IMG/VR virus record: IMGVR_UViG_3300021400_000012
Coordinates: 63,575 to 127,574 of that record
Source: a virus
Taxonomy: Duplodnaviria; Caudoviricetes
Length of the DNA: 64,000 bases
Reading direction: 5' to 3' (one strand)
Part shown: positions 1 to 64,000 of the stretch, in pieces
How positions within the stretch are numbered: position 1 is the stretch's first letter
How the letters are laid out: every line of letters begins with the position of its first letter
Notes under the pieces: generated by a model
The model's input: only the letters and a program-made list of their open reading frames with translations
Databases searched by the model: none
Told to the model about the DNA's origin: nothing
Translations under genes and position numbers: made by a program

Positions 1-1370
1 TTGGTGAAGCAGCGGTTGGTTCAGCATATGTTACTGAAGAAAATAATATTTATGAAGAGTGGATATATGTTAATAATCGATGGGAGATAGTTGGAACTAC
101 TGCAATTAATTTGGATGATTATGTTCCTACTTCGAGAAAGGTTAATGGAAAAGAACTAAGTAATGATATTACTATAGGCGCTGGAGATATTGATCTTGAC
201 ATGTATGGCGATATTATGCCATTAGATGAAGCTATATAGGATCTTGCTGGCAACCTTTCTTCTGTAGCTTGGAGTGGTAGCTATAATGATTTAAGTGATA
301 CTCCACCCTTAGCTCCGGTGGCTCTGAGTGGTAGTTATAATGATTTAAGTGATACTCCAACTTTGGCTTAGTCTAACTGGGAAGAAACGGATGGTACTGA
401 TCTGAGTTATATTGAAAATAAACCACCAGTTGGCAGAGGAATAGGCAATGGTTCGGTATCAATTCCTGATATAATCGATAATAATATATATACTTTATAG
501 GTGACTGGGAATGCTAGTGCTACTGAATATAGTTATACTACCGAAGATACCCTTCCAGCGACTTTTTCAATTAACTATACAGTTTATTATGAGCAAGGAT
601 CATCTTCTTCTTATAAATATGTAAAGATAAAAGAAGTAGATAAAACTAATCATACAATAAAATTTACTCATACTTTAAGTACAAACGCAATTACAAATGC
701 TACGGTCATTATTTACCTATATAAAAATATTATTTCTGGTGTTAGGTCAGTCGCAATTGGAACTTCAAATCTCCTAGCAGCGGCTAATGCATTTGCAGTA
801 GGTCAAGGTAATGAAATTAAATCTTATGCAATTGCAATTGGTTATGGAAATAAAGTAGGAAGTATGTATGGTCTAGCAACTGGGAAAGAAACTGAAGTTG
901 GGGCATATTATGCGACTACCGCAGGATATAATACAATTGCTAATGGTAGATCTCAAGTAACTTTTGGTGAATTTAATATAGCTGATCCATCTTCGGCAGG
1001 TAGCAATACTAAGGGGGCCTATGTAGAAATAGTTGGTAACGGAACGGCCGATGACTCTCGTTCTAATGCCCGTACACTTGATTGGAACGGCAATGAGATA
1101 CTAGCTGGTAAATTAACTGTTGGCGTGGGACCTTCTAGTGATATGGATGTTACTACAAAGTAGTACGTAGATAATGCTATTAGTCAGGTGAGTCCTAGCT
1201 CCTTATATTGGGCAAATATTGCAGTTTCTTCAGATTAGAAATTTAATGCTACGCCAGAAATGGCAAGTTTAAAATTAAACGGCAACACTAATGCCGCGGC
1301 TTCATCGACTATTTTTGTAAATTTTGTATTTGATTCATCTACATAGACATTAAATTTTGTTTTTAACTAA
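1..1370 (+). CDS. Tail fibre/adhesin-like protein, C-terminal part (5' truncated by window), TAG=Gln
   Basis: Frame open from base 3 to TAA 1368-1370 if TAG is read through; motifs YEEWIYVNNRWE, VPTSRKVNGKELSNDIT, YadA-like AxAIG repeats, 'VTTK(TAG)YVD' = TKQYVD. Confidence 0.8.
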
Positions 1371-1382
1371 TAAGGAGGCTAA

Positions 1383-3305
1383 ATGAGTTTATAGGTTTGG
1401 CTTCCATTAAATGGAACTATAAAAAATCAAGGTCTAAGTGATACTGTTACCAGTATATCCGGCGCCGTATCAGCTATTGGAAAAATGGGTACTTGTTATT
1501 CATTTGATGGGCAAGATGATTATATTTCTATTAATAATTCTGATTTATATTCAACCCTTTCTGGCGGCGCTAATAATTTTTCTATGACTTTTTGGATTTA
1601 TCATGCTGACTCCAGTAGAGCTATAATTTTTGGTGATTATTAGTTATCTGGAACTATATCCTTTAATGTAGAATTAACAACTAGTCATACTGTTAGATTT
1701 TATTGGGGAGGTTCTCCTGATAAAACTTTTTCAAATAGTGGTGTGGGACTCAATACATGGACACACATTGCTTTAACTTATAATGGTAGTAAAATTTTAA
1801 TTTATAAAAATGGTGAGTTATTATCTGATTCATATTCTAGTACTTTAAGCAAGAAAAATAAAACGTCTGGTTTATATCGCTTAGGACGAGATAATAGAAC
1901 TGGAACTACTGCTTTTAAAGGACGATTAAATGATTTTCGTATTTACAATCATTGTTTGTCTGCAAAAGAAATAAAAGAAATTTCAAATGGACTTATACTT
2001 CATTTGCCTTTTAAAGACAATGGTATTGTTCCTTTTAACAAAAATTTATTACCAGATTCTAATGTAAATTCTCTTAGTAAATATTTAGGTACACAAGCCC
2101 GGTATTATGAAAATGCAAGCCAAACATCCTATACTAATACGTGGGTTACTATTGAAGATCCGCCTGTACCAGGAATTTTAAATGGTATACAACAAACAGT
2201 AACAGCTTCTGAGGGCTTTCATAGTGTCACATGGTATTCAGGTGGTACCGTTTCAGTATCAGCCGTACCATATACTATGAGTGCTTATATAAAACGTTTA
2301 TCAGGTACAGATTTAGTTGTACAATTTGAGTATGGTAAAAACCCTTATGTATGGAAAAGAATAACGTTGGAAAACGATGATGAATGGCATCAATATAGCT
2401 GGACTTTTATTCCAGACACAGCCTCGGGGAAAGCTGCTGCGAGTGGTACAACACGTATATATTGTGGTGGTTTATATTCAGTGGGAGAAGTTCTAATTTG
2501 TGGCTGGAAGTTAGAAAGAGGGAGTGTTGCAACTCCATGGAATGAGTGTGGCAATACTTTTTATGATTGTTCAGGTTTTCATCATAATGGTATGGGCTTA
2601 GGTGAATTAACAAAAGTAAATTATGATTTTAGATATGGAACTGCTCTTAATTTAAATTCTACAGCCCAACATGTAATGATTCCAGATTTTTCAACTGAAG
2701 GATTTAGTGATTCTTACACTATTTCGTGGTGGGGAAATCGAAATACAAATGAATCAATGTTTTGGGGCTTTGGAGATGGAAATAGATTAAATGGTCTGTA
2801 TAAAGGATATTTATGGAATACTAACGATGGACTAGAAAACATTTTATATTCTCCAGGTACTACCACTCAAGTTACACCTTCAGCAACTAATACTTGGAAT
2901 CATTGGGTTATGACTGGAGATGGAACCACTTGTAAAGTATATAAAGATGGCGAATTATGGGGCGTTGCAAAAACATATAAGCCTATTAATGGATCTTTAC
3001 TTTTTATTAATGGATATAATAATTTGTCTAGTTATACGGCATCAAGTTTATAGATAAGTGACTTTCGTATTTATGCAACCGCATTATCTGCAGAAGAAAT
3101 AAAAGAGCTTTATAATACTTCAGCTGCAATTGATAACAAAGGTAATGGTTACGCTAGAGAAGAAATTGAAGATACGGATATATTATCTATAAATAGAAAA
3201 GGTCAATTTATAAATAATAAAGTGGTTGAAAGTGATAATAATACTACTGCTTATTTGGGCAAGATAGATAAATCATTAAATGTAAATACATTTTATGAGT
3301 ATTAA
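1383..3305 (+). CDS. LamG/ConA-like lectin domain virion protein
   Basis: SD AAGGAGG; starts MSL(TAG)VWLPLNG; [10 protein letters not shown]...LNDFRIY and second ISDFRIY LamG signatures; ends TAA. Confidence 0.8.
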
Positions 3306-3318
3306 TGAAGGAGTTGAA

Positions 3319-3879
3319 ATGGCATAGTTAAAAGATTTAATTGTAAATGGCGCAACTTAGTTACTAGGTGACGTCATTACTAATAATTTGAAAGTTATTA
3401 CAGTGGTCGCGCCAGACTCCTCAGGAAGTAGTGTTTATGGTAAAGGTATAGATGGCTAGGTTTTAAAAACAAACGGTAATTCTGTTTATTGGGGAGAAGG
3501 GTCGCTAGGAGCTTTTATAGCAGAATATGGCACGACCACGAATCAAGAAATAGAAACAGCAATTTCTAGTGGAAAAACAGTTTTTTGTCATTTATTAGAT
3601 AATGGAATAAATTTTTATTTACCATTAGCAAGGAAAAATAGTGCTACTGATCATCGTTTTGGTGGAATATATGCTCAAGATGACATATATCTAATTGGAA
3701 GTTCGTGTGTAAATAATTCTTGGACTTTTTAGAATAGTACGCAAGCTTAGGCTGACTGGAATGCGACAAGTGGCGCTAGTGAAATTTTACATAAACCAAC
3801 ATAGGTTAGCTCATTTACAAATGATGCTGGTTATTTAACGCTAGCTACATTACCAATTTATGATGGAACAGTAATTTAA
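3319..3879 (+). CDS. Virion structural protein (absent from standard ORF track)
   Basis: SD AAGGAG; MA(TAG)LKDLIVNGAT(TAG)LLG; (TAG)ADWNATSG motif; open to TAA only with TAG readthrough. Confidence 0.75.
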
Positions 3880-3889
3880 GGAGGAACCA

Positions 3890-4708
3890 ATGCCAACTAA
3901 TGTAACATATAAAGGTTCTTCTATCGCATCTTTCGCAGATACAACCAAAACATTAAAAACCGCTGGAAAATACATGGAAGATGATGTAACTATTATAGAC
4001 ACTATACCAAGTATTGTATTAACTGAAGAGCATTTACAGCCCGGCGGCGGTTATAGTATTGATTTAACAACTTTAGGCACTACACCTCCAAGTATTGTTG
4101 ATACACTTGATATAAATGGTGGTACCATTCGTACTATCACTACAGATATAGAGGTTAATTTATAGTCAAAAAATGCGACTCCCTCCTCTGTACAATAGAC
4201 TATAACTTGTGATAGTAGTTATGATGGATTGTCTGAAGTCTTAGTGAGTGCGATTCCTTCAGAATATATCATTCCTGCAGGAATATTAAGTATTACAGAA
4301 AATGGTAGTGCTATTGATGTTGCACAATATTCTGCTGTAAACGTAAATGTATTCGGCGGAGATGTTTACTAGGATGAGGCTGGTTTTATTATTTTTGCAG
4401 AAGAAGGAGAGGAAAGTTTAGATATGAATGTAGAAGTTACTGTTTCGTCTGATGGAAACGTCGCTTATTCTTTAGACGCCGGAAAATTATACCATTTTAC
4501 TGGTAATTTAACAAATTTAACATTAACTTTAAATGAAACATCTAGATTGAAACATTATCATTTTGATTTTTTTAGTGGTTCTACCGCGCCGTCTGTTAGT
4601 TTACCGTCAAATATCATTCTCCCTCAAGATTTTGCTATATTATCAAATAAACGTTATGAACTTGATATTTTAAATAATTATGGGACGGTAGGTGTATGGG
4701 CGAATTAA
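3890..4708 (+). CDS. Tail fibre-associated repeat protein
   Basis: Joins track ORFs 3890-4165 and 4424-4708 in one frame via TAGs; L(TAG)SKNATPSSVQ(TAG)TITCDSSYDGLS repeat. Confidence 0.75.
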
Positions 4709-5139
4709 TTATTAGACGAACTTTACTAAATTATGAAACACGCTTGGATAAATTAAAATTTTGCTAGGGATACACGACAGATTTTACAACAAGTAACTAT
4801 CCATAGCCTTTTCGAATTAAGTAGGTAAGCACTGCTAGAACAGTTATTGGTTATACAGATGGAAACATAACCATACCGGTTGTATCAGGTACAAATCCAA
4901 ATGTTTATCCAATTCCACTACAAAGCACTTCAAAAATAACGGTGACAGCTAACGTATCTTTTGAGCTAGACGTTATGAAAATTACTGACGGTGTTTGGAA
5001 AGTTTATTAGGGATGGTGGTGGTTAACTTCTGGTTCTTCAGTAAATGTAAGTGATTATACTAATTAGGATTATTATTTTATTATTTTGGTGTAGAATAGA
5101 AGTGCTACTAAAGATAATGTAACTATTATACTAGAATAA
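4696..5139 (+). CDS. Hypothetical protein (6 in-frame TAG)
   Basis: SD AGGTG; 147 codons with no TAA/TGA; fills the gap between neighbours. Confidence 0.65.
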
Positions 5140-5155
5140 TGTAAATGAGGTATAA

Positions 5156-6730
5156 ATGGCTGACACTATAAAATTCTTTGGCAAAGAATACACAAATACT
5201 GTTGGGGTTAAATTTCCTAACGGGCAAGGAGATTTATTAACATTTATACGACCCCAAGGCACAAAACTTATTACAGAAAATGGAACTGGAATTGATGTAG
5301 CCTCTTATGCCGCAGTTGACGTTAATGTATCGGGTGGCTCTGGAGGTGGGGTTTATTAGTCAAAGACAATAAATCCGTCTGAATCACAATAGAATGTAGT
5401 TCCTGATAGTGGATATGATGCACTTTCAAGTGTCACGGTGACTGCAATAGCATCTGATTATATTGGTTCTGCTATTCCGACTAGATCTAGCGCAGATTTG
5501 AGTGTGTCTGGCGCGAATGTCACTGTTCCTAGTGGTTTTTATAGCGCGCAAGTATCTGCGGCAGTTGCTAATGGAACGGAAGGCACCCCAATTGCGACGA
5601 AGGGAACTGTTAGTAATAATTCAATTACAGTTACCCCGTCGGTCACGAACACCGCCGGTTATATTGCAGGCGGCACGAAGAGTGGAACTGGGATAAATAT
5701 TACGGCTTCAGAGCTGGTTAGTGGTACAAAGAGTATTACAGAAAATGGTACAGGAATAGATGTAACTAATTATGCATCGGTAGATGTAAATGTTAGTCCA
5801 AAACGTACTGCAACTATAACGGCAGCAGGCAAGCATGATGAGCGTGGTGATTTATATTCAGAGATTAGTTATGATGGTACAAATTATTATAGTCTAAATA
5901 GTACTTTTTAGTTTAGCCCAGGTGATACTGCAACTATCCATGTTCGTTTATATAATTCTGGCTCAATTATTATTGATATTGATGGTAATACAGTAGTAAA
6001 TACTACTGCATAGTCGTATTCATATTCTTATATCTTACCAAATAATGATATTAATATTGAATTAGAAAATAACAATGCATCAAATCATATTTATATAATG
6101 AATAGCGCGATGACGCCATTGACCATAACTCAAAATGGCACATACGTGGCGCCATCTGGAACTGGATATACACCTGTTACAGTTAATGTTTCCACACCAA
6201 CACCTTCTTATCAATCTAAGGCGGCGACACCTTCAGAGACTGCACAGACAATTACTCCAGATACTGGATATGATGCTCTTAGTCAAGTATCTATTAGTGC
6301 TGTTAGTTCGACTTATGTAGGCTCAGGCATTACGCGACGCAGTTCAACTGATTTAACTGCATCTACCTCTACAATTACGGCGCCGGCCGGTTATTATGCC
6401 TCGGCCGCCAGCAAAACCGTATCTGCGGGCACAGCAGGCACGCCTACTGCAACGAAAGGCACGGTTTCTAACCACTCTATTAGCGTAACGCCTTCTGTTA
6501 CTAATACAACCGGTTGGATTACAGGTTCTACAAAATCTGGAACGGCAGTAACTGTATCTGCAAGTGAGTTAGTTTCTGGCAGTGAAACAAAGACTTCAAA
6601 TGGAACATATGATGTTACTAATTTAGCTAGCTTATAGGTTGCAATTCCTATTGTAACTTATTATACTGGATCTTCCGCACCATCTTCTAGTTTAGGTTAG
6701 AATGGTGATATTTATTTACAGACATCATAA
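5156..6730 (+). CDS. Thr/Ser-rich tail fibre-like protein with internal duplication
   Basis: Joins three track ORFs in one frame; GTPxATKGTVSNxSIxVTPSVTNT...ASELVSG occurs twice; ends GSSAPSSSLG(TAG)NGDIYLQ. Confidence 0.8.
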
Positions 6731-6739
6731 GGAGGTATA

Positions 6740-8080
6740 ATGGGCACAATAACAAAGCAAGAAACACTTTCAGCTCATCCAACTTCTTATGATACCACAC
6801 ATCACAGTTATGCGTCTATTAGTACATAGTATCCTATAACAAACGCATACACGGATTCAAGTTCCACTTCCTATGCACAAGTTTCCTGGAAAACTGGGAG
6901 TAATGCTGAAACTTATGTATATTTGAAGTTTGACTTTAGTGATATTCCTGCAAATGCCACTATTAAAACTGTAACGGCTAAAGCAAAGGGCTACGTTAAT
7001 ACAACAAACTCTTCTAGAGTAACATCGAGGCAGATGCAACTTGCTACAGGAACAACACTCAAAGGTAGCGCCCTTACATTGTCTACGTCTACTTCAGAGC
7101 AGACGTTTTCAAATGTTGGAACGTGGACAAGAAATGAGCTCCTTAATGCAGGAATTAGATACTATGTAAAGCGAGGCACGTCTAACACATCTTCTACTTA
7201 TTATATTCGTATGTACGGTGCGACTATGTCTGTTACATACGAATGGGAAGAGACGACTTACACAATAACAGTTAACAATTCTACTAGCGTAAACGTTGTT
7301 GCGGATCCAAACGAGGTAGTATCAGGCGAGTCTAGCGAAATAAAAGCTGATGATATTTCTGGGATTACTATAAAAGATAATGGAGTAGATGTAACTAGCC
7401 AGTTTGTGCAAAAGCAAGAATCTGGGAGTTATGAAATAGATAACGTTGGCACCTATGGCTTTGCGTTAAATAGTAATAATTATTATGAAAGTCAAAACAA
7501 GGGGGTGAACCAATCTGCAGCAGTATGCAGAATTAACTTCTCACTTCCAGTATCTGCCACAATTACATTTACTTTTATTAACTATGCTGAAAGCGGATAT
7601 GATTTTGGTGTGTTTGGAAATATCGATACGGCATTAAACACAGATTATTATTCTGCAGGAAGCGACGGCGCCACAATCACCGACTCAAGTTACAAATTAG
7701 CCTGTAACACTAGTACTTATAATACCTCGTCCACGCATACACTTACGTATTCAATGTCGGCTGGCGACCATTATATTGATGTAAAATATTCAAAAGATGA
7801 TGCCAGTGCTGCTAACAACGATACTTTGCAGTTTAGAGTTGCAATCGCCCTGGATAGCGTTCCTCCAGTATATTATGGGTATACTATTTCAAACGTTCAA
7901 GGTGATCACACAATTTTAGTTGTAATGGCTGTCACGGATAAACTATTTGTGAAACCAAGCAATTCATGGATTCAAACGGTAAAAGCTTATACAAAAATTA
8001 ATGATTCATGGGTTGAACAGTCAGATTTGACAACTGTATTTAATTCTAGTACAAATTATGTATATGGAGGTAACGTCTAA
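6740..8080 (+). CDS. Virion structural/adhesin protein
   Basis: SD AAGGAGG; ATG 6740 is in frame with track ORF 6923-8080 through one TAG. Confidence 0.75.
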
Positions 8081-9603
8081 TGGCAATTTCAAAATTTACA
8101 GTTGATGGCGTTACTTAGATTGATTTAACTTAGGATACGATTGTTCCAGAACATTTATATGTTAATGAAACAGCTTTAAGTGCGGCCGGCGATAGTATTG
8201 AAGGAGCTGCATAGGCAGATAATGAAGATGCTTTTTTAGAGCGGTCACTGAGTGGTATATATTATAATCCTGACATTACTACAATCGGGGCCACAGCATT
8301 TCGTTGGATGCCAAATATTACAAAAATAAATGTACCAAACGTGATAAAAATTGGAGATGAAAGTGTTTATAATTTAGTTGGATTAGAAGAAATTACCACA
8401 GGTCAATTAACATCTTTAGGAACAAAAGCTTTTATGGGGTGCAGTTCTTTAAAAGTTCCTCCTGATATATCAAGATTGGTTACGTTACCTTCATATGCTT
8501 TTAATGGCTGCGCCGCGCTTGAATCGATTGATTTAACAAATAAAGAGGCTGTTGGTTCATATACTTTTTAGAATTGCTCTAGCTTAAAATAGGTTTCTTT
8601 GCCAAACTTAATTTATTAGGCAGATGCTACCGATACTTTTTAGAATTGTACTGCTTTAGAATCAGTTTATATGCCAAAGTGCCAAGGATTTGGTGGTACT
8701 AATGTATTTATGGGATGTACTTCTTTAAAGGGAATTGTTTTACCTAATCTTGGTGGGCATAATGGAGCAGCCGCGACTTTTAATATTTACTAGTCATGGT
8801 TTAATAATGATAAAAATTTAGAATATGTAGATGTTCGTACTCCTCCTTCGATTGCGACTCAAGCTTTTATTGATTGTTCAAAATTAACAACCTTAATTAT
8901 TCGTGGTGAAAGAGTAACTAGTTTAGCTAATATTGCGGCATTTACTAGAACTCCTTTTGCTTCTGGGCAGACTGGTGGAACTTTATACGTTCCTCAAGAT
9001 ATGATTGAATCGTATTAGTCAGCGACAAACTGGTCTACAATTTTAAATTATGAAAATAATCAAATTCTTCCGATAGAAGGCTCTCAATATGAACACTACT
9101 ATGCTGATGGAACTTTAATTCCTACCGATGGTTGGGATCTTGCAGCCAATGGTGTTCTTAATTTGGCAAATGCCACTCGAACCAATGGTATAATTATTAT
9201 GAACCCTACCTCATTGAGTTGGGGCTTTTAGGCCAGATTAAATTATTTATTTTATACTTGGGGAGAAATAAAAACCAATTATAAAGTTCGAGTTAGTTTT
9301 GATTATGCTATCACTAATTGTGTAACTGATGGAGCTTTAGCGGTTGCACCAGAATTGGTTGCATCTAGAACTCCTGGTGGTGCAAGTAGGCTTAATTATG
9401 ATGGTTTAAGTAGCATATTTGGTAATGGTAGTGGGCACTATGAGTAGATTCAAGATCCCATTACTATGCAATACGGAGATGGAGCATTTCCAGATACAGC
9501 TTTTTATGGTTTGTGTTTATATGCTCATACCGGTAAGGGGTCTCACGTAGAAATTAGTAATCTGATTTTTGAGGTAGCACCTAGCGAGGCGGTGGAAGAA
9601 TGA
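8080..9603 (+). CDS. BspA-type leucine-rich repeat protein 1
   Basis: TAATG coupling; AFxGCxxL / F(TAG)NCTAL LRR_5 repeats; GTLYVP...Y(TAG)SATNW cap; ends TGA. Confidence 0.8.
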
Positions 9604-11180
9604 GCGTAGCAAAATTATAGTGGAATGGAAAAACAATAGTTGATTTAACTGATAAAACTGTTAACGCGTCTAATTTACATGAAGGATATACTGCGAAAGA
9701 TAATTCAGGAGATCAAATTATAGGCGATGCAACCGCTTCTCATTCGGTTGAAAATCAATTGGTTGAAAGAACCTTAAGTGGTACTTATACAAATACGCGA
9801 ATAACAAGTTTAGGCAATAATTTTGCTTTAGCACGTTTAACTAATTTAACAGAGGTAAATTTACCTAATGTAACTAACCTGCATGGTTATGATTTTGATG
9901 CAAGTGGAATTGTAACAATTCATTTGCCTAAAATTACCACAATTTCTTCATATAGTTTTCGAAAATGTAATAAATTAAAAACAATTGATTGCCCAAATGT
10001 AACCCTTGTAAAAGAGGGAGCGTTTTAGGATTGCACTAGCTTAACAGCAATTACAAGTGAAAATTTCCCTGCAGTTACAACTATTGGAACTAAGGGTTTT
10101 TAGGGTTGCACAAATATTACTGAAATAAATTTGCCAAATTTAACAAATTTAGGTGAAGCTGGTGCGGTTGGATCTAATGCTTTTTATGGATGTACAAAAT
10201 TAACGAAAGTAAATTTACCAAATCTTATTAATGTTGGTACTGGTGGACATTAGTTTCATAGTTGTACATCACTACTTTCAATCCATCTGACAAAAGTTGG
10301 AACTGGAACTTGCATGTTTTAGAGTTGTACAAGTTTATTGACTGCTGTCATTGAAAACGGCACCGTTTTAAACGGACAAACTTTTAGAGAAGATGCAAAA
10401 TTAATTACTCTTGATACTAATTAGACCAAAACAGGAATTTGGGAATTTAGAAATTGCAGCGCTTTAAGCAATATAATTTTACGGCATACCGCGATTATGA
10501 CACTCACTTATGGTATTACTGCGAATAATGACTCTTTTTATGGAACCAATTTTTTAAGTGGAGGAACAGGTGGTTCTATTTATGTTCCAGCTAATTTATT
10601 AGAAAATTATAAGGCGGCAACAAATTGGGCTACTTTAAATAGTTATGGTACAGTAGCGTGGAAAACCATTGAAGGTTCTCCTTATGAACATTATTGGGGA
10701 GATGGTGTACCAATGGATGGTTACTAGCCTATTAATCATATGTTGACCAATAGCACTTTTACTGGAACAGGGGTTACGTGTGTAACAAATCAGGCCAATC
10801 ACGTAAAAGTCACTCTATCTGATGCAACTGCTCCAGTAATTATAAATCTAACTACAAAAGAGATAGGAGGCGCTTCAGTGGTCAATAATCTAGCAACAAG
10901 TTTATTCACAATTCCTGCATCAACACAATGCAAACTTTGGCTTACTAATATTAAAAACGCAGCAGGTTCTGATTTTGCAATAAATTTTAGAAAAACTGGA
11001 CAAGCGACTTCTGCTAGTTTTGGTACTGGTAATGGAACACACACTGGAGATTTAACCATTACATAGACGCTATCTTCTGCTGAAGATGTAAGTTGTTTAT
11101 TTGTGTATATTAACACACCAGTTAATGGGACAATTGAATTTGATGTGGCTTTTGGCGTAGGTAATAATAGATATATTTGA
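9600..11180 (+). CDS. BspA-type leucine-rich repeat protein 2
   Basis: ATGA overlap; joins track ORFs 9759, 10497 and 10740; LPNVT/F(TAG)GCT repeats; IYVP...YKAATNW cap. Confidence 0.8.
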
Positions 11181-11187
11181 GGTGTGA

Positions 11188-12492
11188 ATGGCAGTAGCAA
11201 AAATAAATTTAAATGGTAATACATGGATTGATCTGACAAATGATACAGTCGCCGCGAACAACCTGGCAACTGGCAAAACTGCACATGGCGCGGATGGAGA
11301 GGCTATAGTCGGGGAAGCAGGAATAGCAGCAAAAGAAAAACAAATTAATTTTATTGATTACGATGGAAAAATACTGTATTCGTATACGGCAGAAGAATGG
11401 GCGAGTGTTACCGCTCTCCCAGCAAATCCGTCTCATACTGGTTTAACCGCTCAGGGTTGGAATTGGACAAAATTTCAAATTGATGCACAACTAAGCGATG
11501 TTGGTGATAGTATAATTGTAGGGCAGATGTATCTTACAGAAAGTCAAAATACAGAAATCGACATTGAATTACAGAAGTATCGACTTTCCCCATATTTGGG
11601 GATAGCGGTTAATGGCATCGTTGAAGTTGATTGGGGAGACAACTCGTCGCCGAGTACTATAATGGGCACTTCGCTAACTAATCCGGTTTTAACAAAACAT
11701 CAATATCAATCAGCGGGAAAATACACAATCATTATTAGTGTGGTGTCTGGAGATTTTGCATTTAATGGGAATAATGGGTTTATAACAGTATTATCTACTG
11801 GTGTATCCAATGCTAATGGAAACTATGTTTATGCGAATTGCATAACTTCAATAAGGTTGGGGACAGGTGCCAAAATTGGTGATTATGCATTTACTAGATG
11901 TTGCCAACTTGTATCTATTACAATTCCCAGTAGTGTAACGAGTATTGGTGAGCACGCATTTTCGTATTGCTACAGTCTTGCTTTTGCCACAGTACCAAGT
12001 GGTATAGCAACTCTTCCTGATGCTGTATTTATGCTTTGCAATAGTCTTTTTTACGTATCCATACCGAGCAGTTTAACAAGTATTAGTTATAATATGGTTA
12101 ATAGCTGTAGCAGTCTTAGACTTATTACTATTCCAAGCGGTGTGACAAGCTTTGGTGGTGGTTCTTTCAACAGCTGCTACAGTATTTCTTCTATTATAAT
12201 ACCAGAGGGCGTAACTGCTATTCCAGATAATGGACTTATGGGTCTTTATGGTCTTGGTTTACTTATAATATCAAGTACTGTATCCAGCATTGGAACCTAC
12301 GCGTTCCGATATGCTTACGGACTCAGGAAAATGCGTTTTGAGTCGGTAACGCCACCGACGATAGCAAACAAAAACGCTGTGGCGCAAATTCCGACTGACT
12401 GCATTATCAGTGTGCCAGTCGGATCATTAACTGCATATACTACTGCAACGAACTATCCATCAAGTGCAACGTATACTTATATTGAGGAGTGA
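11188..12492 (+). CDS. BspA-type leucine-rich repeat protein 3 (PKD-like VDWGD + LRR)
   Basis: ITIPSSVTSIGEHAFSYCYSL repeats; no TAG codons. Confidence 0.85.
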   Translation: MAVAKINLNGNTWIDLTNDTVAANNLATGKTAHGADGEAIVGEAGIAAKEKQINFIDYDGKILYSYTAEEWASVTALPANPSHTGLTAQGWNWTKFQIDAQLSDVGDSIIVGQMYLTESQNTEIDIELQKYRLSPYLGIAVNGIVEVDWGDNSSPSTIMGTSLTNPVLTKHQYQSAGKYTIIISVVSGDFAFNGNNGFITVLSTGVSNANGNYVYANCITSIRLGTGAKIGDYAFTRCCQLVSITIPSSVTSIGEHAFSYCYSLAFATVPSGIATLPDAVFMLCNSLFYVSIPSSLTSISYNMVNSCSSLRLITIPSGVTSFGGGSFNSCYSISSIIIPEGVTAIPDNGLMGLYGLGLLIISSTVSSIGTYAFRYAYGLRKMRFESVTPPTIANKNAVAQIPTDCIISVPVGSLTAYTTATNYPSSATYTYIEE

Positions 12493-12495
12493 AAA

Positions 12496-12741
12496 ATGAT
12501 AGTTACAGAACAGTTTACTGAGGGCGGAATGACCCTTATCCGCACGTATTCTGATAGAGGTGTGAAAATCCACGGCGGATTTCCTGAGGGCGATTACGAT
12601 GAAGCGGTCGATCCAGCGGAGTTCGGCAGGACGTACACGGAGACGAATATCCCGATTGAGGAAACTGAAGCCTCCGAAGAAATTCCAAGCGAAAATACAA
12701 ACGCAGAAGAAATTCTCAACATTCTCTTGGGAGGTGAATAA
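12496..12741 (+). CDS. Small tail-fibre-associated protein
   Basis: SD GAGGAG; LIRTYSD...YDEAVDP...RTYTET pattern seen after phage fibre genes. Confidence 0.65.
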   Translation: MIVTEQFTEGGMTLIRTYSDRGVKIHGGFPEGDYDEAVDPAEFGRTYTETNIPIEETEASEEIPSENTNAEEILNILLGGE

Positions 12742-13199
12742 TGACAATTCAAGAACTACTAGCCTTACCGCGAGAAGAACAATTAAGTTTTGTTCGACGT
12801 CTGCGCGCTTTAATTGAAAAAGCTTCTGCATTTCTCTCTGATGAAGACGCATTAAACGGAATTGAGCTTTTCGCTCCATGGAAAGAAAATACATGGTACA
12901 ATCTAGATGACCGAATTTGTCACGAAGAAAAACTTTATCGCGTACGACAGGGACACACCTCTTCCGCGCTAAATCCACCTGGTTCAGAAGGCACTCAAGC
13001 TCTCTACGCAGAAGTAGCAGCGCCAGGCCAGGGAGAAACGCCAAATAACCCAATTGAATACAATAATAACATGGCGCTTGAGGAAGGCAAATATTATACG
13101 CAAAACAATGTTATTTATATTTGTATTCGTGACACAATCAATCCAGTCTATAACAACCTTGCAGACTTAGTTGGTTTATATGTAAATATATATGAATAA
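12741..13199 (+). CDS. Carbohydrate-binding (CBM5/12-like) protein
   Basis: WKENTWYNLDDRI...LYRVRQGHTS and LEEGKYYTQNNVIYICIRD. Confidence 0.65.
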   Translation: MTIQELLALPREEQLSFVRRLRALIEKASAFLSDEDALNGIELFAPWKENTWYNLDDRICHEEKLYRVRQGHTSSALNPPGSEGTQALYAEVAAPGQGETPNNPIEYNNNMALEEGKYYTQNNVIYICIRDTINPVYNNLADLVGLYVNIYE

Positions 13200-13255
13200 C
13201 CACTTTTTTAAAATTTTTACAGAAAAAATCTACTAAAAAAGTAGAGGTAAAAAGA

Positions 13256-14677
13256 ATGGCAAATTTAACCATTGGAAATAAATCAGCTGATTCAAGTTAT
13301 TCTTTATTGCTTGATGCGAATTTAAAAGTTTTAAATAGTCAAGCTGAAGAAGTCGATCTAATCAGTACGGCAGCTTCTGTTGCTTCAGATTCACTCGCAC
13401 GATTACAAGCAGCATCAGTTTATACAGTTTATAATGCAATTCCATCCTGGGCTAGGTCTTCGACAAAACCAACATATACGGCGGCCGAGGTAGGAGCTGT
13501 CCCGACATCAAGAACAGTCAACGGCCAGTCATTGAATTCTAATGTGACATTAACAGCCGCAAATGTTGGTGCGGTACCAACATCGAGAAAAGTAAATAAT
13601 TATAGTATTAATGAAGATGTCACTATTCAGGCAACTGATATTCCCTTCACACCAACTTAGGATATTTCAGCAACAAATGTCCAAGATGCAATTGCTGAAC
13701 TTATTAATGGTTCAGAGTATGAATATACAATTCATTCTAATACAGCAAGTTTGTATCATGAAAGTTATAAATTTGCGAATGGTATTTTAATCGAGAACAT
13801 TCATAGTATAAATACAGTAGTGACATCTTCATGGAACCAATCGGGTGGTATTTATTATATTATGTACTAGCCAATTGCGTTTGCGAATGAATTTATTAGA
13901 ACTCCTACAGCATAGATTTCTGCTAGAGGTTCTGCAGGGAATGTCAATGCATGGGCATGGTTTTATGGAGGAGTAACACCTACTTCAACAGGAAACTTTT
14001 TTGTGGGGCGAGGGAATAATACAGCAACCGGAACAATTGTTGTAATGATTACTGCAATTGGCAGATGGACTGAAGAAATAAATAGCACAATATCAGTTTC
14101 TTCTGGTGGTACGAGTACTTCTAACTATAATGACTTAACAAACAAACCGCAAGTGAATGGAAATACATTGACTGGAAATAAAGATGGTTCTACACTTGGA
14201 CTTGTTGATCTCAATCAAGATGCGACAAACTCTGGAAAGATTCTTGCAGTCGGAAGTGATGGCATTGTAGCTCCAACTTCAACAATAAATGGAGATTTGA
14301 CTGTTAGTGGAAAGTTTTATAATCGAGATTAGATTTATAATGGTTCTACCACGGCTCTTTCAACAGGAGATTATACCTTATCAAACAATATTTCTAACTA
14401 TCAATATTTAGAAATTTGGGCAGGGTTTAATGGGCGTGAAGATGTAAAGATTGTGCCAGTGCGATCCGGAACAAGTTTTTCAATCAGAATGTTGAATTTA
14501 TCTGATGAAACATCTACCTTTTTAACTGTGGTGGAGATGGGCTTATCTTTTAGTGGGACAACAATGACAATAGGACATACCGGATATTGGAATTGGACCG
14601 GAGTCGCCACTTCCGCCGCGACAATGTCTCAAGGTAAAACTGGTATTTATATAGAAAAAATTTATGGTGTTAGATAA
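13256..14677 (+). CDS. Tail fibre-like protein
   Basis: Joins track ORFs 13256, 14003 and 14453 via TAGs; KPTYTAAEVGA, VPTSRTVNG, NYNDLTNKP motifs. Confidence 0.8.
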
Positions 14678-14719
14678 TATCAGTACTAATAGCTGATTAA
14701 TATAAAGGGGGACTTAAAA

Positions 14720-14938
14720 ATGAGCAATAAAACTTATGATACCTTAAAATTAATTTCAATGATTGCAGGCTATGTTGCAACATTTGTTCTCACACTAGCT
14801 GATATTTGGGGCTTTACATATGGTACAGCGATCGCGGCAACCATTTCGGCATTTGGTATCTTATTAGGTTCAATTCTTACCAAGGCATCTAATGACTATT
14901 GGCATAAGAATGACATAAACATAGATAATCACGAATAA
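14720..14938 (+). CDS. Holin (Dp-1 family-like)
   Basis: MSNKTYDTLK...IWG..YG..I..TISA...LG; two hydrophobic helices. Confidence 0.75.
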   Translation: MSNKTYDTLKLISMIAGYVATFVLTLADIWGFTYGTAIAATISAFGILLGSILTKASNDYWHKNDINIDNHE

Positions 14939-14942
14939 ATTA

Positions 14943-14972
14943 AAAGAGGAGGTTTAAGACCTCCTCTTTTTT
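14943..14972. terminator. Bidirectional intrinsic terminator
   Basis: AAAAGAGGAGGT-ttaag-ACCTCCTCTTTTT between convergent genes. Confidence 0.8.
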
Positions 14973-16243
14973 TATTTAAAATACATAAAATCTCCAATCC
15001 AGCCTCGCTCTACTCCCCTCTCAGATGGAGTGTTTAAAAGTTCTCCTTGGAAAACCATCGTCGAGGAGCCACCGCCATCTAGTGGATATCCAAGCGTACA
15101 ACCCAACTTTTTTAAGGTATTGGCGCAGTCATATCCAGTTAGGCCAGGTCCACCTCCATTAATTCCATCTCCTTCTGCTACACAAATCCAAATATCACCC
15201 GGCTTTTCATTTGTACCTATGAATGTTCTTGGACGGCGCGAGCCACCTTGAGAGATGGTAATGGTTCCATTTTTTAAATAGGCATAACCAAAGCCTAGAG
15301 TGTCGGTTGCAATTCCCCTATCTCTAATAACTTTTAACTTCATATTTTTATATGGGCCACCAAATCCAGGAAATAAAAGCCCTGTATCTTGACTATATAA
15401 AGCTGGAGTACAATATTTTTCAGCTGAAAAATCTGGGATTATTCTATCGTGCATTTCTCCACTGCCATTGATTTTTGCTGCGCTTCCATTGACACAGAAT
15501 ATAGCTTTTGTTGCGCCGGCCGCCTACGAAGTTGTGGCAGTAGGATGGTAGTAAGTTTTAAGGCGACTATAATCTTTAAAAGTTAAATGCGCGCAATATA
15601 CATTTACATTTTCGATTTTTTCACGCGTAATTATAATTGAACCAGTTGGGCTTTGGTAGGTTTTTTGCCAAGTTAAAAGTTTATCTGCAATTCGTTTTTC
15701 TTTTACACCATGGTCAATATAATGAATATAATATTGGGTGTTATCGGCGCCAAAGGCTTTTTGTAAATCAACATAATTTGATTTATAATATTCCATATTA
15801 AAATTTTGACTTGCTTGGCGACCCTCTTTCATACCATAAGTAATGAAATGGTTGAACAAGTCAGTTGCATTATCTTTAAAAGCAGCTTTTAAGTCTGGAT
15901 AATGGTTTGAGTAGTAGTCAGCATCAAACACCAATTTATAGTCTCGGCCGCCGTAAATGGTATTTACGACGGACTTTTTATATGCTTCACGACCTTCTTT
16001 ATGACCATATTCTATATAGTGAAGGTAATAGGCTTTTAAATTATTTCCAAATGCTTTTTGAAGGTCTGGATATTTGCTTTTATAATACTGGACATTAAAT
16101 GTTGAAATTGCCTGGCGCCCTTCGTTCATACCATAGACGGTGAAGTGGGCTAATAAAGCAGCTTCATTTGTACCAAATGCGGCTTTGAGGTCAGGATATT
16201 TGGATGAATAATATTGAGCATTAAATACAAGTGAATAGTCCAT
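14972..16243 (-). CDS. Repeat-containing phosphodiester glycosidase (NAGPA-like) protein
   Basis: Two track ORFs joined by TAG at 15524; N-terminal FxAxYYxxxYPDL repeats; C-terminal PRTFIG...LDGGGSS. Confidence 0.75.
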
Positions 16244-16303
16244 TTTTGAAGTTTCCTTTATATTGTTTTAAATGTTGTTGCCATACGTCTTCCTTTAAAT
16301 TAA

Positions 16304-16882
16304 TTAGCTATTAGGTCCTACATCAGGAGTGGTGCTAGGAACCCCATCAATATCTGATGAGTAAAACTCTATCGTATCTCCATCCCCAAGAAACTGGACA
16401 AAATAGTGTCCTTCAACAGAGGGGCGCCTAAAACTGCTGAGAAGATAAATAATGGTTGTTCGATATTCAGTATCAGGATTCGAAACTTCCATGACAGCCT
16501 GTACCATGCCATTATTTGCGACAAAATCACTGATCTCTCTATATGTCTTGTCAAGATATAGAATATCGTCCGAACTAGGATCTACAGTGATTCTGCAAGT
16601 CATCACGCCGCTGCCAGAAGGACTTAGTGTATCATCATCGCTAGTGTCATAAAGAGTATCCGCAATTTTTGCTAATGATTCTTCTACTGAAGGAAAGCTT
16701 ACAGTTTTTCCACCTTCAGCGTGTAGCTGTTCATCAGCACCAACGTTATAAGTTACGTTAGTTGAAATGCAATAAATTCTATCGCCAAAACGAAGATTTT
16801 CTTGTGCAACAATTTCTTCTAATCCATCGGTATCGGCATAATATAAATCGCCGACCTGTCCATGTTGTATTAATTTATACAT
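16304..16882 (-). CDS. Hypothetical acidic protein
   Basis: Intact ORF with SD AAGGAG. Confidence 0.65.
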   Translation of the reverse strand: MYKLIQHGQVGDLYYADTDGLEEIVAQENLRFGDRIYCISTNVTYNVGADEQLHAEGGKTVSFPSVEESLAKIADTLYDTSDDDTLSPSGSGVMTCRITVDPSSDDILYLDKTYREISDFVANNGMVQAVMEVSNPDTEYRTTIIYLLSSFRRPSVEGHYFVQFLGDGDTIEFYSSDIDGVPSTTPDVGPNS

Positions 16883-16899
16883 TTTTATTCTCCTTGAAA

Positions 16900-17283
16900 T
16901 TATTCGGGTGTTTGGTTAGGGTGAACTGAATTATCTGGCTAAATTATTAGCTAACTACTATAAATATTAACATAAATGAATTTTGTTTCTTCATCATACT
17001 GCACAGATGAGTAAATTCCCTTATATGCAGGTACATAATGATCTCCAGTGCCAACTTCTGGCCAATTAATAAATACAAAAACTAACTCTCCATGTTGTAA
17101 CGAGTTTTTGATATCTAAATAATTTATATCTGTAAAACTGGGAGCATCTGTAGACTCATCATAAGAATAAGTAGTTTCAAATGTTTTAACCACTTCCATA
17201 TTCGAAATTCCCTATTCTATATTATTTAGTCTGTTGGTAGTAATAATATCACCATCTATCCAATTTGTTTTTATGTACGACAT
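16900..17283 (-). CDS. Small virion-type protein, paralog 3 (WxxGDxIT..LNxIE)
   Basis: MSYIKTNWIDGDIITTNRLNNIE(TAG)GI; TAATG coupling; ends TAA. Confidence 0.7.
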
Positions 17284-17630
17284 TAAAGAGTTCCCCCTTC
17301 TTCCTCTCTTTCTAAATTGCCATTTGTATTTAGAAATAACTTCATACTGCCTGTAAAAAAAATAGAACCAGTATTCGGATGTAAGTAGTTAAATGTAACA
17401 AGAGAAGACATATTTTGAAAATTAACTTTTAACAACACTACTTTTTCATTATTAATGGCACTTAAACACTCTTGATAATCTATACTTGTAAAAGTAGGAG
17501 ATGATGGATTAGACATCGTAGTTTCAAAAATCACTACATTCGAAGAAGATGCAATCCCGTCCTCTATATGATTGAGCTTGGCGGCGGTTATAGTATCCCC
17601 ATTTGTCCAAGTTTGTTTTGTATATGACAT
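17283..17630 (-). CDS. Small virion-type protein, paralog 2
   Basis: MSYTKQTWTNGDTITAAKLNHIEDGI. Confidence 0.75.
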   Translation of the reverse strand: MSYTKQTWTNGDTITAAKLNHIEDGIASSSNVVIFETTMSNPSSPTFTSIDYQECLSAINNEKVVLLKVNFQNMSSLVTFNYLHPNTGSIFFTGSMKLFLNTNGNLEREEEGGTL

Positions 17631-17642
17631 TATAAACTCCTT

Positions 17643-17963
17643 TTAATCTAAAGGCACTTCAATACTTCCATCTGGATATAACACAAATTCACCAAAATAA
17701 TACCTTACCTCTTTTGACGAATCATTAAACTCTGTATTCGAACAATATAAGAGAGTTGTTCCATCCTAATAAACAAATAATACCGGCACCTAATTATTAT
17801 TTATAGCAGCGATAAAATCATTATAATTTATACTTGACATTGAATTAGTCTAAGCATCATAAGTCGTATGAAATACAGCAATCCCGCTTCCTTGCGCGAC
17901 TTCATTTTCAATTCTATTCAAATCCTCAGCGGTGACAAGGTCTCCTTTTTTCCATTTCACCAT
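17643..17963 (-). CDS. Small virion-type protein, paralog 1
   Basis: MVKWKKGDLVTAEDLNRIENEV; 3 TAGs; SD AAGGAG. Confidence 0.7.
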
Positions 17964-18009
17964 TGGTCTATCTCCTTAAGAAATATTATTCTATAAAGAA
18001 GTAAAAAAT

Positions 18010-19056
18010 TTAAAAATAAGTTCTACGCTTTTGCTTATTACTAATCCAAAATAAATTATTTCTTGCTCTCGTAGCCGCGACATAACTAATATTAATCTCA
18101 TCATCTGAATGATAATTATTAAACATAGTCCCATAAACCATTACATTATTCCATTCTAAGCCTTTCGCGCTATGTACGGTCAAAATTTTTACAGTATCAC
18201 GATTCATTCGTTCATCCATATCATCTTTAGTCATACGAGCTTGTTTAAAAGTTTCATAAGAGATACCAGTTTCAGATAATGTCGCAGAAAATCTATCAAC
18301 ATCTTTATTCCATCTACACAGAATTGCCCATTGATTATATGGCGGCCGAGCCTCAATTCGTGAGATTATGTCATAATCATCAAGTCTAATTTGTTCATCT
18401 ATTCCCATTACTTGTCGCATTGGAATAGAATTATCAATTTCACCCGAACGCTAAATAATTCGACGAGCATCTTCTAAAATTCTAATGCTATTACGATAAT
18501 TTTCTAGCAAATCAAAAGAATGCACGTCTGGCCGCGCTGCAAGCGCTTTTAATAATTTTGGCTTTGCACCATTCCATTGGTAAATTGATTGTTTAACATC
18601 GCCACAAACAAAAAAACAATCAGGATTTATCATATCAAAAATAAACTCAAATTGATGTTCATCTGAGTCTTGAGCTTCATCTAATAAAACCCATTCATAA
18701 TGTTTAACACAATGTGGATTTTTCTTTACTAATTCAAATAATTTATCAAATTGTTCTTTATTAAGAATTGAACTGGTTGAAATCCCAGCGATATTTAAAA
18801 GTTGATTGGCAAGTGAATGTATTGTTCCAACGTATAAACCAGGCTTATAGTCATTTCCAAGACGTCCACGTAATTCTGATGCAGCTAAATTTGTAAAAGT
18901 AATAACTGCAATTTGTCGCGGATCAACGTTGTTGCGCAAAAGCGATCTAACTTTTTCTGTCATTAAAGTTGTTTTACCACTCGCCGCACTTGCCATAACT
19001 ACAATTCGATTGTAAGGTGCATTTATAATATCTTGTTGTGCTAATGAAAGTTGCAT
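18010..19056 (-). CDS. Compact UvrD/Rep-family SF1 helicase
   Basis: ASAASGKT, ITFTN, LLDEAQD, GDVKQSIY, ENYR, TVHSAKGLEW, YVAATRA; halves joined by TAG 18451-18453. Confidence 0.9.
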
Positions 19057-20006
19057 TAACCTTCCCTCTGATTATATCCATATGTTTTTGTATCATAGAA
19101 TGTAATCCAATATTTTTCTCTTTCTGTTAATTCTTCTTTTGGCACTTCTTCAATTACTTCCCAAGTAAAAGCATCAACTCCATATTTCTTTAAAGCGCGC
19201 TAAAACTGAGATTCAGCTACTCCACCCAATCCCATTGCAGCTTTAATATGGTTTTGCCAACGATCAGCAATCTTTACGCTTTTACCAATGTAACTCTCAT
19301 GTGTTTGAATATTTGTTACTTTATAAATACCAGAAGGGTTTCGATTTACTAAAACTCTCTGTATCATTTCTTTGGTTGGCCGCGAAATATAATTGTCATA
19401 AATAAATTTATTAAAAATTTCAACACTCGACAATCGTGGCCGAATTTCATTTAAAATTGCAATATCTTCTTTTACGGCATTGGTAAGCTGAACACAATAA
19501 AATTCATTCTTTTCTTCGATCGCGCGCCGTCTAAGAATTTCTTTATTTACAGCATCAAACTTAGATTGATATTCAGCTAATTTGGTAACTGTATATTTTA
19601 ACTATTCTTCTTTTACAACGCGCTCGCGGTCAAGCGATTTAACTGTTTCATAGTAATTTTGAGTTGCCGCAGTCTGTGCTGATTTTGCCCATTCTGCAAC
19701 TTCATTGTTCATTTCGTGAATTTTATGATCTTTTTCTTCAGCGATTATTCGTTCCAATTCTTGTTCACGAAATTGTTTTAAAGATTCATTAAAATCAGAC
19801 TTAATATTAATTTCATGCTCAAGGTCTTTAAGCTCATTTATTTTCGCATTTACAGATGTAGTAATATCTGCATATTTATCATTTAACTGCTATACATACT
19901 ACTACTCATATTTGTGAAAATGATTCTTTTTTTCCTTGTTGTAATGAATAATATAAATGATTAGCGTAATAGCTAATATTGCACAAACAATGTATATATA
20001 CCACAT
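19056..20006 (-). CDS. Membrane-anchored coiled-coil protein with C-terminal GIY-YIG nuclease
   Basis: N-terminal hydrophobic helix; GIYKVTN...YIGKS...RWQNH...REKYWI...GYN; several TAGs. Confidence 0.8.
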
Positions 20007-20132
20007 TAAACTATTCTCCATTATTTTCTTTAATTATATTATATCAAAATTTCCCGTGATTTTCAAGTTTGCAAATTTGATTTTTCTAAAAAACTATAGT
20101 ATAATTATAGTATAAATAAGGAGAATATTATC

Positions 20133-21251
20133 ATGAAGAATTATATTGATAGTGTTAATTTTCACGAGCTTGAACCGCAGCGTTATTGGACGCCGCCTGC
20201 GTCGTGGGACGATAATCGGAAGAAAACTGAAGTGCAGAACGCAATCTTCTCTGGCGATTATATCGGCGCCCGTAAAATGGATGGCGCCTTCTACAAGTTT
20301 GTGAAAGATGAAGATGGTAATATGGAATTGCTCGGCCGCAGTAAAAGCGTGAGCGGTGATTATCTCAATAAACTTGATTGGGTTCCACAACTGCATTCTT
20401 TCTTCGATAATCTCCCAAATGGGACTTGTTTAATTGGAGAAATTTATTTTCCGAATAACGAAGGTTCAAATCATGTGACCACCATTATGGGTTGTTTGAA
20501 AGAAAGAGCAGTCGCGCGCCAAGAAAGTGGAGAAAGACTTCACTATTATATTTTTGATGTACTTGCTTTCGCGCAGAACTCCTGGTATAAGTCTAATATA
20601 GAAGATAGAGTTGCACTTCTTAATGAGATCAGTAATGGTTGGAGTTCCGAATTTGTCGAGTTCGCCAAGTATTATGAAGGTGCCGAGCTTTGGGAGCAGC
20701 TTCAGTCTATTCTTGCAGCCGGCGGCGAAGGCATCGTCATCACGAAGAAAGGAACTTGTTACCAGCCAGGTAAGCGTCCGGCGCGGCAGACTTTTAAAGT
20801 TAAAAAAGAACTTCAAGAAACTCTTGATGTTGTAATTCTTGGCGCGAATCCGCCAACTCGTCTTTACACTGGTAAAGAAATTATGAGCTGGCGGTTGTGG
20901 GAAGACCTTCGAACTGGAGAAAAGTTAGAAGGCGCGCTCTATAAGCGATATAGTGATGGGGATCCAATTGAACCGGTCACAAAGACCTACTGGAATGGAT
21001 GGGCCGGATCTTTCATTATTGGATTATATGACTTAAATAATAAAAAATATATTCCTATTGGTTCATTGAGCGGTTTAACCGAAGAAATGTTACAAAATTG
21101 GAAATCTTATGAAGGAAAAGTAGCTGAAATCTCAGGTATGCAATTAATGCGAGATAATAATGGTAAATTTACAGGCATTCGACATCCACGGTTAGTTAAT
21201 CTTCGTTTAGATAAAAATCCCAATGAGTGTTTAATGGAACAAGTTCAATGA
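20133..21251 (+). CDS. ATP-dependent DNA ligase
   Basis: KMDG (motif I), LIGEIY, YIFDV, EGIVI, KVKK, IRHPR. Confidence 0.85.
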   Translation: MKNYIDSVNFHELEPQRYWTPPASWDDNRKKTEVQNAIFSGDYIGARKMDGAFYKFVKDEDGNMELLGRSKSVSGDYLNKLDWVPQLHSFFDNLPNGTCLIGEIYFPNNEGSNHVTTIMGCLKERAVARQESGERLHYYIFDVLAFAQNSWYKSNIEDRVALLNEISNGWSSEFVEFAKYYEGAELWEQLQSILAAGGEGIVITKKGTCYQPGKRPARQTFKVKKELQETLDVVILGANPPTRLYTGKEIMSWRLWEDLRTGEKLEGALYKRYSDGDPIEPVTKTYWNGWAGSFIIGLYDLNNKKYIPIGSLSGLTEEMLQNWKSYEGKVAEISGMQLMRDNNGKFTGIRHPRLVNLRLDKNPNECLMEQVQ

Positions 21252-21375
21252 TAGTATATATTTATAATTTTCCTAAAGCTTTAAATATAAATCATAGTCT
21301 TCCTTCATATGCGCTTAATCATTCACATTATGGCGGAGGATATTATTTTTATTTTTATAATGAAGAGAAATGTTA

Positions 21376-21768
21376 ATGATGAGTTCATTTGAAAAAATTG
21401 TACGCTCGATTCTTGTTGAATCGGGCGTACAGTTTGAATAGGAAAAACAATTTAAAGATCTCTATAACGGTTTATATCGCTTTGATTTTTATCTTCCAGT
21501 TTAGAATTGTGTACTTGAAATTCAGGGGATGCAGCACTACATATTTACTAAACAATTTTATGCAAATCGGTCAGATTTTTTAAAAGCTCAAGAACGTGAC
21601 CGCCGCAAATTAGCTTATTGTCTAGCCAATAACATTAAAGCTTATTGTATACCATATTGGGAAATGGGGAATATAAATACAATTGATGATATTTTTTAGG
21701 ATAAATTTCTTGCACGGTCAAAATTCCATAATGATGAAGTCTGGAGACTACAAAAGTCTAAACAGTAA
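21376..21768 (+). CDS. PD-(D/E)xK (Vsr/DUF559-like) endonuclease
   Basis: FE(TAG)EKQF...RFDFYLP...EIQGMQHY...ERDRRK..YC..NNI...IPYW. Confidence 0.75.
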
Positions 21769-21816
21769 GGTTTATTTTTCTACTTAATAGTGAGAAAAAT
21801 GTAGGAGGCCATTCAA

Positions 21817-22158
21817 ATGGACTGGACCGCAATCATCGTCGCAGCGATTCCTGTCATACCGTTGCTCCTCACTACGATTTTAACCGCAAGAGGTACGAAT
21901 AAGAAGGTGCAAAAAGTCTCAGATGCACAAAAGTTGATAACCGATGCGCAACTGGATTTAATGCGCAATGAAATTGTAAAGATTTATTATAAACGTCAAG
22001 ATGTCAAATAGTTATATCAATATGAACGAGAATCTCTTGATAAGCTTTATGAAGGTTATCATTCTGGTGGAGGCAATACTTTTATTGATGATATTTACGC
22101 AGAAATGCGTCATTGGAAAGTTGTACCGGCCGGACAAAAAATTGAAGATGATGAGTGA
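21817..22158 (+). CDS. Holin-like membrane protein
   Basis: N-terminal TM helix; LMRNEI...LYEGYHSGGGN; extended through a TAG to TGA. Confidence 0.65.
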
Positions 22159-22160
22159 TA

Positions 22161-22194
22161 AAAAGAGACCTCGCATTAAGCGAGGTCTTTTTTT
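22161..22194. terminator. Bidirectional terminator
   Basis: AGACCTCGC-attaa-GCGAGGTCT followed by T-tract. Confidence 0.75.
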
Positions 22195-22712
22195 AAAAAA
22201 TCAACTACATTATTTTCTAAATCTTTTAAGCTGCCGTTGTTATCAATTATAATATCATAATCATAATTATAAACTTCATTATCAGCATGATTTGATGTTT
22301 TTGCTTCTTCATCAACATCTTTACGATCAATTAAAATCGATTTCGCGCCAAGTCCATCACAAAGCTTTTTTATTTCGGCGGGTTCTCTACAATCAATAAA
22401 TACAACCCCACAAGATGGATCGACATCATACTAATCAAGGTGAAAATAAAACAAGTCTAAATCATTGCAAATTTTATTATAGGGAACGTCGCCCCATTCG
22501 GTTAAGAGATCTTTTAGATCGGATAAAAATTTACGATTTTTTGGCGTTTTAGTACCATCCCAGCCGCACTCTTTTGCAATATCTTTTACAAAATCAATAG
22601 TAGAGCAAATTAATGTAGGTCGATATACCTAATGTAATTTTGCTGCGGCGATTTCTTCAAAAGTAGTTTTTCCACATCCAGGAGAACCATTTACAATAAA
22701 AATATTTTTCAT
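22176..22712 (-). CDS. Deoxynucleoside monophosphate kinase-like P-loop protein
   Basis: IFIVNGSPGCGKTT, GWDGTK..KNRKFL, FIDCREP.EI, NHAD, IIDNNGSL; 2 TAGs. Confidence 0.8.
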
Positions 22713-23665
22713 TACTTTTTACGAATTACCCATTCAAGCCATTTGTTAAAACTAAGTTCAGGAAAAATGGCTTCATTTGAAAAGAAAATAATACCTTTAC
22801 AACTACGTTCTACCTCTTGCCAAAAATCTAACTAATCCATAGCCTCATGTAACCAATGTGTATCTAGCTTTTGAAGATAGTATTGAGCTTTTTCTGTAGG
22901 TAAATCATAATGCATTGCAATCATACTTTCGTTATATAAATAAACCAAAGTACGCGCCGCGATAGAGGGGTTCATATGTAATGTTTGTTTATAAATATCG
23001 CGTAGACCATCGACTTGAGATAGGATATATTGTTCCCAGCCTTTTTTGAAAAAGCCTTTTAATCCATCTTTGCGCGTTAATGAATTTGGATTATCCATCA
23101 TTAAAACCGTGACTTCATGTAGTTGCCCGCGTCGTTGAGTCGAATTCCATGCTACGACGTTGAAATATGAATCTTCATTCAGTCGTAAATTAGGATGAAA
23201 ACGAATATTGTTGTCTTTCAGGTAACTCGCGCGATAAATTTTTCCAGCACACCATGTAATTGCAGTAGTATTGACATCCTATAAAAGATTAGTATCTTCT
23301 TGATGTCTTACAAAACTTGAACTAATAATATCAAGTTTTTCTTTTTCAATGCCGCGTGCTAGTGATTCAACGGCCTGCGGAAGAACTAAATCATCAGAAT
23401 CACAAAGCATAAAATATTCTGACGTATTATCTGCATCCATGCCAGCCTGGCGCGCGAGCCCCGGCCCAACATTTTCAGGTAACGTAATTAAATTAATAGT
23501 TAAGCTACGTTCACGAAATTCTTCAATAATATCGGTATAATCTTCTCCATCGCAGTCATTAACAAGCGTTACAAAAAAGTCTTTGGTTGTCTAAATTAGT
23601 AATGATGTTAAAACTGCTGGGAGTGTTTTCTTTGAATGATATACTGGAATAATAATATCAACCAT
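22712..23665 (-). CDS. Glycosyltransferase family 2
   Basis: DIIIPVYH, SLLI(TAG)T, LVNDCD, NVGPGLARQAG, CDSDD. Confidence 0.85.
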
Positions 23666-24113
23666 TAAACTCCTTTGCCTCCACAGCCCTGCGATCGACA
23701 TAATTATTCCAATAGTCATCGTCATGGCCTTTTACTTTATAAAAATTAAAAATATCTGATTCAAAATATGGAATTAAACAAATCCATAATTCTTTATTAG
23801 CGACTGGTTGTTTTTTAGAATTTAACCAATCATTTTTTATCCAGTTTTTCCACCAGCCTTGAGAGTAGCAATTCATACAATATGCAGAGTCGCTATAAAC
23901 ATCAAAATGTTGGTACATAGGATACATCTTCGATGCAGCGTCACAAGCATCGATTAATGCTCGAAGTTCACATTGGTTATTTGTAACTTCCCTATCAGAT
24001 CCCCACCCTTGAAGTACAATCTGATTATTATTGTCCACAATAACCCAGGCCCAGCCGCCTTTCGCGCCTTTGTAGCCATTATTTGAAGTTGCACCATCAG
24101 TATAAATTTTCAT
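23658..24113 (-). CDS. rnhA: Ribonuclease HI
   Basis: IYTDGA, TNNQCEL, SDSAY, PVANKELW, KVKGH, N..VD. Confidence 0.9.
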   Translation of the reverse strand: MKIYTDGATSNNGYKGAKGGWAWVIVDNNNQIVLQGWGSDREVTNNQCELRALIDACDAASKMYPMYQHFDVYSDSAYCMNCYSQGWWKNWIKNDWLNSKKQPVANKELWICLIPYFESDIFNFYKVKGHDDDYWNNYVDRRAVEAKEFNG

Positions 24114-24114
24114 A

Positions 24115-24504
24115 TTATTTGTTCTTTCTTGGATAATAATTTTGTGCAATGTGATAAAATGGATCAACCACTTTTTCTAAATTGGCATCTTCAATATCGC
24201 TAATGAAACGATCAAGCTTCATACCGCCATTATGTTTAACACGTTTTATGCTGCGGTTATGAAATCGAAGCCGTGTTTTCCAATAGGAAATTAAAGGCAT
24301 ATCTAAATAAGCTTCACGTTTTAAAACTTGACAAGCTAAATTAATGATATTTAACATCGCCCAATGTTTTTCATCTTCATAATGCACATCAGAAAAACGA
24401 ATGATACCATCGTTTTTAGAAATAGTATTTAGATTTAAAAATGCTACATTAACTAATTTATCAAGGAACTCAAAATATTCTTTATCAAACTTTTTCTCTT
24501 CCAT
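24115..24504 (-). CDS. Hypothetical protein
   Basis: Intact ORF, SD AAGGAG, upstream promoter. Confidence 0.6.
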   Translation of the reverse strand: MEEKKFDKEYFEFLDKLVNVAFLNLNTISKNDGIIRFSDVHYEDEKHWAMLNIINLACQVLKREAYLDMPLISYWKTRLRFHNRSIKRVKHNGGMKLDRFISDIEDANLEKVVDPFYHIAQNYYPRKNK

Positions 24505-24717
24505 AATAATACTCCTTTTATTACTTATATTATACTAAATAATTCACAATTTTTCAAATTTTCTAATGCTTTTTAAAACTTGAAAATTTTCATATTTTAT
24601 GTTATTTTCGCGTGCGTCTGCGCGTATTTAATAAGGAAGGAATCTTTTTGAAACCCAAAATTTGAATTTTGACTAAAATTTTTATATAATATAATCAGAA
24701 ATATTAAAGGAGTAGTT

Positions 24718-25005
24718 ATGAAAGTTATCACTCAAAAAGAAATTAAAGAAATCAATCAGCTTTATGTAAAATTTAAAACATATGCTGCTGTAGCTCGTGC
24801 TACTGGATTTAGTCCTGCTACAGTAAAAAAATATGTTATCAAAGATTGGGCTGATTTAGATGAATCTACTTTTATCAGATTTGACCGTCCGTTACCAGAT
24901 TTTGATAGTACTCTTTTTCGCTGTGATGACTGGGGTCCATTATGTACATTAACTTCAGATGAAGAACGAGAGATTCGTGAGCTGTGGAAGGAATTAGAAG
25001 TATGA
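24718..25005 (+). CDS. HTH-containing protein
   Basis: TYAAVARATGFSPATVKKYV helix-turn-helix. Confidence 0.65.
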   Translation: MKVITQKEIKEINQLYVKFKTYAAVARATGFSPATVKKYVIKDWADLDESTFIRFDRPLPDFDSTLFRCDDWGPLCTLTSDEEREIRELWKELEV

Positions 25006-25358
25006 AAAAGTATTTTTATTTAGAAGAATCTCCGGTTTACAAAAATAAATACATCATTCGTATGAACCATGAATTGTTTCTTTTTCCAAATGGTATTTCT
25101 GGTTCTTACAATGTATTTGTCGCGCGCCTTCTAAACCTTAGTTATGCAGATTATTTACGTTATTCTCGTGATCGACTTGGCGCTGAATTAATTGGTAAAA
25201 ATACGAGATATATAATTCCTTATTATGAAAATAATGCTGAGACTAGAGCGCTTATTAAATTATTAAATACTCGAATGGAATATATTATGCATGAGCATGA
25301 ATTTCCTTTTAGTTACATGGAGGATAAAGATGGCAATGTTTTACGGACGCCATTATAA
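25002..25358 (+). CDS. Hypothetical protein
   Basis: ATG 25002 overlaps previous gene. Confidence 0.6.
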   Translation: MKKYFYLEESPVYKNKYIIRMNHELFLFPNGISGSYNVFVARLLNLSYADYLRYSRDRLGAELIGKNTRYIIPYYENNAETRALIKLLNTRMEYIMHEHEFPFSYMEDKDGNVLRTPL

Positions 25359-25364
25359 TGTTGA

Positions 25365-26225
25365 ATGATAATTACACGTGAACTATTAATAAAACTATAG
25401 GCTTGCGAACATGGACTGAAATTGTTAGAGAAGTATCCTAATGGTGCTACTTTAATTGAACTAGCCGACGATCCCGATGTGGAATTAGACGATTTTTATT
25501 TTGCGCGTCATTATTTTCATTTTAATGATGAGGAAATGAAAATTTATAATAAGCATTGTCAAATCTTTGGTTGCGGCGACCACATATTGCGCAGCTCAAA
25601 AATTACAGATAGTAATTGGGTTTATAATAGTATTAATATAAATAAATCAAATTATATAAATTAGTGTGAACAAGTAATTGAAAGTTCTGAAATTGTTAAT
25701 TCAGTTAATGTTCAATATAGTAAAAATATAATAAATAGTAAAAATATAAATTATTCTGAAAATGTAGCTGATTCTGATGATATTTCAAATTCTAATAATA
25801 TAATTAATAGTAGTCATATAAATTGGTCTAGCGTAATTAATTCCAGCTTTTTACTTGAAGATTGTCATTTTATGTATAAAAGTAATAATACAAAAGACAG
25901 TTATTTTTGTGGTTTTGTAGAAAATTCTAATCATTGTTTATTTTGTAATAATCTTTCAAATGCTGAGTATCAAATTTTTAATAAATAGGTTACACAAACG
26001 GAATTTGAAAAAGTAAAAGAAATTTTATTATTACAGCTCCAAGCGGAAAATATAGATTTATTAAATATAAATATTGAAAAACATTTAAATCCAAGATTTT
26101 CATACGATTTAAGATTTGATAGAATGTTTGAACAGCTATCTGAACAATTTTATGGTTGGGTAGGATCATTACCTTAGTTTGACGAATAGATATTTCTTTT
26201 ATTGTTTTTTACTACATTAAAATAA
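25365..26225 (+). CDS. Beta-helix (hexad Ser/Asn repeat) protein
   Basis: SxxVxNS repeats; CLFCNNLSNAEYQIFNK(TAG)VT; 5 TAGs. Confidence 0.7.
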
Positions 26226-26293
26226 TTTGATTTTTTTATAAAATTATAATATTATATAAATATAAACTAAAAAGTTTACTTAGGAGTACAATA

Positions 26294-26593
26294 GTGATTA
26301 TTGGTACAGAAAAATCTTTTGAAGCTTGGAAAGTCAAGCCGATTGTGATCAACAAGTGGGCAGATTTATATAATGATACTTGCATCAGGCTGCGGCGTGA
26401 GAAACTCACGTTTAAATAGATAACCCCAACAGAAATCTGTTGGCTTGCTTACGCAAGATATTTAGACACTTATGTCGCGCCTGATGATGTAGTATTTGAT
26501 GCAGGAACTAATGAGCTATTGGCAACTATTGCAAATAAATGGTTCGGCGATGATAGTATCCTGTTTAAAGGGCGCCCGCTATGTGCATAGTAA
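26294..26593 (+). CDS. Hypothetical protein directly upstream of suppressor tRNA
   Basis: SD AGGAG, GTG start, 2 TAGs, ends TAG-TAA. Confidence 0.55.
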
Positions 26594-26598
26594 ATAAT

Positions 26599-26669
26599 TG
26601 GGGTATCGTTAAATGGCATGACAGGAGGCTCTAACCCTCCCTTTGTGGGTTCGAATCCTACTACCCCAG
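26599..26669 (+). tRNA. Amber suppressor tRNA (anticodon CUA), Gln-type body
   Basis: TGGGGTA/TACCCCA acceptor, G73; GGAGG-CT CTA AC-CCTCC; GTGGG-TTCGAAT-CCTAC. Confidence 0.92.
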
Positions 26670-26681
26670 TATGAGGTATCA

Positions 26682-27665
26682 ATGGAACAATTTGGATATA
26701 TTTATAAAATTATAAATGATATAAATGATAAAGTGTATGTTGGCGAAACAACTAGATCTTTAGAAGATCGTTTTTCAGAGCATTGTTTTGAAAAAAGATC
26801 AACGTCTAGAATTCATAAGGCCATTCAAGAGCTAGGCTGGCAGCATTTTAAAATTGTTGAAATTGAAAAGGTTCCGTTATCTCAAATTTTTGAACGAGAA
26901 ACTTATTGGGTTCAATATTATAATTCATATAAAAATGGTTATAATGGTACCCCTGATGGACAGAGTATAAAATTTCATGAACATACTCGATGGTATAATA
27001 GTGTTCATATAATTGAGCCTAATTTATTTTTTGATAGCGCTGAAGCTATGGCGCGCGAATTACACAATTTAACTTCTTGGTCTTTTCGTTTTTGCAACGA
27101 TAAAATAAAACAAAGCTTAAATGAAAATAAAGATTTTCTTGGTTATCATTTAGAGTATGTTAAAATATATGAAAATGAAATATCAAGTATAGAAGATCGA
27201 GAAAATTGGATTAAAATTTTAAATATACAATTTGCAGGAAAACGAATTTATTGCGAAAAATTAAATAAAGAATTTAATACTGTAGGTGAAGCAGCAAAGT
27301 ATTTATTAGAGAATGGATATTATATTGGGCAGTCAAAAATTCCAATTCAATCTATAGTAACTACAATTAGTCGGCAGCTCAAAGAGCCAGAGAGTGTTTT
27401 GTCTAGCATCTCTGGGAATTTAGTGTTTGAGCAGCTTCCAGGCTCAACAAAAAATAAAGGTTCTCAAACGCCATGGCAAAGTCAAAAAGTTCATTGTAAT
27501 GAATTAAATATGGATTTTGATTCTCAAACTGAGGCCGCGCGTTATATGATTGAAAAAGGATATTGGAGCGGTATTAAATTAAAAACTGGTAAATTAAGAC
27601 TTAGCGATATTATAAATGGTATTTTTCCAAATTATAAAGGCTATAGTTTTAAAAGAATAGAATGA
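26682..27665 (+). mobile_element. Free-standing GIY-YIG homing endonuclease with NUMOD1-like repeats
   Basis: GYIYKIIN...VYVGET...RF.EH...RE.YW...GYN; repeated F.S..EAARY DNA-binding units; no TAG. Confidence 0.8.
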
Positions 27666-27856
27666 ACGCAGTTGTATGTAATAATTATTAGTGTAAATAT
27701 AATGGTGGAAAATTTTGTAACAAACCTATACTTATTATGCTAAATGGTGGTTGTAGTGAGTTAATTGATAAAAATGGAAATTTAAAAGATCCATCGGTTT
27801 GGACAAAACAAATGATGTCTACGGAAGAATGGAAGAATTTATATGAAGGAACGTAA
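27662..27856 (+). CDS. Small Cys-rich protein
   Basis: VCNNY(TAG)CKYNGGKFC; ATGA overlap. Confidence 0.5.
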
Positions 27857-28028
27857 GTTTAGGAAAATCGTTGATATTATTACAGTTATTATTGCGGCGA
27901 TTTTATCGGGTATGTTAGCATATGGGCTTATTGTAGATGGAAGAAAATCTATTTTAGAAGCACCATTTTATTTAATTTTTACTGGTATTTTATTTATTCT
28001 CGCTTATAAGAAGCGAGATGACATTTAA
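27843..28028 (+). CDS. Small two-TM membrane protein
   Basis: Two hydrophobic segments. Confidence 0.55.
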   Translation: MKERKFRKIVDIITVIIAAILSGMLAYGLIVDGRKSILEAPFYLIFTGILFILAYKKRDDI

Positions 28029-28031
28029 TGT

Positions 28032-28121
28032 GGAGCCATAATCCTAATTGGTAAGGAGCGTGTCTTGAAAACACGTAGTAGTCGTTCGCGCGGCGTTTCA
28101 GTTCGAGTCTGAATGGCTCCG
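28032..28121 (+). tRNA. tRNA-Ser(UGA)
   Basis: Cloverleaf, loop CT TGA AA, long variable arm. Confidence 0.9.
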
Positions 28122-28126
28122 CTTGT

Positions 28127-28197
28127 GGCAACGTAGTCAAGTGGAAAGACAATCGGTTGCAACCCGACGACCGTAGGTTCGAATCCTACCGTTGTCT
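28127..28197 (+). tRNA. tRNA-Cys(GCA)
   Basis: Loop TT GCA AC, U73. Confidence 0.88.
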
Positions 28198-28200
28198 TCT

Positions 28201-28273
28201 GGCTGGATGGTCTACGCGGTCGGGGCGGTGGACTGAAAATCCATTCACGTTGGTTCGACTCCAACTCCAGCCA
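28201..28273 (+). tRNA. tRNA-Phe(GAA)
   Basis: Loop CT GAA AA. Confidence 0.88.
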
Positions 28274-28276
28274 TTT

Positions 28277-28366
28277 GGAAAGGTACTCAAGTTTGGCTGA
28301 AGAGGCGCCCCTGCTAAGGGTGTAGGCCGTTTACACGGTGCAAGGGTTCAAATCCCTTCCTTTCCG
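28277..28366 (+). tRNA. tRNA-Ser(GCU)
   Basis: Loop CT GCT AA, long variable arm. Confidence 0.9.
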
Positions 28367-28369
28367 TCT

Positions 28370-28441
28370 GAGGACTTGGTGTAATTGGGAGCATAGCGGT
28401 CTCCAAAACCGTTGGTTTAGGTTCAAGTCCTAAAGTTCTTG
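28370..28441 (+). tRNA. tRNA-Trp(CCA)
   Basis: Loop CT CCA AA. Confidence 0.88.
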
Positions 28442-28458
28442 TTAGGAGAAATGAAATA

Positions 28459-28734
28459 ATGGGAGAAAATGATCTGCATAAAGTTGAAGCTTGTACTTCA
28501 ACTTCGTCAACTTATACAATTCCAAATTCTACTATTGGCGATCTTAACTATTCTCAATATTGTCTTTATAGATTGCCTTGTGGAATTTGCACAAGAACAA
28601 ATAGTATTTGCCCATTAAGTGGTAATTGTATAACTACGCCTTCGTGGGGAACTATTGCTTAGACCACTGGAAGTACTACAGTTCCAGCTAATCAAATAGT
28701 GAAAGGAGAGACAACAGCACATTTTATGTGCTAA
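28459..28734 (+). CDS. Small Cys-rich protein
   Basis: CLYRLPCGICTRTNSICP; extends through a TAG to TAA. Confidence 0.55.
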
Positions 28735-28742
28735 TTAAACTT

Positions 28743-29288
28743 ATGATTAAATCATTATACCCGCAATTTCAGCGATGGGCCGAAAAAGGAGCTGTTTGGA
28801 TTATTAGCGATCCGCATCTTAATGATAAAGATTGTAAACTAATAGACCCATATTGGCCTTCTCCTGAAGAATATATTTCAGCTCTTAAAACTGATATTGG
28901 AAAGAATGATACTTTAATTTGTTTAGGTGATGTCGGCGAACAAGAATACCTCAAATCTTTAAAGTGTTATAAAGTTTTAATTACTGGAAATCATGACGCT
29001 GGCGCCACAACTTATAAAGATACATTTGATGAAGTCTATGATGGGCCGCTCTTCATTGCAGATCGTATTTTACTTTCACATGAACCAATTAATGGATTAG
29101 AGGATATTTGTCTTAATATTCATGGCCACATTCACAATTCATTTGATGATGACCGCGGGCATCTGAATCTCGCAGCCAATGTGTGTGATTATTATCCCTT
29201 CAATTTAGGGCGCGCAATTAAAAACGGATTGCTTTCTGAATATAAAAATTATCATAAGTTAATTCTTGAAAAAAGAGAAAAATTATAA
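28743..29288 (+). CDS. Calcineurin-like metallophosphoesterase
   Basis: SDPH, LGDVG, GNHD, SHEP, HGHIH. Confidence 0.88.
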   Translation: MIKSLYPQFQRWAEKGAVWIISDPHLNDKDCKLIDPYWPSPEEYISALKTDIGKNDTLICLGDVGEQEYLKSLKCYKVLITGNHDAGATTYKDTFDEVYDGPLFIADRILLSHEPINGLEDICLNIHGHIHNSFDDDRGHLNLAANVCDYYPFNLGRAIKNGLLSEYKNYHKLILEKREKL

Positions 29289-29346
29289 TATAATAGATTT
29301 ATCGAAAGTAAGAAAAACAAATTTACTTCGATTTGAAAAGTTAATA

Positions 29347-29510
29347 ACTTGGCTGTCGATGACGTCGGATAAACAACTCAAAGGTAGAACTGGCAAACCA
29401 AAGTAGACGAATTGCCTAATAGCAGAGCGAGTATAGGGAGTCATGACCCTTCTAAAGTCCCCGAATAAAAAGTAGACTGCGGCGGGTAGGTACGAGAGTT
29501 GTAGCCAAGT
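29347..29510 (+). ncRNA. Unassigned structured RNA
   Basis: ACTTGGCT/AGCCAAGT closing stem, ACAACTC/GAGTTGT, AGGG-agtcatga-CCCT hairpin; no ORF. Confidence 0.5.
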
Positions 29511-29793
29511 AAAAATGGAAAATGTAAATCGGTTTCTCTTCTCCTAAGGCCATGGAGTTTCATTGCCGCGGTGGATGCAATCACCATCGAGAAAATAAGA
29601 GATTGTCCCTACGGTTATCGGGGTTATGGGGAACTCGCAAACCAAAGTGAGCGCTACTCACTAGGGGGTACTACCGATGCTACTGAAACGGTGAGTCGAC
29701 GCCGGTCGGGATCAAATACTAGCACCCGTATCAGGTGCCCCCTCGGCTATTTGTCCTAATATAATTTTTTAGGTTTTTGAGCCGAGGTTTTTT

Positions 29794-29877
29794 GCTCTGA
29801 TGGCGGAATTGGTATACGCTACGGACTTAAAATCCGTCGCCCGCAAGGGATTGAGGGTTCGAATCCCTCTCGGAGCA
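29794..29877 (+). tRNA. tRNA-Leu(UAA)
   Basis: Loop CT TAA AA, variable arm. Confidence 0.9.
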
Positions 29878-29881
29878 TTAT

Positions 29882-29952
29882 GTGCCTATGGCGTAATGGT
29901 AGCGTAACAGCCTTCCAAGCTGTGGGTGCGAGTTCAATCCTCGTTAGGCACT
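29882..29952 (+). tRNA. tRNA-Gly(UCC)
   Basis: Loop CT TCC AA. Confidence 0.9.
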
Positions 29953-29959
29953 TAGATAT

Positions 29960-30032
29960 TGCTGGGTAGCTCAATGGCTAAAGTAATGTCTTCATACGAC
30001 AGAGATTGTGGGTTCGAATCCCACTCCAGCAA
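29960..30032 (+). tRNA. tRNA-Met/Ile2(CAU)
   Basis: Loop TT CAT AC; TGCTGGG/TCCAGCA acceptor. Confidence 0.8.
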
Positions 30033-30093
30033 TTTGAAATTTTCTAAAATATATGTTATAATATTTATAGAAAATGGAAAGGAAAGTTTCAAA

Positions 30094-30546
30094 ATGGATA
30101 AGATATATTTAGCTGGTTCTTGTGGCTCGGAATCGCGTACAATTATGAAAAGTATTGCTAATCAGCTTCGAGAGATGGGTGCGGAAGTCTATTGTCCTTT
30201 TGAACTTAAAATCCCCAATGCTTGGGATATGTGTCAGGAAGAGTGGGCGCGCAAAGTATTTGATAAAGATATTGCAGCCATTCGCGATTGTGATATTTTT
30301 GTTATGATAACGCCGGGCCGCGCAAGTACTGCTGGCACAAATTTTGAACAAGGGTTTGCTTATGCACTAGGTAAACGAATCATTGTGATTCAGTATACTG
30401 AAAGTAATACCAGTCTTATGACCTATTGCGGTGCAACTGCTTTTGCCAATGTTGATGAAAATGATATGATTTATCATTTTAAAGACTGTCTTGTTAAAGC
30501 AATGAAAAACTCTTTAAACAATGTTTGTGAAACAATCTTAACCTAA
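30094..30546 (+). CDS. Nucleoside 2-deoxyribosyltransferase-like protein
   Basis: KIYLAGS, VYCP, DIAAIRDCD, AGTNFEQGFAYALGK. Confidence 0.85.
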   Translation: MDKIYLAGSCGSESRTIMKSIANQLREMGAEVYCPFELKIPNAWDMCQEEWARKVFDKDIAAIRDCDIFVMITPGRASTAGTNFEQGFAYALGKRIIVIQYTESNTSLMTYCGATAFANVDENDMIYHFKDCLVKAMKNSLNNVCETILT

Positions 30547-30609
30547 GCTTCGACTCCGAGGGCAAATCGGGTAGGTGAAAGCGGTGTCAGCCTTAAGTGT
30601 GCCGCATAT

Positions 30610-30685
30610 TGGGGTGTAGTTCAGTTTGGCTAGAACGCTTGATTTGGGATCAAGAGGCTCGCAGGTTCAAATCCTGTCACTCCAA
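30610..30685 (+). tRNA. tRNA-Pro(UGG)
   Basis: Loop TT TGG GA. Confidence 0.9.
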
Positions 30686-30812
30686 TTGGATTGGTTTACC
30701 TTACAAACCCGTGTTGTGTATTGTGATGTGGAAGCAATACTCCGGTCGCCTGATATCGTTATGGCCCGACACTCGTGCGCGTAATTGACTGGTTAAAGCC
30801 TGGCGCACATTC

Positions 30813-30884
30813 GCCTCTATAGCTCAATGGTAGAGCATCCGGCTGTTAACCGGAGGGTTGTAGGTTCGAGCCCTTCTGGAGGCG
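30813..30884 (+). tRNA. tRNA-Asn(GUU)
   Basis: Loop CT GTT AA. Confidence 0.9.
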
Positions 30885-30888
30885 TTTT

Positions 30889-30961
30889 CACTCGTTAGAC
30901 TAGCAGGCAAGGTTAAGACCCTTTCAAGGTCTTGGGCCGGGTTCGAATCCCGGACGAGTGA
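30889..30961 (+). tRNA. tRNA-Glu(UUC)
   Basis: Loop CT TTC AA. Confidence 0.85.
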
Positions 30962-30962
30962 T

Positions 30963-31117
30963 AAAATTAAATAATCCAGCCAGAGTGTGCCTGGCCATCT
31001 ACTGAGCAGGTTAGATAGTGCGCATATACTAATCTAGTAGATGATACAAATAAGACCCGATTGCAATGAATCAGCATAATAAGAATGGGCGCTGCACGAA
31101 ATGGATTGTTTAATTTT
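30963..31117 (+). ncRNA. Unassigned structured RNA
   Basis: 16-bp closing stem AAAATTAAATAATCCA/TGGATTGTTTAATTTT enclosing GCCAG/CTGGC and CATCTACT/AGTAGATG hairpins. Confidence 0.55.
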
Positions 31118-31121
31118 ATTT

Positions 31122-31191
31122 GGGGATGATTTCAGAAAAAGTGTAGAAGTAGCGCTGCTACAAAAAATAGGTGCAACTCCTATCGTCTCCA
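31122..31191 (+). ncRNA. Minimal Ala-type tRNA-like RNA (tmRNA TLD-like)
   Basis: GGGGATG/CGTCTCC-A acceptor with G3:U70; T-arm ATAGG-TGCAACT-CCTAT; no D-stem or normal anticodon arm. Confidence 0.6.
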
Positions 31192-31195
31192 TTTT

Positions 31196-31269
31196 ACTCC
31201 ATTGGCGCAATTGGCAGACGCGTCTGACTTAGGATCAGAATTCTGTGGGTTCGAATCCCATGTGGAGTA
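31196..31269 (+). tRNA. tRNA-Leu(UAG), short variable loop
   Basis: Loop CT TAG GA; variable region only ATTCT. Confidence 0.85.
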
Positions 31270-31273
31270 TTTT

Positions 31274-31347
31274 GGCTTGGTAGTTCAGCTGGTCAGAACG
31301 CCGCCCTGTCACGGCGGAGGTCATGGGTTCGATCCCCATTCAAGTCG
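31274..31347 (+). tRNA. tRNA-Asp(GUC)
   Basis: Loop CT GTC AC. Confidence 0.9.
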
Positions 31348-31368
31348 CTTGTAGAAAGGAGATAGATA

Positions 31369-31659
31369 ATGAGTAGGTCTTATAAAAAATCCCCTGTCTA
31401 TACCGATGGTTCTCCTGGAACCACCAAAGAAAAGAAAAAGGTAGCTAATCGAAAAGTTCGACGTGCTGAAGATATTCCTAATGGCGGAGCTTATAAAAAG
31501 GTTCATGAATCGTGGGATATTCACGATTATGTGAATCGCTGGACGTGGGAAGAAGCTAAAGCATTTTGGGAAAGTGGTGAGAACGAATATCTCACTAAGC
31601 ATTATCCCACAGAAAAAGATTTCTACCGCTATTGGCTGAAATGTTGTAAGTCAAAATGA
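31369..31659 (+). CDS. Basic hypothetical phage protein
   Basis: SD AAGGAG; MSRSYKKSP...KKVANRKVRR. Confidence 0.7.
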   Translation: MSRSYKKSPVYTDGSPGTTKEKKKVANRKVRRAEDIPNGGAYKKVHESWDIHDYVNRWTWEEAKAFWESGENEYLTKHYPTEKDFYRYWLKCCKSK

Positions 31660-31992
31660 TTGGTCTACATTACAGACCCGATCAAGTGTTTTATATTTAG
31701 CGCGAATTAAGTCGTTTGTTGATTATACATATGTGATGTTCAGCCGATTTTTCCATCACCCAGTACTGAATGTTATTGATGACCAAATATCGAAGCAAGT
31801 TTCTTACCAGCCCTCTTCGAGGCGCATCAGTCAGTGGACTTTATGAAGCTGGGGAACTCCAGGAAAATTCCCTGCCAGCAAGGGTTGGGCCTTGCATATG
31901 GGCAATGGTAGCCCAGGAAGGTGCGGCGCGGTTCGAGTCCGCAAGTTGAAGCCGTTCGAATCGGCCAGCGCATGGTGCAAAACCTTCCATTT

Positions 31993-32065
31993 GCTTCTCT
32001 GGCGCAATCGGTAGCGCAACTGACCTGTAATCAGTAGGTTGAGGGTTCGAGTCCCTCGGGGAGCT
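31993..32065 (+). tRNA. tRNA-Thr(UGU)
   Basis: Loop CC TGT AA (C33). Confidence 0.88.
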
Positions 32066-32067
32066 TT

Positions 32068-32333
32068 GGCCGGTAGACAAGCATTAAAAGTCGAAAAGAC
32101 AATGTTAATCTCGGGAAAGGAAAGCAGTGGAGAGACACCACAGCGGGCGGCGGTACGCAGAGAGCGATGGTAAAAAATACCATAGAGCGCGGCGAACATT
32201 ATATTGAGAACGTAACTTAACAAGGTGAGAGACCTAGTACTAAACGATAATGTAAAAATCCGCATAAGCTACCCCAGTTACAATCGTTGAATCCGGAAGA
32301 GATGGCGCGTGATTGAAACTGCACGCCTGGCCA
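32068..32333 (+). ncRNA. Unassigned ~265-nt structured RNA
   Basis: GGCCGG/CTGGCC-A ends; GCGTG/CACGC hairpin; T-loop-like GTGG-agagaca-CCAC and AGGT-gagag-ACCT. Confidence 0.5.
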
Positions 32334-32359
32334 TGAATTAATATTGAATGAGGAAAATT

Positions 32360-32554
32360 ATGACTTGGGAAGAGTTCAAAAATCTAAAGTTTACATATGA
32401 AACGACCAACTATAAAAAGACGTAGATTGAATGTCCAAAATGCGGCGCGCCACTATTTATGCGGACAGACGTAGTTCTTACTACTTATCCAGTGCAATAT
32501 CAATACGTATGTAAAGAATGCGGCTGGGTAGGGCATAGTTTTAATAAGGCATAA
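32360..32554 (+). CDS. Zn-ribbon protein
   Basis: CPKCG...CKECGW; one TAG. Confidence 0.7.
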
Positions 32555-32561
32555 TTTATGC

Positions 32562-32633
32562 GCAGGTATAGTATAATGGTTATTATGAGTCCTCGCCAAG
32601 GATTAGATGTGGGTTCAATTCCCACTACTTGCT
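32562..32633 (+). tRNA. tRNA-Gly(GCC)
   Basis: Loop TC GCC AA (C33). Confidence 0.8.
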
Positions 32634-32793
32634 TAGCAGTTAAGTGCGACTGCAATAAAACGCACAATGAGATGCGAAACTCTCGTGAATCCCCTCTTGC
32701 ACAAAGGGAGAATCGAAAAAAGCCGTTAATGGTAACTGCGAAACGTTAAATACAGTGCTTGCTGATACTTGTGCAAGAAGTAATCAGCAACTT

Positions 32794-32878
32794 GGGGATG
32801 TGGCGAAATCGGCAGACGCAGCGGACTCAAAATCCGCTGGTGCAAAACACCGTACGGGTTCAAGTCCCGTCATCCCCA
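32794..32878 (+). tRNA. tRNA-Leu(CAA)
   Basis: Loop CT CAA AA, variable arm. Confidence 0.9.
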
Positions 32879-32992
32879 TCATCATATTCATTCGTAGTTT
32901 AAATAAGGTGCCAAAAAATAAATCCTTAGGTAAAACACCTTCTGCGCAAAGGAAATGCAAGTGCGAGGCTTGCCGAATGAGCTATCATATAT

Positions 32993-33065
32993 GGGGCTAT
33001 AGCTCAGTTGGGAGAGCGCACGGTTTGCACCCGTGAGGTCGAGGGTTCGGGTCCCTCTAGCTCCA
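32993..33065 (+). tRNA. tRNA-Ala(UGC)
   Basis: Loop TT TGC AC, G3:U70. Confidence 0.9.
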
Positions 33066-33189
33066 CTAAGACCGCAGGGATGGCCAAGCACCAAGGTCGC
33101 TTCTTTTCATCTATGTGATGGTTTGCTGCGGTATATAAATAAATATGGGCCTGCGGAAGCGTGGTAGTGCTTTCATGACTTCCGACTAA

Positions 33190-33266
33190 TGGGGTGTCGC
33201 CAAGAGGCTTAAGGCCGCGGACTTTGACTCCGTGATATGTCGCTGGTTCGAATCCAGCCACTCCAG
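33190..33266 (+). tRNA. tRNA-Gln(UUG)
   Basis: Loop CT TTG AC, U1:A72. Confidence 0.9.
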
Positions 33267-33281
33267 CTATAGGAGGATTAA

Positions 33282-34208
33282 ATGACAAAACGACTTATTG
33301 CAATAGTAATATTGGTTCTTTTTGTTTTAGGAACAATTTTACTTAGTTGTAATTCTGGATAGCCATAGCGTAATTTAATTCCAGAAGAAATAGATTCAAC
33401 TACTGATGTTCCCGCAACAGAAGAACTAACTTATGTTGAGGTAGAAACAAGTACGGAAGTTGAAACTGAAGAAACTATTTATACTGAAATTGAAGAAACT
33501 ACTACAATCAAAATTGAGACTAAAACGGAAGAACCTACAACGGTACCTGAAGTTATAAAAACACAAATGTGGACTGCGACTGCAGTATATTTTAGAACAG
33601 GACCTGATACACATTGTAATTATTATCAAACACTTACAAAAGGAACTGAAATTATTGCACTTGATTTTGATTGGAATAATGAATGGACGCAAGTTTATCA
33701 TAACGATAATGTCGGATATATTTATACTGAATATCTAGATGAAAATTTTGTAAATAAGTACGATTATTACTATATTAATTATGGTAATCAGATTGAAAAA
33801 CTTGATCCTGCATTACAAGAATATGCGCAAGATATTCTAGACGAGTGGGGTTGCCGCGACTTTTTTAAATTTTTCTTATGCCAAGCATATCAAGAATCAC
33901 ATTATAATATGAATAGTGTGGGTAAGATGCATGGCGGCTACTATGACTATGGAATTATGCAAATTTGGGAAGGTCACGTTTATAATAAAAATTCTTTTTG
34001 TTATAACATAATACAAGAACACCCTAACTATAAAATAAATCCATACGACAATATTTATGTCGGTTTGTGGATGTGGCATGAATGGTATAAAGTTACGGGT
34101 GATTATATTACAGCTTTAGGTTGTTATCTGAGTGGAACCACTACACCTTCTCAAACTTATATTAATTCTGTATTAGGACATATGAATTATTTATCTTTAG
34201 TACAATAA
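33282..34208 (+). CDS. Lipoprotein with SH3b and lytic transglycosylase (SLT-like) domains
   Basis: Signal peptide with LLSC lipobox, then two TAGs; T/E-rich linker; VYFRTGP...GYI SH3; QES...YGIMQI. Confidence 0.75.
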
Positions 34209-34306
34209 AATTTAAGGTACATAAGAGTGCTGACCTGGTTATTGCACTTAATACTCGACCAATCGCGCGAAAACAAATCTTATGTATTTTAATTTTTTGA
34301 AATTAA

Positions 34307-34380
34307 TGGGGCGTAGCTCAGTTGGTGAGAGCGTCGGCCTTATAAGCCGCAGGTCATGGGTTCGAATCCCATCGCCCCTA
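34307..34380 (+). tRNA. tRNA-Ile(UAU)
   Basis: Loop CT TAT AA; U1:U72 mismatch. Confidence 0.8.
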
Positions 34381-34489
34381 TTAAAATTTGATTTTTTTAT
34401 AAAAATCATATATAATATATACGTAATAAAAATAAAGGAGTACTTATCATGAGGCGAAAACGCAAGTATCATAAACAAATTGAATATTT

Positions 34490-34561
34490 CCGTCAGTAGC
34501 CAAGTGGTATGGCAGCGGGCTTTTAATCCGTTCATCGCAGGTTCGAATCCTGTCTGGCGGA
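34490..34561 (+). tRNA. tRNA-Lys(UUU)
   Basis: Loop CT TTT AA. Confidence 0.85.
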
Positions 34562-34564
34562 CAT

Positions 34565-34636
34565 GCCTGATTCGTCCAATGGCAGGATAGCAGACTCTTA
34601 ATCTGTAAGCTCTCGGTTCAAGTCCGAGATCAGGCA
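34565..34636 (+). tRNA. tRNA-Lys(CUU)
   Basis: Loop CT CTT AA. Confidence 0.85.
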
Positions 34637-34641
34637 TTTGA

Positions 34642-34684
34642 ACTCCAGTAGCTCAGTGGACAGAACAACGGTCTTCTAAACCGT
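34642..34684 (+). pseudogene. Truncated tRNA-Arg(UCU), 5' half only
   Basis: Acceptor 5' strand, D arm and ACGGT-CT TCT AA-ACCGT present; no T arm or 3' acceptor strand. Confidence 0.7.
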
Positions 34685-34716
34685 TTTCCTACTTATAAAT
34701 TAAAGGAGTAAAAACA

Positions 34717-34866
34717 ATGACAATTTAGGATAAATTAGTTATTTTATATCTGCGGCGCAATAAACTTGAAGCTAATGGAAAAAATTTCAAAAGTCCTGGT
34801 GTTCTGCGGAAGGTAAATCGGCAGATTCGTAATTTAAATGATAACGTAGGTGCTTCAAACCATTGA
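34717..34866 (+). CDS. Small basic protein
   Basis: SD AAGGAG; MTI(TAG)DKL...KSPGVLRKVNRQIRNL. Confidence 0.55.
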
Positions 34867-35158
34867 TAAATTTAAGATGGCAGATCCAGTTAATATAGAA
34901 TCTAAATATATGAATGGTGATTGCTATCCATTTGCTAAAGCTTTAGTTAAAAAGTTTCAAGGTACATTATATTATTTGCCAGTTGATAATCATTTTGTAG
35001 CTTATATTGATGGTCATTTTTTCGACATACGTGGGCTACTTACTGAAGACCAAGTTAGTCCAAATTTCACTTGGTCCGAATATTAGTTAATTGAGCCATT
35101 AGACGCAGAACGAACTAAATATTATTGTATTCGTGGGAAAGAAAATTTGGAGCTTTGA
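34838..35158 (+). CDS. Hypothetical protein with possible Cys-His-Asp triad
   Basis: YMNGDCYPFA...HFVAYIDGHFFDIRG; 2 TAGs. Confidence 0.6.
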
Positions 35159-35246
35159 AAAATTGAAAATTTTTTAAATTTTTGGTATACTATTTATATA
35201 AGATAAAAAGAGAAATAACTCTTAGAAATCTTATAAAAAATTAAGG

Positions 35247-35284
35247 TTCTTAATTTTGACAAATTAAGAAACTTTTGATATAAT
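35247..35284 (+). promoter_or_regulatory. Consensus sigmaA promoter with palindromic operator over -35
   Basis: TTGACA-17-TATAAT with TG; TTCTTAATTT-tgac-AAATTAAGAA inverted repeat. Confidence 0.75.
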
Positions 35285-35290
35285 TATTAT

Positions 35291-35510
35291 ATAAAATCAA
35301 GAGGGTATTTTATATAATCTTTCTTCCTTTCTTTTGACAAAAATCCCTTGGAAGCGCATATCATTTATTGTATCCCCTTCTTGTCTTGTGGGTATGGCTT
35401 TTATGTAAGTTATGGGATATGCGGTGTAACTTACTTTTTATATTGGATCGACAGAGTTGCTTTTCGGCAACTCTCTCCATCCTTATTCTTATCTTTATTT
35501 TCCCCTTTTA
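35291..35510 (+). ncRNA. Candidate anti-Shine-Dalgarno sRNA (or long 5' UTR)
   Basis: No ORF; three hairpins with C/U-rich loops including TCTTCCTTTCTTTTGA. Confidence 0.45.
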
Positions 35511-35571
35511 TTTTTAAAATTTAATAAAATAAAAAAATAGGGTTAATATCCTATTTTATTTGCGTACGAAA

Positions 35572-35952
35572 ATGGCTTATATATTTTATAATTCAAACCC
35601 AGAACATATAATTGTGGGTGATTGTGTCATACGTGGAATTAGTGTTCTTACAAGCCAAACCTGGAATGACGTTTATATTGCCCTATGTAATGAAGGTTTA
35701 CTTATGCATGACATGCCTTCTTCAAATGCCGTATGGGGCTCTTATTTAATAAAAAATGGATATGTTAGACGAATAATTCCCAATACTTGCCCACAATGTT
35801 ACACAGTAGAAGATTTTTGTTTAGATCATCCATTTGGAAAATTTTTACTTGCAACAGGAACGCATGTCGTTGCGGTCTAGAATGGAAATTATTTTGATAC
35901 TTGGGATAGTGGTAATGAAATTCCAATTTACTATTTTAAAAAGGAGGAATAA
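35572..35952 (+). CDS. Putative papain/C39-like peptidase-fold protein
   Basis: GDCVIRG...HVVAV(TAG)NGNYFDTWDSG. Confidence 0.7.
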
Positions 35953-35955
35953 ATA

Positions 35956-36375
35956 ATGGCATATGATAATTATTATAATAATGCTAATCCATATATGTAT
36001 TCACAGGCTTATTAGGCGCCCGCGCTATAGAGGCAAATGATTTCACCGAATCAAAATTTACAAATTCAAAATGGTGGTTTTGTGTCTGTACGTAGTGAAT
36101 AGGAAGCACGAAATTATCCTGTAGCGCCAGGTAATAGTGTTACTTTTAGGGATGAAACTGCTCCGTATGTATATACTAAAACTATGGGCTTTTCTCAGCT
36201 AGACAGGCCAGTGTTTGAAAAATATCGACTTATAAAAGAAGAAATTCCAGAAGAACGCACCCCTACTAACTCAATAGACAATAATTTTCAAAAGAAATTT
36301 GAAGATGAAATTAATTAGATTTGGGAGCAAATAAAAATTTTAAAAGAGTCTAAGAAAGAGGTGGTAGAAAAATGA
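35956..36375 (+). CDS. Conserved-looking Clostridia phage hypothetical protein
   Basis: Q/Y/N-rich N-terminus; VRSE(TAG)EARNYPVAPGNSV. Confidence 0.7.
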
Positions 36376-36590
36376 TAAATTTATTTAATTTAATGTAGAT
36401 GTATCAACAATTTCGTTAGAATCCTATACAAATGTTATCAAGGCGCTTTAATATTCCTCAGACTATGAATAATCCACAAGAAATTATTTAGTACTTATTA
36501 AATTCAGGATAGATTACTCAAAATCAGGTCAATCAAGTAATGCAAATGCGAGAAGACCCGCAAATCCAATAGTTATTTAATATGAAGTAA
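36372..36590 (+). CDS. Gln-rich small protein
   Basis: NNPQEII(TAG)YLLNSG(TAG)ITQNQ; 5 TAGs. Confidence 0.7.
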
Positions 36591-36673
36591 AAGTCGGTGC
36601 ACAGGCTTTTATAATAAACGGATTACATATAGAATGTAATTCTTAACCTACAAAAATTATAGGAGGTAACATT

Positions 36674-37435
36674 ATGTCTTTATCTGAAAATGGAGGCACA
36701 AACGGTTTCTATATGCCTGTAGCTCCCGCTTATGCAGGAAGTTTTGGCGGCAACAGTTTTGGTGGCGGTTTTGGCGGCGACTGGGGCTGGATTATTCTGC
36801 TTTTACTTTTTGCAGGCGGCGGCTGGGGTAATGGTTTCGGCGGAGGCAATCTTGGCTATGATTTCCCATGGCTTATGACTGGCCAGCAGAATATTAACTC
36901 TAATACAAATGGCGGTTTTAGGGACGCAATGCTTAATGATGGTATTACTTCCATTCGCGACGGTCTGAATGATTTATCTACTCAGATTTGTAATAGTGGC
37001 TTTAATACTCAGACAGCATTGTTATAGGGCTTTAATAGCTTACAGGCCCAACAGGCTCAGTGTTGCTGCGACAACAGAGCAAGCATCGCCGATTTAAAGT
37101 ATACTGTAGCTACTGAAGCTTGCGCAAATCGCTCTGCTGTAAATGAGGCCCTGCGGGACGTGTTGGCAGCAAATACAGCATCGACCCAACGGATTCTTGA
37201 TCAGCTTTGTGCTGATAAGATTGAACAGAAAAATGATACGATTGCGCAGCTTCGCTCCGAACTTATGTATGCTCGCGGGCAAGCTTCTCAAGATGTGCAG
37301 ACTGCTGCAATTCAGGCTGGTCAGCGTGCTCTTGCAAACGAAGTTGAACAATATGTCTTACCAACCCCACGTCCAGCTTATATTGTTCAAAATCCAAATT
37401 GCTGCTACACTAATACTTGTGGCTGCGGCATGTAA
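36674..37435 (+). CDS. Gly-rich TM / coiled-coil / Cys-tail protein
   Basis: Joins two track ORFs through a TAG; GGDWGWIILLLLF, AQCCCDNR, PAYIVQNPNCC...CGCGM. Confidence 0.8.
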
Positions 37436-37449
37436 TTGGAGGCAGCGCT

Positions 37450-37914
37450 ATGGCAGAATATTTAACAAGAGATACGGTTGAAAGTGTAGCTTTAAATACT
37501 GCAATTCCGTTTATTGATTCTATTCCCTGCAATAAAGGATATATATATCATTAGAGTGGTACGGGAATTTTTGTTCTGCGTGGTATTGTAAATAATCCCA
37601 ATGCTTGCTTCGCGCGGTATGAGGTTGAATTTACTGGCAATATCGCAATTCCAACTGGCGGCGCCGTAACTCCAATAGCTACAGCTATTATTGTGTCGGG
37701 AGAAGATCGACAAGGAAGTAGAAGTATTTTTACTCCCGCAGCGGTAGATGAATATGGAAATGTAACCAGTCGTGCCACAGTAGATGTTCCTCGTGGATGC
37801 TGCTTTACGGTATCTGTAGAATATGTAAGCGGAATAGTAAATGATCCAACCACCACACCTACCCCATTAATTAATGTAATTGATGGAAGTTTAAGTATTT
37901 CTAGAGCAGCTTAA
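37450..37914 (+). CDS. Beta-sandwich protein, possibly BclA C-terminal/C1q-like
   Basis: SD GGAGG; H(TAG)SGTGIFVLRG...YEVEFTGNI; alternating beta pattern. Confidence 0.65.
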
Positions 37915-37929
37915 AAAGGAGATTAAAAG

Positions 37930-38373
37930 ATGAAAGCTATGAAAGAATTAAAGTATCTTCTGGAAGAAGAGCTTGAAAAAATTGTTAGAAAAGGCGACAT
38001 CACTCCTACTGAACTAGAACGAGTTGACAAAGCGATAGATATTATTAAAGATATTGAGACGATCTGCGCCATGAAAGAATATGGGTATGAAGATGAAGAA
38101 GGATATTCTGAACGCTATCCTTATTATATGAGAGATGGCGGTTCTTATTCAATGCGTGATAATAGTTATCGTCGTGGGAGAGATGGCATGACTGGCCGCT
38201 ATATCAGTAGAGATATGGATCCCCGTTATTATGGAGATGGGCGGTCATATGATTATTCTGGACATGCCAGCAAAGAAGATTTAAAAAAGGATTTAAAAGA
38301 GATGATGACTAATACAAGCTCTGATAAAGAGCGTATGGCCATTCAGCAACTCCTGGAACAATGGAAGGATTAA
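37930..38373 (+). CDS. Hypothetical protein (RGRDxxGRYxSR motif)
   Basis: Intact ORF, followed by terminator GTAGAGGCGG/CCGCCTCTAC. Confidence 0.75.
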   Translation: MKAMKELKYLLEEELEKIVRKGDITPTELERVDKAIDIIKDIETICAMKEYGYEDEEGYSERYPYYMRDGGSYSMRDNSYRRGRDGMTGRYISRDMDPRYYGDGRSYDYSGHASKEDLKKDLKEMMTNTSSDKERMAIQQLLEQWKD

Positions 38374-38421
38374 TAAGGGTAGAGGCGGTTTTCCCGCCTC
38401 TACTTTTAAATTTTAATCTAT

Positions 38422-38554
38422 TTTAAAATTTGAAAAATATTTAAAAATATTATATAATATATATACAAGATGAAAAGAAAAACAAATAAAAAGTTTTAAA
38501 AAATAAAGACCTTTAAAATTTGAAAAATATTTAAAAATATTATATAATATATAT
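38422..38554 (+). promoter_or_regulatory. Tandem duplicated promoter upstream of large ncRNA
   Basis: 43-bp identical repeats at 38422 and 38512, each TTGAAA-17-TATAAT. Confidence 0.8.
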
Positions 38555-38594
38555 GTAAGATGAAAGAGAAAGTACTTTGAAAAATATATAATTA

Positions 38595-39130
38595 CAGTAA
38601 CTCAGTGAAGACCGAAAGCGACTTTCGGGCTGAGATGGGGCGGCAAGGCTACCGTAGGACACGAAGCAAGGATACTTGCGGATATTGCGGGTGTATGTAA
38701 TGTGAATTACATACCCAAGCGGAGAGAACTCCCACTAGTCACATTGCCCCAGTACTGAAGTTAATTGCCGATAAAAGTAGGATACGAGTGGGCGGTGTAA
38801 TAGAAAGCAAGTTGAATAGACTTGCCGAATCCAAGTTAGGCTCGGACGGGTGGTGCCGAAAGCAATCCTTGGAAACTTACCAAACAAACCGTTGCGCAGT
38901 TGAAATAATCACTTGTATGCAACTCCAAGTAGCGGAAATCTGCGGTGCAAATATTAGCAAGTATGGCGTGCGTGTGAACGTTAAAATTCCTCTGAACGTC
39001 CCGTGAAAGGTAGAAGTAATCAATCTTCTTATGGATTAAAGGTGAAGAACCTGTGTCCGTGGAAAACGGACGGGGTAAGAAGCTATGGGGTAGCTCCCCA
39101 TGTCTCAGACTTATCTCCCATATAGCCAAA
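38595..39130 (+). ncRNA. Probable ROOL large ornate RNA
   Basis: ~540 nt, non-coding, GC-richer, many stems; 5' CTGAGATGGG can pair with 3' CCCATGTCTCAG; blocks GTACT..AGTAGGATACGAG, GAATCCA, GCTC...AGAC..ATC resemble ROOL as recalled; adjacent to tRNAs. Confidence 0.65.
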
Positions 39131-39694
39131 TATATCGACATTAAATGGCAGCAACGCGAAGGCGTACAGTAATTATATATTTTTGAGAGTACATTCTCTC
39201 ATGGAAGTAAAATAAAGTGCGACGGTGCTTTAGGGTATAAGTTGGCTGATTAGTAGTTGTACGCAGCATGAATTTGATTTCCCACGCTGGACGTGGCGGA
39301 ATTAATCTTGTTCGTAATAAGGCCCGAAGCAAGAGGTGGACTATTATTCCACAACTCTTCCTTATATCCACTTTTATAATGTATCAAGATCAACATTGGC
39401 ATGCTGGCAATAAAAAAGCCAATGAGATGTTGTGCCTAGCACGGGGATGGGAGAGCGATGCTCCCAATAAGTGCCATCCATATGAGCGCAAAAAATACTG
39501 GCGATAAAAAAGGGACGCCATAAGAAAACAACAGAAGATACTAAAAAAGACGATAGGTCTATAAACTTCTGGCTGCGACCAGATCAACCGCACGGAGTAA
39601 CTCCAACCGCGTCCATCCTGGCTCGGTATATAAACGCATCGGGAGAGCAAGGAAACTGTATTTAGGAAAACCATTAGGGAGTACGTAATCCCTA

Positions 39695-39774
39695 CTATTC
39701 AGAAGTGCCCAAGGAGGGGAGCGCCGTCGCCGTTTGGAGACGGAGAGGGTAGGTTCGATTCCTATATGAATAGT
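39695..39774 (+). ncRNA. Degenerate tRNA-like element
   Basis: CTATTCA/TGAATAG acceptor, GTAGG-TTCGATT-CCTAT T-arm, CCGTC/GACGG stem with 10-nt loop. Confidence 0.5.
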
Positions 39775-39779
39775 TTCAT

Positions 39780-39851
39780 CGCGGTGTGGAGCAATGGAAG
39801 CTTGCCAGGCCCATTACCTGGAGGTTGCAGGTTCAAGTCCTGTCACCGCTA
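39780..39851 (+). tRNA. Initiator-type tRNA-fMet(CAU)
   Basis: CGCGGTG acceptor with C1 mismatch, A11:U24; loop CC CAT TA. Confidence 0.85.
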
Positions 39852-40322
39852 TTAGCGCCGAGAACAAATGGCAGGCGCGTAACAAATCTGAAATGTGTGG
39901 TACAATCTTTACCTTAAAGATTATCGGCTCGCGCTATATAGCCGCCCGTGTTGGCCGCTGATCCTATGTGCCGATTTTAGCGAGTGAAAAGCCGCGAATA
40001 ACTCGTCATATATTTCTCTTACAGGAGGTATCGCCAATGAAACATGCGCTAACTACTGTCAGAGGTATTAGTCACATTGGCTAATATTCGAGGTCAATAC
40101 ACGGATTTATAGGACAATCAAAGTCTGAAGTTCAACTACCACCGGCAGGGCAACCAGGTTTATCCAACTTATAAGACCCTGATATGTGGCATTGCGGCAG
40201 AGACCTCGGTAAAAACTAAACAGGCGAAGTAAACTTATTTTTATATAATTATAGCCCAGTAAAACTGGGCTTTAAAATAATTTAGGGATAGGAACCTAAA
40301 TAAAATTCCAAGGAGGAGTGGA

Positions 40323-40625
40323 ATGAAATACTATTCAGAGTTACTTAAAAAGACCTACGATTCAGAAAAAGATTGTTTAAAGGCTGAAAAAGAGTATAAC
40401 GAAAAGCTCGAGGCCGAAGAAAAGCGTAAGAAAGAGCTGACTGAAACGCGCAAAGAGCGCGCAAAGGAAGTCGAAGATGCTTACAAGGCCGTTCAGGATG
40501 CGCAGAAGCATTACAATGAACTGAGAAATCAGTTTGTTAAAGACTATGGTTCATTTCATATGACTTTTTCGTCTAACAATGACGATTGGAATAGTCTTTT
40601 TGAAGAGTGGTTTAAGATTTTCTAA
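40323..40625 (+). CDS. Coiled-coil hypothetical protein
   Basis: SD AAGGAGG; E/K-rich helix. Confidence 0.75.
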   Translation: MKYYSELLKKTYDSEKDCLKAEKEYNEKLEAEEKRKKELTETRKERAKEVEDAYKAVQDAQKHYNELRNQFVKDYGSFHMTFSSNNDDWNSLFEEWFKIF

Positions 40626-40734
40626 TTTAGAAAATTGCCGATATAGCGCGGGGCGGAAGTTCCGCGCTATTTTTTTGGAGAAATAAGCATTATTTTTCAC
40701 TTATATATAGGATAGTTTTATCGAGGAGCTTGTG

Positions 40735-41358
40735 ATGGCAGAAGATATATTAAAAGTATTGTTAGAAGATTGTGATGCAAACTTACAGCTAGCTTCACCG
40801 TCTTTAGTAAACTACTATCATGACTTTAACAATCGATGCTTGTGGTTGGATAGTGAAATCGATGAAGATAATTTTAGCTTAGTGCAAGCAATTATTCGCT
40901 GGAATCAAGATGATGTAGATATTCCAGTCGAATCACGTAAACCAATTAAAATTTTCTTCCATTCTCCAGGCGGGAGCTTGGATGTAGGAGAAATTCTAAC
41001 AAGCGTCATTAAATTATCGCGCACTCCAGTGTACGGTATAGCATTAGGTATGGTGGCGTCGGCTGCGACTCTCGTCTATCTTGGATGCCATAAACGCTAT
41101 GCTTTACCCAATGCTTATTTTATCCTACATAGGGGTTCCTGCGAAGGTATTGGTGGTAACTACAATGAAATCTAGGCCGCGATGGAAGATTATCGTCTTC
41201 AAATCGCGCGCATGGAAAAATTTTATATTGAAAATACCACTTATCCTGAGGAGGTTATTAAGTCAAAAATTCAAACAGATTGGTACATTCATTGCGAAGA
41301 AGCTATGAAATATGGTATCGTGACCGATTTGATTGAAAGTATTGACGTATTATTATAA
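40735..41358 (+). CDS. clpP: ClpP-family protease
   Basis: IKIFFHSPGGS, GMVASAA (Ser), FILH (His), DWY...EAMKYGIVTD; one TAG. Confidence 0.85.
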
Positions 41359-42179
41359 TGGACTATACAGGTTATAAAATTAAATAGTTAAGTGAATCTG
41401 ATCTTTCTGAATTTTATCAAGGGACATTAAAAGTCCCAGACTTAAAAGTTAATGAATATTTAATTATAACCGATAAAGACAATAATGTTATTGATTACGG
41501 TCAATAGCAGAATGATAAAATTATTTAGGTGCCATATCCAGTACTTGAATCCGAGTTTAGTGGGACAATGAAGCCGCGCAATCCGCAGCAATATTGTGCT
41601 ATGAACTTATTATAGAATCGTTCTATTCCATTGAAACTTATTACCGGTAACTTCGGAAGTGGGAAAACAATGATGTGCGTCATAGCTGCATTGGAATAGG
41701 TTTCAAAAGGTCATTTTGATAAAATTATTTTTGTAAGAAATAACGTTCAAGTTAAAGATACTGATCCGCTTGGTGCTTTGCCAGGCACTGAGCATCAAAA
41801 GCTGCTACCATATTTAATGCCATTTGCAGATCATTGCGGCGGCGTGGAAGGTCTATAGCTTTGGATTGATTAGAATCAATTAGAAGTAATTCCATTAGCG
41901 TTTTTACGTGGCCGCAGTATTCGTAATGCAATTATATATTCTATGGAATCAGAAAACCTGACAAAAGAACATATACAGTTAATTATGGGACGCGTTGATG
42001 CGGGATCGGAGCTTTGGCTTGATGGTGATATAAAACAAAGAGATAAAACTTCCTTCGAAAAATCAAAAGGCCTTGAAACTATGGTTGAGCGTTTAGCTGG
42101 AAATAAATTATTTGGATATGTACATTTAATTAAGTCTGAAAGATCAGAAATAGCACAATTAGCAGATTTGTTAGATTAA
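41358..42179 (+). CDS. phoH: PhoH-like ATPase
   Basis: PRNPQQ, TGNFGSGKT, LGALPG, LRGRSI, ESENLT, GDIKQ, ERSEIA; multiple TAGs. Confidence 0.85.
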
Positions 42180-42188
42180 GGAGGATAA

Positions 42189-43175
42189 ATGGCAACTTTA
42201 GGACATGCTGCTTCAGCGGAAGATTGTTCTGGTTTCGGCATGCCTGGAGATTAGACTGGCCGCGAGGTTAGATTAGAAACTCTTGGTAAAGACGGAAACA
42301 ACTGGGTTTATATATACAGACATCCAAATACATCTTATGCCTACAATATTGCGGAAGCTGTTCGTTAGGCGTGTATGAATGAAAATATTGGATATAGTAG
42401 AGAAATTTATACTGGCTGGGGATTAGAACATACTCGTTATGGATTATGGGAAGCAATGTCAGAAACTGGAGACATTCGAAAAATCACTAAAAAAGTAAAT
42501 TGTGACTGCTCATAGTTAGTTATTTCAGCCGTAAGAATTGCTGGTGTACCTGGCGCATCAAAATACAGGGGAATGGTTACAGCAATCGAAGATCAAACCT
42601 TATTAGCTTTAGGCTTTAAAAAGTATGGCTATAATTTATATACAATTCGTAAAGGTGATATTTTATGGCGCGAAGGTCATACGGGCGTTGTGGTTGATGG
42701 TAATGAAAATACTTTCACAAGATCACCTTCTACTACACCAAAGACTGTAAAAGCTGCGGCCGATTATGTTTATGTGCGCACCTCTCCAGAAATTAAAAAC
42801 AATACTAATGGATATCCACAAAATGTATTATCATCATGGGAAATGCTTGGTCCAAACAATTTAGTTGATGTTTGTGATGAAGATTACGCGCCAGGATGGT
42901 CGTATATTCGAATTGCAGGAGAATATTATGGCTGGGTTGAATCTAAATATTTAAAAGCTCCAGCTCCTGTGGTACCAAAGACTGGAGATACAGTTAGATT
43001 TTCAGGTAAAAAGATTTATGTTTCATCTTATTTAAATAGTAAGGGTGTAGCTGCACCTAATTTTAATGCTAAGGTCGTTTAGAAAAATAATTAGACTCAT
43101 CCATATCTGATTAAATCAGTTGGGAGCGACGGATATGAAGGATGGGTCAATGCAAAGGACATAGCTCTTATTTAA
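42189..43175 (+). CDS. Endolysin (NlpC/P60-like Cys peptidase + SH3)
   Basis: GD(TAG)TGREV, NCDCS, GDILWREGHT, SH3-like W..I...GWV; 5 TAGs. Confidence 0.8.
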
Positions 43176-43232
43176 ATAAAGATAGAGAAGGGTCTGGCGC
43201 CTTGTGTGCCAGACCTTTTTAGGAGGAAGAAA

Positions 43233-44882
43233 ATGGCTACTTCGGCATATAGTAGTAAAACACCACGATATACTAGTGGTTCTTTGCCATTAAATGAGGC
43301 AGCTGTTAAAGAAGTAATTCATGATTTTAAAACAAATTATAGTTTTAGTAGAGCTAAAGAAAATAGTTATATAAATGCACGAATTGCAGAATTAGAAAAA
43401 TTATACGATGCAGCGATAGCTACAGAGAATTAGTTTTATGAGGACTTTCTTTGTTTTGGGGCGACTCCTAAAGAAAAATTAAATGAATTTCAATCTCGAT
43501 TAGACTATATAGCTAAATGGTCAGGAATAGATAAACTTACTGGCCTTAATTTTTACAAGACATTTATGAGTGATCCCGCCATTATGGGTGCTGTAGAAAA
43601 TCATTCAACACAAGCTATATAGGCTTTAATTGAAAAACATTCTGATTTACTCGTTGGAGATTTATCATCTGACTTAGATAAATTAGGCGTTATTGATGCT
43701 TTAAATGATGCTTTAGATCATGTTGATCTTCAAAAACATGACAACGAATGGCTTAAACTTTCACTTAAAACTTCTCGAGGTAAAACTTCTCATTTTAGAA
43801 AATCTGATCGCGTTGGTATTGCTAAATATTTAATAGAACCAATTAATAATGAAGAAGGAAAATGGGAAATTAAATTTTCGGATTAGAGTCAGCCAATTCG
43901 ATTAGATCCTGGAGTTAGAGATAAGATATTAGGTTTATTAAGCTAGTATATGTAGATTAATATATTAAATACTGTATATAGTTTTAGAGAGTATATTAAT
44001 AATATAATTCGTCAAAATGTATCTGCAGATATTATACCTTATTTTGAACGAGAATTTAGAAATTTATAGGGATATGCTTTAAATAAAAATGAAAATGTTA
44101 TTAAAGGTTACGTTGAAGAAATAAGTTAGAATGTAATTTTTTCTTACTTATCTTAGAATAATCAACGAGCTTCACGATTATTGGGCAGCACCCTACCTAC
44201 TGGAGCTATAAAAGATTTAAGAACTGGACAATCAATTCCTATAGATATGATTCTTGGAAATTATGGTTTTCAAATAAAAAGTTGGTCAGTGTCAGAAGGA
44301 ATTCATACAGAAGAAAATACTATGGGCGTAGGTAATTTTGTAATTAATGGTTTGTAGCTTAACTATTACGATGCTTTGATTTAGCTATTTGGTACTTATT
44401 AGTTTAACCAACTTTATAATAATGCTTACGAATCCACCGCTAATTAGTTAAATAATTTAGTTAAACCAGGTCCAGGACTTTTATAGAATATTTTTAATAC
44501 CAAATTAGATAGTATTATTCGATTAAATAGAAAATTTTCTTCAGATATGGCTGCTTTTGGGATAAATACAACATACTCAAATACTTTTTTTATCGTAAAT
44601 GGTAAATTAGTTCCAGGTAGTTCAATTTTACAAGCTTTGATTAACGCTTTTAAAAAATCATATTCCAATTCTACAATAATTAATTTTGAAATAACAGAAA
44701 TTAAAAATTAGGACGCAAATAGTTTACCAGAGCTTATAGAAACTGGGCATCGAAATATTCGACGATATCATATGAATGTATTTGATATGTCAAATTTAGT
44801 TAAATTAAGTTATAAAATTACTCTTAATATTGATAATCTAATATAGCAAGCTTATAATGAAATTGTTTTAAATAAAAATTGA
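43233..44882 (+). CDS. Large hypothetical protein with PD-(D/E)xK-like motif (~15 TAGs)
   Basis: SD AGGAGG; 549 codons with no TAA/TGA; IKGYVEE...PID...GFQIKSW. Confidence 0.7.
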
Positions 44883-44942
44883 TTTTTTTATAAAAATATT
44901 ATATAATATATTTATAGAAAATGAGAAAGGAACCCAACCGCT

Positions 44943-45818
44943 ATGGAAGATATTCGTACAACAGAAGAAATCCTTAAAGCCCATCCGAGATGGTCTTACG
45001 ATCGTACCGATCGTAATGGAACGCGTTATTTCGTCGACTGGACTTGTGACCGCTGCGGTGGTCGTGGTGGTTGGGAAGGCTGGCCGGGGTTCACTTGCTA
45101 TGATTGTGGTGGTTCTGGTCGTGATGATAAAGGTCACATCATCAAGATTTATACTCCCGAGCATGCGGCAAAGCTTGCAAAGCAGCGTGAGGCTCGCGCT
45201 AAGAAAGCAGAAGCGGAACGTGTGGCAAATGCAATCGCTAATCGTGGTGAGAATCTTCGCAATGCTGGCTTTGGCCAAGAAGAGATTGATGGTGTTGTGA
45301 CTTGGGTTATCTACCGTGTGGTTGGTAACACTTTTGAAATTAAAGACGCACTTAAAGCTCTTGGTTGCAAGTTCAAACCCCAGGTTGGCTGGTATGCGTC
45401 GGCCGCCCTCGAAGGCTATGAGTGCCAGCGTTTAACAGAACAGCAGGTTCTGACAGAAAACATCTTTATTGAATGGAAAGATAAAGACGCTATTACCCCG
45501 CTTTGGACTGAAAACATTCGACGCGTCGAAGAGTCTACAAGTAATTGGGTTGGCGAAATTGGCGAGCGTATTGATATTCATGTAACGATTGATCGTGCTT
45601 TTGAAAGTGAGTTTCAGCGTAATAGCGGATGGTATGGTACGACTACTAATTATATGTATCTGATGCACGATGAAGTTGGCAATGTTTATAAATGGTCTAC
45701 TTCTTGTTATTATAAGGAAAAAGATGAATGCCATTTTAAGGCCACGGTTAAAGATCACGCAGAGTATAAAGGTATCAAGCAGACCGTATTAACGAGATGT
45801 ACTTTAGTAAAGGAGTAA
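44943..45818 (+). CDS. Zn-finger + OB-fold protein
   Basis: CDRCGGRG/CYDCGGSG; C-terminal VGEIGERI...ATVKDH.EYKGIKQTVLTR. Confidence 0.75.
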   Translation: MEDIRTTEEILKAHPRWSYDRTDRNGTRYFVDWTCDRCGGRGGWEGWPGFTCYDCGGSGRDDKGHIIKIYTPEHAAKLAKQREARAKKAEAERVANAIANRGENLRNAGFGQEEIDGVVTWVIYRVVGNTFEIKDALKALGCKFKPQVGWYASAALEGYECQRLTEQQVLTENIFIEWKDKDAITPLWTENIRRVEESTSNWVGEIGERIDIHVTIDRAFESEFQRNSGWYGTTTNYMYLMHDEVGNVYKWSTSCYYKEKDECHFKATVKDHAEYKGIKQTVLTRCTLVKE

Positions 45819-45821
45819 GAC

Positions 45822-46022
45822 ATGGATACATATCAGGTTAAGTTTAGGGTAGCAGGCACTAAAGGCGTTTACGGTGGCATTTATATCGATGGCGGCAGGG
45901 ATTTTGATAGTTATGTTATCTGCGGTTGCTGTGGTTTCATTTTTAATGTAAACCAAGTTGAAATAATTGAGCAATATAAAAACTGGATTGATTTATCGAA
46001 AGAAATTATGGGTGATGAGTGA
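45822..46022 (+). CDS. Hypothetical protein
   Basis: SD AAGGAG; VICGCCG. Confidence 0.6.
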   Translation: MDTYQVKFRVAGTKGVYGGIYIDGGRDFDSYVICGCCGFIFNVNQVEIIEQYKNWIDLSKEIMGDE

Positions 46023-46228
46023 TGAGAGATCCGAATAGAATTGATGAGTTTTGTGAAGAGCTGAAAAAGATGTGGCATCAGGTTCCCGATTGGCGGTTCG
46101 GGCAGCTTATGTCAAATGCACTCGGTGAAGTTTATGTGAAGGAAAATCGTGACATTTTCTTTGTCGAAGATGATAAGATGCTGGAAGATCTGAAAGAGGT
46201 ATTCGCGACAAAGTTTAAAGTATATTAA
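46019..46228 (+). CDS. Hypothetical phage protein
   Basis: MRDPNRID...W...PDWRFGQL motif. Confidence 0.7.
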   Translation: MMRDPNRIDEFCEELKKMWHQVPDWRFGQLMSNALGEVYVKENRDIFFVEDDKMLEDLKEVFATKFKVY

Positions 46229-46332
46229 TAAAAACAAAGAAGAGGAAGCATGCGCTTCCTCTTTTTTTATTTGATTTTTTTAGAAATTTTTGATATAATA
46301 TATATAGAAAATGAGAAAGGGACTATTTTGTC

Positions 46333-47004
46333 ATGAAAGCCTTAACGGAAAATGAAAAGCAGAGCCTGATTGATTTAGTAGAAGTGCTTGTCGAAAATGG
46401 ATTTGAGCAGGCATTGGAAGTTTCTGGCTGGGAAAAGCATGCACGTGAGTGGGCGGGGCAGCATCATCAGTTATTAAATCGCCTGGGTTGCTATGTGACC
46501 TGTGGAGCCACTCGTGTGGTTGTTATTTCCAATAAAGACGACTGGGTTCTGAAGTTTAGTTTTCTTGATAGTTTAGTAAAAACAGATTATAATTTGTTAG
46601 AAGCTGAAAATTATCAGGCCGCCATCGAAGCTGGATTATCGAGATATTTTGCAGCTACTTATTGTTTAGGTATAATTTGTGGCTTAAAAGTTTACGCGCA
46701 GGAGCGTGTAAATGCAGATGAAGATGGCGTGTCTGACGAATTTTATACTTATACGCTTGAAAATTATTATCGTGATCGTCGCGATGATTATGAAAGTGAA
46801 GATGACCTTCATGAAGCAGCTTGGGAAGATTCGACCGAGTTAGATAATGAAGATCGAATTTGGGCAATGGTTGGCGGTTTTGACAGTAAAGATTGTATGA
46901 AACTTGTAAAGTTTTGTGACGCTAGAGAAATCAATGATCTCCATGCAGCTAACTGGGGTTTTAGAGATGGTTGGCCGGTTATGATTGATTATGCTGGATA
47001 TTGA
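46333..47004 (+). CDS. Protein kinase-like (APH/Ser-Thr fold) protein
   Basis: GATRVV, VLKF, DLHAANWG, MIDYAG. Confidence 0.7.
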   Translation: MKALTENEKQSLIDLVEVLVENGFEQALEVSGWEKHAREWAGQHHQLLNRLGCYVTCGATRVVVISNKDDWVLKFSFLDSLVKTDYNLLEAENYQAAIEAGLSRYFAATYCLGIICGLKVYAQERVNADEDGVSDEFYTYTLENYYRDRRDDYESEDDLHEAAWEDSTELDNEDRIWAMVGGFDSKDCMKLVKFCDAREINDLHAANWGFRDGWPVMIDYAGY

Positions 47005-47151
47005 GAAAGGAGATTGAAATGATATTTGACGATTTTGATACTCAAGTGCAGTGTGAAGAAGTTTATGATGATTATGAGTGTGGATACTTCGCAGATCATG
47101 ATTATTTTTGGGATGAAGATAGTGACTGTTATATTCGAAAGGAGTTTTTTG

Positions 47152-47343
47152 ATGTTAAAGAAAACTGATGTCGATGCAATTTTAGTATTATCGACTATGC
47201 TGCCGGATGCTACTGCGGATGAGCTGTTAAAACTGTTAGAAGGTTTTTATGATTCAGAGTTCAATAAGCCCTATATTGATTTGTATTCATGCCTCTCGCG
47301 CTATGTAGGCTATTTAGCATATACTGGGCAGGTAAATTTATGA
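47152..47343 (+). CDS. Hypothetical protein
   Basis: SD AAGGAG before ATG 47152. Confidence 0.5.
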   Translation: MLKKTDVDAILVLSTMLPDATADELLKLLEGFYDSEFNKPYIDLYSCLSRYVGYLAYTGQVNL

Positions 47344-47381
47344 CTATAGAACCGGAGCACGAATGGATAGAGGGATAAATA

Positions 47382-48596
47382 ATGTTAAATAAGAAGGGCG
47401 AAAGAGAATTAGCTTATCTTGTAAAAATTGATGATATTCAGCCAATTGCCGGATCTGATAATTGTGAGTCGGCGGTAGTTGGTGCATGGCATATTATGAC
47501 CAGAAAAGGTACATTCCATACTGGTGATATTGCTGTTTATTTTGAGATTGATTCTCTTCTCGATACCACCAAACCAGAGTTTGCTTTTATGGAGAAATAC
47601 AAAGGCAAGGTAAAGACTCAGCGTTATACTTTCGGTGGTAAAGGAAACTTTATTAGTCAGGGTCTTCTGATGCACCCGAATGATTTTGGTTGGGTTTCTG
47701 TTATTGATGAAAATGAAATTCAGTATGGTGTTATGACCAAAACGAGTGATCTGGTTAGAACTCTCGATAACGAATCACGGTTTCTTACAGAACTTCTTGG
47801 TGTTAAATATTATGACCCAGAAGACGAAAAGAGAAAAAGGGATCCGAAGGCGGCACAGCCTCAACTTCCCAAGTTTTTTTATGCGGGCATTGGCCGCAAA
47901 ATGATGAAAATTAAGTGGCTTAAAAATATTATTATTAAGCTATTTGGAAAGAAAAAGCGTAAAAATATTTGGCCTTATTGGGTTGTTAAGACTGATGAGG
48001 AACGGGTGCAGAATATTCCTTGGATTATTAAGGAAGAAGATGAATGGATCCAAACGGAAAAGATTGATGGATCTTCTTCTACTTTCACAATGATTCGTAA
48101 AGGCCACAGGTTTGATTATTATGTGTGCTCGCGCAATGTAGTTTTTGAGACTGGAAAAGAACAGTGCTATTATGATAAAAACATCTATCTTGAAATGTCT
48201 GAAAAATATCAGATTGAGACGTTTCTCAAGCAGTATCTTCAGCTAAATAAGGATATTGAATGGGTCACAATTCAGGGTGAAATTTATGGCCCAAGTGTGC
48301 AGAAGAGAGATTATTCTCTTAAAGAAAGAGAACTTGCGGTTTTTAATTTTATTGATTCTAAGAATGGTAGATGGAATTCTGCTAAGGCAGCAAAGTATCT
48401 ACATCAATTTCAGTTTGTGCCTGTGCTGAGTGAACACTTCAAAATGCCAGAAACCGTGGATGAGCTTCTTGAAATGGCGAATGGAAATTCTTTTGTAGAT
48501 GGGAAGCCTCGTGAAGGATTTGTATTTCGCAGTCTCGATGGAAGGAAGAGCTTTAAGGTAGTTAGTAACGAGTATCTTCTAAAGTATCATTCATAA
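47382..48596 (+). CDS. RNA ligase (Rnl2/DRB0094-like)
   Basis: N-terminal OB-like LAYLVKIDDIQPI; TEKIDGSS, IQGEIYG, REGFV, FKVVSNEYL. Confidence 0.85.
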   Translation: MLNKKGERELAYLVKIDDIQPIAGSDNCESAVVGAWHIMTRKGTFHTGDIAVYFEIDSLLDTTKPEFAFMEKYKGKVKTQRYTFGGKGNFISQGLLMHPNDFGWVSVIDENEIQYGVMTKTSDLVRTLDNESRFLTELLGVKYYDPEDEKRKRDPKAAQPQLPKFFYAGIGRKMMKIKWLKNIIIKLFGKKKRKNIWPYWVVKTDEERVQNIPWIIKEEDEWIQTEKIDGSSSTFTMIRKGHRFDYYVCSRNVVFETGKEQCYYDKNIYLEMSEKYQIETFLKQYLQLNKDIEWVTIQGEIYGPSVQKRDYSLKERELAVFNFIDSKNGRWNSAKAAKYLHQFQFVPVLSEHFKMPETVDELLEMANGNSFVDGKPREGFVFRSLDGRKSFKVVSNEYLLKYHS

Positions 48597-48606
48597 AGGA
48601 AAAACG

Positions 48607-48939
48607 ATGAAAACACTGATATACCTTGAAGATGCTTTAAACATTGCTATGAAATATTGTCCAGATGATAACGGTTCATGCAGCAAGTCGGGCGTTGATA
48701 TTAGAGAAATGCTTGATGAGTTAGAATCCTTGCCGCCCGCACAGCCGGAAAGGAAGAAGGGAAAGTGGGTTGACGAAAAAATCAATTCCTATACATCAAG
48801 AACGTATTGTTCGGAATGTGGAAATTCCGCACCTTTTATATGTGTGTCTGATGATTATTATGGACGAAATATGCACGGTGAAACGAAGAAAACGAAGTTT
48901 TGCCCAAACTGCGGTGCAAAAATGGAGGAAGAGAAATGA
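48607..48939 (+). CDS. Zn-ribbon paralog
   Basis: AQPERKKGKW...CSECG...FCPNCGAKM. Confidence 0.75.
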   Translation: MKTLIYLEDALNIAMKYCPDDNGSCSKSGVDIREMLDELESLPPAQPERKKGKWVDEKINSYTSRTYCSECGNSAPFICVSDDYYGRNMHGETKKTKFCPNCGAKMEEEK

Positions 48940-49336
48940 GTACACTTGAGCATTATTTTGAAAATTTGCTTTATCATGGCGAGGATGTGTATGATGGAAT
49001 TAACAAATAGTCATTAACACCAGATGTGCAGAATGCCGTAGAGGTTTGCGCTCAATATGTCATTTATTCTCTTTTTGGTAATCGAAAAGCGTTTGAAAAA
49101 TTCATTAACGAAAGGAGAGAGGATGCCGAGGTACATTGATCTAAATAATCCGAAGATTATACATATGGGCAGGGATAAGTTCGGCAATGGGATTTATTAT
49201 ATACCGCCAGATGTACCTACCGCTGATGTGGTTGAGGTCGTAAGATGCAAAGATTGCATATATAGCCCATACAAACAAGCTTGTAGTCTTCCCTATGGTA
49301 TAAATGGTTACTGCCCACTTGGTAAAAGGAGAGAAG

Positions 49337-49600
49337 ATGAGTGAATTAAAACCATGCCCATTCTGCGGAGCGAAAGAAAGTGATGAACACGGATTGCGCC
49401 TTGTCAATTTTAGCCGCAATAACACTTGGGGAGTAGAGTGTTACCAATGCGAAGCAATGATTGGGTATACTCGATACAATACGCAGGAAGAAGCTATCGA
49501 AGCGTGGAACAGGCGGTACGAATCGTCAGAACTAAAGCATACGATGGAAGAGTTTATGTTTGGACAGGACGTTGGAAATCCTGAAGATGGGAGTTTGTGA
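49337..49600 (+). CDS. Lar-family restriction alleviation-like protein
   Basis: MSELKPCPFCG...C..C...EEAIEAWNRR. Confidence 0.75.
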   Translation: MSELKPCPFCGAKESDEHGLRLVNFSRNNTWGVECYQCEAMIGYTRYNTQEEAIEAWNRRYESSELKHTMEEFMFGQDVGNPEDGSL

Positions 49601-49962
49601 TGGATGATTTAATTAGTAGGCAGGCGGCGATAAAATTAGCGATTGATCTGGATTTCGAAAGCAGAGGTGTGTTGAAAGAATCGAAATGTAGAGAAATCGT
49701 GAATAGATATAACATGATTCCATCTATACAACCAGAACCAGATTCAGAATGGAAAAAGAAGCACTATGGAGAAGCCTATGCTCAAGGATTTGTTGATGGT
49801 TGTAAGTCGTATGAAAGACAGTCAGAACGGAAGAATGGAAAGTGGATAGTTTATTATGAATGTCCTAAGTGTGGTGAAATCACAAAGGATTTTACGGAAT
49901 ATTGTCCGTTTTGTAATGCTGATATGAGAGACAAGGACAATACGAAAAATGAAGAAGTTTAA
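49597..49962 (+). CDS. Zn-ribbon paralog
   Basis: DDLISRQAAI...CPKCG...YCPFCNADM. Confidence 0.75.
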   Translation: MMDDLISRQAAIKLAIDLDFESRGVLKESKCREIVNRYNMIPSIQPEPDSEWKKKHYGEAYAQGFVDGCKSYERQSERKNGKWIVYYECPKCGEITKDFTEYCPFCNADMRDKDNTKNEEV

Positions 49963-50644
49963 GAATTGGTGGAAGAATAATTGGGTAGCAGTTCTTTACA
50001 TAGCATTTTATGTGGTTTGTGGGATACTCTTAATAGGCTTTCTTGCAACAAGTATTACGGCTTGTGTGACGTACGGTGACAAACCGATTACAGAGATCCC
50101 CGCCTGGGCCCTACTGTTTATGTTTGGGAAAGGTGGTAAGTAATGGGGTGGAGAGATGACCCGATAACAGATAAACAAAAAGCGCTTATTGAAGATATGA
50201 TGGAATTTTCTGCTTATCCTTTACCTAAATTCACTGGGTCTACAAAAGGAGAAGCATCTGACTATATAGATAAATATGGGAAATTGGCGCATGAGGATGT
50301 AAATAGTCCAATGTTTGGCTATTAAGATAAGGGAAGAAGATGAAAATGGGGCATGAATCTGAGCTGAAAAGAAGAAAGGAGAAACATTTACCACCAGAGA
50401 AGTTATTGAGGATCCTGTGTGGAATATATCCAGAGGATGTCGCGGTTCAAGTGTTTGAAGAACTCACTGGGATCAGGTTAAGCAAGGAAGAGAGCGATGC
50501 GAACAATAACAGTTAAAATTGAAACTGATAGTGAGGAACCATTTGATCTTATAAAAGAAGATATTGAGCAGGAATTATCTTGTTGTTGGAATTGGTTTAA
50601 TTTTGATACAATTGAAATATTTGAAGAGACGAAAGGAGATACGG

Positions 50645-50971
50645 GTGACTGAGGATTCAATTTCAAGACAGGCGGCGATTGAGGCGGTAGGTATAAACAC
50701 ATGGGCTGGACAGAGATTACTTAAAGTTCCACCCGTCGAGCCTCAATGGACACCAGTGACGGAAGGTTTACCAGATCCTAATAAGGCGGAAGATGCTTGC
50801 CTTGTATATTATCTTATCCAAAATGAGTATGGTGATATGATGGTCGCGGCATATCGTAGCAATAGGTACGGTGAAACATGGTGGGAACAGATGTACCACT
50901 ATGGATCGGTTGACGATGAAGTGGTCGCATGGATGCCGCTTCCAAAGCCGTGGAGTAATAATGTGGGTTGA
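50645..50971 (+). CDS. DUF551-like protein
   Basis: WTPVTEGLP...VVAWMPLPKPW. Confidence 0.7.
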   Translation: MTEDSISRQAAIEAVGINTWAGQRLLKVPPVEPQWTPVTEGLPDPNKAEDACLVYYLIQNEYGDMMVAAYRSNRYGETWWEQMYHYGSVDDEVVAWMPLPKPWSNNVG

Positions 50972-51060
50972 AATAGTAATAGATATTCTCCAATATATTA
51001 ATGCTGTCTTTTTAGGATTCTATATTGGTATATGGTTTTTAAAAAAGGAAAAAGAATATA

Positions 51061-51390
51061 ATGATAGAAATGAAAATGGAAAATGAGATTGATTTAAAAC
51101 AAAAACGAGCAATTTTATATTTACCAGAAAATTGTGTTGAGTTAAAAGCAACATGTAAAGTTTTTGAAGATGGACATTTAATTGAGGTTGAAACAATCTT
51201 TGATTTTAAAGCGTTGCGGCAAGCCTTTAGTGATGCAGATCGTAATTATATTAATGATGATGATCATTTTGTAATTACATCTAAAGGTTTGGCATGGTTG
51301 GATGAATTGCAGAAAATAAAAACAGAAAATGATGCGGCCGCAATTGAAGAAGAAAATATGCCAAAATCAACGATTGAATATTATGGGTGA
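51061..51390 (+). CDS. Hypothetical protein
   Basis: Intact ORF in operon. Confidence 0.6.
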   Translation: MIEMKMENEIDLKQKRAILYLPENCVELKATCKVFEDGHLIEVETIFDFKALRQAFSDADRNYINDDDHFVITSKGLAWLDELQKIKTENDAAAIEEENMPKSTIEYYG

Positions 51391-51569
51391 GCTAATATGA
51401 ATGAGCAATTTACTGAAATTGAAAGAAAAGTTCTTATAACAATGTTTACAATGTTTAATGAAGTTCTTTTATTATGTAATAATTATATCGAGATTGATTA
51501 TGATTCTTACAGTAGAAATGATTTGTTTAGTCTGGCAGAGAAATTAGGAATTGATGGAGAATATTAACA

Positions 51570-51866
51570 GTGCCGAGGTACATTGATTCTGAAGATGCAA
51601 TATATGAACTTGAAAGAGCGTTTTCGGCTGATGATTACGGAAAAATCATTCGTTGTATCAGCAGGACACCGACCGCCGATGTCAGAGAGAATGTTCATGC
51701 AAAATTTGTAAGTGAGATTATTAAGAAGGAAAACTGGAAGGGGCAAATGAAATCCTATTTTCAGCCGAATAGTTGTTCAAATTGTCATATCGCATTGACA
51801 GGTGGAGAAAACTTTTGCCCTAATTGCGGTGCGAAGATGGAGGACGAAAGTATAGAGGATGGATGA
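51570..51866 (+). CDS. Zn-ribbon paralog
   Basis: PTADVRE...CSNC...NFCPNCGAKM. Confidence 0.7.
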   Translation: MPRYIDSEDAIYELERAFSADDYGKIIRCISRTPTADVRENVHAKFVSEIIKKENWKGQMKSYFQPNSCSNCHIALTGGENFCPNCGAKMEDESIEDG

Positions 51867-52122
51867 AGTAATACTGTCAAGGATTAGACAAGAAGCATAT
51901 TAGCAAGGGTATCAAGACGGAAAAGTTGATGGCTACAATTTGGCAGTGACACAAATATCATTAGCAAAATAGGAGCGGAAAAAGGGAAAATGGTATGATG
52001 TTGGGTCTCTTTCGTGTAGGTGCTCAGAATGCGGGTGTAAATCACAAAAAGAGTCTTCGTTCTGCCCGAACTGTGGCGCGGAAATGAAAGGAGAGGAAAA
52101 TGCGGATAATAATCAGATTTAA
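51859..52122 (+). CDS. Zn-ribbon paralog (2 TAGs)
   Basis: AY(TAG)QGYQDG...(TAG)ERKKGKW...CSECG...FCPNCGAEM. Confidence 0.7.
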
Positions 52123-52345
52123 GAGCGGTTTTGAACTGCCGATAACGTGCGAATCGTTCAGCTTGACACAGCACCAGATTACGAACGAAATCACTGAATA
52201 TCACATAAAGGGGATCACAGATAACAAGCTAATTTTTTTCCGATCTGAGGATGTCGAATGTATTTTTCGAGATATGACGGCAGAAAAAGGAGACGACAAT
52301 GACTGAGGATTTAACCAGCAATTTAGAGGTTAAGAGGTAAATATA

Positions 52346-52744
52346 ATGACTATTTCAATATGCCCTTTTGTTGCTGCAAGGACGGCTGTGAAGCATTTGA
52401 CAAGTGAGAGGATAAAGATAAACGATTCAATTAGCAGACAAGCCGCAATTGACGCACTATGGAAAGCACTGTATGAATATGAGGACAAGATGGAAAAACA
52501 ATTCCAAGAATCAGAGGATTTAGATGTTGGAGAGTGGATAGTGCATCGCGGTTTTGTCCAGAATATGAACGACATTGACAGACAGACGATTCTTAATTTA
52601 CCGTCCGCACAACCGGAGAGGAAGAGGGGGACATGGAAACATGGGTACTGTTCAGAGTGCGGATATGATTGGGGCAAGGATGCACCTTTAGCAAGTGTAC
52701 CAAACTTCTGTCCTGCTTGTGGTGTGGAGATGAGCAATGAATAA
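52346..52744 (+). CDS. Zn-ribbon paralog
   Basis: ISRQAAI...LPSAQPERKRGTW...CSECG...NFCPACG. Confidence 0.7.
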   Translation: MTISICPFVAARTAVKHLTSERIKINDSISRQAAIDALWKALYEYEDKMEKQFQESEDLDVGEWIVHRGFVQNMNDIDRQTILNLPSAQPERKRGTWKHGYCSECGYDWGKDAPLASVPNFCPACGVEMSNE

Positions 52745-53000
52745 ACGACAAATAAAGAAGAAAAAACGATTAAGAAGATATCCACCATATTTCGATATTC
52801 TCTTACATGGGAGATTAAGATGGAGGCAGATAAGAAAGTTTTGGGATGACGAGGCAAATTGTAGAATGAGATTTCTTGAAAGTCATAGGAGTGTATATTA
52901 TAGGGAGTGATGCCTTTCGCGCCATCAACGCAATAGCTTATAATTTGAAATTTTCTTAAATTTTTTATATAATATATATAGAAAATGAAAGGAGATCATT

Positions 53001-53306
53001 ATGAAGAAGCAAGTTTTTTTAGGAATTGATAAAAATCAGGAAAGATGCTGTCTTCTTTATTCTTTAGTTGATTTTAACTTTCTTAAATCTCATAAAAATG
53101 ATCTTGAATCTAATGATTTTACTCATGCTTCTACTAATTGGTGTGGTTGCGATAAGATTGAACGAACTATGGAGATTAAAAATTTCAAAAAAATTGTAAA
53201 ATGGTTTGAACTGCCGCAGCCACTTGTTTTTTCGGGCAGTGATTATGATTACGGGAATTCTTACTCTTGGGAATTTTCAGTAAAATACATAGCAGAGGTA
53301 AAATGA
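53001..53306 (+). CDS. Hypothetical protein
   Basis: Own promoter and SD. Confidence 0.65.
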   Translation: MKKQVFLGIDKNQERCCLLYSLVDFNFLKSHKNDLESNDFTHASTNWCGCDKIERTMEIKNFKKIVKWFELPQPLVFSGSDYDYGNSYSWEFSVKYIAEVK

Positions 53307-53392
53307 CAGATTCATTAGGACTTTTAATTTTAGTAATCTATGGAATGATACTAGGTTTTATTATCGGCTATTCAATAAAAGGATAATTAAAA

Positions 53393-53776
53393 ATGGAACA
53401 TGATTTAAATTACTGCACTTTAAAAGAATTTCAAGAAATGGAGAACTTCGCGCCGACTGAGCGATTTGACTCTGTTATAATCGTACCATTAGATGAAATT
53501 CACGACAGCGGCTATGCTTGCATGAAATTTATCTTGGCGCGAAAGGGTGAAATTGTTGGTGTTGTAGGTGGCTATAGTGATGTAGTTCACATCAATGGAA
53601 TTGGCGGCTATGGTCTTGATTTTGAGACAGCTTTGCGCACTCGCAAGGTTCCTGTAACTGGGTGGCGCATTGATTGCCTTCCTGGCAGTCATTGCGTTCG
53701 TCTTTTTACTTCCAAAGCGTGTGTAGTTGACGATTCCATTGGCTCTGACTTTGAATTCTATACCCTAGAATCATAA
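53393..53776 (+). CDS. Hypothetical protein
   Basis: Intact ORF, HDSGYACM motif. Confidence 0.65.
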   Translation: MEHDLNYCTLKEFQEMENFAPTERFDSVIIVPLDEIHDSGYACMKFILARKGEIVGVVGGYSDVVHINGIGGYGLDFETALRTRKVPVTGWRIDCLPGSHCVRLFTSKACVVDDSIGSDFEFYTLES

Positions 53777-54402
53777 AAGGATATGCCTCGGCCGCCCTCA
53801 AAGCCAGAAAATTTCTCAATCTGAAATTTTCCAAAATTTTCGAGAATCTTCCGAAGAAATCTACTTATAAACGTATAAGAGAATTATAATTTTAATATAT
53901 ATAGAGCTTATGGGCTGGTGGCGGCGCGAAGCGCCCCGCCAGAGTGTACCCGACCCCGACCTATGCCCCCCGTTTGTCAGAGGGAACCTATCACGGAACG
54001 ACGACCCGAGCTTAGCGCCGAAGGCGCGTGCGAAGGGGCGGTGGGCCGGAATAGTTCCCGGAGACCCTCAAAGCAGAACGTGTCCAAAAAGCGTCGAAGC
54101 CGGCTTATAATTACGGGTACGTGAAAAATGGGGAACGGTTTGTCGGGTGACAAATCGATCTTTGAATTTTGGTATACATAAGGTGAGTACCTGGCCGCAA
54201 CTTACCAGAAAGTCAAATTTTTCGGAAAAAAATTTTTGAAAATTTTTCGTCGCTTGGAAAAATCGTGGAATTTTCCAAAAAATCGGAAAAAATTTCGAGA
54301 AAAAATTTGAAAAAATATTAAATATATATTATAATATATATAGAAAATGAAAGAGAGATTTGAAAACGGCTTCGAAGCCGGCTTATAATAGGGAGACACA
54401 CT

Positions 54403-54873
54403 ATGTCAGCTTACATTACCTTCTATATTCGTTCACGCAGCGGCGGTCCGTATATCGAATTGGAATCTTGGAGTCGTTCTACTCCTATCTTCCAGCAGCT
54501 CCAGGATCGTCTTAAATGGGAATCCTTCCGGCGCCTTGAAACTGACGACTTAATCGAAGCGATTGACGGTTTGCAGGATGAAATTAAATCCTATCGTAAG
54601 CAGCTTACTTTTGATAGGCGCGCACTCAAATTCTTACAAGGCGCCAGCCTTGCAGCTGATGAACTGATAGATAAATATTCGGACTATCAGCAGTCAATTG
54701 AAGAATCTAGGAATTTAATCGAAAAAAATGAGATGGCGATCAGTTCGCTTCAGACTTATCTTGAAATTTTAGAGACGCATGCGTGGTTTAGCGCCGACTA
54801 TGCGGCAGGTGGTGAACTTTTTATCGCTTTCGAATGTGACCCGAACCGCTCAGAAGAAAAAGAAAACGACTGA
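54403..54873 (+). CDS. Coiled-coil hypothetical protein
   Basis: Promoter at ~54307, SD GGGAG. Confidence 0.7.
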   Translation: MSAYITFYIRSRSGGPYIELESWSRSTPIFQQLQDRLKWESFRRLETDDLIEAIDGLQDEIKSYRKQLTFDRRALKFLQGASLAADELIDKYSDYQQSIEESRNLIEKNEMAISSLQTYLEILETHAWFSADYAAGGELFIAFECDPNRSEEKEND

Positions 54874-55000
54874 AAATTTGAAAAAATCAGAAAAATCTGA
54901 TATACTATATATAGAAAATGAGAGAGGGAATTGAAAAAACCCAATTAACTCTCATGAAAAATAAAATAAAAAAAATTATAAAACGAAAGGACAAAAAACA

Positions 55001-55360
55001 ATGTATTCTAACTACCGTGAATTTCTGAACGCTGTTATCGCAACCGAGAACGAAGAGCTGGTCGAGTATGCCAAGGCTGAGATCGACAAGTTAAACCACA
55101 CCAACGAAGTGCGGCGCGCCAAGATGGCTGAGAAGTCGGCCGTGAAGCAGGCGGAGAAGGAGCCTCTGCGTCAGGCGCTCTATGCCGTTGTCACCGATGA
55201 GCCGAAGACGGCGACGATGCTTATCGAAGAGGCAGGTCTTGAGCTTAAGCCGCAGTCTGTTCCGTCCCTTATGAAGGCGCTCGTCGAAGCTGGCCAGGTC
55301 AACAAGGTTGACGTCAAGATTAAGGGTAAGGGTACCCAGAGAGGTTATGTGCGCGCATAA
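55001..55360 (+). CDS. Winged-helix DNA-binding protein (paralog of 59975-60319)
   Basis: REFLNAVI...EPKTA...L.EAG.V...VKIKGKG; codon usage looks high-expression; terminator follows. Confidence 0.7.
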   Translation: MYSNYREFLNAVIATENEELVEYAKAEIDKLNHTNEVRRAKMAEKSAVKQAEKEPLRQALYAVVTDEPKTATMLIEEAGLELKPQSVPSLMKALVEAGQVNKVDVKIKGKGTQRGYVRA

Positions 55361-55880
55361 CTTCTACTCAATGCACAAAGAAGGAGCTGAAAAGCTCCTT
55401 CTTTTTTAATGCGCGCTGAAAATTTGAAATTTGCAGAAAATTGTGATATAAAATATATTTATATTTATATTTCCCCTTTTATTATAATATAAATTAAAAA
55501 AATTTTCAACTTTTTTCCAGCTTAAAAATAAAAAATTTTTAAAATTTGACAGCCGGGCGCAATCGCAGCTCAGTAAAAATTTGATTTTTGCAGCTCCCAG
55601 CTGCAGCTGCTATGAAAATTTGATTTCGCAGCTGCCTAGAAATTTGACATCTGGAAAAATTTGACGCCCGGGTAATTAAGGTCTGTACACTGAAGACTCT
55701 GCGGCCGCGGGAGTTGAAGACAAAAAATTTTAAAAATGAGACTTGACAAAAAAAGAAAATTATGTTATAATGAAAGGTTATGGATGCGCGCCCGGGTCGA
55801 TTGCCCGGGCAAGTTAGCACATGCTAACTCGACATAAAAAAAGAAAGGGGTTTGCACCCCTTTCAACTGCAGGAGAGTTT

Positions 55881-56252
55881 TCACTCTCCCTTTTCCGCCT
55901 TAGCCCTTGCCTTGGCTTCGGCTCTCGCCTTGCGGTCAGCCTCGTCCTTGGCAATCTTGGCGGCTTTCTTGGCGGCGGCTTCCTTCGCCTTTTCTTCCTT
56001 TTCCGCTACTTTCATAGCGTAGGCTTCGGCTTCGCCATAGCCGTCATAGGGTTCGCCGCCACGCTCGCCAGTCGGCACCTTGACAGTAACGACGATGAAT
56101 TCGTCGTTGCCTTCGGTATCCACGCAGGGGAAGGCGATTTCATTAGAGCCAGTCCGCAGGACCTCCTCGCCATTTACGCGAAAGAGTTCGATAATGCGCT
56201 CAAGATAAGCGGTGCGGAGAGAGTCACGAAGAGATTTACGAGAAGTAGCCAT
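55881..56252 (-). CDS. Early hypothetical protein (paralog of 59396-59767)
   Basis: TGSNEIAFPCVDTEGNDEF...KVPTG...YDGY; K/A-rich tail. Confidence 0.75.
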   Translation of the reverse strand: MATSRKSLRDSLRTAYLERIIELFRVNGEEVLRTGSNEIAFPCVDTEGNDEFIVVTVKVPTGERGGEPYDGYGEAEAYAMKVAEKEEKAKEAAAKKAAKIAKDEADRKARAEAKARAKAEKGE

Positions 56253-56514
56253 TCTATATACCTTCCTTTCTTTTGGTAGCTTTATTATAGCACATTTTAA
56301 GAGGATTGTCAAGGGGTTTCTCAAATTTTATTGTACAATTATTATTTTGAGTGTTTGGGAAGCCCTTGTATACCCACCTTTGAAACTCTTCCGCAGAAGG
56401 TTTCGGTCTATCTCCCCTCGACACTATATATAATACCACAAAAGCCGAGAAAAGTCAAGTGCTTTTTAAAAATTTTTTAAGTTAGCATAGACTAACTTTG
56501 CCCGGGCGGTGGGG

Positions 56515-57153
56515 TCACTCATAGAGTGCCCCATCAACTACACCGCGCCGTCTACACTCGATTAAAATTTCTTTTTCAATCAGCACATCATCAAGACCTT
56601 TGTGAACTTCTTCAAAATCGTTTTGACCGCTGATAAACCGATAGAGGACTTCTGCAGTCATTTTGTACTGACCTCTCGGCGTTTTATAATTGTTTGTGTC
56701 GCAAAAATCGCGGTATTCGGAATCGTTGCCGAAAGCTTTTCTTGCCATTTTTAACGTGTCGCAGATTTTCGAGCCATACGGCAGAAAGTACCGATATTTT
56801 GAACCGCTGATGAAACGCTGCGTAAGCTTGAGGCTTAAGTCATCAAATCTTGCGTTGTGAGCGTAAATTTCTGTGACCCCATAGGCTTCACAATCAGCTT
56901 TAAGAGAGCGATAAATCGTGCTCATGCGCGCGAGCTTGCGGTCGCCGTTTTTGATTTCGTCCCAGTACTGCGGAATCTTCTCAGCAAAATACGCCTGCTC
57001 CATCAGCTCTTTGTCAAGAAAAATTTCAGCAACAGCGTAGCTTTCCGTTTTTAAGACTTCGCCATCTTCATCAATAACCGCCCACCCAATATCATATGCA
57101 AGCGGCTCTTCAAGACCGTTGGTCGCCTCAGTGTCAAGTACCAAAAAATTCAT
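56515..57153 (-). CDS. DEDDh 3'-5' exonuclease
   Basis: VLDTE, AHNARFD, HKGLDD. Confidence 0.85.
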   Translation of the reverse strand: MNFLVLDTEATNGLEEPLAYDIGWAVIDEDGEVLKTESYAVAEIFLDKELMEQAYFAEKIPQYWDEIKNGDRKLARMSTIYRSLKADCEAYGVTEIYAHNARFDDLSLKLTQRFISGSKYRYFLPYGSKICDTLKMARKAFGNDSEYRDFCDTNNYKTPRGQYKMTAEVLYRFISGQNDFEEVHKGLDDVLIEKEILIECRRRGVVDGALYE

Positions 57154-57264
57154 TTTTAGGACGCTCCCTTCATTTGATAGATTAAGTATATCACAAGACA
57201 CGAAAAAAGTCAAGAAAAATTTTTTATCATTTTTTCCGATTTGCGCCCGGGCAGAAGAAGAGGA

Positions 57265-57438
57265 TTACTCCTCTTCGACGCCTTCACATTTAAAAGCGGG
57301 GTACTGTAAAATGTTCTTCCATCTTATAGATGTATCATCTTGAATGTCGCCTGCCCATTCATAAAAAATATCCTGCGCTTCATCACGATTTTTTGCTTCA
57401 ACAACAATCCAACCTTCAAAATCTACTACGTATTTCAT
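57265..57438 (-). CDS. Small early protein
   Basis: SD AGAAAGGA; VEAKNRDEA. Confidence 0.55.
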   Translation of the reverse strand: MKYVVDFEGWIVVEAKNRDEAQDIFYEWAGDIQDDTSIRWKNILQYPAFKCEGVEEE

Positions 57439-57735
57439 TTTTGGTTTCCTTTCTGCGCTCGATTTCTGCGACAATCTTTTTATACATATATTCTAAATAC
57501 CAATCGTCCCAAAGTTGGATATCATCATAAGTTTCCATTGTGTTTCGCCTTTCTTTATTCGTGCATTAAATAAAACTTCTGTATTCTTCCGTCATAATGA
57601 TATATAATAATGACTTCAAAAGTTTCACTTCCGTGGATTTCTTCCGTGATTTCATAATCTTTAATAAATGTCATATTTGTTTTTCCCTTCTTTTGATAAA
57701 CTTATTATAACATATCTTGTTTTATTTGTCAAGTC

Positions 57736-57930
57736 TTAATTTGCATATTCTTCATCAATTACTACAAAATGAATTTCATATTCTTCGTGGTTAGAATTTT
57801 TTTTACCACAATCATCAATCCAATAATCTTGGTCTATAACATTTTGTGCTTTTTCAGAAGTAGAAAAAACTCTCATAAAAGTTTGTAAAGTGTCTCCCCA
57901 AAGGTTATCATATCCAAGTAAAACGTACAT
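57736..57930 (-). CDS. Small early protein
   Basis: Own TTGACA..TATAAT promoter and SD. Confidence 0.6.
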   Translation of the reverse strand: MYVLLGYDNLWGDTLQTFMRVFSTSEKAQNVIDQDYWIDDCGKKNSNHEEYEIHFVVIDEEYAN

Positions 57931-58035
57931 TTTTGTTTTTTCCTTTCTTTTGATATATTTATTATACATCTTTGGAGTGTATTTGTCAACAGTTTCTTTT
58001 TGTTATTTTTTCCGATGCGCCCGGGCAGAAGAGGA

Positions 58036-58230
58036 TTACTTCTCTTCTACCTCATCAATTCCTTCTTCATCGCAAAAAGCAACAAAAATTTCTCTTGAAG
58101 TGCTATTTACGTATTCAGTTAATTCTTTACTAGACATAGCTTGAAAAATTTCACTCTGACAAACAGTACGACAAAGAGTGTAAGCAACAATGTCCATCAT
58201 TTTCATAGCAGTTTCTAATTTAATGTTCAT
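58036..58230 (-). CDS. Small early protein
   Basis: Own promoter and SD. Confidence 0.6.
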   Translation of the reverse strand: MNIKLETAMKMMDIVAYTLCRTVCQSEIFQAMSSKELTEYVNSTSREIFVAFCDEEGIDEVEEK

Positions 58231-58328
58231 TTTCAGTATTTCCTTTCTTTTGATGATTTAATTATAGCACACTCTTTTTTATTTGTCAAGTAGTTTTTTT
58301 AAAAAAATGTCCGGGCGCCAACATTTGG

Positions 58329-58571
58329 TTACATTTCTTCCCAAGTGTCAGTATACCACGCCCACGAATATGGATTACCTTCAACATCGGCAGTTTCGCT
58401 TAATTCAATTATATGCGCTGGACGACCACTTTCAAAGCGACCTTTTCCCCAAATAGTCGTAATATAATCTTCCTCCCAAGTTGTGTAACCCATTTCGGAA
58501 GCAAACCTTTTAATAATTTCAATTCTCTTCTCTGCGAGTTTCTTTCGTTCTTCTTTTTTTGTTTTTTTCAT
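58329..58571 (-). CDS. Small early protein
   Basis: Own promoter and SD. Confidence 0.6.
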   Translation of the reverse strand: MKKTKKEERKKLAEKRIEIIKRFASEMGYTTWEEDYITTIWGKGRFESGRPAHIIELSETADVEGNPYSWAWYTDTWEEM

Positions 58572-58854
58572 TTTCGGAAATCGCCTTTCTTTTGATGGAT
58601 CTATTATACCATATCTTTTTTTATTTGTCAAGTAGTTTTTCAAAAAATGCCCGGGCAGTGGATGTCTATTTATATTTTAATTCTACATTTTTTCTTCGGT
58701 CGTATGAAAATGTTGAAAATTATTTTGAATACAATCGAACGCAAAGAAACAGTAAGGAACGTTATCAAAATTATTATGTAACAAACTACATTTATTACAA
58801 ATTGAACAATTTTTAATAGTATTTTTTAAATATTTATCAAGAATAATTTCTTTT

Positions 58855-59049
58855 TTAGTCATTTTTTATCTCCTTTCTTTTTGTATCAATTAAATATTGC
58901 GGCCAAATCCTATAATCGTCGGCATCGAATTGTGCCGCCACATACCGTTTCGCGGCTTCATGTTCAGTGAATACTGCAATATCCTCAAGATCGTTAGAAT
59001 CGGAGTTGACTAAATAAACTACATAAATCGCTTTGCTAAGGTCAGTCAT
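58855..59049 (-). CDS. Small early protein
   Basis: Own promoter and SD. Confidence 0.6.
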   Translation of the reverse strand: MTDLSKAIYVVYLVNSDSNDLEDIAVFTEHEAAKRYVAAQFDADDYRIWPQYLIDTKRKEIKND

Positions 59050-59395
59050 TTTTTTGTTTCCCCTTCTTTTTTGTAAATTTATTATATCATAAGACTTAAA
59101 AATTGTCAAGAGGTTTTTAAAAATTTTTCAGTTTAAAAAATTTCAAATGCTTCGTGTAATCCGCACTCATACTCATCGATCCACTTGTTAGACTGCGGAA
59201 AAGTATCAAGTATTTTTTGTGTCTTTTCTCGATCTAAACCTACACATACAACATCGGCATAATCGTTTAATACCACACCTACATAAATTGTCATTATATC
59301 AAGTCCTTTCTATTTTTTACACTATTATTTTATCAAATTTTTTCTAATTTGTCAAGAGGTTTTTAAAATTTTTTGACCGGGCAAAAAGAAGAGGG

Positions 59396-59767
59396 TCACC
59401 CCTCTTCTTTTGTCTTACGCTCGGCTTTTGCTTTCGCGCGTGCTTCGCGCACCGCTTTGTCGTGTTCGATTTTCTCCGCTTTCTTCTTTGCGGATTCTTT
59501 TGCTTTTTCCATTTTTTCCTTGCACTTCATTTCGTACTCTTCGGCGAGTGCATAACCATCGTATGCGTCACCATCGCGCGAACCAGTGGGAACTTTGAAC
59601 GTAATCACAAGAAATTCATCGTTTCCCTCTTCATCAAGACAAGGGATACAGATTTCATTCGAACCAGTTACAAGAACCTCTTCGTCCTGTGAATGAAGAT
59701 AGTCACTAATAAGGTTCAGATAACGATAACGGAGTTTTTCGTTCAGAGATTTTTTGGAAGTTGCCAT
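59396..59767 (-). CDS. Early hypothetical protein (paralog of 55881-56252)
   Basis: TGSNEICIPCLDEEGNDEF...KVPTGSR...YDGY. Confidence 0.75.
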   Translation of the reverse strand: MATSKKSLNEKLRYRYLNLISDYLHSQDEEVLVTGSNEICIPCLDEEGNDEFLVITFKVPTGSRDGDAYDGYALAEEYEMKCKEKMEKAKESAKKKAEKIEHDKAVREARAKAKAERKTKEEG

Positions 59768-59974
59768 ATTGTTTGCTCCTTTCTTTTTACAAGTAGATTA
59801 TATCATAGATATTGGGATTTGTCAAGTCTTTTTTCAAAACTTTTTTATTTTTTCTAAATATATTATATAAAAAAATTATAAAAATTTCAAATTTTATTTT
59901 GTCCGCGCCCGGGCGAGTTAGCCAGTGCTAACTCGCGCGATTAAAAAGAGGGGAGCCTTGCTCCCCTCGTTTGG

Positions 59975-60319
59975 TTACTGCGTGATAACCGTGTAACCCT
60001 TGCACTTGCCCTTGCCCTTGACCTTTACATCGTGGACTGCGACCTTGCCGCTTGCCGCGAGCTGCTGAAGCAGAGCAGACGCTTTCATCGTGGTTAAGTT
60101 GAGCGTGGCACCGACCTCAGCGGCGGTCTTCGGCTCAGCGGTCAGAATACCTACGATTTCAGCCTTAATCGGCTCATTCGCAACCGCTGTCTTGGACGGA
60201 GTAGCGGCGCGCTTCGCGTTGCGCCTATCGAGCGCGGCGACCATTTCCTTCGCCTGATTCGTCATTTCTTCGGAAAGGTTAGCTTCGATAACAGTGTTAA
60301 GGAATTCACGAGTAGTCAT
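59975..60319 (-). CDS. Winged-helix DNA-binding protein
   Basis: REFLNTVI...EPKTAAEVG...KASALL.QL..SGKV...VKVKGKG; preceded by three tandem promoters. Confidence 0.7.
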   Translation of the reverse strand: MTTREFLNTVIEANLSEEMTNQAKEMVAALDRRNAKRAATPSKTAVANEPIKAEIVGILTAEPKTAAEVGATLNLTTMKASALLQQLAASGKVAVHDVKVKGKGKCKGYTVITQ

Positions 60320-60863
60320 TTAGTACCTCTTTCTCGCTATTAGGTTGCGACCCTTAAGTTTTTTTGCTTGAGAGTTTATCTCTCTTTTGTGCCTTTATTA
60401 TAGCACACTTTTTTGAGTTTGTCAAGAGTTTTTTGAAACTTTTTTATTTTTTTAAGTGCTTCTTTTTTCTCGCACGCTCTTGACTTTTTGTACCTTTATT
60501 ATAGCACATTCTCTTGAAGTTGTCAAGGGGTTTGGGTGTGCTATTATCGCTTCTTACACCACGTGGGGTATTAGCCCACCGATAGTCTTGCGAGGATTCT
60601 ATCTTCTTCTCTCTCCCCTTGACAATACATAGTATATCACAAGACCCCGAAAATGTCAAGTACTTTTTTAAAAAATTTAAAAAAGTTTAGTTAGGCGCGG
60701 CTAACCGCGCCCGGGCACGAAAAAGCGCCCTACTCGTCGAGTTGGCGCCCTTTATGTTTTTTATATTTGCTTTCGATGCATTCGTGTTTGGTTTTTTCAT
60801 AAATTGGGGAAAGTCCAACAAAGGTGGGACCGCGGTCGGTTTTGTTGTTTGATTTTTTCTTGC

Positions 60864-61304
60864 TCATTTCAACCCCCTTAAGATTTCGAGAATGTCATCT
60901 ACATTATGCGCGATGCCTTGCCAATCATTACGATTTTTTTCTTCATCATCGAAGAGAATGTCATTTTCGGAATGTCTGAACAAGTCTTTTAAGGTTCCGT
61001 ATGCTACGATGTTAATTTTCTCAAATTTTACGCTTTTGAGATGAGTGCGGAGCCATTTAATTTTGGCGGCGGCGACTGCTTCATCATATTCGGTGGTCGA
61101 GTTCTTAGCCGTCCAAGAAATTATTTCTACAGCATAGCCGTTCTGCGTTAAGCGGTTCAGCCGACGAGCCAGTACCTGCAGGTTGAGGAGCGGGCGCGCG
61201 TTTTCATACGGATAAGTATCGAAAGCGCGGAGATAATCAAGCCAGTTTTCTACTCCGTAGAAGTCTGCAATTGTGCCGTCCATATCGAAGAAGATTGTAG
61301 TCAT
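60864..61304 (-). CDS. HAD-family 5'(3')-deoxyribonucleotidase-like protein
   Basis: FFDMDGTIADF, K..WL..H, ILFDD...N..W. Confidence 0.8.
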   Translation of the reverse strand: MTTIFFDMDGTIADFYGVENWLDYLRAFDTYPYENARPLLNLQVLARRLNRLTQNGYAVEIISWTAKNSTTEYDEAVAAAKIKWLRTHLKSVKFEKINIVAYGTLKDLFRHSENDILFDDEEKNRNDWQGIAHNVDDILEILRGLK

Positions 61305-61534
61305 ATTGGAATGTCCTTTCTTTTTCTATATATACTATATCACATTAAGATAAATTTGTCAAGTGTTTTTTCAAAAAAATTTTGCCCGGGCGCTTAGTGT
61401 TTTTTATGGGAAAGAATTAGACCTGCGACAATACCAACTAACAATATGTCACAAATTAAGCCTAAAGTTTGCGGTCCGCCTGCGGCATTTGTCGAAAGAT
61501 GGTTCATTATTAAGTAAAACATTTTTTGCTCCTC

Positions 61535-61780
61535 TCAATAAAACTGTGCAAGAAGATATACATTTAATGTAATGGTTGCAAGGTGCATTAGCATTTCGTT
61601 GATATGTCGATTTTTATTTGAAAGGTCTTTGATAAAGCCAAACGCCGCGATAGCAAGCCCCAAATAACAAGCGACCATACCAAAACAGATAATGCCCAAC
61701 ACATTTGCCAGTGTACAAAGCGCGCGAATATCGTTCCATTCAAAATGATAAGTATCAGATAGATTAAAAAAGCGTTTCAT
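61535..61780 (-). CDS. Small membrane protein
   Basis: Hydrophobic helices, own promoter. Confidence 0.6.
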   Translation of the reverse strand: MKRFFNLSDTYHFEWNDIRALCTLANVLGIICFGMVACYLGLAIAAFGFIKDLSNKNRHINEMLMHLATITLNVYLLAQFY

Positions 61781-61866
61781 ATTTGTTACCTCTTTCTTTT
61801 CTATATATACTATATCACAATTTTATAATTTTGTCAAGCAAAATATGAAAAATTTTTGGCCCGGGC

Positions 61867-62100
61867 GCGACCCCACGACAGTACTATCGTGGAGTCGTTT
61901 TGAATGGCTCTGCTCCGTCCATCCGAGGCGGTCGGCCAACTTGGCGGACTGTGCCATCCTCGGCATCTTTGGTCTACTGATTTATAACGCGGGTGCCCGT
62001 CTAACGTGGTCGACTTGTGACCTTTGACTTTGTGTCTACTGCGGGTCTGCGGAGAGTGACCAAGTCACCCCGCGGGTTTTAAGTTTTCCTTCTCTTTTGT
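61867..62100 (-). ncRNA. Candidate structured ncRNA cassette
   Basis: Three tandem promoters upstream, no start codon after the purine-rich leader, GC-rich stems, terminal CGACTCCACGA/TCGTGGGGTCG hairpin. Confidence 0.5.
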
Positions 62101-62488
62101 GGTTTAAGTATAGCACACTTTCTGAAGTTTGTCAAGGGGCAATTTCATTTTTTTGAAATTCTTTAATGAGTCTTTCAAGTTCTTTGCTTTCTGTTTTCCC
62201 TTGTCGACTTTGGTCTCTGTCTGCTGAACTTGAGTGTCTCTCCCCTTGACAACTATAGTATATCATACCCCGAAGGGTTTGTCAAGGGGTTTTGAAAACT
62301 TTTTTCGGATTATTTTACACCGACCATTAACCCTCAAGGAGTGGCTCTCTTTCGCTCGCCGTTCTCATTTCCCCTTGACAATATATAGTATATCACAAAC
62401 GCATTTAAATGTCAAGTGTTTTTAAAAATTTTTTTCGAGGGCGCCCGGGCATCGCCGTGCCTTCTAAAGTTATTTGACGGGACGCGGG

Positions 62489-62950
62489 TTATTTGTTCCG
62501 CATCCTCGCCAAAGTTTTTTCGTTGATGAAAGTTGCCTTTTCGTATTTGATTTGATAGGCAACGCCGTCGACGGTCAAGTCGCCGTCTTCTGTAAAGGGA
62601 ACATTGTCTTTTGTCCAAGTCTGCCCGTACCATTCGGTGACCAGTTTTTCGAAAATCTCGCCTGCGTTGTACTTGCTATTTGCGACGCAAGTGTCGAAAT
62701 ATTCTTTTGAGCAAAGGGCAAAAGTCGGAAGCACTCGCATATAGGCTTTCTGTGCCTTGTTGGGTTTGTAGCGAAGTGCAAAGCCTGCGCCACGACTTGC
62801 GCTATCCAGTGTGCAGATATAGGGGAGATCATTCGCCGTACCGATTGCGCAATAGATAGTGCCGTTATCGGCATAACCGAACATATATTCGTGCGTGTAG
62901 GAAAGTGCGTTGTAGTTGTCGATTAAGGACTTGAAAATCGTGGTGTTCAT
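62489..62950 (-). CDS. Hypothetical protein, PD-(D/E)xK-like
   Basis: NAGEIFEKL...GDL...YQIK. Confidence 0.6.
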   Translation of the reverse strand: MNTTIFKSLIDNYNALSYTHEYMFGYADNGTIYCAIGTANDLPYICTLDSASRGAGFALRYKPNKAQKAYMRVLPTFALCSKEYFDTCVANSKYNAGEIFEKLVTEWYGQTWTKDNVPFTEDGDLTVDGVAYQIKYEKATFINEKTLARMRNK

Positions 62951-63145
62951 TGCGGTGTTCCTTTCTTTTTTCTAACGATAGTATACCATGGAAAGTTAAG
63001 TTTGTCAATAGTAAAATTGAAAAAATAAAAAAAATTTTTTTTCGAAAAAGTACTTGACAAGTTCCCTTCGGTATGGTAAAATGTTAGTGGTGGAAAGGGT
63101 CGCGCCAATATTGCCCGGGCACGATGGCAAGTTTAAAGGGTGGAT

Positions 63146-63313
63146 TTACATCCACCCTTTCCACGATTCAATTGCGTTTAAGGCAACTTTCTTGGCGCTA
63201 AAACTTGCCAATGTGCGCTCTTCGGTCTCTTTGGTGACCGCGATTGCGTACCATTTTTTGCCGACCTTCTGTAAAAAGAAGTTGTGGGTTTCGTTCGAAG
63301 TGATGTAAGTCAT
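63146..63313 (-). CDS. Small early protein (55 aa)
   Basis: Own promoter and SD; MTYITSNETHNFF. Confidence 0.55.
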   Translation of the reverse strand: MTYITSNETHNFFLQKVGKKWYAIAVTKETEERTLASFSAKKVALNAIESWKGWM

Positions 63314-63379
63314 TTTGTGTCTCCCTTTCTTTTGATAAGTCTATTATAGCAGACTTTGCCCGGTTTGTCAATAGGTTTT

Positions 63380-63790
63380 TTAAACTTTTTTGTTTTTTAA
63401 TTCTGCAAGCCACTCTTCAAGGGAAGCAATTTGTTTTTCAAGTTCTGCAATCTCTTTTTTGTATTGCTGAATGGCGTGACGTGTATTATATTCTTCTCTT
63501 GTCATGCCATGTTTTTCATAGAACGTTTTATTTTTTAGTTCGACAATTTCTTTTTCGATTGCGGTTTCGTCAATCAGATTTTTAAGGATTGCTTCCCGTT
63601 CGGCTTTTTCTTTTTCTTTGTCTTCGGGAGTTGCATATTCGAAATCATATCCGCGGTCATGCATCGCGCAATCGGTATAAACTACTTTGGTGGCATATTT
63701 GCCTTCCATTTTATAATAAGTATTGAAAATTTCTTTGTTGATTGCTCTTGCTTCGTTCAGTTCGGCGGTGAGTTCCTTAACGGTCTTCAT
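63380..63790 (-). CDS. Coiled-coil early protein
   Basis: Own promoter and SD AAAGAAAGGA. Confidence 0.7.
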   Translation of the reverse strand: MKTVKELTAELNEARAINKEIFNTYYKMEGKYATKVVYTDCAMHDRGYDFEYATPEDKEKEKAEREAILKNLIDETAIEKEIVELKNKTFYEKHGMTREEYNTRHAIQQYKKEIAELEKQIASLEEWLAELKNKKV

Positions 63791-64000
63791 GATTTATATC
63801 TTCCTTTCTTTTGATGACTAAAGTATAGCATAGATTTCCGGATTTGTCAATAGGTTTTTAAAAATTTTTTGCCCGGGCAGCGACGGAAAATCAAAACTCC
63901 CGTGGAGTTGTCCACGGGAGGGAGGGGAGGTCGCGTTCTGCCGATTTTTCATTCCCCTTGTCGGCTCTGCCCACTGATTTGTTACACGGGATTGGTCTTA

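Follow-up and report, generated by a model that had tools for sequence, protein, structure and literature searches.

Within the tRNA array of this phage lies a 70-nt element that we identify, with somewhat better than even confidence, as a functional anticodon-less alanine tRNA-like gene, a divergent, A/U-rich variant of a widespread class of phage and bacterial mini-RNAs. The window, the whole stretch of 64,000 nucleotides that was analysed, makes up the right-hand half of a virus record of 127,574 bp that has direct terminal repeats. ARAGORN called 23 tRNAs on its + strand between 26.6 and 39.9 kb, including a suppressor with a CUA anticodon. Reading TAG as sense raises the summed length of open reading frames of at least 150 amino acids from 20,184 to 34,827 (+73%), a gain that, like the suppressor tRNA, is consistent with a phage that is probably TAG-recoded. 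The element and the features around it are as follows.

26598-26670: suppressor tRNA(CUA), called by ARAGORN
30443-30470 (+): nearest upstream promoter-like site, TTGCCA-16-TATGAT, TG-extended
30963-31121 (+): conserved spacer from tRNA-Glu to the element, about 158-159 nt, ends forming an 18-nt inverted repeat
31122-31191 (+): anticodon-less alanine-type tRNA-like element, 70 nt, discriminator A at 31191
31122-31128 (+): 5' acceptor strand GGGGAUG, pairing with CGUCUCC at 31184-31190
31129-31141 (+): unpaired A-rich "D-region" linker AUUUCAGAAAAAG, without a D-stem
31142-31162 (+): central hairpin that can pair in either of two registers, UGUAG/CUACA enclosing a further 3-bp stem, or GUAGC-GCU-GCUAC
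31167-31183 (+): T-arm AUAGG-UGCAACU-CCUAU, contiguous with the 3' acceptor strand
31184-31191 (+): 3' acceptor strand CGUCUCC and discriminator A73, followed by UUUU, CCA not encoded
38577-39184: ROOL RNA, called by Rfam

The first-pass annotation described an acceptor with a G3:U70 pair, a T-arm, an unpaired D-region and one short hairpin at 31122-31191, and all of these are seen in the sequence. The acceptor is a perfect 7-bp helix (G1-C72, G2-C71, G3·U70 and G4-C69, with U6·G67 among the other pairs) followed by A73, and the T-arm consists of a 5-bp stem and the 7-nt loop UGCAACU, which has G at position 55, where a pseudouridylated U normally sits. The segments have the lengths 7/13/21/4/17/7/1, with CAG at positions 12-14. 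No stable D-stem forms in constrained or free folds of the element, and its hairpin loop is of 3 nt instead of the 7 nt of an anticodon loop. The two registers of the hairpin, of which GUAGC-GCU-GCUAC occupies 31149-31161, are almost isoenergetic; a third pairing, a 3-bp stem with a 7-nt loop (anticodon GCU), was rejected in view of C33, G37 and two G-C pairs closing the loop. The tRNA-like fold has an energy of -17.4 to -17.8 kcal/mol, versus -18.7 kcal/mol for the minimum free energy (MFE) structure, which has a z-score of -2.4 relative to shuffled sequences.

The alanine identity features of the element, G3·U70 and A73, were read from the sequence by the definition in PMC3968760, where Hou and Schimmel are cited for the charging by alanyl-tRNA synthetase (AlaRS) of RNAs that contain them. 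The tRNA-Ala(UGC) of the phage (32993-33065) is identical to the element in the first four acceptor pairs and the discriminator (GGGG/CUCC and A), and similar in its position in the operon and its CCA-less 3' end, but the element lacks the D-stem, G18G19, 7-nt anticodon loop and anticodon of that tRNA. It does not form a canonical cloverleaf, having no D-stem, no G18G19 and no 5-bp anticodon stem with a 7-nt loop.

The ARAGORN and Rfam tmRNA scans that the first-pass annotation had proposed did not call the element. ARAGORN, run on the window, called it neither tRNA nor tmRNA and found no tag peptide, and it was recognized neither as tRNA (RF00005) nor as tmRNA (RF00023) by Rfam at the gathering threshold or by cmscan at E<=10. 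Its RF00023 score is 12 bits with the whole middle of the model deleted (gathering score, 47), and three ordinary tRNAs of the array that also match RF00023 score higher (19-25 bits). The motifs of the tmRNA tRNA-like domain (TLD), namely UUCGAC after the acceptor, GGAC before the T-arm and a UUC T-loop, are absent from the element. As had been claimed, it has no mRNA-like domain, resume codon or tag reading frame, and at 70 nt it is too short for one. No SmpB gene was found in the phage genome. The element resembles the TLD of bacterial tmRNA (RF00023) in G3·U70, A73, a stem-less D-region, a T-arm and the lack of an anticodon (PMC3968760), but differs from bacterial tmRNA in having no mRNA-like domain, pseudoknots or tag reading frame, no D-loop and T-loop motifs, G in place of pseudouridylated U55, and a score far below the gathering score. 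Derivation as an attP remnant (a 3' fragment of a tmRNA or tRNA gene) was rejected because the 5' acceptor strand is also present and because this is a large terminal-repeat phage with its own tRNA array.

The element is placed in the operon as a tRNA would be, in agreement with the earlier description: 159 nt separate it from tRNA-Glu upstream, and 3 nt from tRNA-Leu(UAG) at 31195 downstream. Its 3' flank, TTTT without an encoded CCA, matches that of the neighboring tRNAs; CCA is encoded by none of the 20 canonical array tRNAs that were checked, all of which have UUC T-loops. On the + strand between the promoter-like site at 30443-30470 and the element, no other promoter-like or terminator-like site was found, and co-transcription with tRNA-Pro, tRNA-Asn, tRNA-Glu, tRNA-Leu and tRNA-Asp is therefore likely. 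The hairpin of the element does not qualify as a terminator, being followed by an A-run and not a U-run, and no terminator was called on the + strand. A 43-aa open reading frame at 31101-31232 was rejected as a gene: it lacks a Shine-Dalgarno sequence and extends into tRNA-Leu, and its ATG persists in relatives that do not have the element. The spacer at 30963-31121 is about 90% conserved in three related contigs (L012, L023 and L208). Since it occurs with or without the element in relatives, it is context and not part of the element; its inverted-repeat ends suggest that it may be a structured RNA freed by the flanking tRNA processing sites.

Related contigs were gathered through homologues of a neighboring 96-aa open reading frame, which are many; according to sample labels, they apparently derive from rumen metagenome projects, and their tRNA arrays are very mosaic. 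The element is contained in a 74-nt cassette, the size of one tRNA module, that is present in the window and in L023, L024, L028 and L208. It is identical in L023, L024 and L028, but the identity in L023 and L028 is weaker evidence because it falls inside a longer block of 100% identity, which may reflect recombination and not selection. In L012 and L026, which lack the element, the upstream spacer joins tRNA-Leu directly, a clean 74-nt indel; absence from such very close relatives implies that the element is dispensable. The copy in L208, a JGI contig in which the downstream tRNA is a different one, Gly(UCC), differs from the window at 1 of 70 positions (G36A at 31157, in the hairpin), the sole substitution seen, versus 17 of 160 in the adjacent spacer and 1 of 75 in tRNA-Glu. 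At the spacer rate about 7.4 changes would be expected per 70 nt (Poisson P of about 0.005 for the one seen), and so, by the L208 comparison, the element has about 7-fold fewer substitutions per site than the spacer beside it. Exact and near-exact DNA searches of IMG/VR with a 43-mer and a 24-mer of the element gave no matches, no close relative was found among GenBank phages, no relatives of a neighboring 168-aa open reading frame were found in IMG/VR, and BLASTN-short and nhmmer comparisons of the element with the phage genome and about 40 related loci returned identical copies only.

These comparisons bear on the possibility that the element is a decaying tRNA gene, a functionless pseudo-tRNA left by duplication in an array of fast turnover and perhaps still excised by RNase P and RNase Z. 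Its layout can be written as that of a class I tRNA (7+2+18+13+5+17+7+1) with the anticodon loop shortened by 4 nt, the mosaic arrays hold other broken tRNA-like genes (such as a 60-nt one in L022, and those to which ARAGORN assigns 2-nt or 4-nt anticodons), the element is missing from near-identical phages, and its 5' acceptor strand GGGGATG is shared with tRNA-Leu(CAA) of the array. However, none of the 12 pairs of the acceptor and T-stem has been lost, while nothing recognizable as tRNA is seen in the D and anticodon regions, a combination that is hard to reconcile with neutral decay and that saturating drift would produce with a chance of about (6/16)^12. Moreover, the element is better conserved than the spacer beside it, the full alanine set (G1-G4/C69-C72, G3·U70 and A73) would be unexpected in a remnant of a leucine tRNA, and a large structured class of the same architecture exists. 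A decaying tRNA gene is accordingly unlikely. Although tRNA-Leu(CAA) shares with the element not only the GGGGATG strand but also GGTGCAA, in the variable arm of that tRNA, the similarity goes no further, and direct derivation from it was discarded. The cassette-like indel and the conservation relative to the spacer indicate instead that the element is the product of neither chance nor neutral decay.

A search pattern abstracted from the element (GGGG, a gap of 38-56 nt, GGTGCAA..CC, 6 nt, CTCCA) matched at least 119 viral stretches in IMG/VR. The six acceptor and T-stem pairs that the pattern leaves unconstrained are all intact in at least 99 matches (about 0.3% expected by chance), and at least 95 structured non-tRNA viral elements of 63-82 nt remain after removal of four loci set aside as tRNA-Ala. 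The 99 fully paired matches listed comprise 72 unique sequences, three of them tRNA-Ala genes called by ARAGORN and 69 non-tRNAs of 63-81 nt (set A1). When the 69 are aligned, compensatory changes are numerous at acceptor pairs 5-7 and at T-stem pairs 1-3, and an AG that the pattern does not demand stands, nearly without exception, about 4 nt downstream of the 5' acceptor strand. Because pairing was a condition for inclusion, the proportion of paired cells is in part a product of the selection; this does not apply to the enrichment or to the range of pair types. CCA is encoded after A73 in 29 of the 69 (42%).

Most members of the class are arranged as acceptor, NNN-UAG-AUUCGAC, hairpin, GGAC and T-arm, which is the signature of the tRNA-like domain of tmRNA. 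Many contain UAGAUUCGAC...GGAC, and these score 20-50 bits on the Rfam tmRNA model with its middle deleted (50.4, 48.1, 47.5, 46.6, 39.7, 34.9, 24.9 and 20.6 bits, spanning model positions 1-374 in about 70 nt); A/U-rich forms (L067, L064 and L104) fall below the E=1 level. Three of the 13 viral loci scanned at the gathering threshold (L059, L088 and L053) reach the tmRNA cut-off, and they are the only elements to do so among the viral and bacterial loci scanned with Rfam. With a second pattern, which demanded UAGAUUCGAC...GGAC and left the T-loop unconstrained, 29 of 29 unique elements were found to have UGC(A/G)A T-loops, though all belong to one clade. The better-conserved members of the class appear to be tmRNA tRNA-like domains from which the mRNA-like domain has been deleted. 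The first pattern also retrieved 49 unique non-tRNA forms from bacterial genomes and metagenome-assembled genomes of many phyla, with sub-threshold Rfam tmRNA scores of 23-40 bits, some of them in tandem, beside tRNAs or in tRNA arrays. The viral loci of the class (L052-L207, for example L059:995-1061, L088:755-821, L068:8577-8655 and L175:6553-6646) range from 63 to 94 nt, and the 94-nt sub-type has an insert with a repeated GUCAC hairpin. Genome loci L210-L329 include a 67-69-nt variant in Saccharibacteria and other CPR groups, Alphaproteobacteria and Verrucomicrobia; bacterial examples are L220:5870-5937, L265:4701-4849 (a tandem pair) and L235:731-810.

A re-scan of 96 viral copies by ARAGORN called none of them, and 87 of the 96 have no tRNA within 2 kb; a few are 2-14 nt from a tRNA or within arrays, and some (L062, L077, L081 and L153) are flush against tRNAs. 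In a single case, a class member (L055:7350-7417) is 14 nt from an ochre suppressor tRNA (anticodon UUA) called by ARAGORN. The solitary placement of most members is relevant to a further explanation, that the element is a processing handle, a minihelix that recruits RNase P and RNase Z and so sets off the spacer RNA at its 3' end and the following tRNA at its 5' end. The mascRNA of MALAT1 and the tRNA punctuation of mitochondrial transcripts are parallels for such a role, the element is invariably preceded by the conserved spacer with its paired ends, it lacks a separate promoter, and in L208 its linkage to the spacer is kept although the downstream tRNA differs. A handle is nevertheless quite improbable, because in L012 and L026 the spacer abuts tRNA-Leu, which supplies the same cleavage sites without the element, because the G3·U70/A73 set is not required for one, and because L209 and the majority of class members have no tRNA neighbor within 2 kb.

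The element shares the three-way layout of the class (a 7-bp GGGG..CUCCA acceptor, an 11-13-nt linker with (Y)AG, a hairpin, a 2-5-nt linker and a T-arm); the CAG in its linker matches the nearly invariant (Y)AG, and its UGCAA T-loop with G55 is of the UGCRA type of the class. Its acceptor, GGGGAUG/CGUCUCC, is identical to those of two tmRNA-like mini-elements, L083 and L249. In length and in the 7-bp alanine acceptor it agrees with the mini-elements L059, L088 and L053 and the A/U-rich L067, L104 and L209, and also in the (Y)AG some 4 nt downstream of the 5' acceptor strand, the one variable hairpin, the short linker and the UGCRA T-arm. The core mini-elements, however, have UAGAUUCGAC and GGAC where the element has an A-rich linker and AAAA(A), and CCA is not encoded in the element. 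A covariance model of the class (R1) scores the element at 41 bits (E 3e-7) but was rejected as a discriminator, since tRNA-Ala controls with UGCAA loops score equally (36-43 bits) and columns fixed by the search pattern dominate. For the interior (linker and hairpin), the best global alignment score in comparison with the class is 25 versus a shuffled mean of 26.3, and 76% of shuffles score as high. The element is a member of the class by architecture; a shared descent is at most conjectural, its interior having no significant similarity to any member.

A close relative is L209, a stand-alone 90-nt element in a contig with no tRNAs called. Its T-arm is that of the element, its acceptor (GGGGUAG/CUACUCC) has changed in a compensatory way, and it has UAG ahead of an A-rich linker. 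L209 apparently comes from rumen samples, as do the relatives of the window; a rumen origin of L104 is a guess from its IMG sample number. L209 and L104 suggest an A/U-rich sub-group that includes the element. The covariation sought by the first-pass annotation is present among class members, as compensatory changes, and in the acceptor of L209, but not within the element's own lineage, of which only near-identical copies exist.

L209 also counts against a chance arrangement of complementary segments in A/T-rich spacer. A bare descriptor (7-bp stem with an adjacent 5-bp, 7-nt-loop hairpin) has about 55 non-tRNA matches in 255 kb, counting both strands, so that such an arrangement arises about once per 4.6 kb of the phage genome, and the MFE z-score is just -2.4. 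The expected chance of ending flush before the next tRNA is only about 0.001 per junction, or about 0.02-0.03 over the whole array, and with the tRNA-like spacing, the cassette-like indel, the conservation relative to the spacer, the alanine identity set and a relative with a compensatory acceptor, chance is scarcely credible.

CDS-less tmRNAs are described in the accessible literature from organelles and one phage. Hudson et al. (2014) listed "Mycobacterium phage DS6A (TLD only)" (PMC4131195), and a 2025 tmRNA database paper reports CDS-less tmRNAs in mitochondria and in plastids of Mallomonadaceae (about 65 bp), with DS6A as the phage case (PMC11915505). We located the DS6A element at JN698994:28478-28560 (RF00023, 43 bits). 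Like the element of the window, it is phage-encoded, within about 70-83 nt, with a GGGG...CUCCA acceptor, G3·U70 and A73. Neither RNA has a D-stem or a tag frame; in each, one hairpin takes the place of helix 2 and of the mRNA-like domain, and the T-arm stacks on the acceptor. Unlike the element, the DS6A RNA has GGUCGAC after the acceptor and the canonical T-loop GUUCGAUUC (UUCGA, versus UGCAACU), and it lies between protein-coding genes and not in a tRNA operon. The CDS-less tmRNAs of jakobid and oomycete mitochondria and of Mallomonadaceae plastids, to which the element is likened by description, similarly retain little beyond the tRNA-like domain and no tag frame (PMC11915505), but they co-occur with a targeted SmpB and their homology to full tmRNAs is traceable. 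The numbers of viral loci above imply that the class is far commoner in phages than the accessible literature suggests.

In our reading the element belongs, as a divergent variant, to the CDS-less tmRNA or anticodon-less alanine tRNA-like kind. Its earlier interpretation as tmRNA-TLD-like is partly supported: it holds for the alanine identity, for the architecture shared with a class that has tmRNA-scored members, and for the DS6A precedent, but not for the TLD motifs or the tmRNA model score, nor for homology, since interior similarity to the class is not significant.

RNase P and RNase Z process minihelices made of an acceptor and T-arm, and CCA-less precursors receive CCA from a host enzyme. 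The element would be co-transcribed with the flanking tRNAs, its 5' end would be cut by RNase P and its 3' end by RNase Z after A73, the host enzyme would add CCA, and host AlaRS would charge the product by virtue of G3·U70 and A73. The combination of minihelix processing, CCA addition and alanine identity makes a charged, non-decoding Ala-RNA likely. Having neither anticodon nor tag frame, such an RNA could not decode; most likely it would compete with host tmRNA for SmpB, elongation factor Tu (EF-Tu) or AlaRS, and trans-translation would then be damped or diverted during infection. A molecule similar to that of DS6A is reported to be a strong inhibitor of the endogenous tmRNA of E. coli, possibly through titration of SmpB (PMC4131195, PMC11915505), and competition with tmRNA by the element of the window, by analogy, is speculative. 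The TLD of tmRNA consists of an acceptor with CCA that accepts only alanine, a T stem-loop and a stem-less D-loop, and contacts between the D-loop and T-loop are needed for SmpB (PMC3968760). The missing TLD motifs make recognition of the element by SmpB doubtful, and it might instead be a decoy for another tRNA-binding factor.

The latter possibility extends to any decoy or alternative substrate outside trans-translation, for instance of an anti-phage tRNA nuclease or a modification enzyme, or as a non-ribosomal alanine donor. It would accommodate the missing motifs, the presence of other non-canonical tRNA-like sequences nearby (31916-31989 and 32888-32981), and G55 of the T-loop, which cannot be pseudouridylated, unlike the corresponding position of the 20 canonical array tRNAs checked. 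On the other hand, no linked nuclease, transferase or defence gene is found in the examined data, the argument proceeds from an absence of evidence for the tmRNA route, and the core of the related class is clearly tmRNA-like; a role of this kind is quite unlikely. A more sweeping proposition is that many phage lineages encode alanine-accepting, anticodon-less mini-RNAs with a G55 T-loop that hijack or blunt tmRNA-SmpB rescue, the element being an A/U-rich offshoot that has lost the classical motifs for recognition by SmpB and that may, in a TAG-recoded phage, protect UAG-waiting ribosomes against tmRNA tagging; taken as a whole, this is doubtful.

If RNAs of this class are charged and meet SmpB or EF-Tu, they would represent a widespread phage RNA tool acting against, or replacing, the ribosome rescue of the host, and the proposition would, if true, bear on how recoded phages tolerate ribosome pauses at reassigned stop codons. 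For annotation, the preferred reading of the element as an anticodon-less alanine tRNA-like gene means that functional tRNA-like genes can lie, missed by standard finders, in what look like gaps of phage tRNA arrays.

Several other unusual tRNA-like sequences were observed in the window and in related arrays. Between tRNA-Leu(CAA) and tRNA-Ala of the window is a 94-nt element (32888-32981, + strand) that is called by no tRNA finder; its ends pair perfectly over 7 bp (TCATTCG/CGAATGA), and next to this stem is a T-like arm of 5 bp with the loop TGCGAGG. The stretch 31845-31989 (+ strand), which ends 3 nt before tRNA-Thr, has no anticodon arm and two hairpins of the canonical T-arm type, GCGG-TTCGAGT-CCGC and GCCG-TTCGAAT-CGGC. 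No tRNA-Tyr, tRNA-Val, tRNA-Arg or tRNA-His was called by ARAGORN in the window. Three related contigs have, between tRNA-Leu(TAG) and tRNA-Asp, an 83-nt tRNA-Tyr(GUA)-like gene (L012:308-390, L023:443-525 and L026:143-225) with a long variable region and a UGCAAUU T-loop, which is missed by ARAGORN and absent from the window. Arrays related to that of the window also contain a 60-nt tRNA with intact D- and T-arms and no anticodon arm (L022:4990-5049), a 71-nt tRNA-like gene with an 8-nt loop (CUAGAAUU) and a UGCAAAC T-loop (L014:9396-9466), and a conserved tRNA with a 6-nt anticodon loop that ARAGORN labels "???(at)" (L017:6922-6994 and L041-L047).

Follow-up and report, generated by a model that had tools for sequence, protein, structure and literature searches.

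The plus strand upstream of a 126-aa Cys/His protein gene in this rumen phage carries a predicted non-coding RNA. Whatever its targets, its core, a pseudoknot, represents a conserved RNA fold that is new. Within the phage's clade (clade A), the best single explanation for this RNA is that it represses early mRNAs in trans, a reading that we hold tentatively and with slightly more doubt than belief. Consistent with such a role, the open loops of the clade-A RNAs carry 12–18 nt exactly complementary to the short leader that 12 early genes share, over its full length from the predicted transcription start up to and including the Shine-Dalgarno (SD) sequence.

The window, the whole 64,000-nt stretch of DNA that was analysed, is the right half (positions 63575–127574) of a 127,574-bp virus record bounded by 107-bp direct terminal repeats. 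The phage has 23 tRNA genes, including a suppressor with a CUA anticodon, and a ROOL RNA at 38577–39184. Its sigma-A promoters, strong SD sites and ROOL RNA suggest a Firmicute-type host. The surroundings of the element are a tRNA/ROOL RNA island of rumen Firmicute-type phages that is home to several unexplained RNAs. Judged from its reading frames, the phage's code is TAG=Q: reading TAG as Q merges the local frames near 35 kb into sensible genes, and the same code ('with_TAG=Q') applies to the translated homologues of the gene next door. Under this code, the candidate element sits in a 413-nt gap between a YunG-like gene and the 126-aa gene, with the following layout:

34838–35158, 5′ of the element: YunG-like gene (Pfam PF24591), with its true end at 35158 under TAG=Q
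35163–35191, plus strand: upstream promoter-like site, TTGAAA-17-TATACT with TG
35247–35270, no strand: perfect 10-bp inverted repeat, TTCTTAATTT (35247–35256) and AAATTAAGAA (35261–35270) flanking TGAC, over the −35
35256–35284, plus strand: sigma-A promoter, TTGACA (35256–35261), 17-nt spacer and TATAAT (35279–35284) with a preceding TG (extended −10), 12/12 match
35291–35565, plus strand: predicted non-coding RNA of ~275 nt, its start placed 7 nt past the −10 and its end at the U-tail of the last hairpin
35534–35565, plus strand: weak terminator-like site, an A-tract, a 10-bp A/U-rich hairpin (−9.2 kcal/mol) and UUUUAUUU, ending 7 nt short of the 126-aa gene's ATG
35572–35952, 3′ of the element: 126-aa Cys/His protein gene, the first of a six-gene module of unassigned function

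The first-pass annotation had described a perfect sigma-A promoter with a 10-bp inverted repeat over its −35, driving ~280 nt with no open reading frame (ORF). The promoter is as described and also has the TG extension; it is of the same type as the promoters of the early genes (TTGACAAA..TGnTATAAT). The repeat is present and perfect as well; it is a possible operator and is not conserved in the relatives. The ~275 nt of the predicted RNA contain no credible ORF under table 11 or TAG=Q, just TTG frames of 49–58 aa without an SD, and the element region has zero TAG on both strands. A small-protein reading was rejected, as no frame is conserved across the versions of the element. The 5′ end of the RNA (35285–35306) reads AUCAAGAGGG after the early-type promoter and resembles an early leader. 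Its SD-like GAGGG forms the 5′ strand of hairpin P1 and, in the minimum free energy fold, has an alternative partner in the C/U-rich tail at ~35498–35510, a modelled pairing that hints at alternative conformations. The 126-aa gene of the window has no recognisable SD (35560–35575); its homologues in relatives have GGAGG-type sites.

Metatranscriptome contigs from four rumen runs were compared with positions 33500–39500, and none covered 35291–35565, which, these being contigs, has no bearing on expression. Identical contigs of ~470–560 nt matched the ROOL RNA (38605–39163) in four rumen metatranscriptome runs from three studies, and the segment just 3′ of it (39228–39500) was also present in RNA contigs of two runs. 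Right after a tRNA-Lys pair, positions 34633–34798 are exactly one 166-nt metatranscriptome contig, with no obvious gene under table 11.

The 126-aa protein has ~1,600 homologues, the closest of which share gene order, and a long non-coding spacer lies 5′ of the gene in a subset of these closest loci. We identified seven distinct versions of the element in four clades; each precedes the 126-aa gene, in rumen phages related to one another. Clade A comprises the window and loci L100, L110 and L113 (the three loci known from contigs of 3.4–5.9 kb), clade B comprises L103 to L105, clade C L008 to L014, and clade D L114 and L115. The first protein-based loci (L005–L007) were dismissed as unrelated phages. 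Two further loci have another non-coding stretch 5′ of the 126-aa gene (L101:2034–2500, 467 nt; L111:275–667, ~390 nt). This stretch is richer in G+C, lies behind a promoter, is conserved between both loci and has no match to Rfam or to our covariance model R1; it may be another candidate RNA.

The predicted fold of the RNA in the window consists of the following parts:

35301–35349, plus strand: hairpin P1, GAGGG (35301–35305) with CCCUU (35345–35349) plus UUUU/AAAA, and a 28-nt pyrimidine-rich loop
35350–35354, plus strand: conserved junction motif GGAAG (clades A, B and D have GGAAG or GGAAAG)
35355–35362, plus strand: 5′ strand of pseudoknot helix S1, CGCAUAUC
35374–35392, plus strand: weak hairpin P3, CCC/GGG with a C/U-rich loop
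35405–35434, plus strand: hairpin S2, GUAAGUUAU/GUAACUUAC, 8 of whose 12 loop bases (35416–35423, GAUAUGCG) make S1 with 35355–35362
35453–35474, plus strand: G+C-rich hairpin, in the window only, then a C/U-rich tail to ~35510

The core is a hairpin-loop/5′-strand pseudoknot in which the S2 loop pairs with a strand ~50 nt upstream (S1). It recurs in all clades with an S2 loop of 12–17 nt, 5–8 bases of which pair just past the GGAAG motif, 14–42 nt upstream of the hairpin. Almost every version has its own S1 sequence, and the pairing is kept, as in CGCAUAUC/GAUAUGCG, CGCGUAUC/GAUACGCG and CGCAUAAC/GUUAUGCG and, in further versions, CACGCAU/AUGCGUG, CGUGUAC/GUACACG and CGCGCGU/GCGCGCG. S2 is invariant inside clade A and altered yet still paired in clades B, C and D, and the P1 stem also co-varies in the relatives (GAGGGC/GCCCUU, GAGGGAC/GUCCCUC, AGCCGC/GCGGCU). 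Among the seven distinct sequences, 79.7% of the cells were paired versus 71.1 ± 1.7 in shuffles (26–62% in slid registers), 10 pairs had changed on both sides versus 3.6 in shuffles, and the covariation score was 0.373 versus 0.209. MAFFT puts clade C two columns out of register in the alignment used for counting, which makes the pair count conservative; a six-sequence realignment was poorer than the MAFFT alignment and was left out of the counts. RNAalifold predicted S1 independently. Furthermore, the G-U pairs in P1 and S2 fit the plus strand only and would be A-C on the other strand, which makes plus the folded strand, in agreement with the promoter. The compensatory changes in two helices thus indicate that the element is a real conserved structured RNA; the statistics are modest at seven sequences, and the pattern is consistent.

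Searches with Rfam 15 of the window region returned a best E-value of 3.2, with all hits on the minus strand and far below gathering, and in the seven homologous loci Rfam matched tRNA and tmRNA elsewhere only. The element therefore falls outside the RsaE/RoxS and RNAIII family models, and it is an RNA family not yet catalogued. Exact and gapped DNA patterns of the core had no matches in viral, metagenome and genome contigs. The covariance models R1 and R2 recovered just their training members among 174 loci and no member in 50 related IMG/VR records searched in full. An nhmmer search with the element of the window gave no matches, and the 80 IMG/VR plus 80 metagenome loci that surround homologues of the gene were all without the element. 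Between element and 127-aa gene, locus L114 has an 81-nt Rfam tmRNA match (L114:922–1002; 54 bits, gathering score 47) limited to the tRNA-like domain.

The sequence that links this RNA to the early genes is a seed, hereafter the anti-leader, whose complements are distributed as follows:

35320–35337, plus strand: anti-leader seed, of which 16 nt (35322–35337) exactly complement the leader at 63799–63814 and 18 nt exactly complement a leader of the related genome G001
56262–63814, minus strand: early cassette, 10 units of promoter, (A)UCAAAAGAAAGGAAGA leader and ATG, with 2 more past the genome end
63799–63814, minus strand: exact seed complement in an early leader, 16 nt
56262–56275, 57940–57953 and 58240–58253, minus strand: exact seed complements in early leaders, 14 nt each
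58584–58595, 62958–62969 and 63324–63335, minus strand: exact seed complements in early leaders, 12 nt each
58871–58881, 59777–59787 and 61314–61324, minus strand: exact seed complements in early leaders, 11 nt each, beyond those of the first-pass annotation
Genome positions 1366 and 2248: seed complements across the terminus, 13 and 12 nt

The 16-mer TCTTCCTTTCTTTTGA (35322–35337) lies in the P1 loop (35312–35339), where the first-pass annotation had placed it. All of the matches that it had reported (the 16/16, 14-nt and 12-nt sites) were reproduced and five more were added, so that the claimed complementarity to minus-strand early mRNA leaders at their SD is exact over 11–16 nt in 12 leaders. 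Seed complements of at least 11 nt located 9–15 nt before an ATG-started frame are 12 in number, and all 12 are in the early cassette that spans the genome ends. A plus-strand match of 11 nt that precedes a TTG frame (48748) was discounted as spurious. Each early unit has its own TTGACAAA-N-TGnTATAAT promoter ~7 nt before the leader and its ATG 6–10 nt past it; the leader UCAAAAGAAAGGAAGA is thus essentially the whole 5′ UTR. Further C/U-rich stretches follow the first loop, in the P3 loop and in the tail, and the RNA, like those of the RsaE/RoxS and RNAIII types, has C/U-rich motifs complementary to the SDs of several mRNAs. The genes of the early cassette are small orphans beside the 107-bp terminal repeat, one of which resembles a 5′-3′ deoxyribonucleotidase (phrog_2643).

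The fit between loop and leaders exceeds chance. The window has 10 matches to the seed at up to 3 mismatches versus 1.5 expected, and the P1 loop forms duplexes with the 10 window leaders at a mean of −18.45 kcal/mol, an energy reached by none of 300 loop shuffles (−7.7 ± 1.45 kcal/mol); the canonical anti-SD reaches −11.3 kcal/mol with the same leaders. As a caveat, a genome-wide duplex scan also found purine-rich sites outside the leaders whose energies match or surpass these (−28 to −23 kcal/mol). The predicted unpaired probability of the seeds in clade A is moderate (0.40–0.63).

An anti-leader of 12–18 nt is present in all four clade-A members, in loops that differ: the window and L100 carry it in P1, L113 in P3 and L110 in both, the P3 copies being 13–14 nt long. 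Averaged over the 21 leaders of this phage and G001 together, the longest uninterrupted complement measures 13.6 nt in the window (maximum 18), 12.0 nt in L100, 12.5 nt in L110 and 12.3 nt in L113, versus 5.5–7.4 nt in shuffles. The CUUUUGA extension is kept in three of the four members and occurs twice in L110. That the sequence is kept though the loop shifts points to selection on the sequence itself, as would be expected of a pairing seed. Conservation of the anti-leader extends no further than clade A. Clades B and C have the generic anti-SD UUUCCUUUCUU/UUCCUUUCU alone, a match of ~10–11 nt that is borderline versus shuffles, and clade D (L114) retains the core with a small CCAUA loop, zero anti-leader and no C/U-rich loop. 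The presence of the core in all clades and of the anti-leader in some indicates that the core has a role of its own and that the anti-leader is a clade-level feature.

A scan of IMG/VR with the leader 16-mer returned almost solely single scattered matches; the informative exception was G001, a 119,955-bp genome whose 126-aa protein is 71% identical. G001 has 11 early units with the near-identical leader AUCAAAAGAAAGGAAGA (G001:74138–83680, L198). Neither the element, by covariance model search, nor an antisense copy of the leader was found in it. A genome with the same leaders and without the RNA indicates that the RNA is accessory and dispensable for early-gene control.

In the mechanism that we propose, the RNA would be made from infection onward and would accumulate through its tight folding. 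It would pair with early mRNAs and cover their ribosome-binding sites (RBSs), the RNA-leader duplexes would probably become substrates of double-strand RNases, and early protein synthesis would be damped or shut off as a result. The weak terminator before the 126-aa gene would free a promoter-proximal small RNA, with some transcripts reading on into the operon, and the pseudoknot core would be a scaffold and stabiliser or a protein-binding handle. In its fullest form, a pseudoknot-held RNA with one or two seeds would act via the entire shared leader to switch off, or to time, the early regulon of its own phage as a whole, which is possible, though we lean against it. The shut-off of a whole early regulon suggested in the first-pass annotation stands in part. 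In its favour are the anti-leader in clade A and the restriction of RBS-positioned complements to the early cassette; against it are the absence of the RNA from G001, the L114 element without a C/U-rich loop, and a promoter of the same class as those of the targets, which leaves no built-in delay evident. Trans repression as such is also weakened by these points, as well as by the generic anti-SD of clades B and C, the purine-rich sites and the middling accessibility of the seeds.

The position of the element is compatible with another role, as a cis-acting leader of the downstream six-gene operon, which we consider unlikely. The pseudoknot would then respond to a ligand, protein or physical signal and control either how often transcription passes the terminator-like hairpin or how accessible the operon RBSs are, with the C/U-rich loops as internal anti-SD strands. 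The same gene is downstream in all seven versions. In all four clade-A members the element has the operon promoter on one side and the 126-aa gene on the other, and no promoter-like site separating element and gene was noticed when the sequences were read by eye. The site at 35163–35191 corresponds by eye to the operon promoter right before the 126-aa gene in the element-free loci L015 and L021, and would be the ancestral operon promoter, kept upstream of the element in the window. The clade-A element is physically part of the operon's 5′ region and may be a 5′ UTR or a UTR-derived RNA. A hairpin directly precedes the gene start in all clade-A and clade-C versions, but U-tails follow just three of these weak A/U-rich hairpins (window, L100 and L008), all transcript ends being predicted from sequence; the last hairpins of L110 and L113 have no U-run, and the element there would simply be the operon 5′ UTR. 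On the other hand, a separate promoter lies between element and gene in L103 and L114, and >500 nt of other RNA, including the tmRNA-like tRNA domain, intervenes in L114. The element is thus not an obligatory leader, nor is it always directly upstream of the gene and co-transcribed with it. Relatives also run the same operon from an 83-nt spacer (L015 and L021), riboswitch families had zero matches in Rfam, and no alternative terminator/antiterminator or SD/anti-SD pairing was found. The loops of the window and L100 pair poorly with the adjacent RBS (−4.5 and −8.2 kcal/mol), versus −16 to −20 for the early leaders, a point for trans repression and against the cis role. In L110 and L113 pairing with the adjacent RBS is stronger (−13.2 and −18.1 kcal/mol), and some of the operon's RBSs are good partners for their loops (−24.3 and −18.1 kcal/mol), which favours the cis role. 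In addition to the 12/12 promoter in the window, promoter-like sites lie directly upstream of the element in L100, L110, L113, L008 and L114. The free-standing small RNA of the first-pass annotation survives as a conserved, structured plus-strand RNA with its own promoter that may nonetheless be an operon 5′ UTR.

The loops could also be general mimics of the 16S rRNA 3′ tail attached to a core whose function (protein binding, RNA stabilisation or ligand binding) has no connection with the early genes. Such loops would target any strong SD, host or phage, or bind a pyrimidine-binding protein, and would fit the early leaders only through these being extended strong SDs. The core is indeed the sole part common to all four clades, clades B and C retain UUCCUUUCU only, and many non-leader purine-rich sites pair equally well. 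The L110 and L113 loops carry CCUCCUUU, which would match the 16S rRNA 3′ tail of Firmicutes in general. Yet 5–6 nt of the match lie outside the SD, in the UCAAAA with which the leaders start, the CUUUUGA extension persists in three of the four clade-A members, and the canonical anti-SD is far weaker on the leaders (−11.3 versus −18.5 kcal/mol). We rate this explanation as quite unlikely. Far less probable, to the point of being hardly credible, is that the element has no function and that the 16-mer is a low-complexity coincidence or the relic of a rearranged early promoter-leader unit, with the rest a spacer. The region is A/T- and C/T-rich, and the early-leader look of AUCAAGAGGG behind an early-type promoter would suit a relic; against this stand the two helices with compensatory changes in four clades, the conservation of the seed in four diverged members, and the pairing that 0 of 300 shuffles equalled. 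A minus-strand relic gene at the leader-like string was specifically rejected, as both an upstream promoter and a downstream start codon are absent and no minus-strand ORF lies beside it.

Trans repression of the early mRNAs, our preferred reading, has parallels in several known systems. RsaE/RoxS, S. aureus RNAIII and Listeria LhrC are Firmicute small RNAs whose C/U-rich loops pair with the SD regions of many mRNAs. The phage RNA similarly has several unpaired pyrimidine-rich loops and a multi-seed design, with two anti-leader loops in L110. Unlike these RNAs, it is phage-encoded, is built on a pseudoknot core and has no match in Rfam; its proposed targets are its own early regulon, reached via a shared ~25-nt leader, and its matches are perfect over 12–18 nt rather than short C-rich seeds. 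In the c4 antisense RNA of phages P1 and P7 (Rfam C4) and the sar RNA of P22, loop pairing blocks the RBS of one phage gene transcribed from the same region. The RNA described here is likewise a phage RNA proposed to block RBSs by loop pairing, but it has 12 dispersed targets 21–28 kb away and no sequence or model match to c4 or sar. The element thus works like the C/U-rich-loop small RNAs and the c4-type antisense RNAs and is a member of neither family. Listeria SreA and SreB are riboswitch-derived, promoter-proximal terminated small RNAs. Like them, the element is a structured leader that ends at a terminator just before a gene and could act both in trans and in cis; unlike them, it has no recognisable ligand-sensing family, and its termination is not conserved in all versions.

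To our knowledge, the shut-off of early expression in large virulent phages has been described for a few model phages only, and there by proteins. In phage T4, the endoribonuclease RegB and the repressor RegA are proteins that inactivate many early mRNAs via their ribosome-binding sites. The logic proposed here is the same, with an RNA as the effector in place of a protein. If the preferred reading is correct, an RNA with loops complementary to the leader that a dozen early genes have in common would offer a simple and evolvable alternative to protein-based shut-off, and this off-switch RNA would be the RNA counterpart of T4 RegB and RegA.

Follow-up and report, generated by a model that had tools for sequence, protein, structure and literature searches.

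A palindromic octamer at early-gene unit boundaries of a rumen phage and its candidate nuclease-like reader

Described systems comparable to the early-gene arc

Promoter-early stem-loop (PeSL) elements are regulatory cassettes of the T4-type phages phi1 and RB49, and their stem-loops act as terminators (Arbiol et al., 2010; PMC2839356). The T4-type PeSL cassette is the closest known system to the early-gene arc described here, which was found in a rumen phage. The window, i.e., the whole 64-kb stretch of DNA that was analyzed, is the second half of the 127,574-bp viral record of this phage. The analogy to PeSLs had already been drawn in the first-pass annotation and is apt, as promoter, A/T tract, small-gene and plasticity features are common to both. 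Like a PeSL region, the arc is a succession of small early genes, most of them without known function, and each unit has a strong host-type promoter with an A/T tract and a stem-loop before it. In both systems G/C-tract elements are located upstream of the −35 box or between the promoter boxes, and the region is the most plastic one of the genome, with indels and replacements between close relatives at the elements. A further trait of PeSLs is the formation of mini-circles when adjacent elements exchange.

However, the repeated element of PeSLs is itself a G/C stem-loop, whereas here it is a loop-less exact palindrome, the octamer GCCCGGGC, and this conserved 8-bp element is separate from a hairpin of variable sequence. 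Unlike in PeSLs, the octamer is invariant across very divergent phages without flanking homology, is confined to some lineages and co-occurs with a candidate dedicated reader gene. Its carriers are rumen phages with reassigned TAG and not T4-type phages.

Two further systems share single features with the arc. For the Firmicute phage SPO1, a host-takeover module of dense small early genes with strong sigma-A promoters has been described (PMC6873191). The arc resembles this module (13-kb terminal redundancy, gp37–gp60) in its dense, sigma-A-driven small early genes, but the SPO1 block contains no exact GCCCGGGC and one copy with one mismatch, which corresponds to the chance level. Integrons are likewise linear arrays of exchangeable gene units with a recurring site between them. 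However, the integron attC site is an imperfect inverted repeat of 57–141 bp, whereas the arc site conserves 8 bp, and integron cassettes are promoterless, whereas every arc unit has its own promoter. A search of the complete phage genome for PF00589, the IntI-type tyrosine recombinase, gave no match (controls positive in 14/14), and neither a tyrosine nor a serine recombinase was found in this genome.

Distribution of the octamer and layout of the units

Twelve exact copies of GCCCGGGC are present in the window, compared with 0.18 expected from dinucleotide shuffles (at most one per shuffle). They are located at 55803–55810 (site 1), 56500–56507 (site 2), 57245–57252 (site 3), 58019–58026 (site 4), 58649–58656 (site 5), 59907–59914 (site 6), 60709–60716 (site 7), 61384–61391 (site 8), 61859–61866 (site 9), 62443–62450 (site 10), 63113–63120 (site 11) and 63871–63878 (site 12). 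An exact-word scan of positions 1–55802 found none, so that the recount reproduces the twelve perfect copies, and their absence from the preceding 55 kb, reported in the first-pass annotation. The four near-variants listed there are all genuine one-mismatch copies, namely GCCCGGGT at 55666–55673 and again at 55790–55797 (13 bp from site 1), GTCCGGGC at 58309–58316 and GACCGGGC at 59375–59382.

In the whole viral record 15 exact copies were found, with three of them beyond the window just across the record junction (genome positions 933, 1993, and 2319). The early-gene arc thereby holds 15/15 GCCCGGGC and 19/19 CCCGGG of the genome, all within ~10.8 kb, and the genome-wide word positions show that the motif is not equally common elsewhere. 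The part of the arc inside the window spans 55800–64000 on the minus strand. The whole arc, also on the minus strand, covers about 11.5 kb, from genome position ~3290 through the junction of the record ends to ~119,340. A 107-bp repeat at the ends of the record resembles an assembly overlap.

Successive sites in the window are 475–802 bp apart, with a single spacing of 1258 bp, and across 31 arcs the median inter-site interval is 764 bp (n = 227, IQR 552–984). The spacing of ~480–800 bp annotated earlier therefore stands, but not a true periodicity, as the distances reflect cassette length.

The unit order on the minus strand is hairpin, GCCCGGGC, A/T tract, promoter, AAAGAAAGGA leader and one to three small genes; claimed originally for most sites, it does hold for most. 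The arc contains ~30 near-consensus promoters (TTGACA-17-TATAAT/TATACT with an extended −10 TG), and GCCCGGGC is present at only 15 of them. The units share AAAGAAAGGA leaders and small TAG-free ORFs, and the encoded proteins are small and mostly without known function. One of them, with 212 amino acids and DEDDh-exonuclease-like motifs (56515–57153, minus strand), served as marker to find relatives. In a comparison of five phages the distance from GCCCGGGC to the −35 box was very variable (12–67 bp, sometimes >100 bp), and one site, at genome position 933, falls within a promoter spacer.

The octamer is a loop-less palindrome that cannot fold into a hairpin by itself, and its flanks are mildly asymmetric (T before, G after). 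Upstream of the sites, hairpins have a minimum free energy of −12.2 kcal/mol, compared with −8.1 kcal/mol at site-less promoters and −6.3 kcal/mol in random sequence. The octamer follows a hairpin by 0–4 nt in 78% of cases (61% in controls). Many of these hairpins lack a U-tract, some sites have no upstream hairpin, and the adjoining hairpins are unrelated in sequence. Further palindromes adjoin four of the sites, GTTAGC-N4-GCTAAC at 55813–55828 (site 1) and 59917–59932 (site 6), GTTAGC-N4-ACTAAC at 56481–56496 (site 2), and GTTAGG-N4-GCTAAC at 60690–60705 (site 7).

GCCCGGGC is kept in at least 25 related phage contigs, also in distant relatives, being identical in phages whose marker proteins are just 38–50% identical. 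Within the phage family it occurs patchily, in some lineages only. In five complete genomes it is restricted to the equivalent early arc, and across 65 sites in five phages the invariant part consists of the 8 bases alone, without flanking homology. This indicates that selection acts on the word itself. The octamer thus behaves as the dedicated recognition site that had been proposed, and it is probably read by a specific protein. GCCCGGGC equals the target of the commercial restriction enzyme SrfI and includes SmaI and MspI sites. The retention of such sites had been regarded as odd for a phage; this was not borne out, since the control GGGCCC, which has the same composition, is as rare outside the arc as CCCGGG (0–2 per genome), so that CCCGGG is not specially avoided there.

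The cassette content of the arcs is highly mosaic among relatives, and gain/loss junctions fall at sites and in promoters. Several sharp junctions between relatives fall exactly on GCCCGGGC. A strain deletion (58311|57246, X5) joins site 3 and the near-site GTCCGGGC at 58309, a contig piece of X20 stops at site 3, and site 8 is the exact restart point of homology in the strain variants among the assembled contigs of runs X20 and X6. However, most homology ends between relatives lie away from GCCCGGGC. The suggested role as recombination seam is thus partly supported, by the sharp junctions and not by most homology ends; in the aligned relatives, cassette gain and loss breaks often, but not mostly, at GCCCGGGC.

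A nuclease-like family as candidate reader

The leading reader candidate is an undescribed, phage-only family of small proteins (~130–190 aa) with a predicted PD-(D/E)xK-like fold. Two close copies, termed Family 1, are encoded in the arc outside the window, on the minus strand at genome positions 766–278 and 3235–2831. Inside the window, a 153-aa member of the superfamily, belonging to the deep 1b branch, is encoded at 62489–62950 on the minus strand (HMM E = 1e-7). The family has an invariant catalytic-type triad E..D..[S/Q]xK: 17 family sequences that share ~20–30% identity all have E38, D62, and K71, with S or Q at position 69, and N32, G34, E38, D62, Q69, and K71 are invariant in 37/37 members of the 1b branch. 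The Q-x-K variant of the catalytic motif is used by HinP1I.

The AF2 model (pLDDT 89.6) weakly resembles small type II restriction enzymes. Its structural neighbors are HhaI (Z 5.6, rmsd 4.0, 117 aligned), ThaI (5.2), NhoI (5.1), I-Ssp6803I (4.8), HinP1I and PvuII (4.2 each) and MspI (3.9). The top 14 matches are nearly all restriction enzymes or their relatives, with modest scores (Z < 8), and weak matches to tRNA-splicing endonucleases also occur. Foldseek placed HincII, Sau3AI, and MutH nearby (E ~0.2), and in a neighboring Atlas cluster 20% of the members have a PvuII domain. The candidate has the triad in common with type II enzymes, and its model has them as nearest solved structures, but it differs in having no detectable sequence similarity to them and no partner methyltransferase. 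It matched no Pfam, PHROG or PDB family by sequence, and the methyltransferase families PF00145 and PF01555 gave no match in the phage genome. The presumed recognition sites are enriched and not avoided in the phage's own genome. Two winged-helix paralogs had been suggested as readers in the first-pass annotation. The two 123-aa proteins that form the sole paralog pair of the window have no winged-helix match and are predicted to fold as a helix, three strands and a long coiled-coil-like helix, which does not support this role.

Family 1 was found in 15/25 array loci and in 0/48 array-free loci and ranked top of 1348 gene clusters in the array association screen. Close copies were found only where GCCCGGGC sites occur, also in L047 and L076, two outlying lineages with arrays. 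At least 15 new contigs came from searches that used Family 1 as the seed, and all of those with usable downstream sequence have sites (1–12, compared with 0.004–0.2 expected). In 13/15 phages the first gene of the arc encodes a superfamily member. A close Family 1 copy is missing from some array phages; in such arrays (L015–18, L043, and the complete genome G001) a 1b member occupies the first slot, and in G001 the first GCCCGGGC lies 15 bp past the stop codon of the 1b gene. The 1b branch is also found in array-free phages. A phylogeny-aware test of the link between Family 1 and arrays was underpowered with seven contrasts, of which ~3 pointed the same way, 0.5 the opposite way and 3.5 showed no difference (median p 0.375), so that the co-occurrence may partly reflect shared ancestry.

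In addition, CCGGG/CCCGG cores lie in the spacer of 9/21 promoters of the family itself, compared with 13/372 others (OR 21, p = 2e-7). In array-free phages the corresponding numbers are 2/5 and 5/861, and overall such cores were found in 21/367 versus 7/866 promoters. Some of them may have been inherited together with gene and promoter, and since PeSL stem-loops also occur in promoter spacers, they need not be operators. That the Family 1/1b proteins are the reader of GCCCGGGC is possible, but we regard it as somewhat less likely than not.

Possible roles of the octamer

The following explanation as a whole is plausible and is put forward tentatively. The arc would be a PeSL-like array of self-contained early units, each with a sigma-A-type promoter, one to three small genes and a 3′ hairpin, and GCCCGGGC would be a protein recognition site between the hairpin of one unit and the A/T tract and promoter of the next. 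The nuclease-like reader, in most cases the product of the arc's first gene, would be made first and would dock on the palindrome. Its binding would shut promoters that have the octamer or a CCGGG half-site in the −35/−10 spacer, notably those of the family itself (autoregulation), and at inter-unit sites the bound reader would mark or insulate the unit boundaries. From the strictly conserved triad we infer that it probably also nicks or cuts at the sites, and such breaks in the gaps would be favored seams for cassette gain, loss and exchange between co-infecting relatives. However, a nuclease that cleaves the 15 sites of its own phage's genome without a methyltransferase would require a safeguard, which counts against a nuclease reading. 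It is unlikely that a methylase-less endonuclease encoded by the first gene does all of this at GCCCGGGC sites deliberately kept between the units, autoregulating through half-sites in its promoter, insulating units, nicking or cutting boundaries and driving cassette exchange between co-infecting phages; if true, the enzyme and its own sites would form a natural "restriction-site cloning array."

The octamer could instead be the operator or insulator of another phage or host protein, for co-ordinate control of early promoters or for blocking read-through between units, with the nuclease-like family merely sharing the ancestry of the arrays. This seems somewhat unlikely. The invariant octamer between varying flanks and its position between hairpin and UP element would suit such a protein, and the patchy distribution in the family could track host factors, but the distance to the −35 box is too variable for a phased activator and half of the equally strong promoters have no site. 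The phylogeny-aware test of the nuclease was not significant and arrays without a close Family 1 copy exist; against this, no gene family tracked the arrays better than Family 1 in the screen, and the 123-aa paralogs are not winged-helix proteins. A model without any dedicated reader appears decidedly improbable. Here GCCCGGGC would be a passive PeSL-type cassette part that offers microhomology only, is kept uniform by frequent recombination and horizontal cassette exchange and corresponds to the polyG/polyC stems of the T4-type PeSLs. PeSL stem-loops are indeed G/C tracts upstream of the −35 box or inside the promoter, but a loop-less 8-bp palindrome forms no hairpin by itself and the adjoining hairpins show no sequence relationship. 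The deletion between site and near-site, the junctions at sites and the mosaic cassette content agree with passive exchange. However, as flanking homology is missing, the word does not travel as part of a larger repeat, and phages whose marker proteins are only 38–50% identical share it unchanged. Since most homology ends do not fall on it, exchange is not what keeps it.

Some PD-(D/E)xK enzymes are ribonucleases, and hairpin plus GCCCGGGC in read-through transcripts might act as a signal for ribonuclease processing or RNA stability. The close succession of hairpin and site (78% within 0–4 nt, 61% in controls), the mild flank asymmetry and the weak matches to tRNA-splicing endonucleases would fit, but this role is very improbable: the word is perfectly palindromic at the DNA level, both complete copies and half-sites fall in spacers that the promoter concerned does not transcribe, and some sites have no hairpin upstream. 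Equally remote is a role in host defense or at DNA ends, as restriction decoys, in Chi-like protection of the end that is injected first, or in terminal-repeat processing. It would draw on the match to the SrfI recognition sequence and on the analogy with SPO1, by which the arc might itself represent a terminal repeat. However, the SPO1 terminal repeat has no GCCCGGGC copy, CCCGGG is not specially avoided elsewhere, GGGCCC being as rare, and this role would not explain why the sites lie strictly between genes, at the boundaries of units.

The tentatively preferred explanation, a PeSL-like array with a protein site and a nuclease-like reader, bears on how early genes are exchanged. PeSL-type arrays are assumed to enable the reshuffling of host-takeover genes in large lytic phages, and to our knowledge neither a dedicated sequence mark nor an enzyme has been linked to such arrays so far. 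In the present case, an exact 8-bp mark stands at the boundaries of early units in a whole family of abundant phages of the rumen and gut. What is new is a concrete and easily testable candidate reader of 130–190 aa, the predicted target of which is the SrfI site. If confirmed, this would be a restriction-enzyme fold turned inward, regulating or recombining the phage's own genome. Such a system would open a way to study how early-gene repertoires evolve, and perhaps provide a new protein that binds or cuts DNA with 8-bp specificity.

The octamer in the early-gene arc

The palindromic octamer GCCCGGGC was found in 12 copies in the window, all within 55803-63871, compared with a chance level of 0.18 copies per window and a maximum of 1 in dinucleotide-preserving shuffles. 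The array is real and strongly non-random. The four near-variants reported in the first-pass annotation are genuine as well, each differing from GCCCGGGC by one mismatch, and the quasi-period described there is simply the cassette length (median 764 bp, IQR 552-984, for 227 intervals in 31 arcs). The window forms the latter half of a complete viral record of 127,574 bp, whose exact end repeat of 107 bp could, given its short length, be an assembly overlap. The record contains 15 octamers, the 12 of the window and three directly over the record junction. All 19 genomic copies of CCCGGG are located inside the same ~10.8-kb arc of the minus-strand early-gene region, which in full extends from genome position ~3290 over the junction to ~119,340 (~11.5 kb). 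No match to the arc was obtained by megablast against 50,697 GenBank phages or in Rfam, and a literature search on the octamer in phages yielded nothing relevant.

On the minus strand of the arc, ~30 near-consensus promoters (TTGACA, 17 bp, TATAAT or TATACT) were identified, of which nearly all have an extended -10 TG. Most are followed by a common AAAGAAAGGA leader and one to three small TAG-free genes, and several point into stretches without an ORF. Two runs of three consensus promoters each (window 62415, 62285, and 62135, and 60659, 60526, and 60425, all minus strand) have neither a ribosome-binding site nor an ORF downstream; several of their transcripts, which may be small non-coding RNAs, have a GTCAAGGGGA leader in common.

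An octamer is located at most 130 bp upstream of 15 of the ~30 arc promoters in this phage, and of 54 of 104 over five phages. Its distance to the -35 box is loose, mostly 12-67 bp and at times more than 100 bp, and the site at genome position 933 lies within a promoter spacer. Among 65 sites from five phages, nothing beyond the 8 bases is invariant; A is absent from position -1 and T from position +8, with a T...G bias. Since no further flanking similarity was found around these sites, the target of selection is the word itself rather than a larger repeat.

The octamer is coupled to an upstream hairpin, as the 45 nt before a site have a mean fold energy of -12.2 kcal/mol, compared with -8.1 kcal/mol before site-less promoters and -6.3 kcal/mol in random arc windows (p <= 1e-9). 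Tight abutment of hairpin and site is a modest effect: hairpins lie 0-4 nt from the site in 78% of cases, compared with 61% in the windowing control. The genome also contains seven copies of another palindrome, GTTAG(C)-N4-(G)CTAAC, six of them adjoining GCCCGGGC on either side (window 55813-55828, 56481-56496, 59917-59932, and 60690-60705; genome 1972 and 2334). It could serve as an operator for another protein or form a conserved hairpin. Akin words, CGGTTAGC and CAGTTAGC, are recurrent in the related phage loci L019, L020, and L040.

Boundary words in relatives and exchange at the sites

With the 212-aa cassette protein (window 56515-57153, minus strand) as query, 76 viral loci were retrieved. 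Octamers were found in 25 of them (4-19 copies), including distant ones (38-49% identity, 33-48% GC), and many relatives have none despite 25-36 consensus promoters. In the tree of this marker protein, the arrays fill a single large clade, in which they were secondarily lost in places, and are also found in at least two outlying lineages. In five complete genomes (109-128 kb), all octamers and all but 0-1 CCCGGG copies are located in a single arc. The first-pass annotation had considered the retention of CCCGGG odd for a phage, which is not borne out, and restriction avoidance outside the arc is ruled out: GGGCCC, a control of the same composition, is equally rare genome-wide (0-2 copies per genome), so that CCCGGG is not specially avoided there.

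Other boundary words were observed in relatives. L009 (3600-11400) and L049, representing a distant relative with 28% GC, show the same cassette layout without GCCCGGGC. Here, GCGTCTAAA inverted repeats (CGTCTAAA/TTTAGACG, including TTTAGACG-CTAAC-CGTCTAAA) precede every promoter and are a lineage-specific alternative boundary element. In L080, which lacks GCCCGGGC, CCACCTAA / TACCACCT is found ~15 times upstream of early promoters. The host-takeover terminal repeat of SPO1 differs from the arc in that the octamer is absent from it.

The arcs are strongly mosaic among relatives, and the motif had been proposed as a recombination site. Some sharp junctions do fall on sites: in one strain contig 58311 is fused to 57246, so that the stretch from a near-site to a site is deleted, homology restarts exactly at 61384 in the strain variants of two runs, and one strain contig piece terminates at 57253. 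Other strain junctions (58852, 59128, 56305, and 56450) lie away from sites. These variants come from public assemblies, joints with mostly short sides in repeated promoters being left out. Most ends are located elsewhere, and octamer-exact crossover as the main route is out, as among all HSPs of at least 250 bp 5.6% and 4.0% of the homology ends are at sites, compared with 3.5% at random. In alignments with at least 85% identity, 8 of 40 distinct ends lie on a site edge (1.9% expected), which represent only ~3 independent events. The usual starting point of a homology block is the UP/-35 region, and its end mostly lies 20-100 bp ahead of a site; in the 100 bp around a site, alignments of at least 250 bp show zero block starts before it and almost no ends after it. 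Free cutting and religation at the palindrome is without support, because none of the 31 arcs contains a flipped cassette. Tyrosine and serine recombinases are absent from the genome. The sites are frequent, non-exclusive seams, like those of T4-type promoter/stem-loop (PeSL) cassettes, and exchange of cassettes at the mark does occur, but only in part. This seam behavior could simply result from the position of a conserved word beside repeated promoters.

A candidate reader of the octamer

All ORFs of 77 arcs were clustered, and each cluster was tested against the presence of the array. The top of the 1348 clusters, Family 1, is present in 15 of 25 array loci and in none of the 48 array-free loci, and the outlying array lineages also include it. 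In this phage, two copies of 162 aa (genome 766..278) and 134 aa (genome 3235..2831) are encoded on the minus strand of the arc, outside the window. Family 1 has no match in Pfam, PHROGs, or PDB sequences and is a small family of short proteins (407 clusters among 1.84 billion representatives). In 17 members with ~20-30% identity, E38, D62, and K71 are invariant and position 69 is S or Q. The AlphaFold model is confident (pLDDT 89.6), and the solved structures closest to it are nearly all those of small type II restriction enzymes or related proteins, with Z scores of 5.6 for HhaI, 5.2 for ThaI, 5.1 for NhoI, 4.8 for I-Ssp6803I, 4.2 for HinP1I and PvuII, and 3.9 for MspI, MutH being also among the neighbors. 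Foldseek gave HincII, Sau3AI, and MutH. These modest structural scores, obtained with a predicted model, would support the fold class at most. In a protein-language-model neighbor cluster, 20% of the members have a PvuII domain. A deeper branch, 1b, is found in both array-bearing and array-free phages and includes a 153-aa protein (window 62489-62950, minus strand). In 37 members of this branch, N, G, E, D, Q, and K are invariant.

Two winged-helix paralogs had been named in the first-pass annotation as candidates for binding assays. The only paralog pair in the window, 123 aa each (55881-56252 and 59396-59767), gave confident models in which a helix is followed by three strands and a second, long and charged helix. 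Both proteins were rejected as winged-helix readers, as the models have no winged-helix match. The pair is also less array-specific than Family 1, with 17 of 25 array and 7 of 48 array-free loci.

Since Family 1 as a whole is too diverse for loci to be scanned with one alignment, sub-alignments were used. The scans seeded with Family 1 retrieved 15+ new contigs, and all with usable downstream sequence contain octamers (1-12 vs 0.004-0.2 expected); in the few octamer-less ones, the contig ends right behind the gene. Family 1 genes and GCCCGGGC sites were also observed on L108 and L109, contigs binned into Erysipelotrichaceae and Acutalibacteraceae MAGs, respectively; this rumen/gut Firmicute binning is a weak hint to the host range of the phage group.

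The arc opens with a Family 1 copy in 13 of 15 phages. Array phages without a close copy (L015-18, L043) have a 1b member in this slot, and in the complete genome G001 the first gene encodes a 152-aa 1b member (detected by HMM), with the first octamer 15 bp past its stop codon. The 1b gene of array-free phages has an internal position. A phylogeny-aware paired test of the link between Family 1 and the array, for which the marker tree was built on an arc gene, comprised 7 contrasts only and was not significant (median p 0.375).

In this phage and in relatives, two to three repeats like TTTCGTAAGGAAAATG followed by CCAGGGCCG were observed directly in front of the first arc gene, where arc and late genes diverge (genome ~3300-3480, outside the window; L006 ~5080-5200; L019, L022, and L040; G001 72780-72900), which may be a late/middle promoter, an origin or a packaging signal. 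A CACTAAAGTGTTAAAG-like motif (ACTTTA..TAAAGT inverted repeat) is located between closely spaced double octamers and at arc starts (L008 9199-9244, L047 11978-12048, and L076 2508-2577; also ahead of the Family 1 genes of L006, L022, L034, L040, and L076).

Additionally, CCGGG or CCCGG cores lie in the -35/-10 spacer of 21 of 367 promoters in array phages and 7 of 866 in array-free phages, and control pentamers show no such bias. Such cores cluster at the promoters of the candidate reader family itself (9/21 vs 13/372 others, OR 21, p=2e-7), also in array-free phages (2/5 vs 5/861). This is the pattern that would be expected from autoregulation by a protein recognizing this sequence. However, PeSL stem-loops are located within promoters too (PMC2839356), and in-spacer cores therefore need not be operators; some may be co-inherited with gene and promoter.

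Early-gene cargo and overall reading

The arc genes are typical early/host-takeover cargo, most of them without a family assignment. An early 146-aa protein (window 60864-61304, minus strand) is a 5'-deoxyribonucleotidase (NT5C/HAD; Pfam 1.5e-7, PHROG 2e-13), which suggests, by analogy to phages with modified DNA, a manipulation of the nucleotide pool. The genome encodes no methyltransferases, so that a self-cutting enzyme would need another safeguard; if the DNA were modified, the sites could be shielded from a self-encoded nuclease. The 212-aa protein, conserved throughout the phage family (alignment A1), was not called by Pfam, but its motifs D-T-E, N-x-x-F-D, and H-x4-D resemble those of DEDDh 3'-5' exonucleases. 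A few kb from the distal end of the arc, a gene for a 404-aa RNA-ligase-family protein (window 47382-48596, plus strand, code 15; PF09414 1.5e-19, PHA02142 OB domain) was observed. The TAG=Gln code was assumed and applied solely in translating non-early genes.

Taken together, the feature is a lineage-specific boundary mark inside a PeSL-like early-gene cassette array, PeSL cassettes being the closest known system. The octamer itself is probably a recognition site for a protein. The best candidate for its reader is the product of the putative restriction-enzyme-like first arc gene, an assignment that is possible but rather doubtful. This candidate reader is an addition to what was known of such arrays.
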